Positions 1 through 64,000 of a DNA stretch of 64,000 nucleotides are shown here, one piece after another (position 1 is the first letter of the stretch; every line of letters begins with the position of its first letter). The notes under the pieces were generated by a model. That model made no database searches. It was given only the letters and a program-made list of their open reading frames with translations, and was not told the DNA's origin. Origin of the DNA: Nitrosopumilus sp. (lineage in GTDB: Archaea > Thermoproteota > Nitrososphaeria > Nitrososphaerales > Nitrosopumilaceae); NCBI GenBank assembly GCA_965207075.1, contig CBDBLO010000002.1, forward strand, positions 1,664,001 through 1,728,000. The letters are read 5' to 3'. The position numbers and the translations under genes were made by a program.

Positions 1-101
1 CCCCCGATGCACTGAGAACGCCGGCAGGGCGGACATCCGACCTGCAGGGTACGCGCGTCCCGCGACGTGGTGTATGTGCTGAGCCGCGACACCCGGCCGT
101 C

Positions 102-109
102 CTTAAATA
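102..109 (+). promoter_or_regulatory. Putative TATA box (CTTAAATA)
   Basis: AT-rich box in GC-rich context about 22-29 nt upstream of the ATG at 131. Confidence 0.5.
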
Positions 110-130
110 CGGTATGGACGCACAGTACGC

Positions 131-229
131 ATGAGGGCCATCAGGGTGTGCAGGCACTGCGGAGAAGAGTTCTACGACACGCGTGATGTCTTCTGCTCAT
201 ACAAGTGCGCCTCGCAGTCATCAAGCTAG
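131..229 (+). CDS. 32-aa zinc-binding microprotein (CxxC...FCSxxC, TRASH/MYM-like)
   Basis: Hand translation MRAIRVCRHCGEEFYDTRDVFCSYKCASQSSS*; TATA box upstream; below the ORF-track cutoff. Confidence 0.6.
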   Translation: MRAIRVCRHCGEEFYDTRDVFCSYKCASQSSS

Positions 230-399
230 CAGTGGTGGTGAGGGTGGCGGCGTGAAGGGGGCCGGCCGCAGCATGCAACATCAAGGGCGGCCAACGGGGC
301 TACAGGCGTCATATGCGGTTGGGGAAGGCGCAGTATGCAGTAGACGGTTGCGGCTGCGGCTGCTGTTACCAGTCACCTAACCACAATGCAAAATAGCCC

Positions 400-1836
400 A
401 TGCGCTCCATGTCACCCATGAACCTCCTGTCTATAGGTGGCTCCGATCCCTCGTCTGGGGCAGGCATCCAGGGCGACATCAGGACGTTCGGGGCTCACGG
501 CGTCTACGGGCTGTCGGTAGTCACGGCCGTGACGTCCCAGAACACGTCCTCGTTTGTGGGGGCCGAGCCCGTCTCCCAGAGAATGCTAGAGTCGCAGCTC
601 GACGCGATGCTGTCCGACTTTGAGGTGTCCGGGGTGGCGGTGGGAATGATATACACCTCGCGGGCCGTCAGGGCCGTGTCAAGGCGCCTGGCCGAACTGG
701 CAGGCTCCGTGCCCATAGTGGCGGATCCCGTAATCGAGTCCACGACGGGAGGAACGCTCATGCGGCAGCCTGCGCTACGCGACTATGCAAGGCGCATAAT
801 CCCACTTGCGACCGCGACGACCCCGAACGTGCAGGAGGCGCGCCTGCTGCTTGACTGCGCCCGGGGCGAAGGCAGAGGCGCGACCAAAGGGGCAGAAGGC
901 GCCAGGACGCGCGCGGCGCATCCGGAACTCGACGGGGCCGCCGACGCATACGACAGGCTTGCGCTGCGGGTGGTGCACGAGCTTGGCGCAGGCTCTGCCG
1001 TGGTCACCGGCGTCAAGTCCGGCAATTATTATTACGACGTGGTCGCGGCTCGCGACGCCAGGGGAAGGACGAGGACGCGCCGCCTGCGCGGGCGGGCCGT
1101 GCCGTACGAGACGCACGGGGGCGGGTGCGCGTTTGCGGCCTCGCTTCTGTGCGGCCTTGCGTCCGGCATGCCGGTGACGGAATCGGCAAGGGGCGCGAAA
1201 AAATTTGTCGCGCGCCTCATGGGAAACGCCACCAATGCGGGAAAGGGCGCAGGCATTGCAGGAGATATTCACGCCCAGGATGGCGCAGGCATGTCCGGCG
1301 CCGCATCGGCCCTTGCAGGTGCGATAACGGAGTTTACGCGCATCAAGGGCATATACATGCACATACCAGAGTGCCAGACCAACTTTGTGCACTCCGAAAC
1401 GACGGGTCCGCGGAGCGCGGAAAATGTGCTTGGCATACGGGGCAGGATAGTCCGGACGGGCAGAAGGGTTGCAGTGGCGGGGGACATTGCATATGGCGGC
1501 TCAAAGCACGTGGCCGCGGCCCTGGTCGCCGCAAGCAGGAAATTCCCAAGGATAAGATCGGCAGTCAACATCAGATATGACAGGGGCACCATAGGCAGGA
1601 TCACGGGATCCGGGATGACCGTTGCGCGCTACGACAGGAGCCTCGAACCGGCAGGCACGAAGGCCAGGGGGTCGTCCGTGCAGTGGGGCGTCTCAGAGGC
1701 AATCAGGGACGCCGAGTCGGCCCCAGACGCGGTATGCCACGACGGCGACCACGGCAAGGAGCCCATGATCATAATATTCGGAGAGTCCCCCGACGACGTG
1801 CTGGCAAAGGTGCGGCAGGTAACCGCCCCCGCATGA
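400..1836 (+). CDS. thiDN: Bifunctional HMP/HMP-P kinase - thiamine-phosphate synthase (ThiD-ThiN fusion); start may be 418
   Basis: LSIGGSDPSSGAGIQGD, TPNxxEA and HGGGC ThiD motifs; C-terminal ThiN domain (IPECQTN, GGSKHVA, GKEPMI). Confidence 0.93.
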   Translation: MRSMSPMNLLSIGGSDPSSGAGIQGDIRTFGAHGVYGLSVVTAVTSQNTSSFVGAEPVSQRMLESQLDAMLSDFEVSGVAVGMIYTSRAVRAVSRRLAELAGSVPIVADPVIESTTGGTLMRQPALRDYARRIIPLATATTPNVQEARLLLDCARGEGRGATKGAEGARTRAAHPELDGAADAYDRLALRVVHELGAGSAVVTGVKSGNYYYDVVAARDARGRTRTRRLRGRAVPYETHGGGCAFAASLLCGLASGMPVTESARGAKKFVARLMGNATNAGKGAGIAGDIHAQDGAGMSGAASALAGAITEFTRIKGIYMHIPECQTNFVHSETTGPRSAENVLGIRGRIVRTGRRVAVAGDIAYGGSKHVAAALVAASRKFPRIRSAVNIRYDRGTIGRITGSGMTVARYDRSLEPAGTKARGSSVQWGVSEAIRDAESAPDAVCHDGDHGKEPMIIIFGESPDDVLAKVRQVTAPA

Positions 1837-1941
1837 GGGCGCCGGGGCGGGAGGGGGGGACATACGCGCCTGCGCCACGCGCGCAACACAGCACGCGCGA
1901 AGTCGCGAACATAAATAATGGCGCCAACGCCAGCACCCACG

Positions 1942-2646
1942 ATGAAGGCAATCATACTGGCAGGCGGCCTCGGAACCAGGCTCCAGCCGTACACCACGTT
2001 TCTGCCAAAGCCGATGCTGCCCCTGGGCGAAAAGCCGATACTGGAACATCTCGTAGACTGGATAAGGAAGAACGGCATCAAGTCCATGATAATATGCACC
2101 AGCTATCTGCGAAAGACCATCGAGGACTACTTCGAGGACGGCCAGAGGTTCGGCGTCAGCATAGAGTACGCGGCATCCACAAAGCCCCTTGCCACCGCGG
2201 GCCAGCTGAGGACCGCGGGCGACATGATAGACGAGACCTTTGTGTGCATGTACGGGGACGCGATATACGACTTTTCACTGAGGGGCATGATAAAGCACCA
2301 CAAGGAATCAAAGGCGTTTGCTACCATGGGCCTCAGCACGTACAAGACCAACCTGCCGTACGGGGTCATAGAGACGGCAGGATCCGGCAGGGTGACCGAC
2401 TGGAGGGAAAAGCCCGAGATTGCGGCCACGATAAACATGGGATGCTACGTAATGGAGCCGGGCATAATCAAGATGATTCCGGCAAACAAGCCGTACGGCA
2501 TGGACGCGCTCATCAAAAAGGCCATATCCCAGAAAAGGGCGGTGTCAGGGTACATCGCGCCAAGAAACAGTTTTCTGGACATCGGGGACAAAGAGTCCTA
2601 CGAGATGGCGCAGCAGGAGTACATAAAGCGCCTGGGCAAGATATGA
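1942..2646 (+). CDS. Sugar-phosphate nucleotidyltransferase (NDP-sugar synthase family)
   Basis: MKAIILAGGLGTRLQP..PKPM, EKP and FLDIG motifs; TATA ATAAATAA at about 1911. Confidence 0.9.
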   Translation: MKAIILAGGLGTRLQPYTTFLPKPMLPLGEKPILEHLVDWIRKNGIKSMIICTSYLRKTIEDYFEDGQRFGVSIEYAASTKPLATAGQLRTAGDMIDETFVCMYGDAIYDFSLRGMIKHHKESKAFATMGLSTYKTNLPYGVIETAGSGRVTDWREKPEIAATINMGCYVMEPGIIKMIPANKPYGMDALIKKAISQKRAVSGYIAPRNSFLDIGDKESYEMAQQEYIKRLGKI

Positions 2647-2730
2647 GCTCGCAGGCCAGTACAGCTGCGGCGACGGCTGCAGTGGAGCCGCGATGTCAAC
2701 AGTGGCGATGGCGGCAAGGCATGCGGCATG

Positions 2731-3174
2731 CTAGAAATACTCTTTTTTCGGCCGCCTCTTTCTGCGCTTGAAGAGGCGCGCGCCAAACGCCACCACGGGG
2801 GCCGACATCCCCATGAACACATAGGGGGTGATCGCCAGCGCGTCCGTGACGTACACCTCGTCTATCCTCTCAAGCATCACGTGGCACACGTACATTCCGG
2901 CCAGCATGACGGCGCCGCCGCCGATCAAAAGCAGGCCCACCGGCCTCGACCCATAATACCTGGACATGATGAACGCGATCGCCCCCATCACGCCGGCGGG
3001 CGCCGCGCCTATCGATATGAACTGGAGCAGCTTGGGATCGGCCTCAAAGGACAGCGCGTAGTCAAAGTCATCCGGCACGTCGGTCAGAAACCCATACACG
3101 CTTATCATGAGCCCCGAGAACATTGCAAAGAGCGCCAGACTTGCAAGCCCGAGCCATTTTTCAAGCGCCATCAC
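2731..3174 (-). CDS. Conserved four-TM membrane protein
   Basis: Four hydrophobic segments, basic C-terminal tail. Confidence 0.75.
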   Translation of the reverse strand: MMALEKWLGLASLALFAMFSGLMISVYGFLTDVPDDFDYALSFEADPKLLQFISIGAAPAGVMGAIAFIMSRYYGSRPVGLLLIGGGAVMLAGMYVCHVMLERIDEVYVTDALAITPYVFMGMSAPVVAFGARLFKRRKRRPKKEYF

Positions 3175-3290
3175 GGCCGCACCGAGGCGTTGGCAAATAA
3201 ATCATTCAAGTCGGTGCGGGAATCCGCCTCCGCGCAAAAATCCCGGCGCGCCCGCCGAGCCTGCAGGTGGGGGCGGCGCAGCAGCAAGAC

Positions 3291-4304
3291 TCAACCAATG
3301 CCAACCATGTTTGCCAGCTCCTTTCTGCACGAGGCCCCCAGCCTTTTTGCCGCGTCCTCGGGAGACACGTCGTTGAGGTGTATGCCATACCCGCGCTCCA
3401 TGCCAGACCACTGCTTTGTTACGGGGTATACCTCGATGTGCCAGTGCATCAGGCGGCTGCTCTTGCGCTCCGCGGACAGGTGGAACACCATGCTGAACGT
3501 CACGTTCTTTATCATGCTTGCAAGCCCGCCAAGCGTGGCCCTGATCATCAGCGCCAGGTCCTCAATCTCCTTCTGCGACATCTTTGCAAAGCTGACCGCG
3601 TGCCTCTTGGGGGCGATGCAGAACTCAAACGGGTACGTCGGGGACCACGGGCAGTAGGCCACAAAGCTCTCAGTCTGCAGGACGCGCCTCAGCTGGTCGT
3701 CGCTCTCTATTATGTGGCACGTGGGGCACGTGCCGCGCTTCTCCTGCGTCCTCTTGTACGACTCCATCTCGTCGTTCACGGTCGGGGGAATCATCCGGAA
3801 CGATACGATGTTCAGGTGCGGGTGTACCTTTGACCTTCCCCTGAGCCCGCCGACGTGATCCGCGTATACGGCCACGTAGGCGACGCCCTTTTGCGTGTAA
3901 AGCCACCTAAGGCGGTCCTGCACCACTACGAGCGCGTTTGACCACTGCTCAGAGTCTATGGTGGCCAGCGTCTTTGAAGGATCCGGCGAGGCCACGAGCA
4001 CCAGGTGGTGCCCGTACGCCGGCTGGCTCTCAAACGGCTCCTTGCCATAATCGTTTCCGGCCGAAACGGACACGACGGGATTCTTGCTCTCAAAGACCCT
4101 GACGGCCCACCCCTTTACTATCTGGCCGTCTATGTCCTGCTGCCGCCGCAGTATGCCGTCCTTTATCACAAGGGAGAGCATCGAGGGGTTTGTCTTTTTC
4201 TCGTTTCCCGACGCGTATGCAGAGTTGGCGCCCACGCCCGAATCGTCCCCCTCATATATTATCATAAAGCGTTCCGAGGCGTAATCGACCCGTATGCTTC
4301 CCAT
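3291..4304 (-). CDS. galT: Galactose-1-phosphate uridylyltransferase-like protein (GalT/HIT superfamily)
   Basis: HPH motif, CPTC, PFEFCIAPKRH, HWHIEVYP..GME..G..LN..SPE C-terminus. Confidence 0.8.
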   Translation of the reverse strand: MGSIRVDYASERFMIIYEGDDSGVGANSAYASGNEKKTNPSMLSLVIKDGILRRQQDIDGQIVKGWAVRVFESKNPVVSVSAGNDYGKEPFESQPAYGHHLVLVASPDPSKTLATIDSEQWSNALVVVQDRLRWLYTQKGVAYVAVYADHVGGLRGRSKVHPHLNIVSFRMIPPTVNDEMESYKRTQEKRGTCPTCHIIESDDQLRRVLQTESFVAYCPWSPTYPFEFCIAPKRHAVSFAKMSQKEIEDLALMIRATLGGLASMIKNVTFSMVFHLSAERKSSRLMHWHIEVYPVTKQWSGMERGYGIHLNDVSPEDAAKRLGASCRKELANMVGIG

Positions 4305-4477
4305 GCCAAGAGATACCGTATTGCTGTTAAAAAGTTTCCAGAAGGTTAGCGGCGGCGCAGGTGGCGCGGTGTCCGGTTGCCGCCCCGGCCCATGCGCGCA
4401 GCAGTGATCTCTGGAAATGGCGTCCGGGGATCATCGCAGATAGTACAAGAGCCGCGCATGAATCCGCGGCTCCTTCC

Positions 4478-4580
4478 CGGCTTGCTTTCCCCTCCTCCTG
4501 CTCCTGCTCCCTTCCCTTCCCTTCCATTCTCCTCCATTCCCCCCCCCCCCACCCCCTCCATCTCCACCACGCCTTCCCCC
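4478..4580. repeat. Polypyrimidine / poly-C tract
   Basis: About 100 nt almost entirely C/T on the + strand, including a long C run, in a divergent intergenic region. Confidence 0.75.
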
Positions 4581-4716
4581 GTCCTGCCAGTCCCAAGCCA
4601 TGCCCGCAGGCAGGCGCCCAAACCGGAGCGCGCGCCAAGACGACAGTCCATGCAATTGCAACAGACCGCGGCAAAAGCAGCCAAGCTTTAAAACACAGCC
4701 CCGATTCTGCGAGTCA

Positions 4717-6111
4717 GTGTCTTCTTCTCGTTATGACGGCAGACATGACGGCAGCACCGCCGCTAATTATGGCGCCAGTCCGGGTGACGCTAACAATTCC
4801 GGCATCAGCATGATATACGTGCTGCTTGACGGGGTCGGGGACCTGCCGCACGCCGACCTTGGGGGCAGGACGCCGCTGGAGGCCGCATCCACGCCCGCAC
4901 TCGACGCAATAGCGTCAAACGGGGCGTCCGGCAGGGTGATATCAGTGGGCAAGGGAATCGCCCCGGAGTCGGATATTGCAGTATTCAACATGCTGGGATA
5001 CAAGTTCAGCCATGCAGACTATGCCGGGCGCGGCGTGATAGAGGCGATCGGCATAGGGATAGACTTTGCCGACGGGGACCTGGCCTTGCGCGGAAACTTT
5101 GCCACGCTTGACAGGGGCGGCGGCGACAACGTCATAACCGACAGGAGGGCCGGCAGGCACATAGAGCCGGCCGACTCGGAGGCCATATCAAGGGAGCTTG
5201 AGGAGAGCGTCAGGTTCTCGGACCCCCGCATGTCTGTAAAGGTCTCCCCGACCATCGGGCACCGCGTGACGGTCAGGCTGAGGAGGGGCGGCGGCAGGCC
5301 GTACTCGGCAAAGATATCAAACACGGATCCCGCGTACACCAACATCGGCGGGATGGGGGTCGCAAAGGCCGTTGCCGACTTTATGAAAGTCGAGAGGTGC
5401 GTCCCGCTTGACGGCTCGGGCGAGGCTGCGGCGGCCGCGGACGCGACAAACGAGTTCTCAGAGCAGGCAATCTCGATAATGGGGGGCAGTGAGATCAACG
5501 CGGCTCGCGTCGCGGCGGGGAAGAAGGAGCTCAGCTGCATACTGCTCCGAGACGCGGGCAGCAAGTACCCGCGAGTCGAGCCCATCAACCAGAGGTACGG
5601 GATGAACTTTTCATGCATAGTCGACATGCCAGTCGAGATAGGCATATCAAAGGTGCTCAGGATGAAGGCCTTCGAGGCCGGGGGCCTGACAGACTACGAG
5701 GAAAAGGCCAGGGTGGCCTCCGAGGCCATGGAGACCCAGAACGCGATATACGTCCACATCAAGGGCCCCGACGAGTTCGGGCACGACGGGGACGCAGTCG
5801 GGAAAAAGGAGAACATCGAGGAGATCGACAGGCGGTTCTTTGCAAGACTGCTTGACGGCATAGACACGTCGAGAACCGCAGTAGTGATCTCGGCGGACCA
5901 CTCGACGCCGTGCATAAACCACGGGCACAGCGACGACCCGGTGCCGGTGGTGATATCACACGACGGCATACCGGGGGACGGCACCACAAGAATGACAGAA
6001 TCCCAGGCGGCAAGGGGCAGGATAGGAATGCTTGCGGGGGCAGACGTGATCCCCACCGCGCTTGGCATGCTAAGGCGAATCGCTCAAGGAAGGGGCACGC
6101 GCCCCGATTGA
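4717..6111 (+). CDS. apgM: 2,3-bisphosphoglycerate-independent phosphoglycerate mutase (archaeal type); start 4717 (GTG) or 4810
   Basis: LLDGVGD..TPLE, PESD, GRG..EA, KGPDEFGHDG, SADHSTP, HSDDPVP; TTTAAAA about 25 nt before 4717. Confidence 0.93.
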   Translation: MSSSRYDGRHDGSTAANYGASPGDANNSGISMIYVLLDGVGDLPHADLGGRTPLEAASTPALDAIASNGASGRVISVGKGIAPESDIAVFNMLGYKFSHADYAGRGVIEAIGIGIDFADGDLALRGNFATLDRGGGDNVITDRRAGRHIEPADSEAISRELEESVRFSDPRMSVKVSPTIGHRVTVRLRRGGGRPYSAKISNTDPAYTNIGGMGVAKAVADFMKVERCVPLDGSGEAAAAADATNEFSEQAISIMGGSEINAARVAAGKKELSCILLRDAGSKYPRVEPINQRYGMNFSCIVDMPVEIGISKVLRMKAFEAGGLTDYEEKARVASEAMETQNAIYVHIKGPDEFGHDGDAVGKKENIEEIDRRFFARLLDGIDTSRTAVVISADHSTPCINHGHSDDPVPVVISHDGIPGDGTTRMTESQAARGRIGMLAGADVIPTALGMLRRIAQGRGTRPD

Positions 6112-6132
6112 GAACCGCACGGCGAACAGCAG

Positions 6133-6155
6133 GCGGCCGCGTGCCACGCGGCCGC
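6133..6155. terminator. GC hairpin between convergent genes
   Basis: GCGGCCGCGT-GCC-ACGCGGCCGC, 10-bp stem just after the apgM stop; function not established. Confidence 0.3.
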
Positions 6156-6220
6156 GTCGGCAGTTATTGATATTCCGGGTGTGCGGTGGGCGCACGGGCC
6201 CTGCAGCCCACAAGCGCGCG

Positions 6221-6799
6221 TCATATCTCGAACAGCGCCAGTTTCTTCGTTGTGCGCATATCAGATGCCCTCTCCCTGATCATGTCCACGTCTATGGCGT
6301 GATACTTGGAGGGGGACGTCCCAAGTTTTTCAAGGGCCCGCTTTAGCATCCTTATTCCTATCAGCGCCTCGTTTCTCTGGCCGTGCGCAAAGGCCACTGC
6401 GACCAGTATGATCCCCTGCACGAGCTCCTTTTCCCTGCCAAAGCACTGTTTCCAGACGCCCTCAAACGCCTCGTGGCTCTCCCAGAACCGCTCGCTGTTA
6501 AAGTAGAATATGCCGTCCCTTATGCCCTGCTCCTTTTCAATCTCCTCCTCTATCACGTGCCGTACGTTGTCGACGGGCCCGATCGGCGCCAGGTCCCTTG
6601 CCAGCTCATCAAGGCGTCCGGCCTCTACTGACACGTCAAGCTCTATGAACTGGGTTGCGATCCTTGCGACGCGCACAGAGGCGCCTGTCCGCATTCCCAG
6701 TCCGCGGGCCCTGTACACGACCCTGCGGGAGTCGCGGGGGCCGTACTTTCCGTCGTTTTTGAGGTGCAGCATGTACCTCTCCATGCGCATAGCCGACAA
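6221..6799 (-). CDS. DUF309 domain protein
   Basis: GIFYFNSERFWESHEAFEGVW..LVQGII..A pattern. Confidence 0.85.
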   Translation of the reverse strand: MSAMRMERYMLHLKNDGKYGPRDSRRVVYRARGLGMRTGASVRVARIATQFIELDVSVEAGRLDELARDLAPIGPVDNVRHVIEEEIEKEQGIRDGIFYFNSERFWESHEAFEGVWKQCFGREKELVQGIILVAVAFAHGQRNEALIGIRMLKRALEKLGTSPSKYHAIDVDMIRERASDMRTTKKLALFEI

Positions 6800-7067
6800 C
6801 CCTTTTCATAAATTCCTTGTCTTGGGGCACGCACGAACGCACGCACAAACGCACAGACATGCAGGGCCCAACCCCGCATATGACAGGCACGCGCAGGCCT
6901 GCAAGAACCCACAGGATTACGAGTCCGCGTGTACCAACTGCCAAGGAGGGGTTGGCTGACTGTTATTTGCCATCCATGCGTTTTTCGCATCTCCCCTCCT
7001 ACACACATCCCCCCCCCCCACACACTGACTTTAGGTTTATATGAAATCTCTCGGGGGCACATGGTAC

Positions 7068-7457
7068 ATGTCAGTTGTGGGCAAGGTGTCTGATACCAAC
7101 AACGCGCTGCTATCAAGGCGCGAGATTACATGTGACTTTGCGGGCCTTGGCGGCAAACTCAGCAGGTTGGACGCAGTGGAGATGGTCTCAAAGGAGTACG
7201 GGTTGGACGGCAAGACGGTAATTCCGATGAGGCTCAGAAACCACGTCGGGAGGCCTGCAATAACGGGGCTGTTTTACGTATACGACGACGAGTCCTTGGC
7301 GCGCAAGCACGTCAATCCCACCATATTCGCAAGGCTTGAGAAAAGCAGGGCAAAAAAGGCAGAGGAAGAGGGGGCGGCCCAAGACGGCGATAACGCAGAG
7401 CCCGAGGCCTCTGCGGACGAATCATCAGGCGGCAAGGAAGCGGAGGCTGCATCGTAA
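7068..7457 (+). CDS. rps24e: 30S ribosomal protein S24e
   Basis: NALLSRREI and G..YVYDD motifs; acidic tail; TTTATA upstream; coupled to S27ae. Confidence 0.9.
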   Translation: MSVVGKVSDTNNALLSRREITCDFAGLGGKLSRLDAVEMVSKEYGLDGKTVIPMRLRNHVGRPAITGLFYVYDDESLARKHVNPTIFARLEKSRAKKAEEEGAAQDGDNAEPEASADESSGGKEAEAAS

Positions 7458-7633
7458 TGGGAGACGGCAAGAAGGGCTCGAGTCCCAGAATCAGCAGTTA
7501 TTACAAGTTGGACGGCGACAGCCTCAGCCGTACAAAAAAGATCTGCTCCCGGTGCGGCAAGGGCGTATTCATGTCAGAGCACAAGGACAGGCACGCGTGC
7601 GGCAAGTGCGGACTTACCGAGTTCAAGCAATAG
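7457..7633 (+). CDS. rps27ae: 30S ribosomal protein S27ae
   Basis: Hand translation MGDGKKGSSPRISSYYKLDGDSLSRTKKICSRCGKGVFMSEHKDRHACGKCGLTEFKQ*; TAATG overlap with S24e. Confidence 0.95.
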   Translation: MGDGKKGSSPRISSYYKLDGDSLSRTKKICSRCGKGVFMSEHKDRHACGKCGLTEFKQ

Positions 7634-7636
7634 GCG

Positions 7637-8341
7637 CTAGTAGAGCCGCTTTCTGCGCAGCTTCAGACTCCGTTCGCGTATCTGCTCCACGGTGGCAAGC
7701 AGTTCGGGGTCAAACCTTGCGGTGGCAAGCAGTTCGGCGGGTATCTTTACGTTGTTTTCAGCGATGTCCACCGTGGTGCTTGGAAGGCGCCGAGACTGCC
7801 AGTATTTTGAGACCTTGTCCTCGAGCTTGTAATCCCTGAATCCCGCCGGAAACCTCTTTGTTATGTGCCTGATCAGTGTGCGGTCATCAAAGACGGCCCT
7901 CGGATCAAACAGCCGGGACTCGTCGCTGTACACGTTCTCAAACAGGCTCGAGGACGTATAGTCGGAGGTTATCCTCATCTGCGAGACCCGCCACACGAGC
8001 TCCAGGTAATGCAGGAACTCGTGAGCAAGCACGGCGTGTATGGTGCCCTTGAGGCCGTACGCGATCAGCGGCGCCGTTATCTGTATGACGATCCCAAACT
8101 TGTCGCCGGAGCATACGGGTATGGTCCGGGCAAACAGTATTCCGTATCCTATGGTCGGATCCGCGCGGGTCATGACAACGGACGGCTCCACGTATGCGAC
8201 AGGAAACCTTGCCTGCGAGGCCCGCTCGATTCGGTTTATCCCGTCGACTGCGATGGGGAACCTCTTGGCCACGAGCTCAAATATGTCGTCCGGAATCATC
8301 GCGGTCCCGTGCGCATCTCTTAGCCGCTGTAGGGGGTCCAA
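7637..8341 (-). CDS. Conserved hypothetical protein with HExxH motif (putative zinc metalloprotein)
   Basis: AVLAHEFLHY; probable TTG start at 8341. Confidence 0.75.
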   Translation of the reverse strand: MDPLQRLRDAHGTAMIPDDIFELVAKRFPIAVDGINRIERASQARFPVAYVEPSVVMTRADPTIGYGILFARTIPVCSGDKFGIVIQITAPLIAYGLKGTIHAVLAHEFLHYLELVWRVSQMRITSDYTSSSLFENVYSDESRLFDPRAVFDDRTLIRHITKRFPAGFRDYKLEDKVSKYWQSRRLPSTTVDIAENNVKIPAELLATARFDPELLATVEQIRERSLKLRRKRLY

Positions 8342-8411
8342 CTGTGTGGCAGAGCGGCAATGCACGTAAAAAAGCTTGCATGCGCAGCGGCCGTACGAGT
8401 CCCATGCATTG

Positions 8412-8504
8412 TCAGGCCTTTGGCTTGCCGGACGTTTTTCTCCTGCGCGTGGCGGCCATCTGGTCCGCGTGCCTCTGGTGCTTGCCGCGTTTCCTCTTTG
8501 TCAT
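8412..8504 (-). CDS. 30-aa highly basic microprotein
   Basis: Hand translation MTKRKRGKHQRHADQMAATRRRKTSGKPKA*; AATTAA about 25-30 nt upstream. Confidence 0.45.
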   Translation of the reverse strand: MTKRKRGKHQRHADQMAATRRRKTSGKPKA

Positions 8505-8587
8505 GCACTGCGCCAAGACGCCCGACAGTTAATTGTTGCCATTGCGCGCCAAGCAGGATCCGTGCAGGCGCCGCCGTCAGGTGTCAG

Positions 8588-9940
8588 TCAGGCGTCGCGT
8601 GCGCCAGAAGGGGCATCCGCGGGGCCGTCACGCAGCCACACGTCCTCAAAGTCAAACAGCACGCACTCGCACTGAACGCCCAGCACCTCGGATATGCTGG
8701 GCCGGACCCCGTCCCCCGTAACCAGCCGTTTTATGGGGATCCCCCCGTCCAGGTCGGCCGTTACTACAAACGAATTCGTTTCCTTCCTCCTGTATGCGAG
8801 GCGCGTTATGGACTTTACGGCTTCGCGGCCGTTCTTGGTGCGGATCATCAGCGGGCGGCCGGCGAGCCGCCTCAGCCTCCGAAGCAGGGACGGGCCGGTC
8901 GCGTCGTGGGCGGTAGGAGTGGTGGCGGCCGGCGAGCCTGCACCAGCGCCGCCGCCATCGCCGCCGCCACTGCCATGGCCGTCGTTGCAGCTACCGTTAG
9001 CGTCGGCATCGCCCCCAGTTTCTACAAACGCACGAGGCGTCATCCTGACCTGTATCCTTGCGCGCGACGAGAAGGCCAGGGGCCCCGCATCGGACGCGGC
9101 GACATCGCGCAGCCGGCTTACCAGAACGCCGTGACCGAGCGGCATGCCCCGGGATATCCGTACGCGCCTCCTTTTTGGACGCTGTATGCGGGCGTAAAAC
9201 GGCCTGCCGTGCCCTGCAACCAGGCTCTCCCTGTCCTCGCCGCCAATCCAGGTAAAGCGGATCGTTCTGCCCCCCAGCCGGTCAAACAGGAGATCCGATA
9301 TCTGCCCCTCCACACTTTCCCCGCATGCGGGTATTCCGTGAAACCCGCACGTCGAGCACCCCCGGCCAAGGCAGCTGGTGCACGCCTCTTGTTTTTGCGG
9401 GACGCCCCTTTTCTGCTTGAGGTACGTTCCAAAGACCGCGACCGGCTTTGGGCTCACCTCGCAGTACCGGTCCGCGGGCTGCACCTTGATCAGCACCTCA
9501 GGCTCGTGCCTGTCTTGCCGGCGGCGCGTCATCCTGGCAAACCGGCCTCCGAGCTCCCTTACGAGCCCCGTCTTTATGCAGTCGGACCCCTGCAGCCTGT
9601 ACACGGAACGCACGTGGTCGTCCCTGTCGAGAATGGAGGGCTTGATCGTGGCCCCCACGGCAAAAGTGTCAAACTCGTACTCTGCAACGGTCGTTTCCAT
9701 CAGGTCAAGCATGTCCGGCAGACTGTCAAAGAGCCCACGGCAGACATAGCACTGGGCGGATGGGCCGTCTGCAGCCTCTAGCGAGCTGCGCAGCCTCCTG
9801 CCGTACAGCTCGTATGATGCCAGTCCGGGGCTCCTTGCAAAGAGCCTGCCAAGGCAGTAATCGCACAGGTCATACTTGCCAAGCAGTGCAGACGCCTTTG
9901 AGCGGGCGGCATCCCGCGGGTCGGGCACGTCGGGCTTCAC
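8588..9940 (-). CDS. pus10: tRNA pseudouridine(54/55) synthase Pus10-like protein
   Basis: LCDYCLGRLF / CYVC zinc site, G.YLKQKRGVPQ, GGED, GRPF, PSISEVL; next to srp54. Confidence 0.82.
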   Translation of the reverse strand: MKPDVPDPRDAARSKASALLGKYDLCDYCLGRLFARSPGLASYELYGRRLRSSLEAADGPSAQCYVCRGLFDSLPDMLDLMETTVAEYEFDTFAVGATIKPSILDRDDHVRSVYRLQGSDCIKTGLVRELGGRFARMTRRRQDRHEPEVLIKVQPADRYCEVSPKPVAVFGTYLKQKRGVPQKQEACTSCLGRGCSTCGFHGIPACGESVEGQISDLLFDRLGGRTIRFTWIGGEDRESLVAGHGRPFYARIQRPKRRRVRISRGMPLGHGVLVSRLRDVAASDAGPLAFSSRARIQVRMTPRAFVETGGDADANGSCNDGHGSGGGDGGGAGAGSPAATTPTAHDATGPSLLRRLRRLAGRPLMIRTKNGREAVKSITRLAYRRKETNSFVVTADLDGGIPIKRLVTGDGVRPSISEVLGVQCECVLFDFEDVWLRDGPADAPSGARDA

Positions 9941-10020
9941 GCCGCGCGCTGCCTCCGCAGGTACTTTTCAGCGTCATGTCCTACAATGCCGCCGACGCTG
10001 TTGCGGTTGCGGCTGCGGTT

Positions 10021-10059
10021 GCTGCTGCTGCTGCTGCTGCTGTTGTTGTTGTTGTTGTT
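10021..10059. repeat. Compound microsatellite (GCT)7(GTT)6
   Basis: Read directly; intergenic between srp54 and pus10. Confidence 0.95.
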
Positions 10060-10106
10060 ACCCCAGCCCCCGTCCCGCCGGCCCCCACTTGCGACAGTAC
10101 GCACCG

Positions 10107-11441
10107 CTACCCAATCCCCATCCGCTTGAGCATGTCGCGCATGGCGCGCCCCTTGGCGGCCTTCATCATGTTCTTCGACGTTTTGTACGTCTTGAGGAGG
10201 TTCTTCACCTCCGAGTCAGGCCTCCCGGACCCGCGAGCTATGCGCTGCGTCCGGGACGCATTCTTTATCAGATCCGGATCGGCCTTTTCGGCGGGGGTCA
10301 TGCTCTGCATGATGTACCTCCACCTCTCGATGTTCTCCTCCAGCTTGTCCACCTTGTCGAGCTGATCCGAGCCGGCCCCGGAGAATCCGGGAAGATTCTC
10401 AAGCATGCCCCGCATGGAGCCGGACTTTGTGAACTCCTCGAGCTGGTAAAAGTAATCCTCCATGTTCATCTTGCCCCCCATTATCCGCTTCATCCTGACC
10501 TCGTCAGACTCGTCCTCTATGCGCTTAAAGTGCTCCAGAATGGCCTGCACGTCCCCGATCCCAAGCAGCCTGCCGACAAAGCCTGATGAGGAGAACTTTT
10601 CAAGATCGTCTATGCGCTCGCCGGTCCCAATGTACATCACGTGGGCCCCGGTCGCGGCCGCGGCGGCGAGGGCCCCGCCCCCCTTGGCGGAGCTGTCCAT
10701 CTTGGTGATTATGATGCCGCCCACGGGTATCGCCTTGTGAAACGCCTCCGCCTGCCCAAAGCACTGCTGCCCTATCGTGCCGTCTATGACAAGCATCGCC
10801 ATGTCCGGCGACGCGACCGCGCCTATGCGGCTCATCTCGTCAAGCAGGTCCTGCTCCTGCTTGTGGCGGCCCGCCGTATCAATCAGGATGATGTCAAGCG
10901 GCTCCCGCTCAAAGTGCCGCAGCCCGTTACCGACCACCGCGACCGCGTCGTCGTTCTTCTCCTCGCCGTACACCTCGACTCCTGCCTTCTCGCACATCGT
11001 GCGCAGCTGCACGAGCGCGCCCGGCCTGTACGTGTCGGCCCCGATCACCCCCACCTTGTAGCCCTGCCGCGTCAGCAGCCGGGACAGCTTCGAGGCTATC
11101 GTGGTCTTGCCGCTCCCCTGTATTCCAAGCAGCAGCACCTTGTTCTGCTTGCCGGACTGGAACTCAAACTCCGAGTCCCCGCCCAGAAGGCCAGCCAGCT
11201 CGTCGTGCAGTATCTTTACGAGGTGGTTCTTCCTTGAGAATCCGGGCGGGAGGTCCTCGCCCAGCGCGCGCTCCTTGAGCCGCTCTGTCACCTCCAGTAT
11301 GAGCCCCACTTTGACGTCGGACTGTATGAGAGCCCTCTGCACGTCCTTGGCAAGCTCGTCTATCAGTTCCTTGTCCACGGTGGAGGATCTTAGCACCTTT
11401 TTGAGGGCGGCCCCCAGGTTCTCCTTTAGCCCGTCAAGCAT
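10107..11441 (-). CDS. srp54: Signal recognition particle protein SRP54
   Basis: GIQGSGKTT, DTYRPGA, DTAGRH, TKMD, GGGA and Met-rich M domain with RIARGSG. Confidence 0.97.
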   Translation of the reverse strand: MLDGLKENLGAALKKVLRSSTVDKELIDELAKDVQRALIQSDVKVGLILEVTERLKERALGEDLPPGFSRKNHLVKILHDELAGLLGGDSEFEFQSGKQNKVLLLGIQGSGKTTIASKLSRLLTRQGYKVGVIGADTYRPGALVQLRTMCEKAGVEVYGEEKNDDAVAVVGNGLRHFEREPLDIILIDTAGRHKQEQDLLDEMSRIGAVASPDMAMLVIDGTIGQQCFGQAEAFHKAIPVGGIIITKMDSSAKGGGALAAAAATGAHVMYIGTGERIDDLEKFSSSGFVGRLLGIGDVQAILEHFKRIEDESDEVRMKRIMGGKMNMEDYFYQLEEFTKSGSMRGMLENLPGFSGAGSDQLDKVDKLEENIERWRYIMQSMTPAEKADPDLIKNASRTQRIARGSGRPDSEVKNLLKTYKTSKNMMKAAKGRAMRDMLKRMGIG

Positions 11442-12237
11442 GGCGCATTATCCTCGCGTCCAATATTTCAAACCTTCCTCTGTACCCGTCCCAGACCGTG
11501 TCATAGTCGAGTATCTCGATGGGACTCTCAAACAGCGGGCAGTCCAGGACGAACGTCTCGGCCTCGCCGCCCTCAAAGTCGAGCGCAAAGCCGTGCCTTT
11601 CAGACAGGGCGCGCAGCTCGGCAAGCGAGTCCGGGGTGATGCTCCGCCCCAGCCACGAGCCGTCAAGCCCGCCTGCCGAGACGGCTGTTATTATAGCCGC
11701 GAACCCCGCGTCCAGCACGCGGCGCATGTACTGCCCGGCCGGCTCGCGCATCCAGAGCGGCGAGACTACCGCGAGCCCCAGGGCGCCGCAGACCTTGGCA
11801 AACCTCGACCGCTGAAACTCGCTTCTGATGCCGCCGTGCACCACGCCCTGCACGCCGTACTCGCGCTTTGCCCTCTGCAGCAGCAGCCTTAGGGCGCCCA
11901 GCTCCCGCTGTGTGTCATCGGAGCCGACCTCTAGGGACAGCAGGGGCGGCGCGCCGCGCATCGCCTCGGCCTGCAGCCCCACCCACCTGATGTTCGGGCT
12001 GTGCAGCAGCATGCTCTCCTCGGACTTGGCAAACGCCGACACGAGGCACGCGACCTCGTGTCCCTGCGCCTGCGCGTCGTACGCGGCATACGCGCTGTCC
12101 TTGCCGCCGGAGAACAGGGATGCCAGCCTCAGTCCTTTTTTGGATGCGTGGCCCGAACCCGGCTGCGCGCGCGTGTGGGGCGGGGGCGGTTGCGCATCCG
12201 TTAAGAGAGGTGCCTCATCACTCATAATCCTCATCAT
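11434..12237 (-). CDS. dph6: Diphthine--ammonia ligase (DUF71 PP-loop ATPase)
   Basis: FSGGKDS, PLW, EGGEAETFVLDCPLF. Confidence 0.9.
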   Translation of the reverse strand: MMRIMSDEAPLLTDAQPPPPHTRAQPGSGHASKKGLRLASLFSGGKDSAYAAYDAQAQGHEVACLVSAFAKSEESMLLHSPNIRWVGLQAEAMRGAPPLLSLEVGSDDTQRELGALRLLLQRAKREYGVQGVVHGGIRSEFQRSRFAKVCGALGLAVVSPLWMREPAGQYMRRVLDAGFAAIITAVSAGGLDGSWLGRSITPDSLAELRALSERHGFALDFEGGEAETFVLDCPLFESPIEILDYDTVWDGYRGRFEILDARIMRHA

Positions 12238-12474
12238 GCCTCAGAAGGCTTTTCCGATTCCATCATCGGCACCCGGTGCTGCTGCAATGGCGCGGGTTAT
12301 TACCTTTGGGGTTGCGTCGACGGCCGAATCGGGGCAGGGCCCGCGCGCGAGCTGCCCGCACGCTTCATTCAAAATGTATGTGTATATTTAGGATCCTGTC
12401 GAAACGCGCGGGGCCGCCCAGAAACGGCGGCAGAGCCATGAAGCTATTTATTGGATGCGTGACTCCTCACTGCG

Positions 12475-13158
12475 ATGAAACAGTCATCGGATGATGACAA
12501 GCAGCATTACAAAACTGCGGGGCCAGAACCGCGCACTGGCGCAGGGCAAAAACCCGAAATCAGCCGGGACGACAAGAACACGCTGCGTATTATACACGCG
12601 TGCAGCATGACAAATACAGATCCCATTTCTGCAATGTCAAAGATCTTTTCAGAGTCAGAGACAGAGGAGCGGATCAGAAGCCTGGTGCGGCAGAACCTCA
12701 TAACGGAGGACGCAAGGGTGACGGAGGACGGCCGCGCCGCCCTCACGGTGGTGCTCACCGGAGGCGTGTTTGACATAATACACCATGGCCACGTACACAT
12801 GCTAGACGCGGCAAGATCCCTAGGCGACATGTTGGTGGTCGTGGTCGCCTCCGACAGCACGGCAAGAAGGAGCAAGAGGAAAGCCCCGTTGCGCCACGAC
12901 GAGGAGATACGCCAGTATCTCGTAAGCATGATCAGGACTGTGGACGCGTGCGTCATCGGGGCGGAGGGGAGCATCTTTGACACCGTGAAGGAGATAAGGC
13001 CCGACGTCATAGCGCTCGGATACGACCAGGCGCACAGAAAGGAGGACATCAAGGACGGTTGCAGCAAACTGGGGCTTGACGTGGAGATAGTCAGGATAGA
13101 ATCACCGATGCCCGACGTGTCAAGCTCAGACCTCAAAAACAACCTTGAGGACCTGTAG
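12475..13158 (+). CDS. ribL: FAD synthase (RibL-type cytidylyltransferase family) with N-terminal extension
   Basis: GGVFDIIHHGH, PDVIALGYDQ, SSS motifs. Confidence 0.82.
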   Translation: MKQSSDDDKQHYKTAGPEPRTGAGQKPEISRDDKNTLRIIHACSMTNTDPISAMSKIFSESETEERIRSLVRQNLITEDARVTEDGRAALTVVLTGGVFDIIHHGHVHMLDAARSLGDMLVVVVASDSTARRSKRKAPLRHDEEIRQYLVSMIRTVDACVIGAEGSIFDTVKEIRPDVIALGYDQAHRKEDIKDGCSKLGLDVEIVRIESPMPDVSSSDLKNNLEDL

Positions 13159-13279
13159 CCGGCGGGCCGGGGGGCGTGGCCGCGGGCGCGCACCAGGAAT
13201 GGCAGGCAGCAACAAATGGAAGATCATCATACAAGACGCAGCAAGCATCTTCCCCCACGAGTATGATATCCGAATGCTG

Positions 13280-13558
13280 TTAGTGCTTTGGGTTGATCAA
13301 TCTAGACCTGTAAACTAGAAAACACCCCAAGCCAATAACTGCATAGAGCAGCACAGACAAACCGGTATTGTGAAGGCACCAATCAGCCTCCGCAAGTATT
13401 CCTCCAAAAGCCTCAAGAAAATGCTCCGAGCGCATATGGCATTGCACTGTAAACTCATGAACAGTTCTGAACTGTTCAGGATTGTATGGCCGTAATGACA
13501 ATACGATGCCTACTGACATTGATGCCAAACCTGCAAAAAACAGCTTTTTGCTTTTCAT
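13280..13558 (-). CDS. Small two-TM hypothetical protein, AT-richer than flanks
   Basis: N- and C-terminal hydrophobic helices; AT-rich box at about 13578-13586; start could be 13579. Confidence 0.55.
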   Translation of the reverse strand: MKSKKLFFAGLASMSVGIVLSLRPYNPEQFRTVHEFTVQCHMRSEHFLEAFGGILAEADWCLHNTGLSVLLYAVIGLGCFLVYRSRLINPKH

Positions 13559-13791
13559 GGTGAAAATAAAAAAGGCCATATAATATTCGTTACCGACTGT
13601 TGGGGGGGCAGTGCCACAAACCTTGTGTGTTGCCATAGGGCCGGCCTATGCCTGTAGTGTGCACAACATCATAAGAGAGCGCTGCACCATCACTGTCAGA
13701 AACAGCCTGTTTTATTGCAGAGTCTTGCCTTGGATTGGATACGAGATTACCCCTTCGAATCCTTTTTATCGACGTGACAAGTGGCACATCT

Positions 13792-14331
13792 ATGAAAATA
13801 TCACCGGCAATGAAAAAGCAGCTCGACGATCAGGTTGCTCTCGAGGCAGCCGCATCCCACTCATACCTGGCAATGGCCTCGTGGGCGGAGCTTGCAGGAT
13901 ATCCGGGGACCGCATCCTACTTTTACGCCCAGTCGGCCGAGGAGCGGGGCCACATGCTGAGGATAATCAACTACATGAACACCATAGGTGCGGGGGCTGT
14001 CATCCCGAAGATCGACAAGCCGTCCGTAACGGCGTTCAAATCAGTCGAGGATCTGATCAAGGCAGCCCTCAAAAACGAGCAGGCCGTCACAAAGGCCATA
14101 CACAAGATGGCCCAAGCCGCACAAAAGGGCGGTGACTATGCCACGTTTGACTTTTTGAGCTGGTTTGTAAAGGAGCAGGTGCACGAGGAGGCGCAGTTTG
14201 AGGACATACTGCAAAAGTTCGACACCATAGGAAGGGACGGCATTGCAGTAAACGAGATAGACAAGATTCTCGGGGCAGGAAACGGCGGCGGTACCGGCGC
14301 AGCCGCTCCGGCCGCGCCAGACACCCCATAA
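13792..14331 (+). CDS. ftnA: Non-haem ferritin
   Basis: E..AS..YLAMA.W, QSAEERGH, FLSWFVKEQVHEE ferroxidase ligands. Confidence 0.93.
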   Translation: MKISPAMKKQLDDQVALEAAASHSYLAMASWAELAGYPGTASYFYAQSAEERGHMLRIINYMNTIGAGAVIPKIDKPSVTAFKSVEDLIKAALKNEQAVTKAIHKMAQAAQKGGDYATFDFLSWFVKEQVHEEAQFEDILQKFDTIGRDGIAVNEIDKILGAGNGGGTGAAAPAAPDTP

Positions 14332-14394
14332 ATGCGGGAGTTTCACGCGCCGGCCTTACGACTTGCGGCAAATAGCCCGTCGCATTTTCAGAGA

Positions 14395-14574
14395 TTATCC
14401 CGGGGCTCGCCGCCGGTGCGTACGCGTACGATCGTGGGTGCGGCCTATGTGAAGGGCCAACCCCATCACGTCAGAGCCAAAGACCTTGCCGCAGAACGTG
14501 CATTCAAACACGTAGGGGGATGCGGCCCGTTGCGTGCTTTGGGCGCGCGCTTGGTTGTCTGGCACGAGATACAT
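14395..14574 (-). CDS. 59-aa C2H2 zinc-finger microprotein
   Basis: Hand translation includes YVFECTFCGKVFGSDVMGLALHIGRTH. Confidence 0.7.
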   Translation of the reverse strand: MYLVPDNQARAQSTQRAASPYVFECTFCGKVFGSDVMGLALHIGRTHDRTRTHRRRAPG

Positions 14575-14885
14575 GCGGTTCCATAGTATTAAAGCATGAA
14601 ACTAGACAGAGCTATAGTCCGTTAGTTTCCGCGCAATCCTGCTGCCACCACAGGCGACATACGCTTGCGCCAGAAGTGAGGGGAGGGAAAATGGGACGGC
14701 GGTTACTTCTCGCCCTGATCTCCCCGTCACTCGGCGCGGCGCATTTTTTAGCACGGCCCTTGACCCAGTTGACTGCCCGGGATTACCGCGGTTGTTGGAA
14801 TCACCGGCGGCGGCGGAACGTGCCGTGGCCTCTGGCCGCAATGCGCGCGGGACATCTCGGCCGCGCAAGGAAGGCCGGTTCCGGA

Positions 14886-15059
14886 TCAGCCAAATATCAT
14901 GCACTGCTCGCATTCGCACGACTCTTGCTGGCCCGCCTTTTTGAAGCAGCGCTTGTGCTGGCCCGCCTGGCACTGCACGCAGATCTCATCTAGGTTGTCG
15001 ACGCTGCTGTATTTGCGGGACCGGTCGAATCCAAACCCTCCATCCTGTGGGCCAACCAT
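14886..15059 (-). CDS. 57-aa Cys-rich metal-binding microprotein
   Basis: Hand translation MVGPQDGGFGFDRSRKYSSVDNLDEICVQCQAGQHKRCFKKAGQQESCECEQCMIFG*; TAAAAATA about 22-29 nt upstream. Confidence 0.7.
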   Translation of the reverse strand: MVGPQDGGFGFDRSRKYSSVDNLDEICVQCQAGQHKRCFKKAGQQESCECEQCMIFG

Positions 15060-15085
15060 GCAGACGGTTGCACGTGCTTGTATTT

Positions 15086-15391
15086 TTACCTCACTGTCAA
15101 GGCCGAGTCGACGGCGGCCCTGATCTCCGCCCGGTGCGACTCTATCACCCCCCGGATCTCAAACATGTCCAAGTATCCGCCCCCCGGAGCCCTAGTGGCC
15201 TTTAGCAGATACCGCAGCGAGCCCTCCTCTATCTTGCCAATGTAGTATCCATACAAAAAGTCAGGCTCGCTGCGGCACTTCCATATACGCCCCGCGCTCG
15301 GAAAGGACTGCCTGACCTCGCCCGGTATCTCCAGTATGCGCCGCTGCACGTACGAGTCAAGGGATCTCCGCGCCGCCGCGTCAAGCCGCAT
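15086..15391 (-). CDS. Conserved hypothetical protein (101 aa)
   Basis: Globular composition, DFLYGYY.G motif, AT-rich box upstream. Confidence 0.75.
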   Translation of the reverse strand: MRLDAAARRSLDSYVQRRILEIPGEVRQSFPSAGRIWKCRSEPDFLYGYYIGKIEEGSLRYLLKATRAPGGGYLDMFEIRGVIESHRAEIRAAVDSALTVR

Positions 15392-15569
15392 TACTATAAT
15401 ATGCGGCGTTCTCTTTTAGGGGTTTTGTCACGGAAGGCGCACTGTACGCCCCAATCAGCGCGCTAATTACCATCTGTCGTCCTAGACCAATGCCGCAAAC
15501 CGGCGCATCGGCACTCTACCCCATCGACCTGCCGCTGTCAGCACCGCTGCCACCACCAGAATCACCGCC

Positions 15570-15848
15570 CTAACCGTCATCAGCGGCAGCGGCGGCGGCA
15601 GCAGCATCATCATCATCATTATCACTATCATCATCATCGGCATCCGACTTGGACCTGTCCCACATTCTCATGTTTCCCCTCAGCATGAAAAAACCCACTA
15701 TAATTACGGCGATGCCACCTGCAATGAAGAGAAAGAACCGGCCGACGCTTCTTATTCCCACTGGCAACAGACTGGCACCCTCGTAGGCCCAATTAGACTG
15801 TAGTGAGGCGGGGCCCGCTGCGCCGCACATGCCAGTCTCTAGATTCAA
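15570..15848 (-). CDS. Small single-TM protein with acidic tail (start uncertain)
   Basis: FFLFIAGGIAVIIVGFFML helix followed by an Asp/Ala low-complexity tail. Confidence 0.55.
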   Translation of the reverse strand: MNLETGMCGAAGPASLQSNWAYEGASLLPVGIRSVGRFFLFIAGGIAVIIVGFFMLRGNMRMWDRSKSDADDDDSDNDDDDAAAAAAAADDG

Positions 15849-15872
15849 TAATGACGAGGCCGCACGCCTGCC

Positions 15873-15971
15873 ATGTCAAGGGCAAAGCAGATCGCCGCGT
15901 GGGTTGCGATAATAGGCGGCGGCATAGGATTCTTCTTCTTCTCCCAGTATATGGCAGAGGTCATGCGCTGA
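15873..15971 (+). CDS. 32-aa single-TM microprotein
   Basis: Hand translation MSRAKQIAAWVAIIGGGIGFFFFSQYMAEVMR*; TTCAATAAT about 21-29 nt upstream. Confidence 0.55.
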   Translation: MSRAKQIAAWVAIIGGGIGFFFFSQYMAEVMR

Positions 15972-16032
15972 TGCGCGCACCGGCAGGGGCGGCGGCACTG
16001 GCTGCGAGGAACGCCGCCGCGATTTTGCGCGA

Positions 16033-16530
16033 ATGATGGGATCGGGGCCGGACATGCCGCCAGACCCAGCAAACCGCACCGGTGCACGCATCATAACAGA
16101 CGAGATCTCGGCCTTTCTTGACAAGCAGAGGCTCGGGTACGTCGCGACGATCGGCCCCGACTGCAAGCCCAACGTCTCGCCAAAGGGCACCATAGCAAGA
16201 TTGGACGAGAGCACGCTGATTTTCGCGGACATCCGATCCCCGGACACGGTCAGGAACATAGAGGAGAACGGCAGCGTGGAGATCAGCTCGATCGACCCCG
16301 TCCTGCGCAAGGGGTACCTGTTTGAGGGCACGGCCTCAGTCATACGGGACGCCGACATGCTCAGAAGGGCCCGTGGAATGTACGAGAGGATGGGAATCAG
16401 GAGCAAGATACGCGCAGTCATCGCCGTAGAGGTGTCGAGAATATCCAGCGTGACGTCCCCACTGTATGACATGGGCGCGACCGAGGAAGAGGTGAGAAAG
16501 AAGTGGGGTGCGCGCCTTGCAGAGTCATAG
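16033..16530 (+). CDS. Pyridoxamine 5'-phosphate oxidase-like flavin-binding protein
   Basis: YVAT....PNVSPKG, FADIRSPDT..NI..N..VEI. Confidence 0.88.
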   Translation: MMGSGPDMPPDPANRTGARIITDEISAFLDKQRLGYVATIGPDCKPNVSPKGTIARLDESTLIFADIRSPDTVRNIEENGSVEISSIDPVLRKGYLFEGTASVIRDADMLRRARGMYERMGIRSKIRAVIAVEVSRISSVTSPLYDMGATEEEVRKKWGARLAES

Positions 16531-16555
16531 CAGCAGAGACGGTCGCTGGATCCGT

Positions 16556-17857
<1,302 letters not shown>

Positions 17858-17909
17858 GACGTGCCACCTGCCCACTGAAAAATGAATCTTGCCATTTACC
17901 GCCGGCCAG

Positions 17910-18107
17910 TCAGTCCCGTTTTCTGCCCCTCACGAAGCGCAGGAAGAACCCCAGGCCTCCTATCACCAGCCCCGCCGCAAACGCGGCCACTCCCATCTCA
18001 GGCTCCTCGGGGTGTATTGTAGGCGCCAGAAAGAGCAGGACTGCCCCCAGTATTATCAGCGCGAACCACCCGCCGTTTCTTGAGCGGTTGTGTTCAGAGT
18101 GGACCAT
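17910..18107 (-). CDS. Small two-TM membrane protein
   Basis: Two hydrophobic helices; starts 2 nt after the lysS stop. Confidence 0.7.
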   Translation of the reverse strand: MVHSEHNRSRNGGWFALIILGAVLLFLAPTIHPEEPEMGVAAFAAGLVIGGLGFFLRFVRGRKRD

Positions 18108-18108
18108 C

Positions 18109-19806
18109 TCAGCTCACGCGCTCCGTTATCATCTTTGACACCCGGGCCTCCCCGATGTCGGCTATGAACGGGCCCAGCCGCGGCCCGCGGCGGCTCCCCA
18201 GTATTATCTGGTACAGAGCGGCAAATACGTCCTTTGGTTGAGCCCCGCACGACTTTGCCGCGTCGTATATGCCCGTCTGGATGTCATCGGGGGTCCCGCG
18301 CCCGGAGTCTAGCATGCGCGCAATGCTTCCGAGCGCCGCGCGCATGTTGTCGTCAACCGTAATCTCAGCGGATCCGCCCCCCTCGTCAAACTCGTCGGCG
18401 TAGTTGCCGGCAAGGCGTACGAGTTCCTCCACCTCTGGCGAGGGTTCCGGTATGGTCCCGTACTCGAGCAGTTTTTCCACGACGCGCCTGGTCCGGTCGT
18501 TCTTGTACACCCTTGCAAGCTTCGCGGCAAGCATGTACCCGACGTGCGCGCCGGGGCGCTCTGGCGGCCTGAGCAGGTTTGCATAAAGGTACAGCCCCCT
18601 GGCCTTGGCAAGCTTGGCGGGGTTTCCGCGCAGCTCCTTCCGGACGCGCCCAAAGTAGGCGTCCTCGAGTTCGTTGAACTCGTCCATGAGGGAGGGCACG
18701 TCCTCGCGTATGCCAAGCTCGCGCGCGCCTGCGATTCTCTTGTAAAGCAGCAGCAGTATAGACTGCGGGGAGCCGAACTCCAGCCATCTTTGCGCCGTCA
18801 GTACGTTGCCTGCAGACTTTGATATCTTCTTGCCGCCCTTGTCAAGGAACATCTCGTATTTGGTGTGGTGCGGATGCGCGTACCCCAGCACGTGTTCGGC
18901 CACCCAGTCGTTGACCCTTACAGAGTCCATTATGTCCTTGCCGTATGCCTCGAACCTGACGTCAAATGCGGCCCACCGGGCGGCAAACTCCACCTTCCAG
19001 GCGAGCTTGCCAAGAGAGCCCCCGTCGATCTTGGCGCAGCCCGAATGGCCGCACCCGGATATGGCGCGTCCGGCCATCTGGGTGTCGCGGCACTCGTAGG
19101 ATACCGCGCGCGCCGACTCGTCGTAGGATACGGCCTGCGCCGTGTAGAGCCTGCTGCACGACTCGCACACCGGAAAGTACGGCAGCGACAGCTGGTACTT
19201 TGACTGGCCTACCATCTCGGCAATCTTCTCGCCGATCTCGGCGCTGCGGCACAGTATGGCGTGAATCTGGTCTCTAAGCAGTCCCTGCCTGTACGTGTCG
19301 TATGCCCGCCTGAACTCGTACTCGATGCCGACCCTGTCAAGCCCGTCGAGCAGTATGCTGCTCATGTGCATGCCGTACGAGTCGTGGCACGAGAACGGAT
19401 CCGGAATAAGCGAGACGGGCCTTGCCAGGTGTTCCTCAAGCGAGGCAGGCAGTCCGTCGGGCACCTTCCGCAGCCCGTCCAGGTCATCAGAGTAGGCGAC
19501 CAGCTTTGAGTCGTATCCAAGGTTGCCCAGCGCCAGCTTGACGCCGTAGGCCCTGGCCGCGTCACCCAGGCTGCCTATGTGGGGAATGCCAGAGGCGCCA
19601 AGCCCGCTCTCGACTATAATCATGCCGGTGTCGCGTCCAAGCGACTTTTCGCGGCGCACAAGCTCGTATGCAAGCTTGTCAAGCCACGTCCCGTGTCCGA
19701 TGACATCCCCGCCCCCGTCGCGGCTGCTGCTGTTGCCGCCGCTGCCGCGGCCGCCGTCGAGTGGGCCTTCCGCCGCCGCCTTTGCAGCATCCCGCGTGTC
19801 AGTCAT
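18109..19806 (-). CDS. lysS: Lysine--tRNA ligase, class I (start uncertain)
   Basis: SGIPHIG (HIGH-like), KISKS (KMSKS-like), GKLAWKVEFAARW, GPRLG. Confidence 0.95.
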   Translation of the reverse strand: MTDTRDAAKAAAEGPLDGGRGSGGNSSSRDGGGDVIGHGTWLDKLAYELVRREKSLGRDTGMIIVESGLGASGIPHIGSLGDAARAYGVKLALGNLGYDSKLVAYSDDLDGLRKVPDGLPASLEEHLARPVSLIPDPFSCHDSYGMHMSSILLDGLDRVGIEYEFRRAYDTYRQGLLRDQIHAILCRSAEIGEKIAEMVGQSKYQLSLPYFPVCESCSRLYTAQAVSYDESARAVSYECRDTQMAGRAISGCGHSGCAKIDGGSLGKLAWKVEFAARWAAFDVRFEAYGKDIMDSVRVNDWVAEHVLGYAHPHHTKYEMFLDKGGKKISKSAGNVLTAQRWLEFGSPQSILLLLYKRIAGARELGIREDVPSLMDEFNELEDAYFGRVRKELRGNPAKLAKARGLYLYANLLRPPERPGAHVGYMLAAKLARVYKNDRTRRVVEKLLEYGTIPEPSPEVEELVRLAGNYADEFDEGGGSAEITVDDNMRAALGSIARMLDSGRGTPDDIQTGIYDAAKSCGAQPKDVFAALYQIILGSRRGPRLGPFIADIGEARVSKMITERVS

Positions 19807-19879
19807 GGCAGCACCGCCCGCGTACCCGGCGTCGAAACTGCCAGCATCATAGTCACCGTCACCACCAACGTCGCCACCA

Positions 19880-21730
19880 CTACAGATCCCTTGCCATGTA
19901 GGGCCCATATAACGAGTATCCCAGCTTTCGATAGTATTCCCTAGTGCCAATGGCACTTATCACCAGGAGCCTGCGCGCGCCGAATCTTTCTCGCGCCACG
20001 TTCTCGGCGTTTTCCACTAGGGCCCGTCCCAGCCCCGAGTGCTGTATCGCGGCGCCTAAGGCAGGGGCAGTCGGCGGCGGGGCGCCCAGTCCCACCATCC
20101 TTCCATAGACGTGCAGCTCCCTTATGAGGCACGTCTCGGCCGAGACCTCGGGCCTGTGCGCGCCGGGCCCCGGACGGCGGAGCCGGACGAACCCGTATAT
20201 CCTCTCGGCATCGTCCTCGTACGATATGAACGCCTCGCTGCCGCCTGACGAGTCGTAGTGTACGACGTCAAGGCGCAGGGCGTCCGGCCCCGCATGCGCG
20301 GACTGTCCGGCGTCGCTGCCGTTGTTGTTGCTGCTGTTGCTGCCGATGCTATTGCTATTGCCCGCACGTCCGTGCGCCCCATCACGCCCGTCATTGCGAT
20401 CATAGCAGGCGTTGCGGCGGCGCGACAGCCCTGCCTCCCTGCACCTGATGCACCTGCACGGAGTCCCCTGCTCCTCGAGTCTCTGGCGCACCAGCTGCCT
20501 GAGGTTTCCCTGCCGGGGGCCCGCCACTATCTGCGACGGCGGAATCTCCCTCTGGACGCGCATTATGCGGACCCACTTTGGGATCCTCCTCTTTGCCTCT
20601 GCAAGGACGCGTATCATCTCCTGATCAGAGTACGGCTCATATCTTCCGTTCCGGTACTCCTCGTACAGGGGCGTGCCCCGTATCACGAGCGACGGGTATA
20701 TCTTCAGCATGTCGGGCCTCAGGTCCGAATCGTCGTACAGCCTGGCAAAGTCCTCGATGTCCATGTCCGGCGTCATTGTGGGCAGGCCCGGCATCATGTG
20801 CGCGGCAATCTTGTACCCGGCATCCTTTGCAAGCTGGAACGACCTTGTCACGTCCGCGTACGTGTGCCCCCTGTTGGTGATGCGGTACACGTTATCGCGC
20901 AGCGACTGGACGCCGATCTCCACCCGCGTGGCGCCGTAGCCAAGCATGGAGTCGATGTGCTCCTCCATGCAATAGTCCGGCTTGGTCTCCACCGTGAGCC
21001 CGACGCAGCGGACGCGCGACGTCTCATTGAGGAGCTGCGCCTGCGCCAGGCTGTCCGACGCGGCGCCGTTCAGCGCGTCATAGCACGATTTTACAAAGGC
21101 TTCTCGGTACTGCCGTGGCATGAACAGGAACGTCCCGCCCACTATCACGATCTCAGTCTTCGAGGTGTCGTGGCCGAACGCCTCCAGCTGCTCCAGCTTG
21201 GTGCGTATCTGCGGGACCGGATCGTGATCGTACCTTATGGCGTCCAGTGCTGGCGGCTCGGCCCCGGTATAGCTGTTAGGGGTGCCGTACTCGGGCCCTC
21301 CTGGGCAGTACGTGCACCGGCCGTGGGGGCACGCAAAGGGCTTTGGCATCACGGCCACCACGGCGACGCCGGAGGCCGTCTTTGCGGGCTTTTTGAGGAG
21401 CATCCGGCCCAGGGCCGCGAGCCCGGGATCATCCTGTAGCCGGATCTGCTGGCCGCCGCCGCTGCTGCTGCTGCTGTTGCTGCTGCTGTCGCACGCGCCA
21501 TGCGCCGGACTGTCGCCGGGCATGCCGGAGGCCGCGGCCGACAGAATCTCGCGGTTCTTCGGCACCCTCGGCAACCCATACCTAGAGCACGCGTCAAATA
21601 TGACCCGGCGCACGCGTCCCGGGTCGTGGCCGGCTCCCGACCCGTCCATCTCAAGGAGCGCGGACGCAATCTCGCGGCATGCGCGCCTCATCTTGCCCGC
21701 GTCCGTGCGCGAGGGGAAGGTCACGGCCAT
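19880..21730 (-). CDS. elp3: Elp3 tRNA uridine(34) acetyltransferase (radical SAM plus GNAT)
   Basis: CPHGRCTYCPGG, GGTF, ETKPD, RVEIGVQ, CRCIRCRE, IRELHVYG, QHSGLG. Confidence 0.95.
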   Translation of the reverse strand: MAVTFPSRTDAGKMRRACREIASALLEMDGSGAGHDPGRVRRVIFDACSRYGLPRVPKNREILSAAASGMPGDSPAHGACDSSSNSSSSSGGGQQIRLQDDPGLAALGRMLLKKPAKTASGVAVVAVMPKPFACPHGRCTYCPGGPEYGTPNSYTGAEPPALDAIRYDHDPVPQIRTKLEQLEAFGHDTSKTEIVIVGGTFLFMPRQYREAFVKSCYDALNGAASDSLAQAQLLNETSRVRCVGLTVETKPDYCMEEHIDSMLGYGATRVEIGVQSLRDNVYRITNRGHTYADVTRSFQLAKDAGYKIAAHMMPGLPTMTPDMDIEDFARLYDDSDLRPDMLKIYPSLVIRGTPLYEEYRNGRYEPYSDQEMIRVLAEAKRRIPKWVRIMRVQREIPPSQIVAGPRQGNLRQLVRQRLEEQGTPCRCIRCREAGLSRRRNACYDRNDGRDGAHGRAGNSNSIGSNSSNNNGSDAGQSAHAGPDALRLDVVHYDSSGGSEAFISYEDDAERIYGFVRLRRPGPGAHRPEVSAETCLIRELHVYGRMVGLGAPPPTAPALGAAIQHSGLGRALVENAENVARERFGARRLLVISAIGTREYYRKLGYSLYGPYMARDL

Positions 21731-21801
21731 GTCGCGGCACCGCGCCAGCCTTTGCGGCAAGTCACATACGGCGGCCCCCCGGCGGAAGTCGGTTCTCGCA
21801 T

Positions 21802-23079
21802 CTAGAACACCACCCTCTCTTCTCCGGGGCCGTCCTCTCCGTCCTCCCCGGACTCGGGCGCCTGTCCGGCCTCCGAGGCAGGTTCGTTCTTGTACAGCAT
21901 CTTGAGCCATATCGGCGTGATTATGGTGGTGAGCGCGACCATGATCACGACAGTCGAGTACACCTCCGACGTCAGTATCCCGGCGCCCACGCCGACGCCG
22001 GCCACGATGAGCCCCACCTCGCCCCTGGAGACCATCCCGACCCCGACGCGCATCCCGCGCATCCGGCTCTTCAGGAACAGCATCGCCGGAATGCCGCACC
22101 CGAACAGCTTTGTGGAGATTGCAATCACCATTATGACCCCGCTGAGCATCAGCACGGTCGCGTCAACCGACCTAAAGTCCACCTGGGCCCCTATTATGGC
22201 AAAGAAGAGCGGCGCGAATATCAGCGCAATCTTCTCCGTGTACAGCCCGACCACCTTGAATATCTTCGTGGTGGACAGCGCCATGCCGACTGCAAAGGCC
22301 CCCACTATGGGCGACAGCCCTATGGAGCCTGCAAACGCGGCGGCCCCGAAGAACGACGCCGTAGCTATGCCCTCCACGCTGCCCTCGGCCTTCCAGAACC
22401 GGGTGGACATCAGGCGGGGCATTATGACCACCGAGGTTATCAGCATGGCCGCGAAGAACCCGAGCACCTGCAGTATGGTTATAGTCACCTCCGTAACGTC
22501 GAGGCTCTCAAGCCCGTCTGCGCTGCCCGCAATCGACGTCACCACCGACAGCACCGCGATCGCGAGTATGTCATCCACGATTGCGGCCCCTATGATCAGC
22601 CGCGCCTCCGGCGACTTTATCTTGCCAAGCTCGTTGAGCACCTGGACCGATATCGCGATGCTCGTCGCGGTCAGCGCGGTCGCGATCATCATGGACTGGA
22701 GCGCGTCGAACCCGAACCACTGGAAGACCATCAGTCCCGCAAAGAACGGGACGACCACGCCGAGCGTCCCGACCGTAAAGGACGCCTTGCCGCCGCGTAG
22801 AAACTCCCGCGGCGTCATCTCGAGGCCCGCCATGAACAGTATCACGATCGCGCCAATCTCGCCGAGCAGCTTCAGCTCGGGCCCTATCTCCAGCAGCTTC
22901 GAGCCGTCTATGATGAGAAACGAGCCGAGCGCAAAGGGCCCCACGATCATGCCGGCGAGAAGCTCGCCGAGTACGATTGGCAGCTTTAGCCGCAGGAACA
23001 GCTCCGCCATCAGTTTTGCGGCAAACAGCAGGATCCCCACCGCAATGATAATCTCGATAAAACCGGCCTCGGCTGCCAT
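21802..23079 (-). CDS. Cation:proton antiporter (CPA2, NapA-like)
   Basis: About 12 TM segments; LFMAGLE, ATSIAI, AIVDDI, SRGEV. Confidence 0.92.
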   Translation of the reverse strand: MAAEAGFIEIIIAVGILLFAAKLMAELFLRLKLPIVLGELLAGMIVGPFALGSFLIIDGSKLLEIGPELKLLGEIGAIVILFMAGLEMTPREFLRGGKASFTVGTLGVVVPFFAGLMVFQWFGFDALQSMMIATALTATSIAISVQVLNELGKIKSPEARLIIGAAIVDDILAIAVLSVVTSIAGSADGLESLDVTEVTITILQVLGFFAAMLITSVVIMPRLMSTRFWKAEGSVEGIATASFFGAAAFAGSIGLSPIVGAFAVGMALSTTKIFKVVGLYTEKIALIFAPLFFAIIGAQVDFRSVDATVLMLSGVIMVIAISTKLFGCGIPAMLFLKSRMRGMRVGVGMVSRGEVGLIVAGVGVGAGILTSEVYSTVVIMVALTTIITPIWLKMLYKNEPASEAGQAPESGEDGEDGPGEERVVF

Positions 23080-23333
23080 GCAGTTCGCGTGCCCAACGTG
23101 CAATATATACGGCCACGCCGTCCCGCCGCCTCGGAACACGCGCGCGCAAACCCGGATCCTGCATGGCGCCGGCAGTTGTCACCGCATGGCGCCGGCAGCC
23201 CTCCCCTCAGATGCACCGGTACCTGCGGGCGCCTCTGCGGGCATGGGCGGCGCCGCCGTACACGTCCGAGCTCCCGCGCATGCAGGCAGCGCCGCGCCGT
23301 CGGATCAGGCCAACGCGTCCTGTCAGGCCGACG

Positions 23334-24389
23334 TCACGCGATGCGTGTAGACCCGACCGTGACTCCGGCGTCGGCCGTAACGCGGCCTATGCGCCTCGAG
23401 CGTATGCGGTATCTTGAAAACGCCCTTGTGATGGCAGGGGCCGAGTCCTCCGGGGCCACCACGCAGAACCCCACGCCCATGTTAAAGGTGCGGTACATCT
23501 CGCTCACAGGGATGCGGCCGCGCTCCATCACAAGCTGCATTATCCTCGGCATGGGGGGCAGGTCGTCGATCTCAAACCCTATGCGCTTGAGCCTCGTCAG
23601 CTTGGTAAAGGAGCCCCCCGTGATGTGGGCAAGGCCGTGTATCTCGATCTTGGCGTCCCGTATCATGTCCAGCACGGGCTTGACGTAGATCTCAGTCGGC
23701 TCCAGCAGCGCATCCCCCACGGTGGGCCCTCCCCGGTACAGCTTTGAGCGGAGGGGCGTGCCGTCGAGCGCCTTTCTTGCAAGCGTGTACCCGTTTGAGT
23801 GCAGTCCCGTACTGTGGGCGCCAATTATGACGTCGCCCCTGACGATGCGGCCGCCGAGAATCCCCGCAGTGCCCCTCTTTGACTGGGGCAGGAGCCCGAC
23901 CACCGTGCCGGCAAGGTCGAACTCGAATTTTCTGCTGTTGCCGCCCCCAAACAGCCCCGGCATCACCGCAGTCTCGCCGCCGACTATGGGCACGGCGCCC
24001 CTTCTTGCCCCCCTGGCAAGCCCCCGGGCAATCTCGGCGAACTTGGACTCGTCGTTCCGGTTCGCCGCAATATAGTTTACAAACGATATGGGAGTGGCGC
24101 CCGTGCATATCACGTCGTTGACGTTCATGGCCACGCAGTCTATTCCGACCGTGTCGTACCTCTTCAGCGCGTTTGCGACCATCACCTTTGTCCCGACCCC
24201 GTCCGTATGGGTCGCTATGCGCGCGCCCCTGCCGCCGATCCTGACGATCCCAGCATAGTGCCCGAACCCGTGCTCCACCCGGACCGCATCCTGCGCCCGG
24301 TGCGTGCCGGCTATTATGCGGCCTATTCGGTTCTGGCTCTTCTTGATCGACGCAATGTCGACCCCGGCCGACTTGTACGTGGTGGCCGT
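23334..24389 (-). CDS. purM: Phosphoribosylformylglycinamidine cyclo-ligase (AIR synthase); no canonical start at the expected position
   Basis: TYKSAGVDI in frame upstream of the track ORF; TDGVGTK, GGETA, GLHSNG, HITGG, FNMGVG. Confidence 0.93.
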   Translation of the reverse strand, partial: TATTYKSAGVDIASIKKSQNRIGRIIAGTHRAQDAVRVEHGFGHYAGIVRIGGRGARIATHTDGVGTKVMVANALKRYDTVGIDCVAMNVNDVICTGATPISFVNYIAANRNDESKFAEIARGLARGARRGAVPIVGGETAVMPGLFGGGNSRKFEFDLAGTVVGLLPQSKRGTAGILGGRIVRGDVIIGAHSTGLHSNGYTLARKALDGTPLRSKLYRGGPTVGDALLEPTEIYVKPVLDMIRDAKIEIHGLAHITGGSFTKLTRLKRIGFEIDDLPPMPRIMQLVMERGRIPVSEMYRTFNMGVGFCVVAPEDSAPAITRAFSRYRIRSRRIGRVTADAGVTVGSTRIA

Positions 24390-24709
24390 TTCACATCGGC
24401 CCCCGCTCGACGCGCCGCGCGCGCCCGCATGCCGCCGCGTGTCGAGTCATAAATCCACACGCAAGCCGCACCAGATAAATTGTTTCACATGCATCCACAA
24501 CAACGCGCTGCACCATGCGTGTTAATTACCTTTGGCAGTCACGTTTGAGGGGCGGGGGAGAAAGAGTGACAAGTGGCGTCACATTCAGGGCGGGATGATG
24601 CCGTCGTGCCGCGCTTCTGACGCGCGCCCGGGGTTCCGGCGCCGGGACAGCTGCCAGCGCCGCGTCCCATGATCATCTCCTTTAAACATAACACCCATGC
24701 CGTACAGGC

Positions 24710-25699
24710 ATGGAAGAGGTCCTGGCCAGCGCCGCGCTCGTGGCGGCGGGACTGGCCCTGCTCTGCTTTGGCGGCAACTGGCTGGTGGGCGGAGGCGAGA
24801 AGATTGCAAAGAGGTTCAGGGTGAGCAGTTTCGTAATCGGCATGACAGTCATCGCATACGGGACGTCAACACCCGAGCTGGCGGCCAGCGTTGCAGCCGC
24901 CACGGGCGGGTACGGGGCCATCATACTCGGAAATATCATCGGCAGCAACATAGCAAACGTCGGCATGGTGATAGGAATATCCGCCGTGCTGATCCCGTTG
25001 GCCGTTGGAAGGGACGTCCTGCGCAAGGAGATCCCAGTCATGATCGGGGCATCCGTGCTCTTGGTCGCGCTCTCGGCAGACGGAGAGGTGTCGCAGTACG
25101 ACGGGTTCATCCTGCTTGCAGGTCTCGGTGTCGTCACGTACAGGACAATGAGGATCATCAAGGGGCAGAGGGCAGAGACAGGCGGGAAGGAGCCATCGAC
25201 ACCGCCGGACAGCCGGTCGGAACCGGGCGCGACGCAGGTCCAGCAGCCGGTCGGCAAGTTCTATGCAAGGAACGTGGGCATGATAGGCGCTGGAATCGCC
25301 CTGCTGTATGTGGGCGCGATTCTCACAGTCGACCATGCGGTAATACTGGCAAAGACGTTCGGCCTCTCAGAGAAGGTGATAGGTCTGACGGTGGTGGCAA
25401 TCGGAACGTCGCTGCCGGAACTGATTACGTCCATTATGGCGATCCGCAGGGGCCAGCAGGACATTGGCGTGGGCAACATAATCGGGAGTAACATCTACAA
25501 CGTGCTCATGATCATGGGGGTGGGCGCGGCGCTCGGGGGCGTCGCGATATCAGACGACACGTATGTGGACTATGGGATCATGCTGGCGTTTGGCGCCGCG
25601 CTACTGGCCGCGCTAAAAACGGGGCGGATAGGCAGGCCCGTCGGCATATGCCTGGCAGCGGGCTATGTCGCATACCTTGGAGTGTCGCTTGTAAGGTGA
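24710..25699 (+). CDS. Calcium/sodium antiporter (CaCA, YrbG-like)
   Basis: Two alpha repeats GTSTPE / GTSLPE and GNIIGSN. Confidence 0.93.
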   Translation: MEEVLASAALVAAGLALLCFGGNWLVGGGEKIAKRFRVSSFVIGMTVIAYGTSTPELAASVAAATGGYGAIILGNIIGSNIANVGMVIGISAVLIPLAVGRDVLRKEIPVMIGASVLLVALSADGEVSQYDGFILLAGLGVVTYRTMRIIKGQRAETGGKEPSTPPDSRSEPGATQVQQPVGKFYARNVGMIGAGIALLYVGAILTVDHAVILAKTFGLSEKVIGLTVVAIGTSLPELITSIMAIRRGQQDIGVGNIIGSNIYNVLMIMGVGAALGGVAISDDTYVDYGIMLAFGAALLAALKTGRIGRPVGICLAAGYVAYLGVSLVR

Positions 25700-25897
25700 G
25701 ACGCGGGATGCAGTCTCTACTGCCGTTTCGGTAGTGACAACAGCGGCAGCAACGGCGACGGCAACCGAATCTACAAAAGCGCTCGGTATGGCTCCCATTA
25801 TTATCCAAGGATCATGTTAGGCGATGATGGTTGAAAGCTACCTTCCGAGGCTGCACGCACGATCCACGCCCTGATGCGGCGCGCCTGATGCGGCGCG

Positions 25898-27538
25898 TCA
25901 CGATATGCGCATGACCGGGACGTCCTCCACCCGTATCGACGGGGTGACTGACGAGAGCGAGGCCCACTGTACCACGTTACGGGTGTCGTCGCCCACGCCG
26001 GAGACGTCCATCAACAGCCGTGGCAGGTTGTGCATTATGCGCACGGGCTTGGCCGGGCGCGTGATCCGCCCGTTCCGTATGAGCGCGATCCCGCTGCGCG
26101 CCGTGCATGAAAAGTCACCGCTTATCGGGTTTACCGCGTACGTGTACCAGAGGCGGCCTACCAGCAGCCCCCTTTTCACATCCCGAATCATCTCATCGGG
26201 TGGGATCCGCTCCACATCGGAGGATACGGACATGTTGTGCGGGGCGGACACCGGTATCGGGTCGGCGCCGCGGCCCAGTGGGACTGCCATGCGCGTCGCG
26301 TTTCCAGGCCTGGCAGCTGCCATCACACGATCTTCTCCGACGGGGCCGCGTGCCGCAGAATCAGAACCAGAGGCGCCTGCAGAGGATCCGTTTGCGGCAT
26401 CATGGCAGTCGGGCGTAGCGCTGTCGTTGGCGCCACCATGGTTGGTGTCACTGCCGTTATCACTGCCATCGTTATCATAAACGGCCCTGTAATAGTCAAA
26501 GAGGTCAGAGTATGTCTCCTCAAACACCCCGCGCTTTACAAGCGGGCGGCCTGCAGTCGGTATGCCTTCCGCGTCTATGCGATGCGAGCCGATGGCGTCC
26601 GGCGCGTGGGGGTCGTCTTGTATGGTGAGCATCTCGGATGCTACGGGGCGGCCCGCGTTGCCCGAAAAGCAGCTGCGCCCGTCCAGGACGCGCTTGAGCT
26701 CAAAGTTCGGTGCCACGACAAAGGCCAGCAGTTCACCGACCGAGTACGGCTCGAATATGACCGTGTACGTACCGTCGTCTACAGAGACAGGGTTTACCGA
26801 GCGGATGCACATATCGCGGGCGTCGGCCCCGGCCCGTTCCGGATCAAAGCCGTCAAGCGTCCTAGCGCTGCCGTATCCGATTCCAGAGACGGTTGGATAT
26901 GGCTGCGACTGCTGCTGCGCCGCTGCGCCAGACGCAGACGCGCCGCCCGCGCGCAGGGCCGACTCGGCATTTACAAGCCCCGCCACGTACGTGGACGTCT
27001 CGACATCATGCAGGCCGCGGGTGTTTGACACCTCGAACGTCTCGCATACGACGTGAAGCGAGCCCGTAATTGCCCCGACCTTTTTGTTCGAGGCGGCCAC
27101 AATCATGCGCTCTGCCAGATCCTCGGCCTCCCCACAGGTCATGCGGTCAAGGCGCGCGTCGTACGTGCCGCGCAGCTCGCCCGGCCTCCCGCGCGATGCG
27201 GGTTCTGCAAGCCCGCGCCAGAACCTGCAGGGCCGCTGGATGCTTCCGGACGCGTGTACCATGCGCCCGACGATCTCAGAAGCCCGGCCGGAGCCGGCGG
27301 GGACCGAGGCCGACGCAATGCGTCCTCGCGCCACCAGCCGTATGCCGTACTGGTCGTCTGAGACCTGCTTTGCCTCCGATACGGCGGAATCCGTGATCCG
27401 AATGGTGGTGACGCGGCGGGCCGCGCGCACGACCTCGCACTCGTCGGCGCCAAGCCGGACTGCCATACCAAGCAGGCGCTCGGGATCCGCTGGCGAGTCA
27501 GGCGGACGCGGCGATGCGGCGGACGGACCGGGCGGCAA
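25898..27538 (-). CDS. TldD/PmbA family protein, TldE/PmbA-like subunit
   Basis: DDP...DAEG, N..SGDFS, I.NG.I..P motifs; no HExxxH. Confidence 0.85.
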   Translation of the reverse strand: MPPGPSAASPRPPDSPADPERLLGMAVRLGADECEVVRAARRVTTIRITDSAVSEAKQVSDDQYGIRLVARGRIASASVPAGSGRASEIVGRMVHASGSIQRPCRFWRGLAEPASRGRPGELRGTYDARLDRMTCGEAEDLAERMIVAASNKKVGAITGSLHVVCETFEVSNTRGLHDVETSTYVAGLVNAESALRAGGASASGAAAQQQSQPYPTVSGIGYGSARTLDGFDPERAGADARDMCIRSVNPVSVDDGTYTVIFEPYSVGELLAFVVAPNFELKRVLDGRSCFSGNAGRPVASEMLTIQDDPHAPDAIGSHRIDAEGIPTAGRPLVKRGVFEETYSDLFDYYRAVYDNDGSDNGSDTNHGGANDSATPDCHDAANGSSAGASGSDSAARGPVGEDRVMAAARPGNATRMAVPLGRGADPIPVSAPHNMSVSSDVERIPPDEMIRDVKRGLLVGRLWYTYAVNPISGDFSCTARSGIALIRNGRITRPAKPVRIMHNLPRLLMDVSGVGDDTRNVVQWASLSSVTPSIRVEDVPVMRIS

Positions 27539-27547
27539 TGGGGCGCC

Positions 27548-29005
27548 TCACTCCGACTGCTTTTTGCCGCGCGGGTTCTGATAGCGGAACTTTGAGATCG
27601 TTATCAGCTCTGCATAGGAGCCAAACGAGGACGCGTCGGCAGAGTCAAGCCCGTCTGATCCTGGACTGCCGCCGGGGCCGGGGCCGCTGCGCAGTCCGGC
27701 GGCGGTTTTGTCGTTGCCACCGTGGAAGCCACCATAACAGTCATCATCGTCGTCGTCTGACGGCGCAAACCTGCGCAGTATGTTGTACCTCGTGTCACGC
27801 TCGACCGGGACGCGTCCGGCCTCCCTGATCATGCGGCGTATCTCGCGGGGCCTGAGAAGCTGTCCGTACGCGGAGCCGGCAGAGGTCGATATGCTCTCGT
27901 TTATCAGCGTGCCCCCAAAGTCGTTTGCGCCCCACCTGAGCAGAATCTGGGACATGCCGGGGCCCTCCTTGACCCAGGACATCTGTATGTTGTCTATGTA
28001 GTTGTTGAGCATTATCCTTGCGATGGCGTGCGTCAGCAGTACGTCGCGCCCGCTGCCCCCCTTGCGTATGTTGTCATGCGTGCCGCGTATGTACATGGGC
28101 GCCTCCGTGTGCACAAAGTTCAGCGGCACGAACTCGGTGAACCCGCCGGTCTCCCTCTGTATGTCCCGTATGCGGGCCATGTGGGCGACTCTCTGCCGCA
28201 TCGTCTCGACGTGCCCGAACATCATGGTGGACGTGGTCCGGAGGCCCGCCGCGTGGGCGCCGCGTATCACGCGCTCCCAGTCGCTCACGGTTATGCGCCC
28301 CGGCGATATCGAGTCGCGCAGCCCCTGGTCGAGGATCTCGGCCGACGTTCCCGGCAGCGTGTCCACCCCGGCCTCTTTGACGCGCGCCAAAAACTCCTCC
28401 ACCGGTACGCCTGAGCGGGTCGCCCCGTACAGGATCTCCTCCGGCGAGAACCCGTGTATGTGTATACCCGGAACCTCCCGCTTTATCTCGCGGCATATCT
28501 GCTCGTACAGCCCCCCGTCCATGTCCGGCGGCAGCCCGGCCTGGATGCATACCTCGGTGGCGCCAAGCTCGTGCGCCTCCCTTGCGCGCCTCACGATCTC
28601 ATGGACGGGCAGCATGTACCCCTCCTTCTCCCCCCTAAAGTCGCGGCTAAACGCGCAGAACCCGCACTGCTTTATGCAGACGTTTGTAAAGTTGACGTTG
28701 CGGTTCACCACGTACGAGGCCACGTCGCCCACGCGGCGCCTGCGAAGCTCGTCGGCGGCCATCCCCACCAGGTGCAGGTCGGCATCAGGCACGGCGTACA
28801 GCGCCCGGGCGTCGCGCTCGGAGATCTCCTCCTCGGCAAGCGCCCGCTCAAGTATGTCGCGGATGTCCGGGTCCGCCCCCCTTGCGAGGCTGGAGAACGC
28901 GCCACCGTCGCCGCCCGCCGGGGCCGCGCCGGAAGACGCGTGTGCATCAGGTACAGTGACAGTAGTCGCTGCTGCAGTTGTCGTCACCGCCGTCATAGTC
29001 ACCAT
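27548..29005 (-). CDS. cofH: FO synthase subunit CofH (radical SAM)
   Basis: NRNVNFTNVCIKQCGFC, PGTSAEIL, TMMFGH, GANDFGGTL..E; TGATG overlap with cofG. Confidence 0.93.
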   Translation of the reverse strand: MVTMTAVTTTAAATTVTVPDAHASSGAAPAGGDGGAFSSLARGADPDIRDILERALAEEEISERDARALYAVPDADLHLVGMAADELRRRRVGDVASYVVNRNVNFTNVCIKQCGFCAFSRDFRGEKEGYMLPVHEIVRRAREAHELGATEVCIQAGLPPDMDGGLYEQICREIKREVPGIHIHGFSPEEILYGATRSGVPVEEFLARVKEAGVDTLPGTSAEILDQGLRDSISPGRITVSDWERVIRGAHAAGLRTTSTMMFGHVETMRQRVAHMARIRDIQRETGGFTEFVPLNFVHTEAPMYIRGTHDNIRKGGSGRDVLLTHAIARIMLNNYIDNIQMSWVKEGPGMSQILLRWGANDFGGTLINESISTSAGSAYGQLLRPREIRRMIREAGRVPVERDTRYNILRRFAPSDDDDDDCYGGFHGGNDKTAAGLRSGPGPGGSPGSDGLDSADASSFGSYAELITISKFRYQNPRGKKQSE

Positions 29006-30282
29006 CACTCCCAGAGCTCCCTTTTTACAAGCATCGCGCCGCCGTCGCCGTCCGCCTGCGCTACGCGCGACATCATGTCGCGGAGGCGTTCGGGCACCAT
29101 GTGCGCAAACTCCGGGTACACCGGGAACCTGCACTCGAGCCTGTACCCTGCCGCCTCCGTGTCCCGCCTCAGGCGCCGTATCGCGGGCCACGGAAACTCC
29201 GGGTTTACATAGTCCGGGGTGAGCGGGGAGACTCCCCCCCAGTCGTTTATCCCGACAGACAGAAACTCCCCGTACGTGCCAGGCGACAGGTTCGGGGGAA
29301 TCTGGATGTTCATGTCAGGCATCATCACCCGGCAGGCCGCCACGACGGCCATAAAGTAGGCCCTGTCGGCAGGGGGGGCGCGGCGCATGGCAGTGTCCGG
29401 CTTTGGCCAAAAGTTCTGTATTATCACCTCCTGGATGTGCCCGTACCGCCTGTGCATGTCGCGTATGACGCCAAGCGACTCGACGGCCTCGCGTACGGTC
29501 TCGCCTATCCCGAGCAGTATTCCGGTGGTCATGGGGATGCGGAGCCGGCCTGCGTCCTCCAGCACGGCGATCCTGGCCTCAGGGCGCTTGCTCGGGGCCA
29601 GGTAGTGGGCCCCCCCGGGCTCCGACGCGAGGCGGCCGCTCGAGGTCTCCAGCATCACGCCCATCGAGACGTTGGTTTTCTGCAGCTCCGCCATCTCGGG
29701 CCGCGTGAGGTTGCCGGCATTGGTGTGCGGAAACAGGCCCAGCTCAAGGGCCTTCCTAGACGCGTATGCGAGGCAGTCTGCCGTCGACTCGAACCCGTTC
29801 TCGCCGAGCCACCGGCGGGCCTCCTCGTACCGCTCCTCGGGGCGCTCGCCCGTGACAAGCAGCGCCTCTATGCACCCGTACCTCCTTGCCATCTGCAGCG
29901 AGAGGTCGATCTGCTGCCTGGACATCATCACGGACTTTGTCTGCCCCGGCTCGGCCTTGTACGTGCAGTAGGAGCAGATGTCGCGGCACAGGTTTATCAC
30001 GTTGATGAACGCCTTTTTTGAGAACGTCACGGTACGGGACTTGTGCCGTGACTGGAGTATCCGCGCGGCCGCGAACAGCGCGCGCGGATCGCCATCGCCA
30101 TGATCGCGGCTTGCAGGACGGAGGGACGCGTCACGGGCGCCGCGGTACTCCGAGCAGGCGGCGGCAGCGTCGCTCACGATATCTGTCATCTCAGGGACTC
30201 CTGCCGCCCTGCCGCCCTCCAGGACGCCGTTGAGGCATTCGGAACCGGGTACGAGCTTGCTCAACAGTTCGACTCGAGTCAT
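29005..30282 (-). CDS. cofG: FO synthase subunit CofG (radical SAM)
   Basis: TFSK, CRDICSYC, PHTNAG, TTGILLGIGE, QIPPNL, DWGGVSP. Confidence 0.94.
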   Translation of the reverse strand: MTRVELLSKLVPGSECLNGVLEGGRAAGVPEMTDIVSDAAAACSEYRGARDASLRPASRDHGDGDPRALFAAARILQSRHKSRTVTFSKKAFINVINLCRDICSYCTYKAEPGQTKSVMMSRQQIDLSLQMARRYGCIEALLVTGERPEERYEEARRWLGENGFESTADCLAYASRKALELGLFPHTNAGNLTRPEMAELQKTNVSMGVMLETSSGRLASEPGGAHYLAPSKRPEARIAVLEDAGRLRIPMTTGILLGIGETVREAVESLGVIRDMHRRYGHIQEVIIQNFWPKPDTAMRRAPPADRAYFMAVVAACRVMMPDMNIQIPPNLSPGTYGEFLSVGINDWGGVSPLTPDYVNPEFPWPAIRRLRRDTEAAGYRLECRFPVYPEFAHMVPERLRDMMSRVAQADGDGGAMLVKRELWE

Positions 30283-30321
30283 GAGGTATTTATGCTTGTA
30301 CGGGAATGGCGCGTCCGGAAC

Positions 30322-30342
30322 GGTGGTGGTGGTGGTGGTGGT
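30322..30342. repeat. (GGT)7 microsatellite
   Basis: Read directly; upstream of cofG. Confidence 0.85.
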
Positions 30343-30512
30343 GGAAAGGAGCTGGGTGGAGACCGGCGCGCGCCTGCAGGCGCGGCGTGCGGCGCGGCCT
30401 GGCCGTTCCGGGCATTGGCCGGATTGACATGCGGACGGCCTCGGCGCCGGAGGGCTTGCAGCCTGCTGCGCGAACCATCATGGTACGCTCAAAGGTGACA
30501 ATTAGGAAAAGA

Positions 30513-31691
30513 TCAGCCCGGCCTCTGCTGCAGCGTCAGCTGCAGCTCCATCATCTGGCCGTCGCGCAGGATGTCGAGCTCCAGCGTGTCGCCCACCGAC
30601 TTTGAGCGCTGCAGGTGTATCAATATGTCGTCTATCTTCCTGACGTCCTGGCCGTCTATTCCAAGTATGACGTCCCCGCCTATCCTCAGCTCCTCGCCGC
30701 GTATCACCACCGTGTCCTCAGACGGCATCAGCCCGGCCTCGTCGGCGGGGCTGCCGCCGATTATGTCCACCACGAGGAACCCGACTGTCTCCTCAAGGTT
30801 CATGAGCCTGGCAGTCTCGGGGCCGATGTCCCTGCCGGATATCCCGATCCAGGGGTGCGCGTACGAGCCGTCTGTAATCAGGGTGGGGGCGACCTTTACC
30901 AAGGTCTGGGAGGATATCGCGAACCCGACCCCCGCAAACTCGCCCGTGGTGGACTGTATGGCGTTGTTTATGCCTATGACCTCGCCCCTCATGTTCAGCA
31001 GGGGTCCGCCGGAGTTGCCCGGGTTTATGGCCGCGTCGGTCTGTATCACGTCGGGTATCGAGTAGCCCGAGCCGGACGGCAGCAGCCTGCCCACCTGGCT
31101 CACTATTCCAGCCGTCATGGAGCCGGACAGCCCAAACGGGTTTCCGATTGCGGCAATCGGCTCGCCGACCCTGAGGCCGGAGGAGTCGCCAAACGCAAGG
31201 GGCCGAAGCAGGTCGGGATCCACGTCCACCCGCAGTATGGCAATGTCGGTGAACTTGTCCACGCCCACCACCTCGGCCACGTATGAGCGGCCGTCAAGGA
31301 ACGTGACGTATATGCTCTCGGCCATCTGCACCACGTGCGAGTTTGTCATGATGTGCCCCTTCTTGTCGTATACGAATCCCGAGCCGACCCCGCCGTCGTT
31401 GACCACCACGTCCGAGCTGCGCTGCACGTTGATCCGAACCACGCCGGGCTCGGTCTTTTCAAATATCTCCACGAGTGTGAGATCGCGAGAAGCAGACGCC
31501 TTTGCGCCCGAGGCGGCATGCTCGGAGAGCGTCTGCAGGTCGCCGCCGTGGCCGTTGGTAACAAAGGGCGCCGGTTCAGTCGGGTCGCCGCCGTCCGCGC
31601 TCCACATGGGCCCCACCACAAACACGAACATTACGGAGGCCGCGATTATGGCGCCCACCACGCCGCCGGCAAGCACGCCAGAGTTTCCCAT
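30513..31691 (-). CDS. htrA: Membrane-anchored HtrA/DegP-like serine protease with PDZ domain
   Basis: N-terminal TM, GSGF, TNSHVV, DIA, QTDAAINPGNSGGPL, PDZ domain. Confidence 0.94.
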   Translation of the reverse strand: MGNSGVLAGGVVGAIIAASVMFVFVVGPMWSADGGDPTEPAPFVTNGHGGDLQTLSEHAASGAKASASRDLTLVEIFEKTEPGVVRINVQRSSDVVVNDGGVGSGFVYDKKGHIMTNSHVVQMAESIYVTFLDGRSYVAEVVGVDKFTDIAILRVDVDPDLLRPLAFGDSSGLRVGEPIAAIGNPFGLSGSMTAGIVSQVGRLLPSGSGYSIPDVIQTDAAINPGNSGGPLLNMRGEVIGINNAIQSTTGEFAGVGFAISSQTLVKVAPTLITDGSYAHPWIGISGRDIGPETARLMNLEETVGFLVVDIIGGSPADEAGLMPSEDTVVIRGEELRIGGDVILGIDGQDVRKIDDILIHLQRSKSVGDTLELDILRDGQMMELQLTLQQRPG

Positions 31692-31820
31692 GACCCGCGA
31701 CCGCTAGGTTGACCTAAAAGGGTTTGCCAACCGGCGCGGTCCGGCCCCTTAGCCCTGCACTGGTCCGGATTCGTCGGGGGTGCTGGCAGTCGGACTCTGT
31801 TGCCGCTGCCGCCGTCACGG

Positions 31821-34800
31821 TCAGTCGACCTTGTACGCGACCTTGTAGTAGAATCTGGACACCTGGTCGTCCTTGAGCACGTTTACGGTCCACGTCATGT
31901 CCGGCAGATAGTCCTCCCCGGCCCCGGTATGTATGGCAAAGTATTCGAGCCTCTTGTCGGGCCCTCCGTACACCACCCTCAGGGGCGTCCCGTCCTCGAG
32001 CTGGACTGTCGCGTACGCCCCGCCTTGGGACTCAGTCGAGCCGCTTATCATGCATGACTCGGAGGGGCCTATCAGGCAGGCCCCGTCTTCTGAGAGCACC
32101 TGCAGGTTCACCGACTGCTCCTCCCCTGCAGTCGTGATCATGGAGCCGGACACGGACACGGGCCGGGCGCCGAGCATCACGTCCCCGAACACCAGAGAGT
32201 CGGTTGCGCGTGCGTCTATCACGAACTCCGAGCCCGGAAGCCTGCTGTGCTTTGTAATCACGACCTCCGGGACGGTCAGAGACGTCTCCTCCTGTGACGG
32301 CGGCGGCTGCTGCGGCTCCTCAACGACCTCAAACGTTATGCGCTCAAGCCAGTTTGCCGACTGGGCAGTCACCTCGTAGGTGCCCACCGCGCCGTTGCCC
32401 TCCGGTATCGTATAGTGGTGCACGAACGAGGCTGTGGAATCAGGCTTGATCTTTGTTATGGGCCCTATGTGGTCGCCGCAGGCCGCCGTGCCGCAGTCTA
32501 TCTCCTGGCCCGTCGTCTTGTACACGCTGACCCTGTAGTCCTTCACGTATATGATCTTGTTGGGCCCGCCCGATATCGTAACCGTCTGGCCGGGATGGTA
32601 CGTCTTGGCGTCAGTCGAGACGCTCATGGAGAGGGGGTCGCTTGAGCTCACCACGTAGTCGTTTGCCATGCGGAACAGCACGCTTGTCTTGGCGGGCCCG
32701 TACAGGGCCGAGACCTTGTAGGATCCCTCCTTGAACACGCCCAGGGGCAGGTCAAACACGCTTGAGAACTCGCCGCCGTTGTCCGGATAGACCCACGCCT
32801 CGTAGATCTTCGTATATGGGAACGAGTCCTGGCTCACCGTTATGGCGACCCTGAGCGGCGCCCTGAGGCCCTCCCCGCCGTGCTCGTAAAGCGTCACTAT
32901 GCCAGAGACCTCCAAGTCGTCGCCGGGCTTGTAGAGCGCCTTTGAGGTGGTGACGATCAGCGGCTCCTTTGCAAGCGAGTCGTTGAGGGGGTCCTCTGAG
33001 ACCTTGAAGTATACGATGTCGTTATGCGAGCTGGTCGAGATCTTTATCGTGTACGCGCCAAACACGGTCATCTTGCTGCCGCGCAGCTCGCCCTCCTTGA
33101 GCGTGTGCTTCCTTTCGGCCTTTGGCGCGTCCCACTCCCATGAAAAGTGCTGCCCCACTACCGGCGCACTGCTGTGTATGGTCGAGCCGTCGGGCCTTGT
33201 AAGCGTGATTGACACGTGCTTTGTGCCGCTCCCCGGCAGGGCCCCGTTGACGGTCACGGTCTCGCCCAGCCCGTACACCTCCTTGTCCGTCGTGATCTCC
33301 GGCTCCGATATGTCGTACTGGTCGGAGATGGAGAACTCCGTCGTGGCCGTGAGCCCCTTGTACGTCGCGACCGCCGTGTAGTTTCCCGCCCCAAAGATGC
33401 TTGGCAGTGCGTTTATGGTCGCGGTGTACCTGCCGGACTCTTCTGGCACCGCGATTGCCTCGTATATGGTAGATTCCATGCCGCCTCCAAAGCCCCTCCT
33501 TACGTCGTCTCCCTCCAGCTGGCTGCGCAGCGGCGACCCGTCGGAGTCCGTTATGTGTATCCTGACTGACGTGGTGGCGTACTCGGTGGTGGTTCCCGTG
33601 TATGCGTCCGTGGCGTATCCTGTGAATACTATGGGCTCGTTGAGCTCGTATGCGGGACTGCCCGTTGTGATGGTGAGCGGGCCGCTGACTGCCACGAACG
33701 AGTCGGCGTCCTCGACTACCGATATCACCATTCCCGCCGTCCCGCCGCCGCCTGCAACCGTAACCCAGTAGTCCCCGAGCCTCTGCGTGCTGTTTGGTAT
33801 GTGGAACGTGTACTCGAAGGAGCCGTCGCCTGCCACGTGCAGCAACTCCCCCCTCTTGAATCCGGAGTGGCTGCCCGTGCTGCTGTCGGGCACGGAGCCC
33901 TGCCTTGTCTGCACGATCTTCAGGTCTAGTGCGGCGGTCCAGACGTTGTTGATCTTGCCGCTTATCACTGCCGACTGGCCCGGCTCGTATACGGGACTGT
34001 CGGACGTCAGCGTTATGCGCTCAGACACCCGCTGCTCTGCGACGACCTCAAATGAGGCGGTGGCGCTCTTGCCGGCGTACGAGGCGTGTATGGTGTGCGT
34101 GCCGTACGCGGGGTTCACCGCGCTGAGCAGAAAGGACGTCCCGACCCTGCCGTTTACGGGGCCGAGGCTTCCGGTAGATATGGTATTGCCGCCGGGGCCC
34201 ACGACCGTAACGTCAAACGTGGCGAACTGGACGGCCCTCTTGACGGTGCCGGACACGACGACCTCCTGCCCGGGGGTGTACGTCGCGCTGTCGACAGTTA
34301 TCGTAATGCCGTCGTCCTGAGGCGCCGCTCCTTCCACCTCCTCGTACCCCACCTCAAAGGAGGCCGACGCGGACGCTCCGGAATATTCGGCCGACATCTC
34401 GTACGTGCCGCCCTGGATCCCGCGCACCTGCTGCAGTACGAGCAGGGTCGAGAACTCGAGGTTCGCATCGGGGTACAGCGTGACCGTCTCGCTGTAACCG
34501 GGCCCGCTTATCTCAAGCGTGACCGATTCTGTCGTGAAGAACGGCTTTTCGATGTATCTTCTCTCCGACACGGCGCCGCTTATGGCGGCAGTCTGGCCAA
34601 AGCTGTACGACTCTCGGTCCGCGGACAGCGTGATTGTGAGCTGCTCCGCGGATCCCGCCTGCGGGATCTTGCCGTTTGAGGACCCCGGCGTCGACGTGTG
34701 GAGCCTCCAGTCCAGGGCGCTGTCGCCAGACGAGTACCCGTCGTATATGAGCTGCCACGACTTTGAGTCGTCTGCCGTATCGGTGATTCTAGGAGTGCTG

Positions 34801-35336
34801 TGTATTACGGTGCCGTCTCCGTCGCGCAGCTCTGCCGTCTCGCCCACGTCTGCAAACCATATCCGTTCGTACGTGTACGTCATGTACTGGCCGGGCTTTA
34901 TGCTGGTCCCCTCCGGTATCGTCATGGCCTTCCTGAGGCCCGTGGTGGAGGATATCTGCCATCCGCCTATCTCGACTGCTTCGGACGTGGGGTTGTACAG
35001 CTCCACCCACTCTGCGACGTTTGCCGTGTCGCTGCCGGGCGGGTTTGTGTCTATCTCGTTTATCACCACGTGGCCGGCGACGCCCGCGACGCCCTGCGCG
35101 TACGCGGCACGGCTCACGTCCAAGGCGCCCCAGACGGTTTCGTGCGGCTCCTGCGCGTCGTATGTTAGGGCTGCTGCTGCTGTTGCTGTCAGGGCTACCG
35201 TTGCCGCCACTGCCATAATCATAACCATGCTTGGGACAGGCAGCAGGATTCTCGCGCCGCTCCCGTTCGTCTTGGCGCGGCAGCCCCGCCTGCTGCGCGA
35301 GCCGCACGTCTGCGCGGCCTGCGTATTTAATGTCAT
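31821..35336 (-). CDS. Large secreted surface protein: lamin-tail domain plus tandem Ig-like domains
   Basis: Signal-like hydrophobic stretch; VVINEI...EWVELYNP (lamin-tail domain); about 7 T-x3-Y-x2-G-x2-V-x-ISG repeats; TATAAAA about 25 nt upstream. Confidence 0.85.
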   Translation of the reverse strand: MTLNTQAAQTCGSRSRRGCRAKTNGSGARILLPVPSMVMIMAVAATVALTATAAAALTYDAQEPHETVWGALDVSRAAYAQGVAGVAGHVVINEIDTNPPGSDTANVAEWVELYNPTSEAVEIGGWQISSTTGLRKAMTIPEGTSIKPGQYMTYTYERIWFADVGETAELRDGDGTVIHSTPRITDTADDSKSWQLIYDGYSSGDSALDWRLHTSTPGSSNGKIPQAGSAEQLTITLSADRESYSFGQTAAISGAVSERRYIEKPFFTTESVTLEISGPGYSETVTLYPDANLEFSTLLVLQQVRGIQGGTYEMSAEYSGASASASFEVGYEEVEGAAPQDDGITITVDSATYTPGQEVVVSGTVKRAVQFATFDVTVVGPGGNTISTGSLGPVNGRVGTSFLLSAVNPAYGTHTIHASYAGKSATASFEVVAEQRVSERITLTSDSPVYEPGQSAVISGKINNVWTAALDLKIVQTRQGSVPDSSTGSHSGFKRGELLHVAGDGSFEYTFHIPNSTQRLGDYWVTVAGGGGTAGMVISVVEDADSFVAVSGPLTITTGSPAYELNEPIVFTGYATDAYTGTTTEYATTSVRIHITDSDGSPLRSQLEGDDVRRGFGGGMESTIYEAIAVPEESGRYTATINALPSIFGAGNYTAVATYKGLTATTEFSISDQYDISEPEITTDKEVYGLGETVTVNGALPGSGTKHVSITLTRPDGSTIHSSAPVVGQHFSWEWDAPKAERKHTLKEGELRGSKMTVFGAYTIKISTSSHNDIVYFKVSEDPLNDSLAKEPLIVTTSKALYKPGDDLEVSGIVTLYEHGGEGLRAPLRVAITVSQDSFPYTKIYEAWVYPDNGGEFSSVFDLPLGVFKEGSYKVSALYGPAKTSVLFRMANDYVVSSSDPLSMSVSTDAKTYHPGQTVTISGGPNKIIYVKDYRVSVYKTTGQEIDCGTAACGDHIGPITKIKPDSTASFVHHYTIPEGNGAVGTYEVTAQSANWLERITFEVVEEPQQPPPSQEETSLTVPEVVITKHSRLPGSEFVIDARATDSLVFGDVMLGARPVSVSGSMITTAGEEQSVNLQVLSEDGACLIGPSESCMISGSTESQGGAYATVQLEDGTPLRVVYGGPDKRLEYFAIHTGAGEDYLPDMTWTVNVLKDDQVSRFYYKVAYKVD

Positions 35337-35518
35337 ACGTATGGTTGTGGCGCACTTTGCTTTTATAGTTGGACTTGGTCGAATTTGAGCTAGTTGTTAA
35401 ATAGTATGTACTTGGCCAGACGTGCCCAACCCCCAAGCCGAAAAGCTGTCCTTCGCGCGCAAGCCCGGCGTCCCCGGCCATGGGCGACGGCGAATCACAG
35501 GCGCCGCCGAGGCGCGCG

Positions 35519-35782
35519 TCATGCAGCAGGACGCTCCGCACCGGCGGCGTCGCAGGCGGGGCACCTCCCGCCGGATATACTCCCGCCGCATTCCATGCAT
35601 ATGCCCTCAGGGCCCAGGTCGTCGCGGACGGCCTGGTTGCGCCTTGCGACGAACACCTTGATGCCAAAGTACATTGCTATGACTATAACAGCCGCGTACA
35701 CGGGAGCCATGAACGGAATCAGCCCTATCATAAACAGCACCAGCCCGGCCACCAGTAGGACGTCGCGCCTGCCAAACTCCAT
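35519..35782 (-). CDS. Small membrane protein with C-terminal zinc ribbon
   Basis: Two TM helices then CMEC..CPAC. Confidence 0.75.
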   Translation of the reverse strand: MEFGRRDVLLVAGLVLFMIGLIPFMAPVYAAVIVIAMYFGIKVFVARRNQAVRDDLGPEGICMECGGSISGGRCPACDAAGAERPAA

Positions 35783-36027
35783 GCCGTATGCCGAACCCGC
35801 GCTTGTAAAAATGATGCCGAGCTCGGCAATTGAGTCATCTCATCTGTCAATACTCTAACTCGTCCTCATTGCCCGGCGCGGCTAGTGGCGTTCTTGCATG
35901 TGATAAAAGTATGGATGCGCTGGAGTGGGGGGGAAGGCCTGCCCCCCATACGCAGCGGCGCAGCGCGGGAGTCGCGGCGCATGGCGGTGGCGGCGTATGG
36001 CAGCGGCAATGTCAGTGTATGGCAAAA

Positions 36028-36101
36028 TGGGACCGGCAGGATTTGAACCTGCGACCCCTGCGTCCCAAACGCAGAATCATACCAAGCTAGACCACGATCC
36101 C
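36028..36101 (-). tRNA. tRNA-Pro(UGG)
   Basis: GGGATCG...CGGTCCCA acceptor stem, CTGCG-TTTGGGA-CGCAG anticodon arm, GGTTCAAATCC T arm; no encoded CCA; TTAAAT upstream. Confidence 0.96.
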
Positions 36102-36252
36102 AGTATTTGCGCATTCTTGCCAGACCCAATTTAAGCATGACATCGGCCTCCCCTCCCCACCCTTCAGGCACGCCGCGCGCGCCGCGGCCGCACCGGACGC
36201 CAGACGGGCCCCATTGCCAATCATTTTAAGTGCGCGTCCCGTCTGTCGCGCT

Positions 36253-37149
36253 GTGCAGGTCGAGGATTATCTAAAGGCGGGCCGGATCGCAGGCGAGGTC
36301 AGGGAGATTGCGCGTAGCACCGACTGGGTGGGCCGGACCGCGTATGACTTGTGCGAGTACGTCGAGTCCGAGATCAAAAAACGCGGCGCGGACTGCGCCT
36401 TTCCAGTCAATGTCAGCATCAACGAGATTGCGGCCCATTATACGGCCGAGCCTGACGACGACCTTGAGATAAAGGATGATGATCTGGTAAAGATTGATCT
36501 CGGGGCACACGTCAACGGCTACATTGCAGACACGGCCGTATCCGTGTGCTATGATCCCGAGTACGACCCGCTTGTCGGTGCGGCCGAGAAAGCCCTCGCA
36601 AAGGCCCTCTCCATGATGAAGGCGGGGGTAAAGGCGCGCGACATAGGCCGTACCATCGAGTCGTCGATCAGGGACCTGGGGTTCAAGCCCATCGCCAACC
36701 TGAGCGGACACTCCCTTGACCAATATACAATACACGCCGGCAAGACCATCCCGAACATATGGTCGATCGGCGGCTTCTCGCTGTCGGACCAGTCCGCGTA
36801 CGCGTGCGAGCCGTTTGTCACGACGCGTGACGGCGGCGGCTTTGTGCGCAACGGCAGCATAAAGAACATCTTTGCGCTCGTGTCGCGCAAGAGGACAAAG
36901 AGCGAGGCGGCCGACCGTATGCTTGACCGCATCTGGGAGAGGTTCAACACGCTGCCATTCGCGCTCAGGTGGCTTACGTCCGAATGGGAGGAGGGGGAGG
37001 CCAGGAAGCTGCTAGAGGTGCTCGTAAAGAAAAAGGCCGTCCAGGCCTACCCCGTGCTTGTAGAGGCCGAGGGGCAGCGGGTGGCGCAGGCAGAGCACAC
37101 GTTCATTCCAACCGACGAGGGCGTGACGCTGGTGACCGCGGCGCCCTGA
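36253..37149 (+). CDS. map: Methionine aminopeptidase type II
   Basis: AFPVNVSINEIAAHY, KIDLGAHVNGYIAD, NLSGH, EPF, AQAEHT. Confidence 0.96.
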   Translation: MQVEDYLKAGRIAGEVREIARSTDWVGRTAYDLCEYVESEIKKRGADCAFPVNVSINEIAAHYTAEPDDDLEIKDDDLVKIDLGAHVNGYIADTAVSVCYDPEYDPLVGAAEKALAKALSMMKAGVKARDIGRTIESSIRDLGFKPIANLSGHSLDQYTIHAGKTIPNIWSIGGFSLSDQSAYACEPFVTTRDGGGFVRNGSIKNIFALVSRKRTKSEAADRMLDRIWERFNTLPFALRWLTSEWEEGEARKLLEVLVKKKAVQAYPVLVEAEGQRVAQAEHTFIPTDEGVTLVTAAP

Positions 37150-37223
37150 GCCCGGCGCCGCGCTCTGGACGCGGTTGTCGCTGCTGCCGCTGCCGCTGCA
37201 CCCGGCTTGCAGCCGGCCCCGCA

Positions 37224-37418
37224 TCACTCCAGAATCTCTCCGAAGATCTTGTCTATCATTACGGCACCGCCGCATTCGGGGCAGGGCTCGGGCGCGTCTT
37301 CAAATACGACGTCGCCGCGCCTGAACCTCCTCTTGTCAGTGGCCCCGCATCCGTGGCATGTGGTCGTGGTGTACTCCGTCACGAGCCTCTTCTTTTTCCT
37401 GTCGCTTCCAGATGTCAC
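37224..37418 (-). CDS. Small zinc-ribbon protein
   Basis: CHGC..CPECG; GTGA overlap with the DUF1512 gene. Confidence 0.8.
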   Translation of the reverse strand: MTSGSDRKKKRLVTEYTTTTCHGCGATDKRRFRRGDVVFEDAPEPCPECGGAVMIDKIFGEILE

Positions 37419-38590
37419 TGCGCGACACCCGCCGTGTTTCCGACCCCGATGACCAGCACTGTCTGGCCCTCATTGGCGTTCTCGAGTATCATCTCGCGCA
37501 CCTGGACTGCAATCTCGTCGGCCCTCTGTGCTATCTCCTCTGTCATTATGGTAACGGCCTCCTCTACGGATTCTTTTACCACTATCGAAAAGATCGGTAT
37601 TCCGGCCCCCAGCGCGTACTCCTCGATCTCGTACCTCTCCGTGCCGATCCCCCCTATCGCGGCGCCAAACCCGTGCGATACGCTTGCCGAATCCTCGCCC
37701 TCCATCTTGAGGGCCGCGTCTATCATTATGATGGCATGTATCTCCTGCCCCGACTCCGCGATGTAGGATATGGCGTCTGCGGGCCTTCCGACCACGGGGG
37801 CGGGTCCGCGCGCCTTTAGCAGCAACAGGCTGCGCCCCTCGTACGAGTCCCTTGCAAGCACCGTGTGCAGGGCGGCCTCCTCCTTTTTGAGCCCACGCAT
37901 CATCCTCCCGACTATCATGGGCCCGATTCCGTCGCCTACGGGATGCCCCTCCCTGAACGCCCCGGTGGCGTTCCTAAGGGCCTCGGCCTGCTCCATTACG
38001 AAGGGCAGCGCCATCTGCAGCGGCAGGATGAGCGGATAGTTATTCTGCCTTTTTGCGGTGAGGAACATGTGGTTGACTGTCTTGTGTATCATGTGCAGCG
38101 AGGACGCAATCTCAAGCAGGACCTGCACCCTTGCCGCCTGCAGCTCGTCTGCCACGCCCGGGGCAAGGGCCCTGACCTGCCTCCTCGTCACGTCCTCCCT
38201 TGTGCGCATCACGTGCTTTACCTTTGGCACTATTCCCGACGGATCCATGTCCACCGGCATTATCGTGATATAGTCTATGAACCTGGATACCTTGCCTGCA
38301 AGCTCGTCGGGTTTGGCCTGGTCAGGCGGCCGGCGCTGCTGCTGCTGCTGCTGCTGCTGACTGCCCGTGACATCCCTGAGGTGCCCAAGCAGCTCGTCCC
38401 TTGACTCTGACCTGTACGCGTCAAGTTTCTTTATCGCCTTTTTGATCTCGCCTGACGTCACATAGAGCTGTATTCTCTGGCCATAAAACACGAAGAGTAT
38501 TACGGGCAGTATCCACACGAGCATCATCAGCGGGTTTGACTCCTCTCCCATCCCGAGCAGCTGGTCCAGTTCAAATCCCGTAAAATTCAC
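37415..38590 (-). CDS. DUF1512 family protein
   Basis: N-terminal TM, PVDMDPSGI, GDGIGP, IDAALKMEGE, GVGNT. Confidence 0.88.
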   Translation of the reverse strand: MNFTGFELDQLLGMGEESNPLMMLVWILPVILFVFYGQRIQLYVTSGEIKKAIKKLDAYRSESRDELLGHLRDVTGSQQQQQQQQRRPPDQAKPDELAGKVSRFIDYITIMPVDMDPSGIVPKVKHVMRTREDVTRRQVRALAPGVADELQAARVQVLLEIASSLHMIHKTVNHMFLTAKRQNNYPLILPLQMALPFVMEQAEALRNATGAFREGHPVGDGIGPMIVGRMMRGLKKEEAALHTVLARDSYEGRSLLLLKARGPAPVVGRPADAISYIAESGQEIHAIIMIDAALKMEGEDSASVSHGFGAAIGGIGTERYEIEEYALGAGIPIFSIVVKESVEEAVTIMTEEIAQRADEIAVQVREMILENANEGQTVLVIGVGNTAGVAQ

Positions 38591-38758
38591 TGGAGTGCGC
38601 AGGGGCCGTTTTCAACATAAATGATTCGAAAGGGAGGACCTGCGCCGCTATGACATGGCGGCCGTCCCCTTCTTCTGCCCTCCTCCCCCTGCCGCCACCG
38701 AGATTATTGCATCCGGGGTCGGCGAGTCCTTTTATTATGCGGTTTGTGCACACATGGC

Positions 38759-39319
38759 ATGCCGCAGACCAAGCCCGTAATCCGCGTGGAGAACGTGGTC
38801 GCATCCGCCTCCGTAGACCAGCCGATGGACCTCAACGAGATTACGCGTACCTTTCCGGACGTCGAGTACCATCCCGACCAGTTTCCAGGGCTGGTGTTCC
38901 GGCTCCGGACCCCGAAGACTGCCACTCTGATATTCACTTCCGGCAAGATGGTATGCACCGGCTCCAAGTCCGAGAAGCTGGCAAGAAAGGCCGTCAAGAC
39001 CGTGGTGCAGAGGCTGCGCAAGGGGGGAATAAGCGTCAAAAACGAGGCCACAGTGGAGATTCAGAACATCGTGGCCTCGATAAACCTGGGCGGGCGGATC
39101 CACCTGGAGCAGGCCGCGCGCTCGCTGCCCCGCAGCATGTACGAGCCAGAGCAGTTCCCGGGGCTGATCCACCGCACGCTAGACCCGAAGACCGTCATAC
39201 TGCTGTTCTCCTCCGGCAAGCTGGTCTGCACGGGCGCAAAAAAGGAGGCCGACGTCGACCGCTCGGTCAACAACCTCCACTCCATGCTGGAGGAGTATGA
39301 TCTGATGGCGTACGAGTAG
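38759..39319 (+). CDS. tbp: TATA-box-binding protein
   Basis: Two repeats ENVVAS/QNIVAS, Y.P.QFPGL, LIF.SGK.VCTG. Confidence 0.97.
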   Translation: MPQTKPVIRVENVVASASVDQPMDLNEITRTFPDVEYHPDQFPGLVFRLRTPKTATLIFTSGKMVCTGSKSEKLARKAVKTVVQRLRKGGISVKNEATVEIQNIVASINLGGRIHLEQAARSLPRSMYEPEQFPGLIHRTLDPKTVILLFSSGKLVCTGAKKEADVDRSVNNLHSMLEEYDLMAYE

Positions 39320-39351
39320 GATGCGCGTTGCGGGTGCGGATCCTACCGCCG

Positions 39352-39681
39352 CTACTTGACCGGCGCCCCGATAGGAGCCTCGCCGGACGGCGTCAGCCAG
39401 ACCGGCCTGTCATCCACGTCTGCGGCAAGAAGCATGGCGTCCGACTCGATGCCCGCCACCCTCTTTGGCTCCAAGTTGGCTATTACGATAACGGTCTTCC
39501 CGATCATGTCCTCCGGGGTATGGTACTGGGCGCCTCCGATTATCACGCTGCGCTCGTCGCCGCCGCCCAGATCGACGCGCCCCTCCATTATGCGCGTCTT
39601 TCCCTCTATGGGCTTGGCGTCAGTCACTTTTGCCACCCGTATGTCCAACTTTGCAAAATCCTCATAACTTGCAAGCTCCAT
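39352..39681 (-). CDS. tRNA-binding OB-fold protein (Trbp111/CsaA-like)
   Basis: DFAKLDIRV, NLEP...GIES..MLLA. Confidence 0.9.
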   Translation of the reverse strand: MELASYEDFAKLDIRVAKVTDAKPIEGKTRIMEGRVDLGGGDERSVIIGGAQYHTPEDMIGKTVIVIANLEPKRVAGIESDAMLLAADVDDRPVWLTPSGEAPIGAPVK

Positions 39682-39800
39682 GTGTTGCGGCACACGGGTG
39701 CCTTAAAATGAATTTCGCTTGCGCGCTTGCATAGGACGGTGGTGGAGGGGGCAGCAACAGCAGCAGCAGGACCCGCACTGCCGGCATCTGCACGCGGCAC

Positions 39801-40028
39801 TCAGTCCAGTATTCCGCGCACATCCACGTCCGGCGAGGTCTCTATGTCGTATCTGGCGTCAACCGGGAGGTCCAGATACGCGGAGCTCGACATCTCTGCA
39901 ACCTTGTCCTCCGGCACGCCGACCATGCGTAGCAGCGCTGCCCTCTGATGCGCGTACGCGTTCTTCCAGAACGAGGGGCCGTCAAACGTGCGTATCTTTT
40001 TTCTGCCGCTTCTGCCCCTTGGCGCCAC
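39801..40028 (-). CDS. Small hypothetical protein
   Basis: 75-aa ORF filling the gap, CTTAAAAT about 25 nt upstream. Confidence 0.65.
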   Translation of the reverse strand: MAPRGRSGRKKIRTFDGPSFWKNAYAHQRAALLRMVGVPEDKVAEMSSSAYLDLPVDARYDIETSPDVDVRGILD

Positions 40029-40063
40029 GTTGGGTGCCGCCGCGAGGGGTCATTTTAAGTGAT

Positions 40064-40142
40064 GGCTGTGACGGAAGAATGGCACACGCCGTTAGAACCG
40101 GAGTTACTGTTCTGGATTTTAGGCGTGGTGCCCATCACAGCC
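40064..40142. ncRNA. Candidate structured RNA (79-nt interrupted hairpin)
   Basis: Nested stems GGCTGTGA/TCACAGCC, GGCAC/GTGCC, ACGCC/GGCGT, TAGAAC/GTTCTG. Confidence 0.4.
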
Positions 40143-40194
40143 TGCATGTGTAGTGGCGGAATCTAATATATTTAATGCGGTTTACCGTACCACC

Positions 40195-40629
40195 ATGGCA
40201 GAGATCGTAGTGGACGTCGAGATACGGGCGCCGCCCGGCACTGTCTGGAAGATCATATCCGACGTCGACAACGAGCCCACGTACTGGAAGGGCACAAAGT
40301 CCGTCCGCAATATCTCAAGGCAGGAAAACACAATTCGCCGCGAGATTACGATTGCGTTCCGGGACCAAAAGTGCATGCAGGACGTGATCCTGTACCCGGA
40401 AGAAAAGATCGAGGCGGTCTTCACTGACGGGATCATAAAGGGCACAAAGACAGTCAGCATGGAGCGGCGCGGCGGCGACGGCGACAGCTCTGTGCTTCTC
40501 CGCACCGTATGGGACGTCAAGATGACCGGCATGATGGGCATGTTTACGGGCATGCTAAAGGGGCACATCAGGAACGGCACCGAGATGGCCATGCAGTCCA
40601 TCAAGGAGGCCGCGGAAAAGTCGGTGTGA
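40195..40629 (+). CDS. SRPBCC/START (polyketide cyclase-like) protein
   Basis: I.AP...VW..ISD....P.YW and C-terminal helix. Confidence 0.88.
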   Translation: MAEIVVDVEIRAPPGTVWKIISDVDNEPTYWKGTKSVRNISRQENTIRREITIAFRDQKCMQDVILYPEEKIEAVFTDGIIKGTKTVSMERRGGDGDSSVLLRTVWDVKMTGMMGMFTGMLKGHIRNGTEMAMQSIKEAAEKSV

Positions 40630-41963
40630 TGCGCGCAATGTCTGAGACCCTTGCGGCAGACGTGGCGCTCTGCGCCGTTGCGGCCATCATGACATGCGTG
40701 GCAGGCGCCTGGGTGTACTTGATACGCTCGATGTCGGCCACGTTCAGGCTGGTCCCGTACCTTGATGACGATTATGATGAGAGTGACGGTGGGTATGATG
40801 GTGGTAGTGGTAGTGGTAATAGTGGCGGCAAAGACGGTGCCAAACCCGCCGCCGCTTCCGGCCCCGCAGACTGCCCGATGGTGTCTGTCATACTCCCGGC
40901 CCGCAACGAGGAGGGTTACATAGAGCGCTGCCTCGAGTCGCTCGCCGTCCAGGACTATCCAAACTACGAGGTCGTCGCAATCGACGACTCGTCTGGTGAC
41001 GATACCATGAACATAATCAAACGGTGCGCCCGCCGCCACCCCGGCATGATCGTGCCCGTCTCTGCCAGGCCAAAGCCTGACGGCTGGATGGGAAAGAACT
41101 GGGCCTGCATGGAGGGGTACCGCAGGGCCAAGGGCGGCCTGCTGCTGTTCACGGACGCCGACACGCGCCACACAAAGGGGATGATCGGCCTCGCCGTGCG
41201 CCGCCTGCTCGGGGGCCGGCTTGACGCGCTGACGGTGATGCCGCGGATGCTTGCACCCGAGTTCTGGACCAGGGCCACGCTGCCCATGATATCGGTCTTT
41301 CTCCACACGCGGTTCTCCGCACTCAACGTCAACAGTCCGGACAGCAAGACCGGCTACTTTTTTGGAAGCTTTTTCATCATAAGGCGCGAAACGTACCTGT
41401 CAGTCGGCGCGCACGAGGGCGTCAGGGGCGAGATGATAGAGGACGGCGCGCTGGGCCGCCGCACAAAAGAGGCGGGGCACCGCATGCTGATGCTCCGGGG
41501 CGAGCACCTGATCGAGGCCGTCTGGGCCCGGGACGGGCACACGCTGTGGAACGCGCTAAAGAGGCTGATGATTCCATTGCGCACGCAGTACGGGCTGCGC
41601 ACCGCGACCGGCATTGCGGCCGCGGTCACGTTCCTGCTGTTTGCGCCGTTTCTGGCGCTCCCAAGTACCGCCATTCCCGCTGCCGCCGCCGCATCGGGCG
41701 GGCTGTGGGCGGGCCTCGTCCCCGCAGTCCTGGCCGCGTCCGCCAGCGCGGTGGCATCAGCCCTGGTCTGGACGGGGGCCGTCCTAGAGTCAAGGACGGG
41801 CCTAGGGATAGGCGTGCCGTACGGGCTGCTTGCACCGGTAGGCGGCTTCGTAGTCGCGGCTGGATTTCTCGCGGGCCTCGTGCGCCCCAACCCGTCGCTT
41901 TCATGGCGGGGCCGCACGTACACGTCACGCGACCAATCAGCCGACCCGTTTGCGGCAGTGTAG
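40629..41963 (+). CDS. Membrane glycosyltransferase family 2
   Basis: VSVILPARNEE, IDD.S.D.T, GWMGK, FTDAD, EDGALG, W.GR.Y; TGATG overlap. Confidence 0.9.
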   Translation: MRAMSETLAADVALCAVAAIMTCVAGAWVYLIRSMSATFRLVPYLDDDYDESDGGYDGGSGSGNSGGKDGAKPAAASGPADCPMVSVILPARNEEGYIERCLESLAVQDYPNYEVVAIDDSSGDDTMNIIKRCARRHPGMIVPVSARPKPDGWMGKNWACMEGYRRAKGGLLLFTDADTRHTKGMIGLAVRRLLGGRLDALTVMPRMLAPEFWTRATLPMISVFLHTRFSALNVNSPDSKTGYFFGSFFIIRRETYLSVGAHEGVRGEMIEDGALGRRTKEAGHRMLMLRGEHLIEAVWARDGHTLWNALKRLMIPLRTQYGLRTATGIAAAVTFLLFAPFLALPSTAIPAAAAASGGLWAGLVPAVLAASASAVASALVWTGAVLESRTGLGIGVPYGLLAPVGGFVVAAGFLAGLVRPNPSLSWRGRTYTSRDQSADPFAAV

Positions 41964-42172
41964 CAGCCGGCGCGGCCGCGCGGTACCAGTGCCCTAATGA
42001 CTCTCCGAGCGCATCGGCATCCCAGTCGGGATCCCTTGCCCTGCGGATCCCCGTAGGGACAAGCTTGCTGCGGGCAGGCGCTGCGTTTTTGTGGGGGGGC
42101 GCTGCCGGCGTCGCGGGGCCGTGCGGCACAGCCCAAAAAAGCATCAAATATGAAGGCGTCCCATGCCGTGCG

Positions 42173-42727
42173 ATGAGAGTAGATGTCCTGATGAGGTATC
42201 AGGACGATCCCAGAAAGTGCACCGCGGCGCGCCTACTCAAGGCAGGCATTGCACGCAAGATCAAGGGGGTTCCGCGCGGCCGCAGGGCCATAATACTGAA
42301 TCCCTACAGCAACACCATACTGATGCCGTCTGACGGGCGTACGGCAGGGGCAGTAGTCGGGGTGGACTGCTCCTGGAGGCTTGCAGGAGGGGAGTTTGGC
42401 GCGCCCCGCGATGCGGGAGGGGGGCGCAAAAGAGGAGGAGCCGGCGGCGCGGCGCGCCGGTACGACGCGGGATCCTCGAGGCGCCTACCGCCGCTCCTCG
42501 CAGGAAACCCAGTAAACTACGCGAAGGTGGGCATGCTGACGACGGCAGAGGCCATAGCGGCCTCGCTGTTCATCATGGGATATGACGACATGGCCCACGA
42601 CGTGCTTGGCAGGTTCAGATGGGGCCACACGTTTTACGACCTGAACCGCAACATTCTGGCAGAGTATGCCGCAATGACCGGGCAGGACGACGCGTCGGAG
42701 ATAGCAGCAGGGTACGGGCTGGCATGA
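42173..42727 (+). CDS. tsr3: 16S rRNA aminocarboxypropyltransferase Tsr3 (DUF367)
   Basis: DDPRKCTA, DCSW, RRLPPLLAGNPVNY, F.WG..F..LN. Confidence 0.93.
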   Translation: MRVDVLMRYQDDPRKCTAARLLKAGIARKIKGVPRGRRAIILNPYSNTILMPSDGRTAGAVVGVDCSWRLAGGEFGAPRDAGGGRKRGGAGGAARRYDAGSSRRLPPLLAGNPVNYAKVGMLTTAEAIAASLFIMGYDDMAHDVLGRFRWGHTFYDLNRNILAEYAAMTGQDDASEIAAGYGLA

Positions 42728-42810
42728 GCTGGAGCGCCGCCGCGCGAACGCCCTCGGGGGCCGCGAGCATCGGCGCCGGCAGCCACCAGATGCGCGAGCA
42801 TGCGCGGGCG

Positions 42811-45639
42811 TCATTCTCCGGAGGCGGCAGTCATCATGTCTGAGGCCTGCGTCTTTCTTTTGCGCACCCAGTACGCCACGGCCCCGAGCACTGCAAGCGC
42901 CAGGCCGGCTGCAACTGCATACGGCACGGAGGACTCGTCGGCGGTTGCATCCGGCGGCGGCGCAGGTGTCACTAACGCCGGGGCTCCTCCGCCGCCCTGC
43001 GGTCCGGCCTCCGGGGCGTCCGGGGAACCGATACCGGCGGCGGTGTCGATGTCACCGCCGCCTCCCGCACCGGGATCCGCGCCGCCTGACGAGACTGCCA
43101 GAAACCCGGCCTCGTAGATGTCGGGCCTCAGGACAGTCTCCGACAGGGCGAATATGCGCACCGTGTTTGCCCCCTCGCTTAGGAGTTGCGTGTCGCCAGG
43201 CCCAATCACAACGGAGGTCATGTCGGCTGTATCTGTGTCGGCGGCAGCGGCGGCAGTGACAGGCAGCGTCCCGGACGACACGACCTCGCCGCGCCCGCTT
43301 GTCACGAAATACAGGACGGAGTCCGCGCCCCTGGTGGACACATCCACGCGCATCTCGCCCCCGGCCACGACGGGCCTTGCGCGTATATCCACCCCCGCGA
43401 TCTCCGGGAACGCCGCGCGCTCAAACCCCGACCAGCTGCCGCGCTCAAACGGGTACGTCTCGTCACCAAAGGATATCAGCCTGATGCTGCGGGACTCCGG
43501 CGAATACAAGTCAAGGTAGAACGGCCCGTTGCCCACCATGGCGTGCCCCATATCGTCGATCCACGATATGGCAGAATCGTACCGCGACTGGAAATAGTGC
43601 TGGCCGTCGCCGTCGCCACCGCCGCTAGGGTCCCCGACCAGCCCCGCAAGCGGCCGTGCGTGCGCGAGCGCGGCCGGCACGTGCCTGGCGTCCCTCATCG
43701 ACTCCAGCTCGTCGCGTATCATGGCAGAGTCGTTGGGTACGATTACGGAGAGCCATCCGATGCCCTTGCTTGCGGCCCCGGACCGCGAAAACGAGGCCTT
43801 GCCGTCGGTCACCACGCCCTCCATTGCGGCAATCATCTCCCAGGGCATGCTGACCCCCGGCGACGCCCACTGCGCGATCTGCCCCTCATCAAAGTGCCAG
43901 TAATCCACGTATACCTCGACGGTGTCAGGGCCGGCGGGCCTGATCCCCTTTATGGTCTGCACGCTGGGGGCCGCGACTGACGTAAACTCCGTGTCAAACG
44001 TGGCGTCGTCGGGGCCCGTGTGCGTCCCCCACTCCTTTGCAAAGTACAGCGAGTGGACGATGTCAAGCATGTCCATCGCGGCGCCGCTGTGCCAGTTGCC
44101 CAGCGCGTAACGGAACGTCACCACGCTGGTTGCGTTGGCCCCGGGGCCCACCTCCCGCCACTGCTGCTGCACGGGATCCCAGAGGATGGCGTCACTGGCC
44201 ACGCCGAGGGCGCCCGTGGGGCCCGCGGTAGTGACGTTCCACTCCGCGCGGAGCGGGATCACGCTGCCCGTGTACGGGTGCAGAAAGACTGCCGGATCCG
44301 ACAGGAGCGTCCCGATCTGGCTGCTGTACGCGTCCCTGAACCCCATCACGGGGTTCCACGATCCTTGGTAGATCTGCTTGACGCCTATGCGGAGCTCGCC
44401 CTCGGCGCCGCTGCTGCTGCTGCCGCCGCTACCGTCATGCGACCCGGGCGCAGGCGAGTCCACCCTGGCGTTTATCGGGGTGAACCGGCTTGGGAGCCCG
44501 GCGCCAAAGTCGTTTACCACCCCGCTGACGGACTCGTGCGTCACGTACAGGACGTTCTTGCCCGCGATGAATATCCGGACGGACTCGGAGACCCCTTCGG
44601 CGACGGCGTATCGGATGAGCTCTGCGCGCTCCTCCTCCCCCTCAAAGTCCCCCGTGTAGATGCGCTGGGTCGCGTTGTCAAGCATCCCGTTCTCGTAGTT
44701 CCAGTACGAGGGATCGTTGAACCCGGGCATGTTTGAGAACCACGGCGAGTACATCTGGCTGAGTCCCGTCGAGTCATACCTTACGAACGCGGACTTTGCC
44801 CACCCCTCCGTGTACAGGCTCCACTTCAGGTCCGCCGGATTCGAGCCGTACACCACCACGAAGGCCTTGTTGAGGTCGCCGAACTCCTTCTGTACGGCGA
44901 ATCCCATCCGCTCAAGCTCGGACGCGAGTATCTCCCCTATCGACTTTCGCACGGGATCGTCGCTCCGTATGAAGAACGAGACGGAGACGGGCTCGGAGCC
45001 TGCCATCCACGCGCCGCTGCCCGCGTCCCTGGTCGCGCCCATCGCATGCATCCGGTCAGATATCATCCGCTCGGCAAGCGCCGGATTGTACCCAAACTCA
45101 AAGGCCGCAAGCCGTCCGATGACCGTGAGGTACTCGGGATCGTAGGGCCCGTAGTGGGATATTATCGGCACGCCGTAACCGCCCATCAGCTCGTTTACGA
45201 CTAGGCGCCGGTCTATCAGGTAGTTTAGCGCAAAGCGGACGTCCCTGTCCTGGAACGGGTTGAACGCGGACTCGGAGACCGCGGGATTCACAAGTATGCT
45301 GTAAGAGCCGCCCGTCGACTCGTGCACGTTTAGGCCCTGCCGCGACTGGTGTGACTCGAGCTGGTCAGACGAGACGTGGTAGTAGTACATGTCAAGGCCG
45401 CCGCCCCGCACCTCCTCGAGCGCGGTGTTCTCATCAAGGTACTGCACGAACCTCACGGAGTCCACGTACGTGGCGCCGCCGTCGGCGCGGGCCTCGCAGA
45501 GGCCGTCGCACGGCGGGGCCTGAACCGCCAGCGCTAACAGCAGCGCGGCCGCGCACGAGATAAAGAGCCCAGAGCGGAGGGTGCCGCCAGCCAAGCCGTC
45601 ATTGCCGCGCACCGCGCCATTCATGCGCGTCGATTCCAC
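42811..45639 (-). CDS. ABC transporter substrate-binding protein (family 5, peptide/nickel-like) with C-terminal TM anchor
   Basis: Signal peptide, NPF.D..VR.ALNYLIDR, GNGPFYL, C-terminal TM plus basic tail; no permease adjacent. Confidence 0.87.
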   Translation of the reverse strand: MESTRMNGAVRGNDGLAGGTLRSGLFISCAAALLLALAVQAPPCDGLCEARADGGATYVDSVRFVQYLDENTALEEVRGGGLDMYYYHVSSDQLESHQSRQGLNVHESTGGSYSILVNPAVSESAFNPFQDRDVRFALNYLIDRRLVVNELMGGYGVPIISHYGPYDPEYLTVIGRLAAFEFGYNPALAERMISDRMHAMGATRDAGSGAWMAGSEPVSVSFFIRSDDPVRKSIGEILASELERMGFAVQKEFGDLNKAFVVVYGSNPADLKWSLYTEGWAKSAFVRYDSTGLSQMYSPWFSNMPGFNDPSYWNYENGMLDNATQRIYTGDFEGEEERAELIRYAVAEGVSESVRIFIAGKNVLYVTHESVSGVVNDFGAGLPSRFTPINARVDSPAPGSHDGSGGSSSSGAEGELRIGVKQIYQGSWNPVMGFRDAYSSQIGTLLSDPAVFLHPYTGSVIPLRAEWNVTTAGPTGALGVASDAILWDPVQQQWREVGPGANATSVVTFRYALGNWHSGAAMDMLDIVHSLYFAKEWGTHTGPDDATFDTEFTSVAAPSVQTIKGIRPAGPDTVEVYVDYWHFDEGQIAQWASPGVSMPWEMIAAMEGVVTDGKASFSRSGAASKGIGWLSVIVPNDSAMIRDELESMRDARHVPAALAHARPLAGLVGDPSGGGDGDGQHYFQSRYDSAISWIDDMGHAMVGNGPFYLDLYSPESRSIRLISFGDETYPFERGSWSGFERAAFPEIAGVDIRARPVVAGGEMRVDVSTRGADSVLYFVTSGRGEVVSSGTLPVTAAAAADTDTADMTSVVIGPGDTQLLSEGANTVRIFALSETVLRPDIYEAGFLAVSSGGADPGAGGGGDIDTAAGIGSPDAPEAGPQGGGGAPALVTPAPPPDATADESSVPYAVAAGLALAVLGAVAYWVRKRKTQASDMMTAASGE

Positions 45640-45797
45640 CCTGTTGTAATAAAACTATTGAGTACGATCCCGCCCTGGCAGCTTCCCTTTTTTCCACTGC
45701 CGCGCCACGCGGCAGTGCAGGCCGGCCGCCGTAGCGCCGCGGGCATGCCGCGCAGGCGCCGATCAACCGTTATATCTCAAGGGCGCGCCCGACTGCC

Positions 45798-46466
45798 ATG
45801 GCCGGCATGATGACCGCACGCAGACTGCGCGGGATGATACAGGGGGGCGTGTCCCCCAAGGATTACAGCGCCGTGACCGGCGTCGGCATGCAAGATGCGC
45901 GGAGGATACTGGACCGGCTCGAGCAGTCCGGGATCGGCCGCTCCGTAGGCGGCGCGTATCACTTTGAGCAGGGGGATCGCCTGCGGGCCGCGATAATGAT
46001 GCTGGAGGAGGGTGCCGCGCGGCTAGACGAGATAGCCGAAGAGATGGACTGGAGGGACTTTGAGGGCCTGGCCGGCGAGATACTGGCCTCGAGAAACTTT
46101 GCGGTGATGAAGAACCTGAGGTTCAAAAAGCCCGCGGTCGAGATAGACGTGGTGGGCATACGCATGGGGGTCGCGATGCTTGTAGACTGCAAGCACTGGA
46201 AGCGCACAACCCCGTCGGCCGTCTCCGACGCGGTCTCAAAGCAGATCGAGCGCACGCGCAGGTACGTGGCCGAGACGCCGGGCGCAGTGGCGGCCCCGGT
46301 CATAGTGACGCTGTACCGGCACGAGACAGAGTTCGTAGGCAACGTGCCCATAGTGCCCATAGCCGGATTCTCGTCGTTTGTAGACGAGTTCCACGGGCAT
46401 CTGGACAGGATGAGGACGATAACGGACAGCAACGGGGCCCCTCCAGCAGGGACTGCGCGCGCCTAG
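45798..46466 (+). CDS. PD-(D/E)xK nuclease, Mrr-catalytic/NERD-like, with N-terminal winged-helix-like region
   Basis: WRDFE, EIDVV, VDCKHW. Confidence 0.8.
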   Translation: MAGMMTARRLRGMIQGGVSPKDYSAVTGVGMQDARRILDRLEQSGIGRSVGGAYHFEQGDRLRAAIMMLEEGAARLDEIAEEMDWRDFEGLAGEILASRNFAVMKNLRFKKPAVEIDVVGIRMGVAMLVDCKHWKRTTPSAVSDAVSKQIERTRRYVAETPGAVAAPVIVTLYRHETEFVGNVPIVPIAGFSSFVDEFHGHLDRMRTITDSNGAPPAGTARA

Positions 46467-48220
46467 AGGAACAGCCCGGTTACAAAGAGGATTGCGCCGC
46501 CGAGCGCAAAATACTTTGTGATCCGCAGCGAGTTCTCGAGCGCCTTTGAATAGTCGTCAAATATGCCGCTTCCCATCACCCGGATCACGGCCTCGTTTTC
46601 CAGTATCTCGTAGGAGGCCGCCGACGTGTCGCGCTCGGCCGCCGAGGCCAGCTCCTCGAACCACCCGGACAGCCTCTCGGCGGGCGTCACCAGCCCCAGC
46701 TGGTAGTACCCGTTGCGGTTCCTGACCTTTACGCGCGAAAAGTGAGTGTCAGACGTGCATATCTCAAGCATCTCATACCCCTTTGAGGCGAGGTGCTCGA
46801 TTATCTTTTCGCGCACACCGTTCTCCATGTTGTTGGCGTCGGCCCATCCGATGTGGAACTTCCTGCCGTTTATCCTCAGGCAGACCACCCCCAGGCCGCC
46901 CAGCCCCATGTCGTTGGCGCGTATGTCCATGGCATCAGAGTTTGCATAGCCGAACTCTATGGGATGGGTGTCCTTTGCAACCAGGTTGTCAAGGCACGAC
47001 TTTGCGGCCTCCAGCATGTCTCTGCCGTCGTCCTCGGAGAGGGTGGCGCCCATCGCGTTGTGGCAGTCCACGATCATCGCTCCCGAATAGTCCCGGTTCT
47101 CGGCATACTGCACAATCTCAGTCTTTACGTAGCTTGGCACGTCCTCCATTCCGTGTGGTGACAGGGACAGGAACAGTATCGGGCGCCTCCCAAACAGGAT
47201 GCACATCACGCGGGCGCGGTTTATGGTGACCGTGACCGGCTCGGTGCAGCGGAGCCCCTCCTCCGTCACGCTGCACTCCTCGATTGTCCTCAGGTAATTT
47301 GCGACCTCGGCCCTGGACGGCAGGTTCAGCGCGTGGTCCGACACGCTGTGCATCACCATGGCAGACGAGTCCAGATTCTTGTATATCAGGTACGGAATGT
47401 TGCTTCCGCCCACCGGATGGTACGGGCCGGGATGGATGTCCGGCAGCACTATGTGGAACTGGCCGCCGGAGTTCTTTGACGAGAGCCGTATCTGCGCAGT
47501 GGAGACCCGGGCCTCGCTTGAGCGCTGCTCCATTATCTTCTCGGCATCCTCGTAGTCGTCGACCTGCGAGGCCAGATACGCCTGGATGGTCTTGTGTGTG
47601 CTCTCCATGCCGGGGCGGCCGGCCACGTCGGTGAGGTGCGACCACACGGTGGCAATGACCATGAACGACACGCCGTATCCCAGCGCAAACAGGTCGCCGA
47701 GCACGTCGGCCCACGCGTCATACGGCACGATCACAAGGAACATCGCGAGGGGCTGCACCATTGAGATGGCCCACGCGCGCCTCAGCGAGACGCCGAGCGT
47801 GGTGGTGTATATGCCGATTCTAAAGCTTGCAAACAGGAACATTCCGAGCGTGACAAAAAACGGCGTCAGCTCCTTTGCCAGCACGAGCCCGGCGGCGACG
47901 CCGGCAAGGAGGGACGCAAGCCACAGCAGGTTCGCAAACAGCGACGAGTGCAGGGACTTGGAATACTCTTTCTTTCTCGTAAACCGGGTGTCGAGCAGCT
48001 GGGTCAGAAACAGGACTGCCACCGATGCGAATACGACGGCCGCGATATTCCCAGAGTCGGGCAGGTAAAACACGTGTATGATCGCAGATATCGCCGCGGC
48101 GATGCCGAGCGACGCGGCCAGCGAAAAGTAATGCGATGCGGGATTCAGCAGGGTAAGCGAGAACCTGTTATGTATGACAGAGACGCCGTCTTCGCCGTCC
48201 GGGCGGTCGTGTGTGTCCAT
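46463..48220 (-). CDS. DUF2070 family membrane protein
   Basis: N-terminal TMs, IHPGP, MH....H, VDCHN, DANNM, TSDTH. Confidence 0.87.
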   Translation of the reverse strand: MDTHDRPDGEDGVSVIHNRFSLTLLNPASHYFSLAASLGIAAAISAIIHVFYLPDSGNIAAVVFASVAVLFLTQLLDTRFTRKKEYSKSLHSSLFANLLWLASLLAGVAAGLVLAKELTPFFVTLGMFLFASFRIGIYTTTLGVSLRRAWAISMVQPLAMFLVIVPYDAWADVLGDLFALGYGVSFMVIATVWSHLTDVAGRPGMESTHKTIQAYLASQVDDYEDAEKIMEQRSSEARVSTAQIRLSSKNSGGQFHIVLPDIHPGPYHPVGGSNIPYLIYKNLDSSAMVMHSVSDHALNLPSRAEVANYLRTIEECSVTEEGLRCTEPVTVTINRARVMCILFGRRPILFLSLSPHGMEDVPSYVKTEIVQYAENRDYSGAMIVDCHNAMGATLSEDDGRDMLEAAKSCLDNLVAKDTHPIEFGYANSDAMDIRANDMGLGGLGVVCLRINGRKFHIGWADANNMENGVREKIIEHLASKGYEMLEICTSDTHFSRVKVRNRNGYYQLGLVTPAERLSGWFEELASAAERDTSAASYEILENEAVIRVMGSGIFDDYSKALENSLRITKYFALGGAILFVTGLFL

Positions 48221-48225
48221 GTTGC

Positions 48226-48393
48226 TCACGGCGCCAAAAAGAGCTCGATTGCCCACGACACCACTATGAGGCTGATGGGAATCGACACCACTATTCGCGG
48301 ATCTATCTTGAACCCCTTGGTCTCATCCTCAAAGAACCTCATGAGCCCCCCGCTGGACGCGGGAAGTGGCGCGGACCTCTTTTTGCTACTCAT
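48226..48393 (-). CDS. secG: Preprotein translocase subunit Sec61beta
   Basis: SSGGLMRFFEDE..KIDP plus one TM. Confidence 0.92.
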   Translation of the reverse strand: MSSKKRSAPLPASSGGLMRFFEDETKGFKIDPRIVVSIPISLIVVSWAIELFLAP

Positions 48394-50555
48394 CAGGCCT
48401 CTTGCCGGGGTTTGAAAATAAAAACGTTGCAGGCTGGCGGGCGGGAATGAACCTGAGCGTGAGTGGGCGGAGAAGTGAGGGGCGGGCATGGGCGCACCCC
48501 GCACCTCTGTACAGGGATCTGTCCCATGCCGGAGGCGCGCCGTAACCCAACGGCGCGTTAGGCATGGCGGCATCACTCATTCAACAGTGGTAACAACGGC
48601 AACGCGTACGGCAAAACTGCGCCCACAGCGCAGATTCTGATGCTTGCGCCTATGCCGCTAGGCGGAACATAACAATCCGCGCCTGCCAGACAGGCACGAG
48701 GCCGGCAGGCAATGCCAACGATCCGCGCTCGGAGCTAAATGCAGCAGGACTTGCCAAAACGCGACATCCGCAGGACAGCAATCGCGAATGCGCCAATAAA
48801 TGACTGAGGTGCCAAGCCGAGTATCAAAAAAAGGCCAAGACTAATGGGCAAGCCCGAGCTGTCCTTGAGATTCTACAGGCAGGATCCAATAACCATAACG
48901 GGAATTGATGTCATGGTTGAAACTTTGCAAATACACGCTTGAAGACTAACGAGTACCCGGTTTCGGATCCGGCGAGTTCAAAAAATATGGAATGCGCGAG
49001 CAAAACAATACCAGCGGATCACGCGTGTTGCGGTTCTGCTCGTACGCCAATTGCTGCAGGCGGGGGGTATTTTTCATGCTTGCACGGGGGAGAAGGTAGG
49101 CGCGCGCATAAAATAGCACGATCTTGCAAGGCAGAGAGCTCTGATTTCCCTCCGCACTCATGTACGCATATGCCATCATGTCTTTTCTCGGATGCGGATT
49201 TTGGCCCTCGCGTTGCTTTTGCACAAATTAAAAATATTCCACACCGATAAAATACAATCAGGCATACGTCTGCCTAATTGCAAACGCAGATCATAAAAAT
49301 ATGCCATGCCCGCCATCCAAAAAACAGGCGATGCCGTATACGGGCCGCAACGTTACGGCAAAAATCACGCCGATCGATGGAACTGCTGCGTGATCGCTGC
49401 ATCCGACAAGATGCACGAACATCTTGCAGACAGCAGCAAGCGGGGCAGAAAGGGCCCGAAGAAACGCCGGGATCTTATGGTGGTTGCAGGTGCGCTTGAA
49501 TAATCTCCGCCCTCCTGATTCTTTACAACCAGTCTCTCTCAAAAAAAACGCGCCGCGCGGCCCTGCAGCCCGCAGGTCCGGATAACAACCGTCACGGAGC
49601 TCACCCCGAAGGAGGGGCAGACGCAGTCCAGATCCTTTGCGCCGACTCGACGTCCGTCAGTCCAGTTACGCATGCGGCGAACAAGGGGGGCCGGACGGCT
49701 ACCCCTCACGCCATCCCATGACAGGGCAGCCCATCCAGCATCCGCGACAAAGGGCTGTCCTCCAAGAACGGCGGGGGCCTGCGTGCCCAGTCAGGCCGCC
49801 TTCTGGCAGTCCAGCAGGCATGCCGCACGGGCAGCGGCGCTGGCCACGCCCAACACGCACGGATTTCATGCGTTTTGGCGACTTTCAGGCAGCAAGGCCC
49901 GCGGCAGGCAGGGCACGGCGCCGCGGCAGGCGCCCGCCAAGCCGACGTGACCGTCCCGAAGTGGATGCCTCTCTCTACCCTCCCCTGCCCCGCTGCTCCT
50001 TTCCCTCCCCCGCCTCCCTCCCCAGCCGCCATCAAAAACAAATTCCAAGCCCGCGCGGTTTCTCCTAGGCGGCTCCTCTTTTCAAAACCCCTTTAACGCG
50101 CGATCCTTGGAAAATTAATCGGAGTTTTTCGCGCGCTGCCCCGGCCCCAATTACGGGATGCGCCGCGCCGTGCCGCCGCTTGATGCCCCCCGTGTGACGA
50201 TAAGGAACATCCCGCAGCCGGCTGGCCGCGTACTAATTATTGAGGATGGCGCGGCCAGATTCGGGGGGCAGGGGCGCAGGACGCGGCCACGAAATGGCAG
50301 TCACAGAACCGAGGCGCCAATTCCACGCGATCGCCGTCGCGGCCGGCAGCGTATTTTATTATTGTAGTCGGTGTCGCCGTCGTCATCGCTATATTACCGC
50401 GTATGAAGTTCCCACGGCACCAGAACCATAATTGCCGCCGGCACCCTCTTGCCGTCACGGCCAGCCCCAATCCGCACGACGAGGCGGCGCGCCAGGCAAC
50501 GGTTAATTGCAAAACAAATATTTGCCGCCAAGCTGGAGCCGAATACAGGATAGAA

Positions 50556-50888
50556 ATGAAGGACTACGACCAGGTCATAGTGTGGCTCGACTATTTCAAT
50601 AAAAACCTCAAAAAATCAAAGGGCCGCAAGCTGGGCCTTGCAAGGTGCGTCTTTGATCCATCCCTCAAGGAGCTGTCCGACGCGGCAACAGAGGCCGGAT
50701 TGGACATAGCAGAGACCAATGAGAGGGCCCGTCTTCCAAAGAGGCCCTACCTCAGATCCGGATACATATCCCTCCCAAAGGCAGGAAAGACCAAGGGCGT
50801 CATACTTGACATGATATCAAAGAGACTGGTCGCCAAGAGGGCCGCAAAGTCAAAGAAGAAGAAAAAGTCCGGCGACCAGAAACCCTGA
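50556..50888 (+). CDS. srp19: Signal recognition particle protein SRP19
   Basis: IVW..YF...K.KGRK, P.L.EL..A, PKRP...G. Confidence 0.88.
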   Translation: MKDYDQVIVWLDYFNKNLKKSKGRKLGLARCVFDPSLKELSDAATEAGLDIAETNERARLPKRPYLRSGYISLPKAGKTKGVILDMISKRLVAKRAAKSKKKKKSGDQKP

Positions 50889-50962
50889 TTCAAAACTAGC
50901 TATTAGATCTAACAAATTTGATCGACCCATATCTTAAATGAGCCGCACTCAGTACGATTGCA

Positions 50963-51250
50963 ATGCGTGAGATCGGCAAGATACTGCACGTGGCAGGCAG
51001 CGGCAGGGTCATCATACAGATATCCGAACCGCTGCCCGAGGGCCAGATACTCTGCGACAAAGGCGGCACGCGCGTGGCAAGGGTGATGGAGCTTATCGGC
51101 CCCGTCAGCAGCCCGTTTGCCTCGGCAGCAGCCCTTACCAACAGCATCAAAAGACACGTCGGCAGGGCGGTCTTTGCGGGCCAAGAGCAGTACGAGAAGC
51201 GCGAGTCCCAGGCATTTGCGCAAAAGACTAGGAGAAGAAGAACAAGATGA
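50963..51250 (+). CDS. gar1: H/ACA RNP subunit Gar1
   Basis: IG..LH...SG, V.ELIGPV..P. Confidence 0.85.
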   Translation: MREIGKILHVAGSGRVIIQISEPLPEGQILCDKGGTRVARVMELIGPVSSPFASAAALTNSIKRHVGRAVFAGQEQYEKRESQAFAQKTRRRRTR

Positions 51251-52221
51251 AGATGCTAGGAGAAGAACAGCAAGTCTGCCGGGAATGCAGGTCCCCGCTA
51301 GTGGACGACATGCAGAACGGCGAGACCATCTGTACCGGATGCGGTATCGTAACAGACAGCCACATGGTAGACTATGGGCCGGAGAACGCCAATGCCGAGC
51401 ACGAGGAGAAGATCAGGCTCGCCAGGGCCTCCGGACTGAACACCTACGCCCAGCACGACCTGGGGGTGACCACTGCAATCGGCCCGTCGGCAAAGGACTT
51501 TAGCGGCAAGGCCATAGACAGGCGCATCGCAAGCCAGATGAACAACCTCAGAAACTGGCAGAAGCGGATCAGGGTCTCAAGCCCCCAGGAGAGGAGGCTT
51601 GTCGCGGCCCTGACGGTAATGGGATCCGCGGCCGAATGCCTCGGCCTCCCAAAGACCGTGCTGGAGACGGCGTCCATACTGTACAGGAACATCGACGGCC
51701 AGACCAACATCAAGGGCAAGTCAGTGGAGGCGATTGCATCTGCCATCCTTTACATGGCATGCAAGCAGTGCGGCGTCGTACGCTCCATTGACGAGATTGC
51801 GCGCGGCACGAGCCCCTCAAAGAAGCCCAAGACGAGACTGGCGGCAAAGTACTACCGCAACCTGGTGATGGGAGTTGGCCAGATAAACACGCCGACTGTC
51901 ACCACGGACAAGTACATCTCAAAGTTTGCAAACATGGCGCAGGTCGATACCAAGGTGGAGAGGCTTGCCCTCGACATGGCAGGCAAGACCAAGAACGCGT
52001 CCATAACGGACGGCAAGTCGCCAAGTGGGATAGCCGCAGCATACCTGTACATGGCGTCCATACTGCTCGGGTACGGGATCCCGCAGAGGGAGATATCAAC
52101 CGTGGCCGAGGTGACAGAGGTCACCATACGCAACCGCTGCAGAGAGATACTGACAAGCTACGAGCTCACAGTGGCCCTGCGCCCCACAAACACGGCGGCG
52201 CGCGCCATGCTGACCAGATGA
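51247..52221 (+). CDS. tfb: Transcription initiation factor IIB
   Basis: CREC..GETICTGCG zinc ribbon, D.GPE, two cyclin repeats, VTEVTIRNR. Confidence 0.96.
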   Translation: MKMLGEEQQVCRECRSPLVDDMQNGETICTGCGIVTDSHMVDYGPENANAEHEEKIRLARASGLNTYAQHDLGVTTAIGPSAKDFSGKAIDRRIASQMNNLRNWQKRIRVSSPQERRLVAALTVMGSAAECLGLPKTVLETASILYRNIDGQTNIKGKSVEAIASAILYMACKQCGVVRSIDEIARGTSPSKKPKTRLAAKYYRNLVMGVGQINTPTVTTDKYISKFANMAQVDTKVERLALDMAGKTKNASITDGKSPSGIAAAYLYMASILLGYGIPQREISTVAEVTEVTIRNRCREILTSYELTVALRPTNTAARAMLTR

Positions 52222-52366
52222 GTGCGCATACGACCTCGAGACTTTTTATTTTTTATTACATCGCGGGGGATTTGCCGCAGCTGCGTGGGGGCCGGCCCTG
52301 CGGGGGGGCCATTAGGATCAGCTAAATACCGTCTGCATTATATATCGAGGCGAAGGACGCGCGGCA

Positions 52367-53149
52367 ATGGCGGTTCTCGAGATAAAGGATCTGCACGTCA
52401 GCAGGGACGGCAAGGAGATACTCAAGGGGGTCAACCTCAAGACGGGCGCGGGCCAGGTCCATGCCATAATGGGTCCAAACGGCTCCGGCAAGAGCACGCT
52501 TGCATACACGTTGCTTGCGCATCCAAAGTACGAGGTGACGCAGGGCGACATACTGCTTGACGGCCAGAGCATACTGGACATGAAGGCCGACGAGCGTGCA
52601 AGGCGCGGACTGTTTCTGGGATTCCAATACCCAACAGAGGTGTCCGGCGTCGGGTTCTCGCACTTTCTGCGCACCGCGTACAACTCGCTGAGCAAGGCGC
52701 TCGAGGGGGACGACCGCGAGGTCTTCATCACGGTACGCGAGTTCCAAAAGTACCTCAGGGAGAACCTCGAAAAGGTCGGACTAAAGGAGGAGTTTCTCTC
52801 AAGATACCTCAACGAGGGATTCTCGGGGGGCGAGAAGAAGCGCGCCGAGGTACTGCAGATGGCCGTGCTAAAGCCCAAGATATCGATACTCGATGAGCCC
52901 GACTCTGGACTTGACATCGACGCAGTCCAGGCAGTCGCAAAGGCCATAAGCCAGGTGTCAGGCACCGAATCCACCATAGTAGTCATAACCCACTATGCAA
53001 GGATACTCAGGTTCCTTGACAAGCTAGACTATGTGCACGTCTTTGCAAACGGCAAGATCCTAAAGACGGGGGACTCGGCTCTTGCAGACAAGCTCGAAAA
53101 AGACGGGTACGACTGGGTGGTAGAAGAGCAGCAACAGGTCGCCCAATAA
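52367..53149 (+). CDS. sufC: Fe-S cluster assembly ATPase SufC
   Basis: MGPNGSGKST, FQYP.E, LNEGFSGGEKKR, LDEPDSGLDID. Confidence 0.96.
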   Translation: MAVLEIKDLHVSRDGKEILKGVNLKTGAGQVHAIMGPNGSGKSTLAYTLLAHPKYEVTQGDILLDGQSILDMKADERARRGLFLGFQYPTEVSGVGFSHFLRTAYNSLSKALEGDDREVFITVREFQKYLRENLEKVGLKEEFLSRYLNEGFSGGEKKRAEVLQMAVLKPKISILDEPDSGLDIDAVQAVAKAISQVSGTESTIVVITHYARILRFLDKLDYVHVFANGKILKTGDSALADKLEKDGYDWVVEEQQQVAQ

Positions 53150-53317
53150 TATTGCTGAAATGACAGGTCCGCGGCGGGGCGGCCGCAGAGCAACAATAAC
53201 AGCAACAACAAGGCGGCGTTTTCCAGTACGCGCGCGGTATTGATAATGGCATCCGTGCGGCGCCCTCCAGGGCCGAAGGAATGCATGCGGTGCCGTGTGA
53301 GAGCGAAGAGAAAGACG

Positions 53318-53626
53318 TTAGTCGGTGGGGTTGACCTTCATCTCGCCGTACTTGCCAGAAGATATCGATATCTCGCCCCGGAACTCCTTGGTATACCCGT
53401 TGATGATCTCGATAATGTCGCCCTCCTTGACCTTGGAGATGTCGTCACCCCAGAGCGTCAGCTTTATCTCGCCGGAGTCATCGGCAAGTATGTGGTCGCA
53501 CACGTCCTTTGGCTCGCCGGACCTTAGGGTCACCGTCCTTCGATCGCCCAGCCTCTTGACGGAAGTCTTGATGTTAATCCCGCCGCGCATCTTTTTGGCC
53601 TGCTCGACCGTTACGTAGTCTGTCAT
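53318..53626 (-). CDS. ssb: Single-stranded DNA-binding protein (single OB fold)
   Basis: D.SG.IKLTLW, NGYT.EFRG, GKYG. Confidence 0.9.
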   Translation of the reverse strand: MTDYVTVEQAKKMRGGINIKTSVKRLGDRRTVTLRSGEPKDVCDHILADDSGEIKLTLWGDDISKVKEGDIIEIINGYTKEFRGEISISSGKYGEMKVNPTD

Positions 53627-53729
53627 ACTGCCCCGTTTCATGCAAGTAATTATAAGCCTTTGTCGCAGGCGGGCACGGGCGGCAAGGCGGATCGAAATTG
53701 AGAAATAACGACTGTGCGGGCGCATAGTC

Positions 53730-53825
53730 GCAGAGATATCGAAGCCCGGTCAACCGAGAGGGACTCAAGATCCGTAAGTGATCCCTTCTCTTAGGAGTTC
53801 GTGGGTTCGAATCCCACTCTCTGCA
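53730..53825 (+). tRNA. tRNA-Leu(CAA) with 11-nt intron (about 53770-53780); probable integration target
   Basis: GCAGAGA/TCTCTGC acceptor stem, AGGGA-CTCAAG[ATCCGTAAGTG]A-TCCCT anticodon arm, long variable arm, GGTTCGAATCC T arm. Confidence 0.92.
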
Positions 53826-53875
53826 CTACAAATGATGCAGAAATACTTAATATCGGGGCGTATGTACCCATTGTA

Positions 53876-55051
53876 ATGCGCGGGCAGACGCTGCCGAGGG
53901 CGCTCGACGTAAAGTCAGAGTCCGTCCGGCAGTTCCTCAAAGGATTCAAAAGCGGGGAGACAAGGGTGGGGTATTCGCGCAAGCTGTGCCAGTTCCTGGA
54001 CGCGAGCGGTATTGCGCCCGACGACCTGCTGGCAGAGGCGCGCGGCAACCCCGTGAAAGTGCGGCGGCGCATCATCGATTTTGTGGAGGAGCGCAGGAAC
54101 AAGGTGTCCGGCTCGACGATAAACCAGACGGTCGTGGCGCTAAAGCATTTTTTTGAGATGAACGACGCGGAGGACGCGATATCGTGGAAGAAAATAACAA
54201 AGATAATGCCGCGCGTCCGCAAGACCGGGAGCGACCGCGCCCCCACCATACAGGAGATACGGCTCATGGTGGACGCGGCCGACGCGCGCACCAGGTGCAT
54301 CATCCTGGTGTGCGCAAGCTCCGGGATAAGGGTGGGCGCGTTTGACGGCATGCGGTGGGGGGACGTAACGCCGGTGCCCGCAGGGGAGGGCGGCGTCCGC
54401 GCGGCTCGCCTCCTGGTGTACAGGGACTCGGCAGAGGAGTATGTCACGTTTGTGAGCCCCGAGTGCCACGAGGCACTGCTCAGGTACAGGGCGATGCGCG
54501 AGGAGGCAGGCGAGAGGGTGACGGACGACTCGCCGCTCATACGGGATGCCTGGGACACCCACCCGTACCGCAAGGACCTGAGAAAGGATCCGGGTATCGC
54601 CACGCCCCTTGCCTCCAAGACCATATCAAACATGATGGGCAGGTTTCTCAGGACGCTCAACATGCGCAACAGGACGCGGGCGCGCGCAGCAGGGCACGAG
54701 TTCAAGCAGATCCACGGGTTCCGCAAGTACTTTAAGACGAACGCGGAGCGCACCATGAAGACCATCGACGTGGAAAAGCTGATGGGGCACGCCGAGAACT
54801 ATTACAAGCCGCCGGAGGAGTACCTGCTTGAACAGTATGCGGCGGCGGTGCCGAACCTGACCGTATCAGAGGAGGCCGAGCTCCGGGGCGCCATCGAGAG
54901 GCAGGCCGCGATGAGCGACAAAAAGGTGGGGGAGATCGAGCGGGAGAACGAGGACCTGCACGAGCGGCTTGCCAAACTTGAGAGCAGCTACGCGTCGGTG
55001 CGGGAGATCCTCGAGAACGTCCTGATCTCAAAGACCGGGGCCGGCCGCTAG
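53876..55051 (+). CDS. Tyrosine recombinase/integrase with C-terminal coiled coil
   Basis: SGIRVG (R), HGFRK (HxxR), LMGH, YY; CTTAATAT about 23-30 nt upstream. Confidence 0.93.
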   Translation: MRGQTLPRALDVKSESVRQFLKGFKSGETRVGYSRKLCQFLDASGIAPDDLLAEARGNPVKVRRRIIDFVEERRNKVSGSTINQTVVALKHFFEMNDAEDAISWKKITKIMPRVRKTGSDRAPTIQEIRLMVDAADARTRCIILVCASSGIRVGAFDGMRWGDVTPVPAGEGGVRAARLLVYRDSAEEYVTFVSPECHEALLRYRAMREEAGERVTDDSPLIRDAWDTHPYRKDLRKDPGIATPLASKTISNMMGRFLRTLNMRNRTRARAAGHEFKQIHGFRKYFKTNAERTMKTIDVEKLMGHAENYYKPPEEYLLEQYAAAVPNLTVSEEAELRGAIERQAAMSDKKVGEIERENEDLHERLAKLESSYASVREILENVLISKTGAGR

Positions 55052-55165
55052 GGGCCGGCGCGCGGCGCTCCTGCCTGCAGCCGGGGCCGGGGGCGCGCCG
55101 CCCGGCGAAACCGTGCGGGGACTGCCGCGCCCATCCGGCGTTATAAGCGGGCGCATGCGTACCGT

Positions 55166-55417
55166 GTGATGAAGCGCAGGGTTACGGTCTCGGTTTCCAG
55201 CGACGAGATCGCGCTGATCAGGTCCAAGCTGGCGTCGGTGGGGGTCCAGATCGCGGATCTCAGGGTGGCGCTGGGGGCCCAGCAGGCCCGCGTGCGGGAG
55301 GCGCTTCTGGGCCTCGGGGACGGGGGGCGTGACGGGGCGGGGGCGGCCCCCGACTGTGCGGGCGGAAGCGCCCGCCGGGACCGCGTGCCGCGGGGACGCG
55401 TGGGGTGTGCGGGTTGA
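55166..55417 (+). CDS. Small hypothetical protein, possibly a ribbon-helix-helix or coiled-coil regulator
   Basis: KRRVTVSVSSDEIALI strand-helix start; TTATAAG upstream; TTGA overlap with next gene. Confidence 0.55.
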   Translation: MMKRRVTVSVSSDEIALIRSKLASVGVQIADLRVALGAQQARVREALLGLGDGGRDGAGAAPDCAGGSARRDRVPRGRVGCAG

Positions 55418-56166
55418 CAGAGGCCTCCGAGGTGCTGATTTTCAGGGATTACTCGGGCTGGGAGGAGCCCGCGCTGACCACCCCGTTCGGGTTCATGTCG
55501 CTGCGCAACGTGGCGGTGCTGGGCGTCTTCGGCCTGGCGTCCGCCGCGCTCTACTGGGCTGCGGTGCCCGACAACGTGGAGATAGAGCGGGACTGGATGT
55601 CGGTGTGCGCGGCCCTCCTGCCGCTGGGGGCGGGCGCGGCGCTGGGAATCATAAAGACTCCGTACGGGACGGCGGACGTCGTGCTGCTTGCCGTGCTGTC
55701 GCTGCTCGCGGCCCGCCTCCGGGCAGGGGCGGGCGGCGGTGGCTGGGCGCAGAAGATGCGCAAGAGACGGGGCAAGGCAGACGCGCGCAAGAAATCCAGG
55801 GTGCTCGGGTTCCCGCGCCGGCTCGACGTCGACACCGCGCAAAAGGCCGACCGCATACGGGAGATACCGTGCGCCGACTTGGACGAGCTAAAGTCCATAC
55901 GCGTCACCATACATGGCGGCGGCGGAGCCGTGCTGGGCAACAGGCTCGTCCGGTGCTATCTGGATGACGAGCTGATAGACGCGCTGCGGACGTCTGCAGA
56001 GGGAGCGCTTGTGCTGCACGTCAGGCCCGAGCGCGAGGGTTCCAGGATCCTCACCATACGGGAGCGCGAGGGCGGCGCGGTCCTGCTGCGCAGGACGCTG
56101 CGGTTTGTGCGCCGCGGCGGCGGCGGCGGCGGCGGCGGCAGCAGCAGCAGCAGCAGCAGCAGGTGA
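55414..56166 (+). CDS. PrgI/VirB3-like membrane protein with C-terminal beta domain
   Basis: I.RD....EE.....FG.MSLRNV followed by 2-3 TM helices, resembling the PrgI layout. Confidence 0.6.
   Translation: MTEASEVLIFRDYSGWEEPALTTPFGFMSLRNVAVLGVFGLASAALYWAAVPDNVEIERDWMSVCAALLPLGAGAALGIIKTPYGTADVVLLAVLSLLAARLRAGAGGGGWAQKMRKRRGKADARKKSRVLGFPRRLDVDTAQKADRIREIPCADLDELKSIRVTIHGGGGAVLGNRLVRCYLDDELIDALRTSAEGALVLHVRPEREGSRILTIREREGGAVLLRRTLRFVRRGGGGGGGGSSSSSSSR
56115..56160. repeat. (GGC)8(AGC)7 microsatellite encoding a poly-Gly/poly-Ser tail
   Basis: Read directly. Confidence 0.9.
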
Positions 56167-56492
56167 TTGGGATGGGCATCTACCGCGTCAGGATCTACGG
56201 AAAGACCAAGGCCGAGCTGGAGATAGTCGCGAACGGAACGATCCTCTGCACCGCCGGCGGCGGCCCGACAAGCCACTTTGCGGTGCCCCTCCGGGATCTG
56301 GTATTTGCAGAGCAGGTATCGCACAATACTATACTGCTCAACTTTTTTCATAACGGCGACGCGGACTCGCTGGTGCAGGTCTCCGTGACCTCCGGGAACT
56401 GCTCCGCCATGATGGGCGAGATCACGTCTGCCGTGTCGTCACTGCCGTCACTGGCCGAGCCTAAAGACCCTGCCGCTCTCCGTGACGACTGA
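56163..56492 (+). CDS. Hypothetical protein, possibly PH-like fold
   Basis: GTGA overlap; run of beta-strand patterns and a terminal helix. Confidence 0.6.
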   Translation: MIGMGIYRVRIYGKTKAELEIVANGTILCTAGGGPTSHFAVPLRDLVFAEQVSHNTILLNFFHNGDADSLVQVSVTSGNCSAMMGEITSAVSSLPSLAEPKDPAALRDD

Positions 56493-56846
56493 GACCGTGC
56501 CGCCGTCAAGGGCCGATGTGATGCGGACCAGGCTGCCCACGCGCAGCTCGTCGACAGGCCCGTCCCTGTCCCGGACCGTGTACGCGCCGTCCCTGACGCC
56601 GTCCACGTACAGGTGCCTTATCCTGACGTCTCTTATGCCGGTGTTTATCAGGTCCGCCGTGGCCGGCTCGGTGTCCGTTATCTCCACCAGCGTAAGGCGC
56701 TCCGCGGCCTGCGCCTTGTACAGGTCGAGCCTGTCGCCGTACGACGTGATCCTGTCCCCGACGTCGTCAGTCGCGCCCTGGTACAGCGCCGCGAAAAAGA
56801 CGCCGACCACGCCGAATATCAGGACGTACTGCACCATCTGGTTCAC
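56448..56846 (-). CDS. Archaeal pilin-like protein (minor pilin or ArlF/G-like)
   Basis: N-terminal hydrophobic helix, ERL.LV, INTG, LYVDG, VVTESG..F; GTGA coupling. Confidence 0.72.
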   Translation of the reverse strand: MNQMVQYVLIFGVVGVFFAALYQGATDDVGDRITSYGDRLDLYKAQAAERLTLVEITDTEPATADLINTGIRDVRIRHLYVDGVRDGAYTVRDRDGPVDELRVGSLVRITSALDGGTVSVVTESGRVFRLGQ

Positions 56847-57262
56847 GGCGTGACCACCTCGCAGAGTGCGCTGCCCCCCACCCCGCCTCCCACGAGTCCC
56901 ACCACCCTCACGGGCAGCAGGCCGGACTCCTCCACGCCAGTCGTTACGAACTCCAGCACCGCGGTCTGTCCCGGCTCCCACACCGCGCGGGACGACGCGG
57001 CGGGCGCGTCGCCGGCGCCCGCCGTGACGCGGTACTCCAGCATCGGGTGGTCTCCCGTGTTCCGCACCGTCGCCTGGGCCCAGTACGTGTTGTCGGATAT
57101 CTCGTGCATCTCCACCCACGCGGCGCACTCGGCCCCCTGCAGTACGTCGTGCGCGCCGGAAAACCACGCCGCGAGTGCGCCGGCGCCCACTACCGCCACC
57201 GAGACCAGCACCAGGACCTCGATCATCCCAGACACCGCGTGCCGCCGCTTGCGCCGCGTCAC
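56843..57262 (-). CDS. Archaeal type IV pilin-like protein with class III signal peptide
   Basis: RRKRRHA|VSGMIEVLVLVSVAVVG.., then VRNTG and EPGQT. Confidence 0.82.
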   Translation of the reverse strand: MTRRKRRHAVSGMIEVLVLVSVAVVGAGALAAWFSGAHDVLQGAECAAWVEMHEISDNTYWAQATVRNTGDHPMLEYRVTAGAGDAPAASSRAVWEPGQTAVLEFVTTGVEESGLLPVRVVGLVGGGVGGSALCEVVTP

Positions 57263-59121
57263 CCCCGCACCGCCTTTGTGTTAAAGTACCGCCTTGCCTC
57301 GTCGGCCGTCGCCTCGAACCTGAGGTATACCGCGTTGTCGCTTGTCTGGAGCAGCCCCATCCCGGACCGGAAGTTAGTGACCCGCTCGATCTCCCGCTCG
57401 GTGAGCCCCAGGGCCGCGCCCATTGTACGCGCGGCCGACTGCGGCATCTGCATTATCACCTTGGTGTCGAACAGCTCGGTGAGCCTGGACTCGTCGTCTA
57501 GCGCGCGGTCCATGTCGGAGAACTGCTGCGTGGAGACCGCGAATATCAGCGAGCGCTTGCGGCCCTGCCGCGCCATCTCGCCTATCTTGCGTATGCTGTG
57601 CCCGAGCTTTGTCATGCGCCACGCCTCGTCAAGCAGGACGAACTTCCACTGTTTTGCCGGCAGCTCGTTTACGCGCCTCCACGCGTACGCCAGGACAAGC
57701 AGGATCAGCAGCCCCTCGTACTCCTGCCCGTCCGTGTTCCTCAGCGATATTACCATTTTGTCCGAGAACCTAGGGGCTCCCCTGAAGACGCTGGAGACCC
57801 CGCCGCGGACGAGGTCTGCCAGGTACCCCCTCGAGGCCTCGGAGCTTGCCTCGTACAGCCCTCCTACCGAGCGCACCGCATCGCAGACGCTCCTCCACTC
57901 CCTTCTGGTCTGGTTGGGCGCGTTGGTGGCGGCCCCCAGCAGGTCGGCCGCCTCGACCGGGGAGCCGAGCACGGCAAACGGGTCCAGCCCGTACTCGTAC
58001 CCGGGGCTCACCTCTACCCTGTCAAGCCCAAAGTACTCGGCGTGCTCGGCGTACTCGCCCTGCGGGTCTATCACTATGCACATGGTGTCCGGGCGCTTTT
58101 CAAGAAAGCGCTTGAGCAGCACCTTGTTCGTAAACGACTTGCCCGATCCGGTGGTCCCCGCCGTGAACACGTTGTGGTTCTTTCGGAGGTTGACGTCGTA
58201 TATGACGGGGCCCTGCGTGTCGAGGTTGCGGCCCAGCACGACGCCGTTTGGAACCTCGAGCATGTCGGATGACACGAACGGGTAGAGCACATGCATGCTG
58301 TGTATGGCGCCCAGCCACGACGCGCCCCCGCCCTGCACGATGTGGCGCTGCCTGCCAAGCGACGTCGTGACGCGGACGTTCATCGCCGACGTGTTGCGCT
58401 TGACTGCACGGTGCAGCCCGCGGAGTTCACGCCTGGATGCGGCGAACACGAACCCGTTGACTGTGAACGAGAACGCCGACGTGTTGCCGAGCTCGAGCTC
58501 CCGCTTGAGGGCGCGTATGTCCCGCAGCTTCTTCTGGACGTCGGCCCTGCTTGTGCGCACCCCGCTGTAGAGCAGCTCGCGGTTCTCCATCTTGCGGAGG
58601 GCGTCGTCGGGGCGGACCGGCGCCACGCGTATCTGGAGCCGGTGGAACGTGCCGAACACGTCGTGCACCCACGCCGGCGGCAGCGCGGCGGGGGCCCCGT
58701 ACACGGTGTACGCCCTCCCGTACAGGGGCGAGCCGTCCATTACACACGCAAAGTCCCGGGCCCACTGCTCCGTGACCTCTGGCGCGCCGCGGGGCTCGTC
58801 TATCGTATACGAGAATCCCAGCCTCTCAAGCACGTCATCTAGGGGGTCTGCCGCGTCGAGCATGACCCGCAGCACGTCCATCCTGCTGCTGCCGCCGCCG
58901 CCGTCCCCCCGGCCGCCGTCCCCCCCGACGCATATGGGCACGCGCTCAAGGGTGATGACGGCCGGATGCTCAAGCATCCTGAGCAGCTCAAAGAACTCTG
59001 CGAGCCTGCGCCGCCGCTTCTCCTCCGGCAGTATGCGGAAGTTTGCCGGGGTTATCGAGTATGCGTGCCCGTATGTGCGCCGGGGCGGCCCGCCGAAGAG
59101 GCGCTCGCGTATGATCTCCAC
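57259..59121 (-). CDS. VirB4-like ATPase (HerA/FtsK superfamily); start 59121 (GTG) or up to 59322
   Basis: N.NVFTAGTTGSGKS, VIDPQGEY, VLLDEAW, RQGRK, STQQ.SD, G.GLL; CTTAAAAG about 21-28 nt before 59121. Confidence 0.88.
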   Translation of the reverse strand: MEIIRERLFGGPPRRTYGHAYSITPANFRILPEEKRRRRLAEFFELLRMLEHPAVITLERVPICVGGDGGRGDGGGGSSRMDVLRVMLDAADPLDDVLERLGFSYTIDEPRGAPEVTEQWARDFACVMDGSPLYGRAYTVYGAPAALPPAWVHDVFGTFHRLQIRVAPVRPDDALRKMENRELLYSGVRTSRADVQKKLRDIRALKRELELGNTSAFSFTVNGFVFAASRRELRGLHRAVKRNTSAMNVRVTTSLGRQRHIVQGGGASWLGAIHSMHVLYPFVSSDMLEVPNGVVLGRNLDTQGPVIYDVNLRKNHNVFTAGTTGSGKSFTNKVLLKRFLEKRPDTMCIVIDPQGEYAEHAEYFGLDRVEVSPGYEYGLDPFAVLGSPVEAADLLGAATNAPNQTRREWRSVCDAVRSVGGLYEASSEASRGYLADLVRGGVSSVFRGAPRFSDKMVISLRNTDGQEYEGLLILLVLAYAWRRVNELPAKQWKFVLLDEAWRMTKLGHSIRKIGEMARQGRKRSLIFAVSTQQFSDMDRALDDESRLTELFDTKVIMQMPQSAARTMGAALGLTEREIERVTNFRSGMGLLQTSDNAVYLRFEATADEARRYFNTKAVRG

Positions 59122-59347
59122 GCGTATGGTGCGCCGTGCGGCTTTTAAGCGGGTGCGCAAGAGCGGGGGGGGAGAGGGCTGCCAAGAACCGGCAACCCGG
59201 GACGTCCGGCCCCTCCTGCCGCGCCCGGTGCGGTAGCGGGATCCCCGGCGCGCGGCCGCAGCCTCCCTTTGTACGCCCCGGCTCAGGAGTGCGGGCCCGT
59301 CCCGCGCCGCGATCGCGGACACTTGCCGCCGGCGCGGCCGCGCCCGG

Positions 59348-62300
59348 CTAGGAGACGGTCACGGACGTCACCTTCTCGGCAAACTTGCCCGCGCTGTCCG
59401 TGCACCGGTAGCTGAAGTAGTAGGTGCCGGCCTTGCTCGTGTCCAGATCGTCAAACCAGTATATGGTTATGTCGGTTATGGCGCCGTCCTCGGCGTCGTG
59501 GCACGTCGCCGGCGGGGGCGTGAAGCTGCCCCCGACCCTGACGGGCGGTATGTCCGGTATGCTCAGGACCGGCTTTAGGTTCTCGTCGGCCGTCACGTAC
59601 ACGGTCCTGACGTTGTCGCCGCTGTTCCAGTTGCCCGAGCTGTCCTCGCACCAGTACGTTATCGTGTACTTGCCCGCCGTGCCGGTGTCCACCGGGTTGC
59701 GGCTGGAGTAGACGGTGGCGGGCTTTGGCGGGTCGACGTCGTCCACGCACGTCGCGCCCGGGTCGCTCCACGCGCTTCCCAGCTTTACCGTCGTCGGCGA
59801 GGCGCCGTTGAGCACGACCCTCGGCGGGGAGGTGTCGGTGACGGACGCCACCGCCCTGGATATGGCGGAGCGGTTGCCGTCGCTGTCGGTGCAAGAGTAC
59901 GTTATGGTGGCGCCCGTCTGGCCGCGCGTTATGCTGGTGGTGACGAGGTGCGAGATGTCGCCGTCCTGCGGGTCGACGCATCGCGCGTCAGAGGAATAGT
60001 CCGGGTCTCCCTGCGAGGGGACCGACGAGCGGAGGTGGAGCAGGTACAGGTTGGGGTTCGTGTCGGGGTCGCGGGGCGGCGCGGAGACCCTTATGGTGAC
60101 GGTGTCGGTGTCGGTGCGTGACGAGGAGTCGGTTACCGTGAGGGTGAAGGCCAGGGTCGCGGGGCCCGCGGGCGCCGTGAATGTGGGGGATTCCGCGGTG
60201 GCGCTTGAGAGCGAGACCGCGGGGCCCGAGTCCTGGGCCCACGAGTGGGATATGGACGCGCCGGTGGAGCGGGAGCCGTCAAGCGTGACGGTGGCGCCCG
60301 AGGAGACCGTACGGTCCCGCCCCGCGTCTGCGACGGGCGCCTCTGCGGCCCTGACGGTTATGGTGACAGAGTCCGTCGACTGGCGCGACTCGGGGTCCTC
60401 CACCGTGAGCGTGAAGACCAGGGTCGCGGGGCCCGCGGGCGCGGTAAACGCGGGGGATGCCGCGGTGTCGCTTGAGAGCGCGACCGCGGGGCCCGAGTCC
60501 TGCTCCCAGAGGTAGTCAAGCGAGGTGCCAGTCGAGGCCGAGCCGTCGAGCGTGACGGTGGCGCCCGACCCGACCGTGCGGTCCGGCCCCGCGTCTGCGA
60601 CCGGCACGTTTGGCGCGGATACCGTGACTGTCACGGTGTCAGTAGAGGACTGGGACGCCGTGTCCGTTACGGTAAGGGTGAAGACCAGGGTTGCGGGGCC
60701 CGCCGGCGCGGTAAACGTGGGGGATTCCGCAGTTGTATTTGAGAGCGTCACGGAGGTGCCCGAGTCCTGGGCCCACGAGTAGGTTATGGAATCGTTGTCC
60801 TCCGAGTCAGAGCCGTCGAGCGTGACCGTCGTACCTGGTGTGACCGTCTGGTCGTCCCCGGCGTCTGCCACCGGCGGGGTGTCCGTCGCAAGCCGGAGTA
60901 TCTGGACGCCGTCGTCGTCAGATGACGCCACCGCGGCGTACGTGCTGCCGCCCGTCTGGAAGGTGGTGATGGCGCGGGGGCCGTTAAGCTCGAGGGAGCC
61001 GCCGTCCGTTATCTGGTCGGCGGCGGTGACGTTGTGCGGGTCCGAGATATCGAGTATCTGGACGCCGTCGTCGTCAAATGAGGCCACCGCGGCGTAGATG
61101 CTGCCGCCTGCCTGGAAGGTGGTGATGCCGCTGGCGCTTTCAAGCTCGAGGGTGGCGTCGTCCGTTATCTGGTCGGTGGCAGAGATGTCTGAGGGGTCCG
61201 AGACGTCGAGTATCTGGACGCCGTCGTCTGCAAATGACGCCACCGCGGCGTAGATGCTGCCGCCTGCCTGGAAGGTGGTGATGCCGGTGGCGCCGGCAAG
61301 CTCGAGGGTGGCGTCGTCAGTTATCTGGTCGGTGGCCGAGATGTCGTGCGGGTCTGAGACGTCGAGTATCTGGACGCCGTGGTCTGCAGATGACGCCACC
61401 GCGGCGTAGGTCTTGCCGCCCGCATGGAAGGTGGCGATGGCGCGGGCGCCGTCAAGCTCGAGCGAGCCGCCGTCCGTTATCTGGTCGGTGGCCGAGATGT
61501 CTGAGGGGTCCGAGACGTCGAGTATCTGGACGCCGTCGTCGAAAAATGACGCCACCGCGGCGTAGGTCCTGCCGTCTACCTGGAAGGTGGTAATGCCACG
61601 GGCGTCTTCAAGCTCGAGGGTGGCGTCGTCAGTTATCTGGTCGGTGGCCGAGATGTCTGAGGGGTCCGAGACGTCGAGTATCTGGACGCCGCCGTCGTCA
61701 AATGAGGCCACCGCGGCGTACGTGCCGCCGCCCGCATGGAAGGTGGCGACATCGCGGGCGCCGTCAAGCTCGAGCGAGCCGCCGTCCGTTATCTGGTCGG
61801 TGGCCGAGATGTCTGAGGGGTCCGAGACGTCGAGTATCTGGACGCCGTTGTCGAAAGCTGACGCCACCGCGGCGTAGATGCTGCCGTTGACCTGGAAGGT
61901 GGCGACGCCAAAGGCGCCGCTAAGCTCGAGGGAGCCGCCGTCCGTTATGCCGTCCCTGGCCTCCAGGGCGAGCACGGGGCTGCCGACCGTTATCGTGACG
62001 GTGTCGGTGCCCGTCTGCATTTCCGTGTCGGTTGCAGTAAGCGCAAAGGTGAGCGTGTGGGTCCCGGCGGGCGCCGCAAACGCGGGGGACGCGGCAGTCG
62101 TGTTTGAGAGCGTCACGGAGGCGCCGAACGTCTGGGCCCACGAGTAAGATATGCCGGCGCCAGCGGAGCCGGTGCCGTCAAGCGTGACTGTTGCGCCGGG
62201 CGATACCGTCTGGTCGTCCCCGGCGTCGACCACCAGTGCCAGCGTGATCGGGTAGACGGAGGCCAGGTCGTACTCGTTTACGTCGACTCCGGAAGCGCCC

Positions 62301-64000
62301 ACCACGAACATCTTGGCGCCGTCGCCTGAGAACGCCACGCCGGTTGGAAGAGTCTCCTGCGCCGAGACGTCAAAGGAGTCCACGAATGAGGCCGTGGATA
62401 CGTCAAACGGGGCGGTCAGGCCGTACTCGTTTACGTCGTCGCCGGAAGATCCCATCACGAACATCTTGGCGCCGTCGCCTGAGAACGCCACGCCGTTTGG
62501 GAGAGTATCCTGCGCCGAGACGTTAAAGGAGTCCACGAATGAGGCCGTGGAGACGTCAAACGGGGCGGCCAGGCCGTACTCGTTTACGCTGTCTCCGATA
62601 GTGCCCACCACGAACATCTTGGCGCCGTCGCCTGAGAACGCCACGCCGTTTGGGAAATCCTCCTGCGCCGAGACGTCAAAGGAGTCCACGAATGAGGCCG
62701 TGGAGACGTCAAACGGGGCGGTCAGGCCGTACTCGTTTACGTCGTCGCCGGAAGCGCCCACCACGAACATCTTGGCGCCGTCGCCTGAGAACGCCACGCC
62801 GTTTGGGAGAGTCTCCTGCGCCGAGACGTCAAAGGAGTCCACGAATGAGGCCGTGGAGACGTCAAACGGGGCGGTCAGGCCGTACTCGTTTACGCTGTCT
62901 CCGTTAGTGCCCACCACGAACATCTTGGCGCCGTCGCCTGAGAACGCCACGCCTTGCGGGGAACCCTCCTGCGCCGAGACGGAGAAGGAGTCCACGAATG
63001 AGGCCGTGGAGACGTCAAACGTGCCGACTATTGTATTGCCGGCCGCGTCCTGCACCGCCCCGGGCTCGATCGTCAGTTCCGGTGTAGTGAACCCCTGAAC
63101 CGCCGCCAGGTGCTGCGCCGTCAGGGTGAACGTGATGGTGGCAGAGTCTGCCGCGGTGTCAAGCTCGGCGGCAGTCAGTGTGACGCCGTGCGTGTAGTTG
63201 CCCGACTCCCTCACGTGTATCTTGGCCGCCTCGACCATCGAGACGGGCGTGACGTCTACTGCCTCCGAAAAGGTGATGCTCAGCTTCCCCGTCGCGGTGT
63301 TGAGCTCGGACGAGACGAACGTCGGCGGCGGGTCGACTGCTGCAAGCTGGAGTATCTGGACGCCGCTGTCGTCAGATGACGCGACCGCGGCGTACGTGCC
63401 GCCGCCCGTCTGGAAGGTGGCGATGCCGGTGGCGCCCTCAAGCTCGAGGGTGGCGTCGTCCGTTATCTGGTCGGTGGCAGAGATGTTGTGCGGGTCTGAG
63501 ACGTCGAGTATCTGGACGCCGTCGTCGTCAGATGACGCCACCGCGGCGTACGTGCTGCCGCCCGCCTGGAAGGTGGTGATGCCGGTGGCGTCTTCAAGCT
63601 CGAGGGTGGCATCGTCCGTTATCTGGTCGGTGGCAGAGATGTCTGAGGGGTCCGAGACGTCGAGTATCTGGACGCCGTTGTCGGCAGATGACGCCACCGC
63701 GGCGTAGGTCTTGCCGCCCGCCTGGAAGGTGGTGATGCCGGTGGCGCCGTTAAGCTCGAGGGTGGCGTCGTCCGTTATCTGGTCGGTGGCGGTGACGTTG
63801 CCCGGGTCCGAGACGTCGAGTATCTGGACGCCGTTGTCGAAAGCTGACGCCACCGCGGCGTAGATGCTGCCGCCTGCCTGGAAGGTGGCGATGGCGCGGG
63901 GGCCGTCAAGCGCGAGGGAGCCGCCGTCCGTTATCTGGTCGGTGGCAGTGACGTTGTGCGGGTCTGAGACGTCGAGTATCTGGACGCCGTCGTCGTCAAA
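59348..64000 (-). CDS. Giant repetitive surface protein/adhesin, 5' end outside the window (more than 1550 aa)
   Basis: Frame is open to the window edge; LVIVD-like propeller repeats, a second propeller repeat, four PKD-like and three DUF5011-like Ig domains. Confidence 0.9.
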   Translation of the reverse strand, partial: FDDDGVQILDVSDPHNVTATDQITDGGSLALDGPRAIATFQAGGSIYAAVASAFDNGVQILDVSDPGNVTATDQITDDATLELNGATGITTFQAGGKTYAAVASSADNGVQILDVSDPSDISATDQITDDATLELEDATGITTFQAGGSTYAAVASSDDDGVQILDVSDPHNISATDQITDDATLELEGATGIATFQTGGGTYAAVASSDDSGVQILQLAAVDPPPTFVSSELNTATGKLSITFSEAVDVTPVSMVEAAKIHVRESGNYTHGVTLTAAELDTAADSATITFTLTAQHLAAVQGFTTPELTIEPGAVQDAAGNTIVGTFDVSTASFVDSFSVSAQEGSPQGVAFSGDGAKMFVVGTNGDSVNEYGLTAPFDVSTASFVDSFDVSAQETLPNGVAFSGDGAKMFVVGASGDDVNEYGLTAPFDVSTASFVDSFDVSAQEDFPNGVAFSGDGAKMFVVGTIGDSVNEYGLAAPFDVSTASFVDSFNVSAQDTLPNGVAFSGDGAKMFVMGSSGDDVNEYGLTAPFDVSTASFVDSFDVSAQETLPTGVAFSGDGAKMFVVGASGVDVNEYDLASVYPITLALVVDAGDDQTVSPGATVTLDGTGSAGAGISYSWAQTFGASVTLSNTTAASPAFAAPAGTHTLTFALTATDTEMQTGTDTVTITVGSPVLALEARDGITDGGSLELSGAFGVATFQVNGSIYAAVASAFDNGVQILDVSDPSDISATDQITDGGSLELDGARDVATFHAGGGTYAAVASFDDGGVQILDVSDPSDISATDQITDDATLELEDARGITTFQVDGRTYAAVASFFDDGVQILDVSDPSDISATDQITDGGSLELDGARAIATFHAGGKTYAAVASSADHGVQILDVSDPHDISATDQITDDATLELAGATGITTFQAGGSIYAAVASFADDGVQILDVSDPSDISATDQITDDATLELESASGITTFQAGGSIYAAVASFDDDGVQILDISDPHNVTAADQITDGGSLELNGPRAITTFQTGGSTYAAVASSDDDGVQILRLATDTPPVADAGDDQTVTPGTTVTLDGSDSEDNDSITYSWAQDSGTSVTLSNTTAESPTFTAPAGPATLVFTLTVTDTASQSSTDTVTVTVSAPNVPVADAGPDRTVGSGATVTLDGSASTGTSLDYLWEQDSGPAVALSSDTAASPAFTAPAGPATLVFTLTVEDPESRQSTDSVTITVRAAEAPVADAGRDRTVSSGATVTLDGSRSTGASISHSWAQDSGPAVSLSSATAESPTFTAPAGPATLAFTLTVTDSSSRTDTDTVTIRVSAPPRDPDTNPNLYLLHLRSSVPSQGDPDYSSDARCVDPQDGDISHLVTTSITRGQTGATITYSCTDSDGNRSAISRAVASVTDTSPPRVVLNGASPTTVKLGSAWSDPGATCVDDVDPPKPATVYSSRNPVDTGTAGKYTITYWCEDSSGNWNSGDNVRTVYVTADENLKPVLSIPDIPPVRVGGSFTPPPATCHDAEDGAITDITIYWFDDLDTSKAGTYYFSYRCTDSAGKFAEKVTSVTVS
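60035..60880 (-). repeat. Three tandem PKD/K319L-like domains
   Basis: PVADAG.D.TV..G.TVTLDGS...W.QDSG..V.LS......P.FTAPAGPATL.FTLTV. Confidence 0.85.
60895..61955 (-). repeat. Seven tandem 156-bp (52-aa) LVIVD-like repeats
   Basis: GVQIL occurs seven times at 156-bp spacing; near-identical DNA. Confidence 0.93.
62265..63022 (-). repeat. Five tandem 153-bp (51-aa) beta-propeller repeats
   Basis: FDVSTASFVDSF.VSAQ...P.GVAFSGDGAKMFV.G..G..VNEY repeated five times. Confidence 0.93.
63345..64000 (-). repeat. 156-bp LVIVD-like repeats (five GVQIL cores seen), truncated by the window edge
   Basis: Same unit as 60895-61955. Confidence 0.92.

What the first reader, a model, noticed from the sequence alone, without database searches (positions are those of the whole stretch)
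53790..64000. tRNA-Leu-integrated element combining a minimal conjugation-type core, type IV pilins and a giant variable adhesin
Seen: tRNA, integrase with intact R/HxxR/H/Y residues, a rightward coupled unit (small protein, PrgI-like, PH-like), a leftward coupled unit (VirB4-like, two pilins), then a co-oriented giant repeat protein. No relaxase, VirD4, VirB6, PilB/PilC or capsid gene is visible, though the element is truncated. Known: tRNA-targeting integrated elements, including VirB4-encoding ICEs, are described in Thaumarchaeota. Inference: a mobile cell-contact, DNA-transfer or adhesin-export system, possibly involved in host colonisation, with an architecture I do not recognise from characterised systems.
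Basis: partly seen in the sequence, partly recalled or inferred. Interest (0 to 1): 0.82.

Follow-up and report, generated by a model that had tools for sequence, protein, structure and literature searches.

The report
Conjugative element in ammonia-oxidising archaeon
The flagged stretch is the left end of a 66-kb mobile DNA element, of a kind already described in ammonia-oxidising archaea, that sits in a tRNA gene and carries DNA-transfer, pilus, defence and adhesin genes.

Summary
tRNA-Leu(CAA) at 53730-53826 is followed by an intact tyrosine recombinase, a conserved pair (3-TM protein, PH-fold protein), two pilin-like genes, a VirB4-like ATPase and a 1720-aa repeat protein.

The "minimal core" is an artefact of the window's end. 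The last 15 nt of the tRNA recur 66.4 kb downstream (C2:1784181-1784195). Three same-genus genomes have the tRNA joined directly to the right flank, so their site is empty.

The rest of the 66,384-bp element holds a VirD4/TraG-like ATPase, a two-helix VirB2-like candidate, a FlaI-like ATPase, a TadC/UpsF-like platform, a prepilin-peptidase-like protein, an actin-like protein and a Dnd/Mrr/SNF2 defence block. This is the gene set of the putative integrative-conjugative elements already described in Thaumarchaeota (Krupovic 2019; Abby 2018).

The giant adhesin is not part of the machinery. It fills a variable cargo slot and is missing from that slot in 7 of 7 related elements.

Noteworthy points: the genome carries three full copies of this gene set; the element has no TFIIB; the integrase module is swapped. 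Transfer itself is inferred, not shown.

Verdict: new member of a known kind, moderate interest.

The parts
53730..53826 (+). tRNA-Leu(CAA), the integration target
   Evidence: ARAGORN. 88-90% identical tRNA in three same-genus genomes.
53812..53826 (.). attL: 15-nt core (3' end of the tRNA) repeated exactly at C2:1784181-1784195 (attR, 66.4 kb downstream, outside the window)
   Evidence: Exact repeat. Alignment A1 of attL, attR and three empty attB sites. A tRNA-Ser element with a 68%-identical integrase has a 16-nt repeat in the same register.
53801..55051 (+). Tyrosine recombinase (integrase); probable start at the ATG at 53876
   Evidence: R..HxxR..H..Y conserved. XerA E=8e-10; Pfam Phage_integrase below its cut-off. 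78% nt identity to the integrase beside tRNA-Ser at C2:584 kb.
55166..55417 (+). 83-aa ORF belonging to the integrase module (candidate excision or regulatory factor; function inferred)
   Evidence: Conserved downstream of the 68%-identical integrase at C2:583 kb. The homology switch to the conjugation backbone falls at 55372/55374.
55405..56166 (+). 3-TM protein with an Ig-like C-terminal domain (VirB3/PrgI-like is a lead only)
   Evidence: Model pLDDT 71.7: helices 30-50, 57-79, 86-105 plus a beta-sandwich. Foldseek hits are CARDB/intimin Ig domains. Atlas gives PrgI clusters at 0.84. Pfam PrgI matches only 2 of 25 homologues, E>=0.2. Present in 14 of 301 genomes of the family, own genome included.
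56163..56492 (+). 109-aa PH-fold protein, always paired with the 3-TM protein
   Evidence: Model pLDDT 83 (other four models 57-67): seven strands plus a C-terminal helix. All Foldseek rows shown are PH/PTB/FERM-F3 domains, TMq 0.53-0.72, E 1e-3 to 2e-2. Adjacent to the 3-TM gene in all 8 related loci with both genes, and in el2 and el3.
56448..56846 (-). Second pilin-like protein (132 aa from the GTG overlapping the stop of the first pilin gene); short N-terminus, hydrophobic helix, beta-rich domain
   Evidence: Frame and start conserved in 8 of 8 loci read. One TM helix. No family hit.
56843..57262 (-). Type IV pilin-like protein (139 aa): basic leader, conserved R-x-A-[VAI]-S-G-[MLFY]-[IL]-E motif, hydrophobic helix, two invariant Cys
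   Evidence: Alignment A4 of 17. Pfam Pilin_N in 5 of 17 homologues, best E=0.001, none for the window protein itself. UpsA E=0.006.
57259..59322 (-). VirB4-like ATPase (687-aa ORF; homologues align from about residue 38-58)
   Evidence: DUF87 42.6 bits and AAA_10 33.3 bits, both above their cut-offs. VirB4-like CD1110 family E=2e-20; VirB4_CagE, TraC, CedB weaker, all below the curated cut-offs. Walker A GTTGSGKS and DEAW read in the sequence.
59348..64000 (-). Giant secreted repeat protein ('adhesin'). It runs on to window-equivalent 64510 (1720 aa). Cargo, not machinery.
   Evidence: 4 K319L-like PKD, LVIVD/EPTP-type and SGL-type propeller repeats, Ig-like domains. Tandem DNA repeats of 153-267 nt. 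Signal-like N-terminus. No full-length orthologue: best non-self hit is 41% identical over 44%. Absent from this slot in 7 of 7 related elements.

Best explanation
The finding is the left arm of a 66,384-bp integrative-conjugative element (ICE) of the type already described in Thaumarchaeota. It is inserted into the 3' end of tRNA-Leu(CAA) of an ammonia-oxidising archaeon of the Nitrosopumilaceae.

Shown:
- The element is bounded by an exact 15-nt direct repeat that rebuilds the tRNA end.
- Related genomes have the uninterrupted site.
- The element encodes an intact tyrosine recombinase; VirB4-like and VirD4/TraG-like ATPases; a FlaI-class ATPase; a TadC/UpsF-class membrane platform; a prepilin-peptidase-like protein; at least three pilin-like proteins; a two-helix VirB2-like candidate; an actin-like protein; and a 19-kb low-GC cargo block (Mrr, DndBCDE+IscS, SNF2 helicase).

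Inferred:
- The recombinase excises the element by recombination between the 15-nt cores.
- The type IV pilus set makes a filament that brings cells together.
- VirB4, the coupling ATPase and membrane partners (the 3-TM protein, a 474-aa polytopic protein) move the DNA into a recipient, where it reintegrates at tRNA-Leu.
- The 1720-aa repeat protein is a cargo gene in a variable slot upstream of VirB4. It most likely alters surface adhesion of the carrier cell (cell-cell or cell-host) and is not a core machine part.
- The integrase, the small ORF and the attR-proximal arm form a module exchanged with small tRNA-Ser elements of the same genome.
For: Borders:
- The 15-nt repeat lies at 53812-53826 and C2:1784181-1784195. 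Chance expectation is 0.002, and 2 of 300 shuffles gave a hit.
- attB alignment: the tRNA runs straight into the right flank in G002, G021 and G009.
- Flank synteny without an insert holds in 4 of 4 relatives compared (G002, G021, G018, G009).
- The flanking 260-aa gene and hemB are 4.7-9.4 kb apart in the 14 relatives whose coordinates I compared, against 68.4 kb here.
- hemB and other conserved genes start right after attR.
- A paralogous integrase at tRNA-Ser has a 16-nt repeat in the same register. Its far end is 79% identical to the attR-proximal arm.

Gene content.

Host: AmoA at 387 bits.

Accessory nature:
- VirB4 homologue in 11 of 41 relatives, own genome included.
- 3-TM protein in 14 of 301 genomes of the family (one of them, G285, is unpublished).
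- Close copies (85-90% VirB4 identity) occur in four other Nitrosopumilaceae/Thaumarchaeota MAGs, with the same local gene order in 7 loci.
- A 4963-nt contig from another study bridges the tRNA and the integrase at about 97.5% identity.

Known class: ICE median 64 kb, with VirB4+VirD4, TadC, FlaI, prepilin peptidase and pilins (PMC6563490, passages). ICEs of 65.5 and 43.6 kb sit in tRNA genes with 21- and 24-bp repeats (PMC5797428, passages).
Against: - No transfer, excision or circular form was seen. The public runs are contigs only, and no joint or loose end at the att core was among the rows shown.
- No relaxase or recognisable replication gene was found. This is also true of the published archaeal elements.
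- No VirB6 or VirB3 family hit. The 474-aa and 253-aa candidates rest on topology and weak leads.
- The VirB2-like call rests on two TM helices and PF18895 at E=0.007, below its cut-off.
- There is no TFIIB gene inside the element, although all published thaumarchaeal ICEs are said to have one. The only ParB_N protein lies in the cargo block.
- Every NCBIfam equivalog score (VirB4, VirD4, FlaI, UpsF) is far below its curated cut-off.
- Conjugation has not, to my knowledge, been demonstrated in any thaumarchaeon (recalled).
Confidence: 0.8

Rival explanations
1. It is a site-specifically integrated genomic island whose VirB4/VirD4/pilus genes do not transfer the island. They instead serve the cell, for example DNA import as in the crenarchaeal Ced/Ted systems working with Ups-type pili, or pilus-mediated adhesion or protein export in a host-associated lifestyle.
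For: - Weak CedB and CedD matches of the VirB4-like protein (E=6e-6 and 4e-4) and UpsA/UpsF matches of the pilin and platform proteins.
- Ced/Ted are described as domesticated T4SS with VirB4, VirB6 and VirB2 homologues that work with type IV Ups pili (PMC9905601, passages).
- Three full gene sets coexist in one 2.2-Mb genome. That is unusual if each were an autonomous, mutually excluding ICE.
- No relaxase was recognised.
Against: - The genes lie inside an att-bounded insert with its own intact integrase, and the insert is absent from relatives.
- A VirD4/TraG-type coupling ATPase is present. The passages read name only VirB4, VirB6 and VirB2 homologues for Ced/Ted.
- Distribution is patchy: 11 of 41 and 14 of 301 genomes.
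- CedB scores 25 bits against a cut-off of 700.
Confidence: 0.13
2. It is a provirus or virus-like element whose structural genes are too divergent to recognise. The ATPases would serve packaging, and the pilin-like and adhesin proteins would serve virion or host-recognition functions.
For: Several large conserved ORFs (1079, 1118, 538, 487 and 417 aa) have no family match in Pfam or NCBIfam. tRNA integration by a tyrosine recombinase is also typical of proviruses.
Against: - There is no capsid, portal, terminase or tail match among the roughly 50 ORFs scanned.
- The ATPases match VirB4, VirD4 and FlaI families rather than terminases.
- A complete pilus-assembly set is present.
Confidence: 0.03
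3. It is an ordinary chromosomal pilus/adhesin locus that merely lies next to a tRNA, and the 15-nt repeat is a coincidence.
For: The repeat is short (15 nt), and 2 of 300 shuffles gave such a match.
Against: - Empty sites in relatives have the tRNA joined to the same right flank at matching spacing.
- A paralogous, collinear copy sits elsewhere in the genome.
- The gene set is absent from most relatives.
Confidence: 0.01

Closest known systems
Putative integrative-conjugative elements of Thaumarchaeota: NCAV2-E1/E2 (= ICE-1/ICE-2 of Ca. Nitrosocaldus cavascurensis), NitIsl-E3, NitEve-E6 and others (Krupovic et al. 2019, PMC6563490; Abby et al. 2018, PMC5797428; passages read)
   Same: - Thaumarchaeal host.
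- Integration into a tRNA gene with short direct repeats.
- Size: 66.4 kb against a median of 64 kb.
- VirB4 plus VirD4/TraG ATPases, TadC-like, FlaI-like, prepilin peptidase, pilins and a VirB2-like candidate.
- No relaxase.
- Variable cargo including defence genes.
   Different: - No TFIIB gene inside the element.
- The ParB_N protein occurs only in the cargo block.
- An actin-like (ParM/MreB-type) gene sits near the right end.
- The att core is 15 nt, against 21 and 24 bp.
- A conserved 3-TM plus PH-fold gene pair lies next to the pilin-VirB4 operon.
- A 1720-aa adhesin and a Dnd system are carried as cargo.
- Three related copies occur in one genome.

I could not see the papers' supplementary tables and annotation files, which may list closer relatives.
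Conjugative plasmids of Sulfolobales (pNOB8/pING type), as summarised in PMC6563490 and PMC9905601
   Same: The VirB4/TrbE and VirD4/TraG pair is the recognisable core. There is no canonical relaxase.
   Different: Those are plasmids of hyperthermophilic Crenarchaeota. The passages read mention no type IV pilus assembly set for them. There is no detectable close sequence relationship here.
Ced/Ted DNA-import systems with Ups pili of Crenarchaeota (PMC9905601)
   Same: A combination of VirB4-like ATPase, VirB6-like and VirB2-like membrane proteins with a separate type IV (Ups) pilus for cell contact. The window proteins give weak CedB, UpsA and UpsF matches.
   Different: Ced/Ted are chromosomal, domesticated and import DNA. 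This locus is on an att-bounded mobile insert with an integrase and a coupling ATPase. All scores are far below the family cut-offs.
Monoderm (Gram-positive type) conjugation systems, e.g. the CD1110/CD1115 families, and pCF10 with PrgI, PrgJ and the adhesin PrgB (pCF10 details recalled, not from a call)
   Same: The best NCBIfam matches of the two ATPases are the VirB4-like CD1110 and VirD4-like CD1115 families. There is a PrgI-like lead for the 3-TM protein. A large surface adhesin is encoded in the transfer operon.
   Different: The host is an archaeon. A type IV pilus set is present. PrgI membership is not established (2 of 25 homologues, E>=0.2). The adhesin is not conserved in the element family.

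Membership tests
Thaumarchaeal ICE (Krupovic 2019 / Abby 2018) | Integrated in the host chromosome, often in a tRNA gene, and flanked by direct repeats (att) | tested here: met
   15-nt exact repeat at the tRNA-Leu 3' end and 66.4 kb downstream. Empty site in 3 relatives.
Thaumarchaeal ICE (Krupovic 2019 / Abby 2018) | [quoted passage not shown] | tested here: met
   VirB4-like at window 57259-59322. VirD4/TraG-like 653 aa at C2:1778175-1780136: TrwB_AAD_bind 26.9 bits against a cut-off of 20.5; CD1115 family E=5e-7.
Thaumarchaeal ICE (Krupovic 2019 / Abby 2018) | TadC, FlaI/PilT-class ATPase, prepilin peptidase and pilins | tested here: met
   T2SSF/UpsF-like 630 aa. T2SSE/FlaI-like 532 aa. 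Peptidase_A24-like 230 aa (E=0.004, nearly full profile; both Asp motifs read in the sequence). Three pilin-like ORFs.
Thaumarchaeal ICE (Krupovic 2019 / Abby 2018) | VirB6 and VirB3 homologues | tested here: inconclusive
   Candidates by topology only: a 474-aa protein with at least 4 TM helices and the 253-aa 3-TM protein. No Pfam or NCBIfam hit. PrgI lead at 0.84, but only 2 of 25 homologues at E>=0.2.
Thaumarchaeal ICE (Krupovic 2019 / Abby 2018) | TFIIB homologue, usually upstream of ParB, said to be present in all identified ICEs | tested here: not met
   PF00382 finds 4 TFIIB genes in the genome and none inside the element. The nearest (C2:1715592-1716149) lies in the conserved left flank. 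ParB_N occurs only in the low-GC cargo block.
Thaumarchaeal ICE (Krupovic 2019 / Abby 2018) | Actual excision and intercellular transfer | not testable with these tools
   Only contigs of public runs were available, and no junction was seen in the rows shown.
Tyrosine recombinase | Catalytic R, HxxR, H/W and Y | tested here: met
   All four are present and conserved in the alignment with 7 paralogues. The Pfam score is below its cut-off: 22.1 against 27.1.
VirB4 family T4SS ATPase | P-loop ATPase domain with VirB4-type C-terminal region, scoring over the family cut-off | tested here: inconclusive
   Pfam DUF87 and AAA_10 are over their cut-offs. VirB4-specific NCBIfam models match parts only, at 38-72 bits against cut-offs of 325-643. 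Walker A and DEAW are present.
Archaeal type IV pilin (Pilin_N, PF07790) | Class III signal peptide followed by a hydrophobic N-terminal helix; family HMM match | tested here: inconclusive
   The motif and helix are conserved in the 14 of 17 homologues that retain the N-terminus. Pilin_N matches 5 of 17 homologues (best E=0.001) but not the window protein itself. The second pilin-like ORF has no basic leader.
PrgI / VirB3-like | Family HMM match or structural match to VirB3/PrgI | tested here: inconclusive
   Atlas feature score 0.84 to two PrgI clusters. Pfam PrgI in 2 of 25 homologues, E>=0.2. Foldseek returns only Ig-like matches to the C-terminal domain.
PH-like fold | Seven-stranded beta-sandwich capped by a C-terminal helix | tested here: met
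   Model with E3-8, 12-18, 23-28, 34-39, 43-50, 53-60, 63-74 and H77-89, pLDDT 83. All listed Foldseek rows are PH/PTB/FERM-F3 domains, TMq up to 0.72. This is a match of fold only, with no sequence family.
Ced/Ted DNA-import system | CedB/TedB, CedA/TedA and CedA1/TedC orthologues in a chromosomal, non-mobile locus | tested here: not met
   CedB scores 25.2 bits against a cut-off of 700. The locus lies on an att-bounded insert.

The most novel reading that the evidence does not exclude
The element is a transmissible 'colonisation and defence' island of host-associated ammonia-oxidising archaea. Its cargo slot next to the pilin-VirB4 operon captures members of the symbionts' huge mosaic adhesin family. 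Conjugation would then spread new surface-adhesion specificities (mating-aggregate or animal-host attachment) together with Dnd phosphorothioation defence among symbiont lineages. The three coexisting related copies would recombine with each other and with small tRNA-Ser elements to generate new combinations.
Probability: 0.15. Interest if true: 0.7.

Novelty: new member of a known kind. Interest (0 to 1): 0.4.

Why it matters
Putative ICEs are the largest class of mobile elements in Thaumarchaeota, but they are known from few genomes and none has been shown to transfer.

This one is unusually well delimited. It has exact att cores, empty sites in relatives and a near-complete host chromosome. 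It comes from a high-GC Nitrosopumilaceae lineage whose close relatives turn up in sponge, coral and marine metagenome runs.

It shows three things:
- Dnd phosphorothioation genes, reported as more prevalent in sponge-associated Thaumarchaeota (PMC7848895, passage), can ride on an ICE.
- A giant mosaic adhesin can be captured into the transfer operon.
- Three related elements, about 11% of the genome, can coexist.

It also defines a conserved, unannotated gene pair (3-TM/Ig-like protein plus PH-fold protein) next to the pilin-VirB4 operon, which is a candidate machine part. None of this changes the known picture of archaeal conjugation; it adds a clean example.

Tried and rejected
- Excision or circular forms. 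I found runs with the attL stretch and laid four of them. All are Logan contigs. Contigs of X19 and X23 stop at 53808, just before the att core. X1 has one contig bridging 50487-55479. No joint or loose end at 53812-53826 is among the rows shown (127 loose-end rows were not shown). This gives no evidence for or against excision. In X3 the flank contigs have depths of about 134-162 and the integrase contig 23.7, but contig depths cannot be compared.
- Lack of cover over the adhesin in X1 is no finding.
- Habitat labels of runs that I did not lay are not evidence.
- ARAGORN found no tRNA in the four relatives' loci. blastn then found the tRNA-Leu in three. G018 gave no blastn hit, although its flank synteny is the same.
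- PrgI membership is not established. Foldseek of the 3-TM model matched only its Ig-like domain.
- Pfam and NCBIfam gave nothing for the 1079-, 1118-, 538-, 487-, 417-, 321- and 281-aa ORFs. PADLOC gave nothing for four ORFs of the cargo block.
- Literature. Searches found no paper describing ICEs in sponge-associated ammonia oxidisers. PMC7848895 has 0 occurrences of 'conjugati', 'type IV', 'integrase' or 'pili'. Supplements of PMC6563490 and PMC5797428 were not available and may list related elements.
- I made no complex-prediction job, because the report claims no specific protein-protein contact.

Full report
**What is in the window.**
- ARAGORN finds tRNA-Leu(CAA) at 53730-53826.
- Directly downstream is a 416-aa ORF (53801-55051). 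Its GTG start overlaps the tRNA, and the first ATG is at 53876. It carries the tyrosine-recombinase residues R, HxxR, H and Y, all conserved when aligned with seven paralogues from the same genome. Family scores are weak: XerA E=8e-10; Pfam Phage_integrase 22.1 bits against a cut-off of 27.1.
- Three overlapping rightward ORFs follow: 83 aa; 253 aa with three TM helices; 109 aa.
- Three overlapping leftward ORFs follow: a 687-aa VirB4-like ATPase, a 139-aa ORF and a 132-aa ORF, the last two each with an N-terminal hydrophobic helix.
- Upstream of VirB4 on the same strand, 25 nt away, lies a repeat protein that runs off the window.

**The element as a whole.**
- The window is C2:1664001-1728000 of a 2.23-Mb, two-contig, 60% GC genome that encodes archaeal AmoA.
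- The last 15 nt of the tRNA recur exactly, on the same strand, at C2:1784181-1784195. The expected number of such matches in 100 kb is 0.002, and 2 of 300 shuffles gave one.
- Everything between the repeats looks mobile; everything after is housekeeping (hemB and others).
- In four of four same-genus genomes compared (G002, G021, G018, G009), the genes left of the tRNA and right of the second repeat are neighbours with no insert.
- In three of them the tRNA-Leu, 88-90% identical, runs straight into the same right-flank sequence at matching spacing.
- In the 14 relatives whose coordinates I compared, the flanking 260-aa gene and hemB lie 4.7-9.4 kb apart, against 68.4 kb here.
- The element is 66,384 bp. 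GC is 64.6% in the left arm, 47.0% in a 19.4-kb central block and 62.1% in the right arm.

**Gene content outside the window.**
- Peptidase_A24-like 230-aa protein.
- T2SSF/UpsF-like 630-aa platform.
- FlaI/T2SSE-like 532-aa ATPase.
- A further UpsA-like pilin candidate.
- A 474-aa polytopic membrane protein.
- Central cargo block: Mrr type IV restriction enzyme, DndB, DndC, DndD, DndE and IscS, an SNF2 helicase and a ParB_N protein.
- HNH and MazE-domain proteins.
- A 653-aa VirD4/TraG-like ATPase (TrwB_AAD_bind over its cut-off; CD1115 family E=5e-7).
- An actin-like protein.
- At the right end, a 143-aa membrane protein and a 97-aa protein with two hydrophobic helices and a weak T4SS_pilin match (E=0.007).
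- No capsid, terminase, relaxase or TFIIB was found. The genome's four TFIIB genes all lie outside the element.

**Comparison with the literature.**
- Krupovic et al. 2019 (passages) describe putative thaumarchaeal ICEs. Their median size is 64 kb. [quoted passage not shown] They have no relaxase, and all have TFIIB, usually next to ParB.
- Abby et al. 2018 (passages) describe two such elements of 65.5 and 43.6 kb in tRNA genes with 21- and 24-bp repeats.
- The present element fits this class in all respects tested except TFIIB. VirB6 and VirB3 remain inconclusive.

**The adhesin.**
- The full gene (C2:1723348-1728510) encodes 1720 aa. It has a signal-like N-terminus, LVIVD/EPTP-type and SGL-type propeller repeats, four K319L-like PKD domains and Ig-like domains. 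Its DNA holds tandem repeats of 153-267 nt.
- It has no full-length orthologue among 5.8 billion clusters. The best non-self hit is 41% identical over 44% of the protein. 516 proteins share subsets of its modules.
- A paralogous, collinear element in the same genome (C2: about 708.7-760.6 kb, inverted, 77-91% nt identity) lacks it. There the VirB4-to-prepilin-peptidase interval is 1.2 kb instead of 6.3 kb.
- In 7 of 7 related elements in which this interval could be read (el2, L020, L021, L022, L025, L026, L027), it is 0.6-2.3 kb, 45-54% GC, and holds unrelated small ORFs or none.
- The adhesin, with about 1 kb of upstream non-coding DNA that resembles other places in the chromosome, is therefore cargo in a variable slot and not a conserved machine part.

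**The conserved small genes.**
- The 253-aa protein has 56 relatives (43-88% identical to the window protein, plus the window protein itself), none with a name or a Pfam domain.
- Its model has three TM helices and a confident Ig-like C-terminal domain.
- The PrgI (VirB3-like) idea gets a language-model lead (0.84) but fails as a family test: 2 of 25 homologues, E>=0.2.
- The 109-aa protein has 47 close relatives. Its best model (pLDDT 83) has the seven-strand-plus-helix PH topology. Every Foldseek row shown is a PH, PTB or FERM-F3 domain, with modest E-values.
- The 139-aa protein belongs to a small family of 20 representative clusters. Members have a basic leader of variable length, a conserved R-x-A-[VAI]-S-G-[MLFY]-[IL]-E motif, a hydrophobic helix and two invariant cysteines. 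Pilin_N is the only Pfam family shared by more than one member (5 of 17).
- The local order (3-TM, PH-fold | pilin, pilin, VirB4) recurs in seven loci of four other MAGs labelled Thaumarchaeota, Nitrosopumilus or Nitrosopumilaceae.

**Modularity and copies.**
- The integrase, the 83-aa ORF (53799-55372) and a stretch 170-325 bp inside attR resemble, at 78-79% nt identity, the two ends of small elements at tRNA-Ser(GCT). Those elements are flanked by a 16-nt repeat in the same tRNA register.
- From 55374 onward the backbone matches the second large element. Related elements elsewhere carry a different integrase, about 27% identical.
- The genome holds three full sets of the conjugation genes: this one; 708.7-760.6 kb; and a dispersed, more divergent set at 1146-1272 kb. 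It also holds two partial TraG/417-aa/actin copies.
- The distribution is patchy. VirB4 homologues occur in 11 of 41 relatives. The 3-TM protein occurs in 14 of 301 genomes of the family, in 5 of 27 genera (which includes the unpublished G285).

**Mechanism.**
- Shown: site-specific insertion at the tRNA, an intact recombinase and a complete-looking set of transfer and pilus genes.
- Inferred: excision at the 15-nt cores; pilus-mediated contact; VirB4/VirD4-driven DNA transfer; reintegration.
- The adhesin probably changes the surface adhesion of carrier cells.
- No read-level evidence of excision could be obtained.

**Verdict.** This is a real, well-delimited new member of the known class of thaumarchaeal ICEs. 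Its cargo and modularity are interesting, but it is not a new kind of system.

Noticed in passing
G000:C2:~708,700-760,600 (outside the window): A second, inverted, collinear copy of the element (77-91% nt identity). It lacks the adhesin and the Dnd block and has a different integrase (about 27% identical) at the opposite end. A third, more divergent and dispersed gene set lies at C2:1,146,000-1,272,400. Two inverted partial copies (TraG, 417-aa and actin-like genes) lie at 1,918,800-1,945,400. Together these make up roughly 11% of the genome.
   Followed up: partly
G000:C2:573,030-584,301 (outside the window): tRNA-Ser(GCT) is followed by an integrase 68% identical to the window's. A 16-nt repeat of the tRNA end occurs at two downstream sites (577,176 and 573,030). 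This suggests two small elements in tandem that share the integrase/att module with the large element.
   Followed up: partly
window 53318-53826 plus about 8.3 kb right of attR (C2:1784196-1792500): The segment holding the 135-aa OB-fold gene, tRNA-Leu (with the element) and the 8.3-kb right-flank block is inverted relative to all four relatives compared. The tRNA/right-flank junction is conserved.
   Followed up: partly
window 51247-52221: A TFIIB paralogue (one of four in the genome) lies 1.5 kb upstream of the integration site in the conserved flank, while the element itself has none.
   Followed up: partly
window 53730-53826; L013:11058-11157, L014:802-902, L016:10988-11091: The tRNA-Leu is 97 nt here and 100-104 nt in relatives, against 88 nt for the other Leu tRNAs. 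The variable stretch lies just 3' of the anticodon, and ARAGORN missed the relatives' copies. A short intron is possible.
   Followed up: no
G000:C2:1751551-1769471 (window-equivalent 87551-105471): A low-GC (47%) defence block inside the element: Mrr type IV restriction enzyme, DndB-C-D-E plus IscS, a metallo-beta-lactamase-fold protein, a ParB_N protein and an SNF2 helicase (DrmD/BrxH-like). No recognised DndFGH or Pbe restriction partner was identified.
   Followed up: partly
G000:C2:712,737-713,009: A 60-nt-period tandem array inside the second element, which ARAGORN reports as four overlapping 'tRNA-???' genes. Probably a repeat, not tRNAs.
   Followed up: no
G021:C1:1,459,000-1,483,000 (L033-L035): A 34% GC relative carries a more distant cluster: VirB4 36%, TraG 55%, 417-aa protein 41%, 474-aa membrane protein 30% identical. 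This points to a wider family of such elements in the genus.
   Followed up: partly
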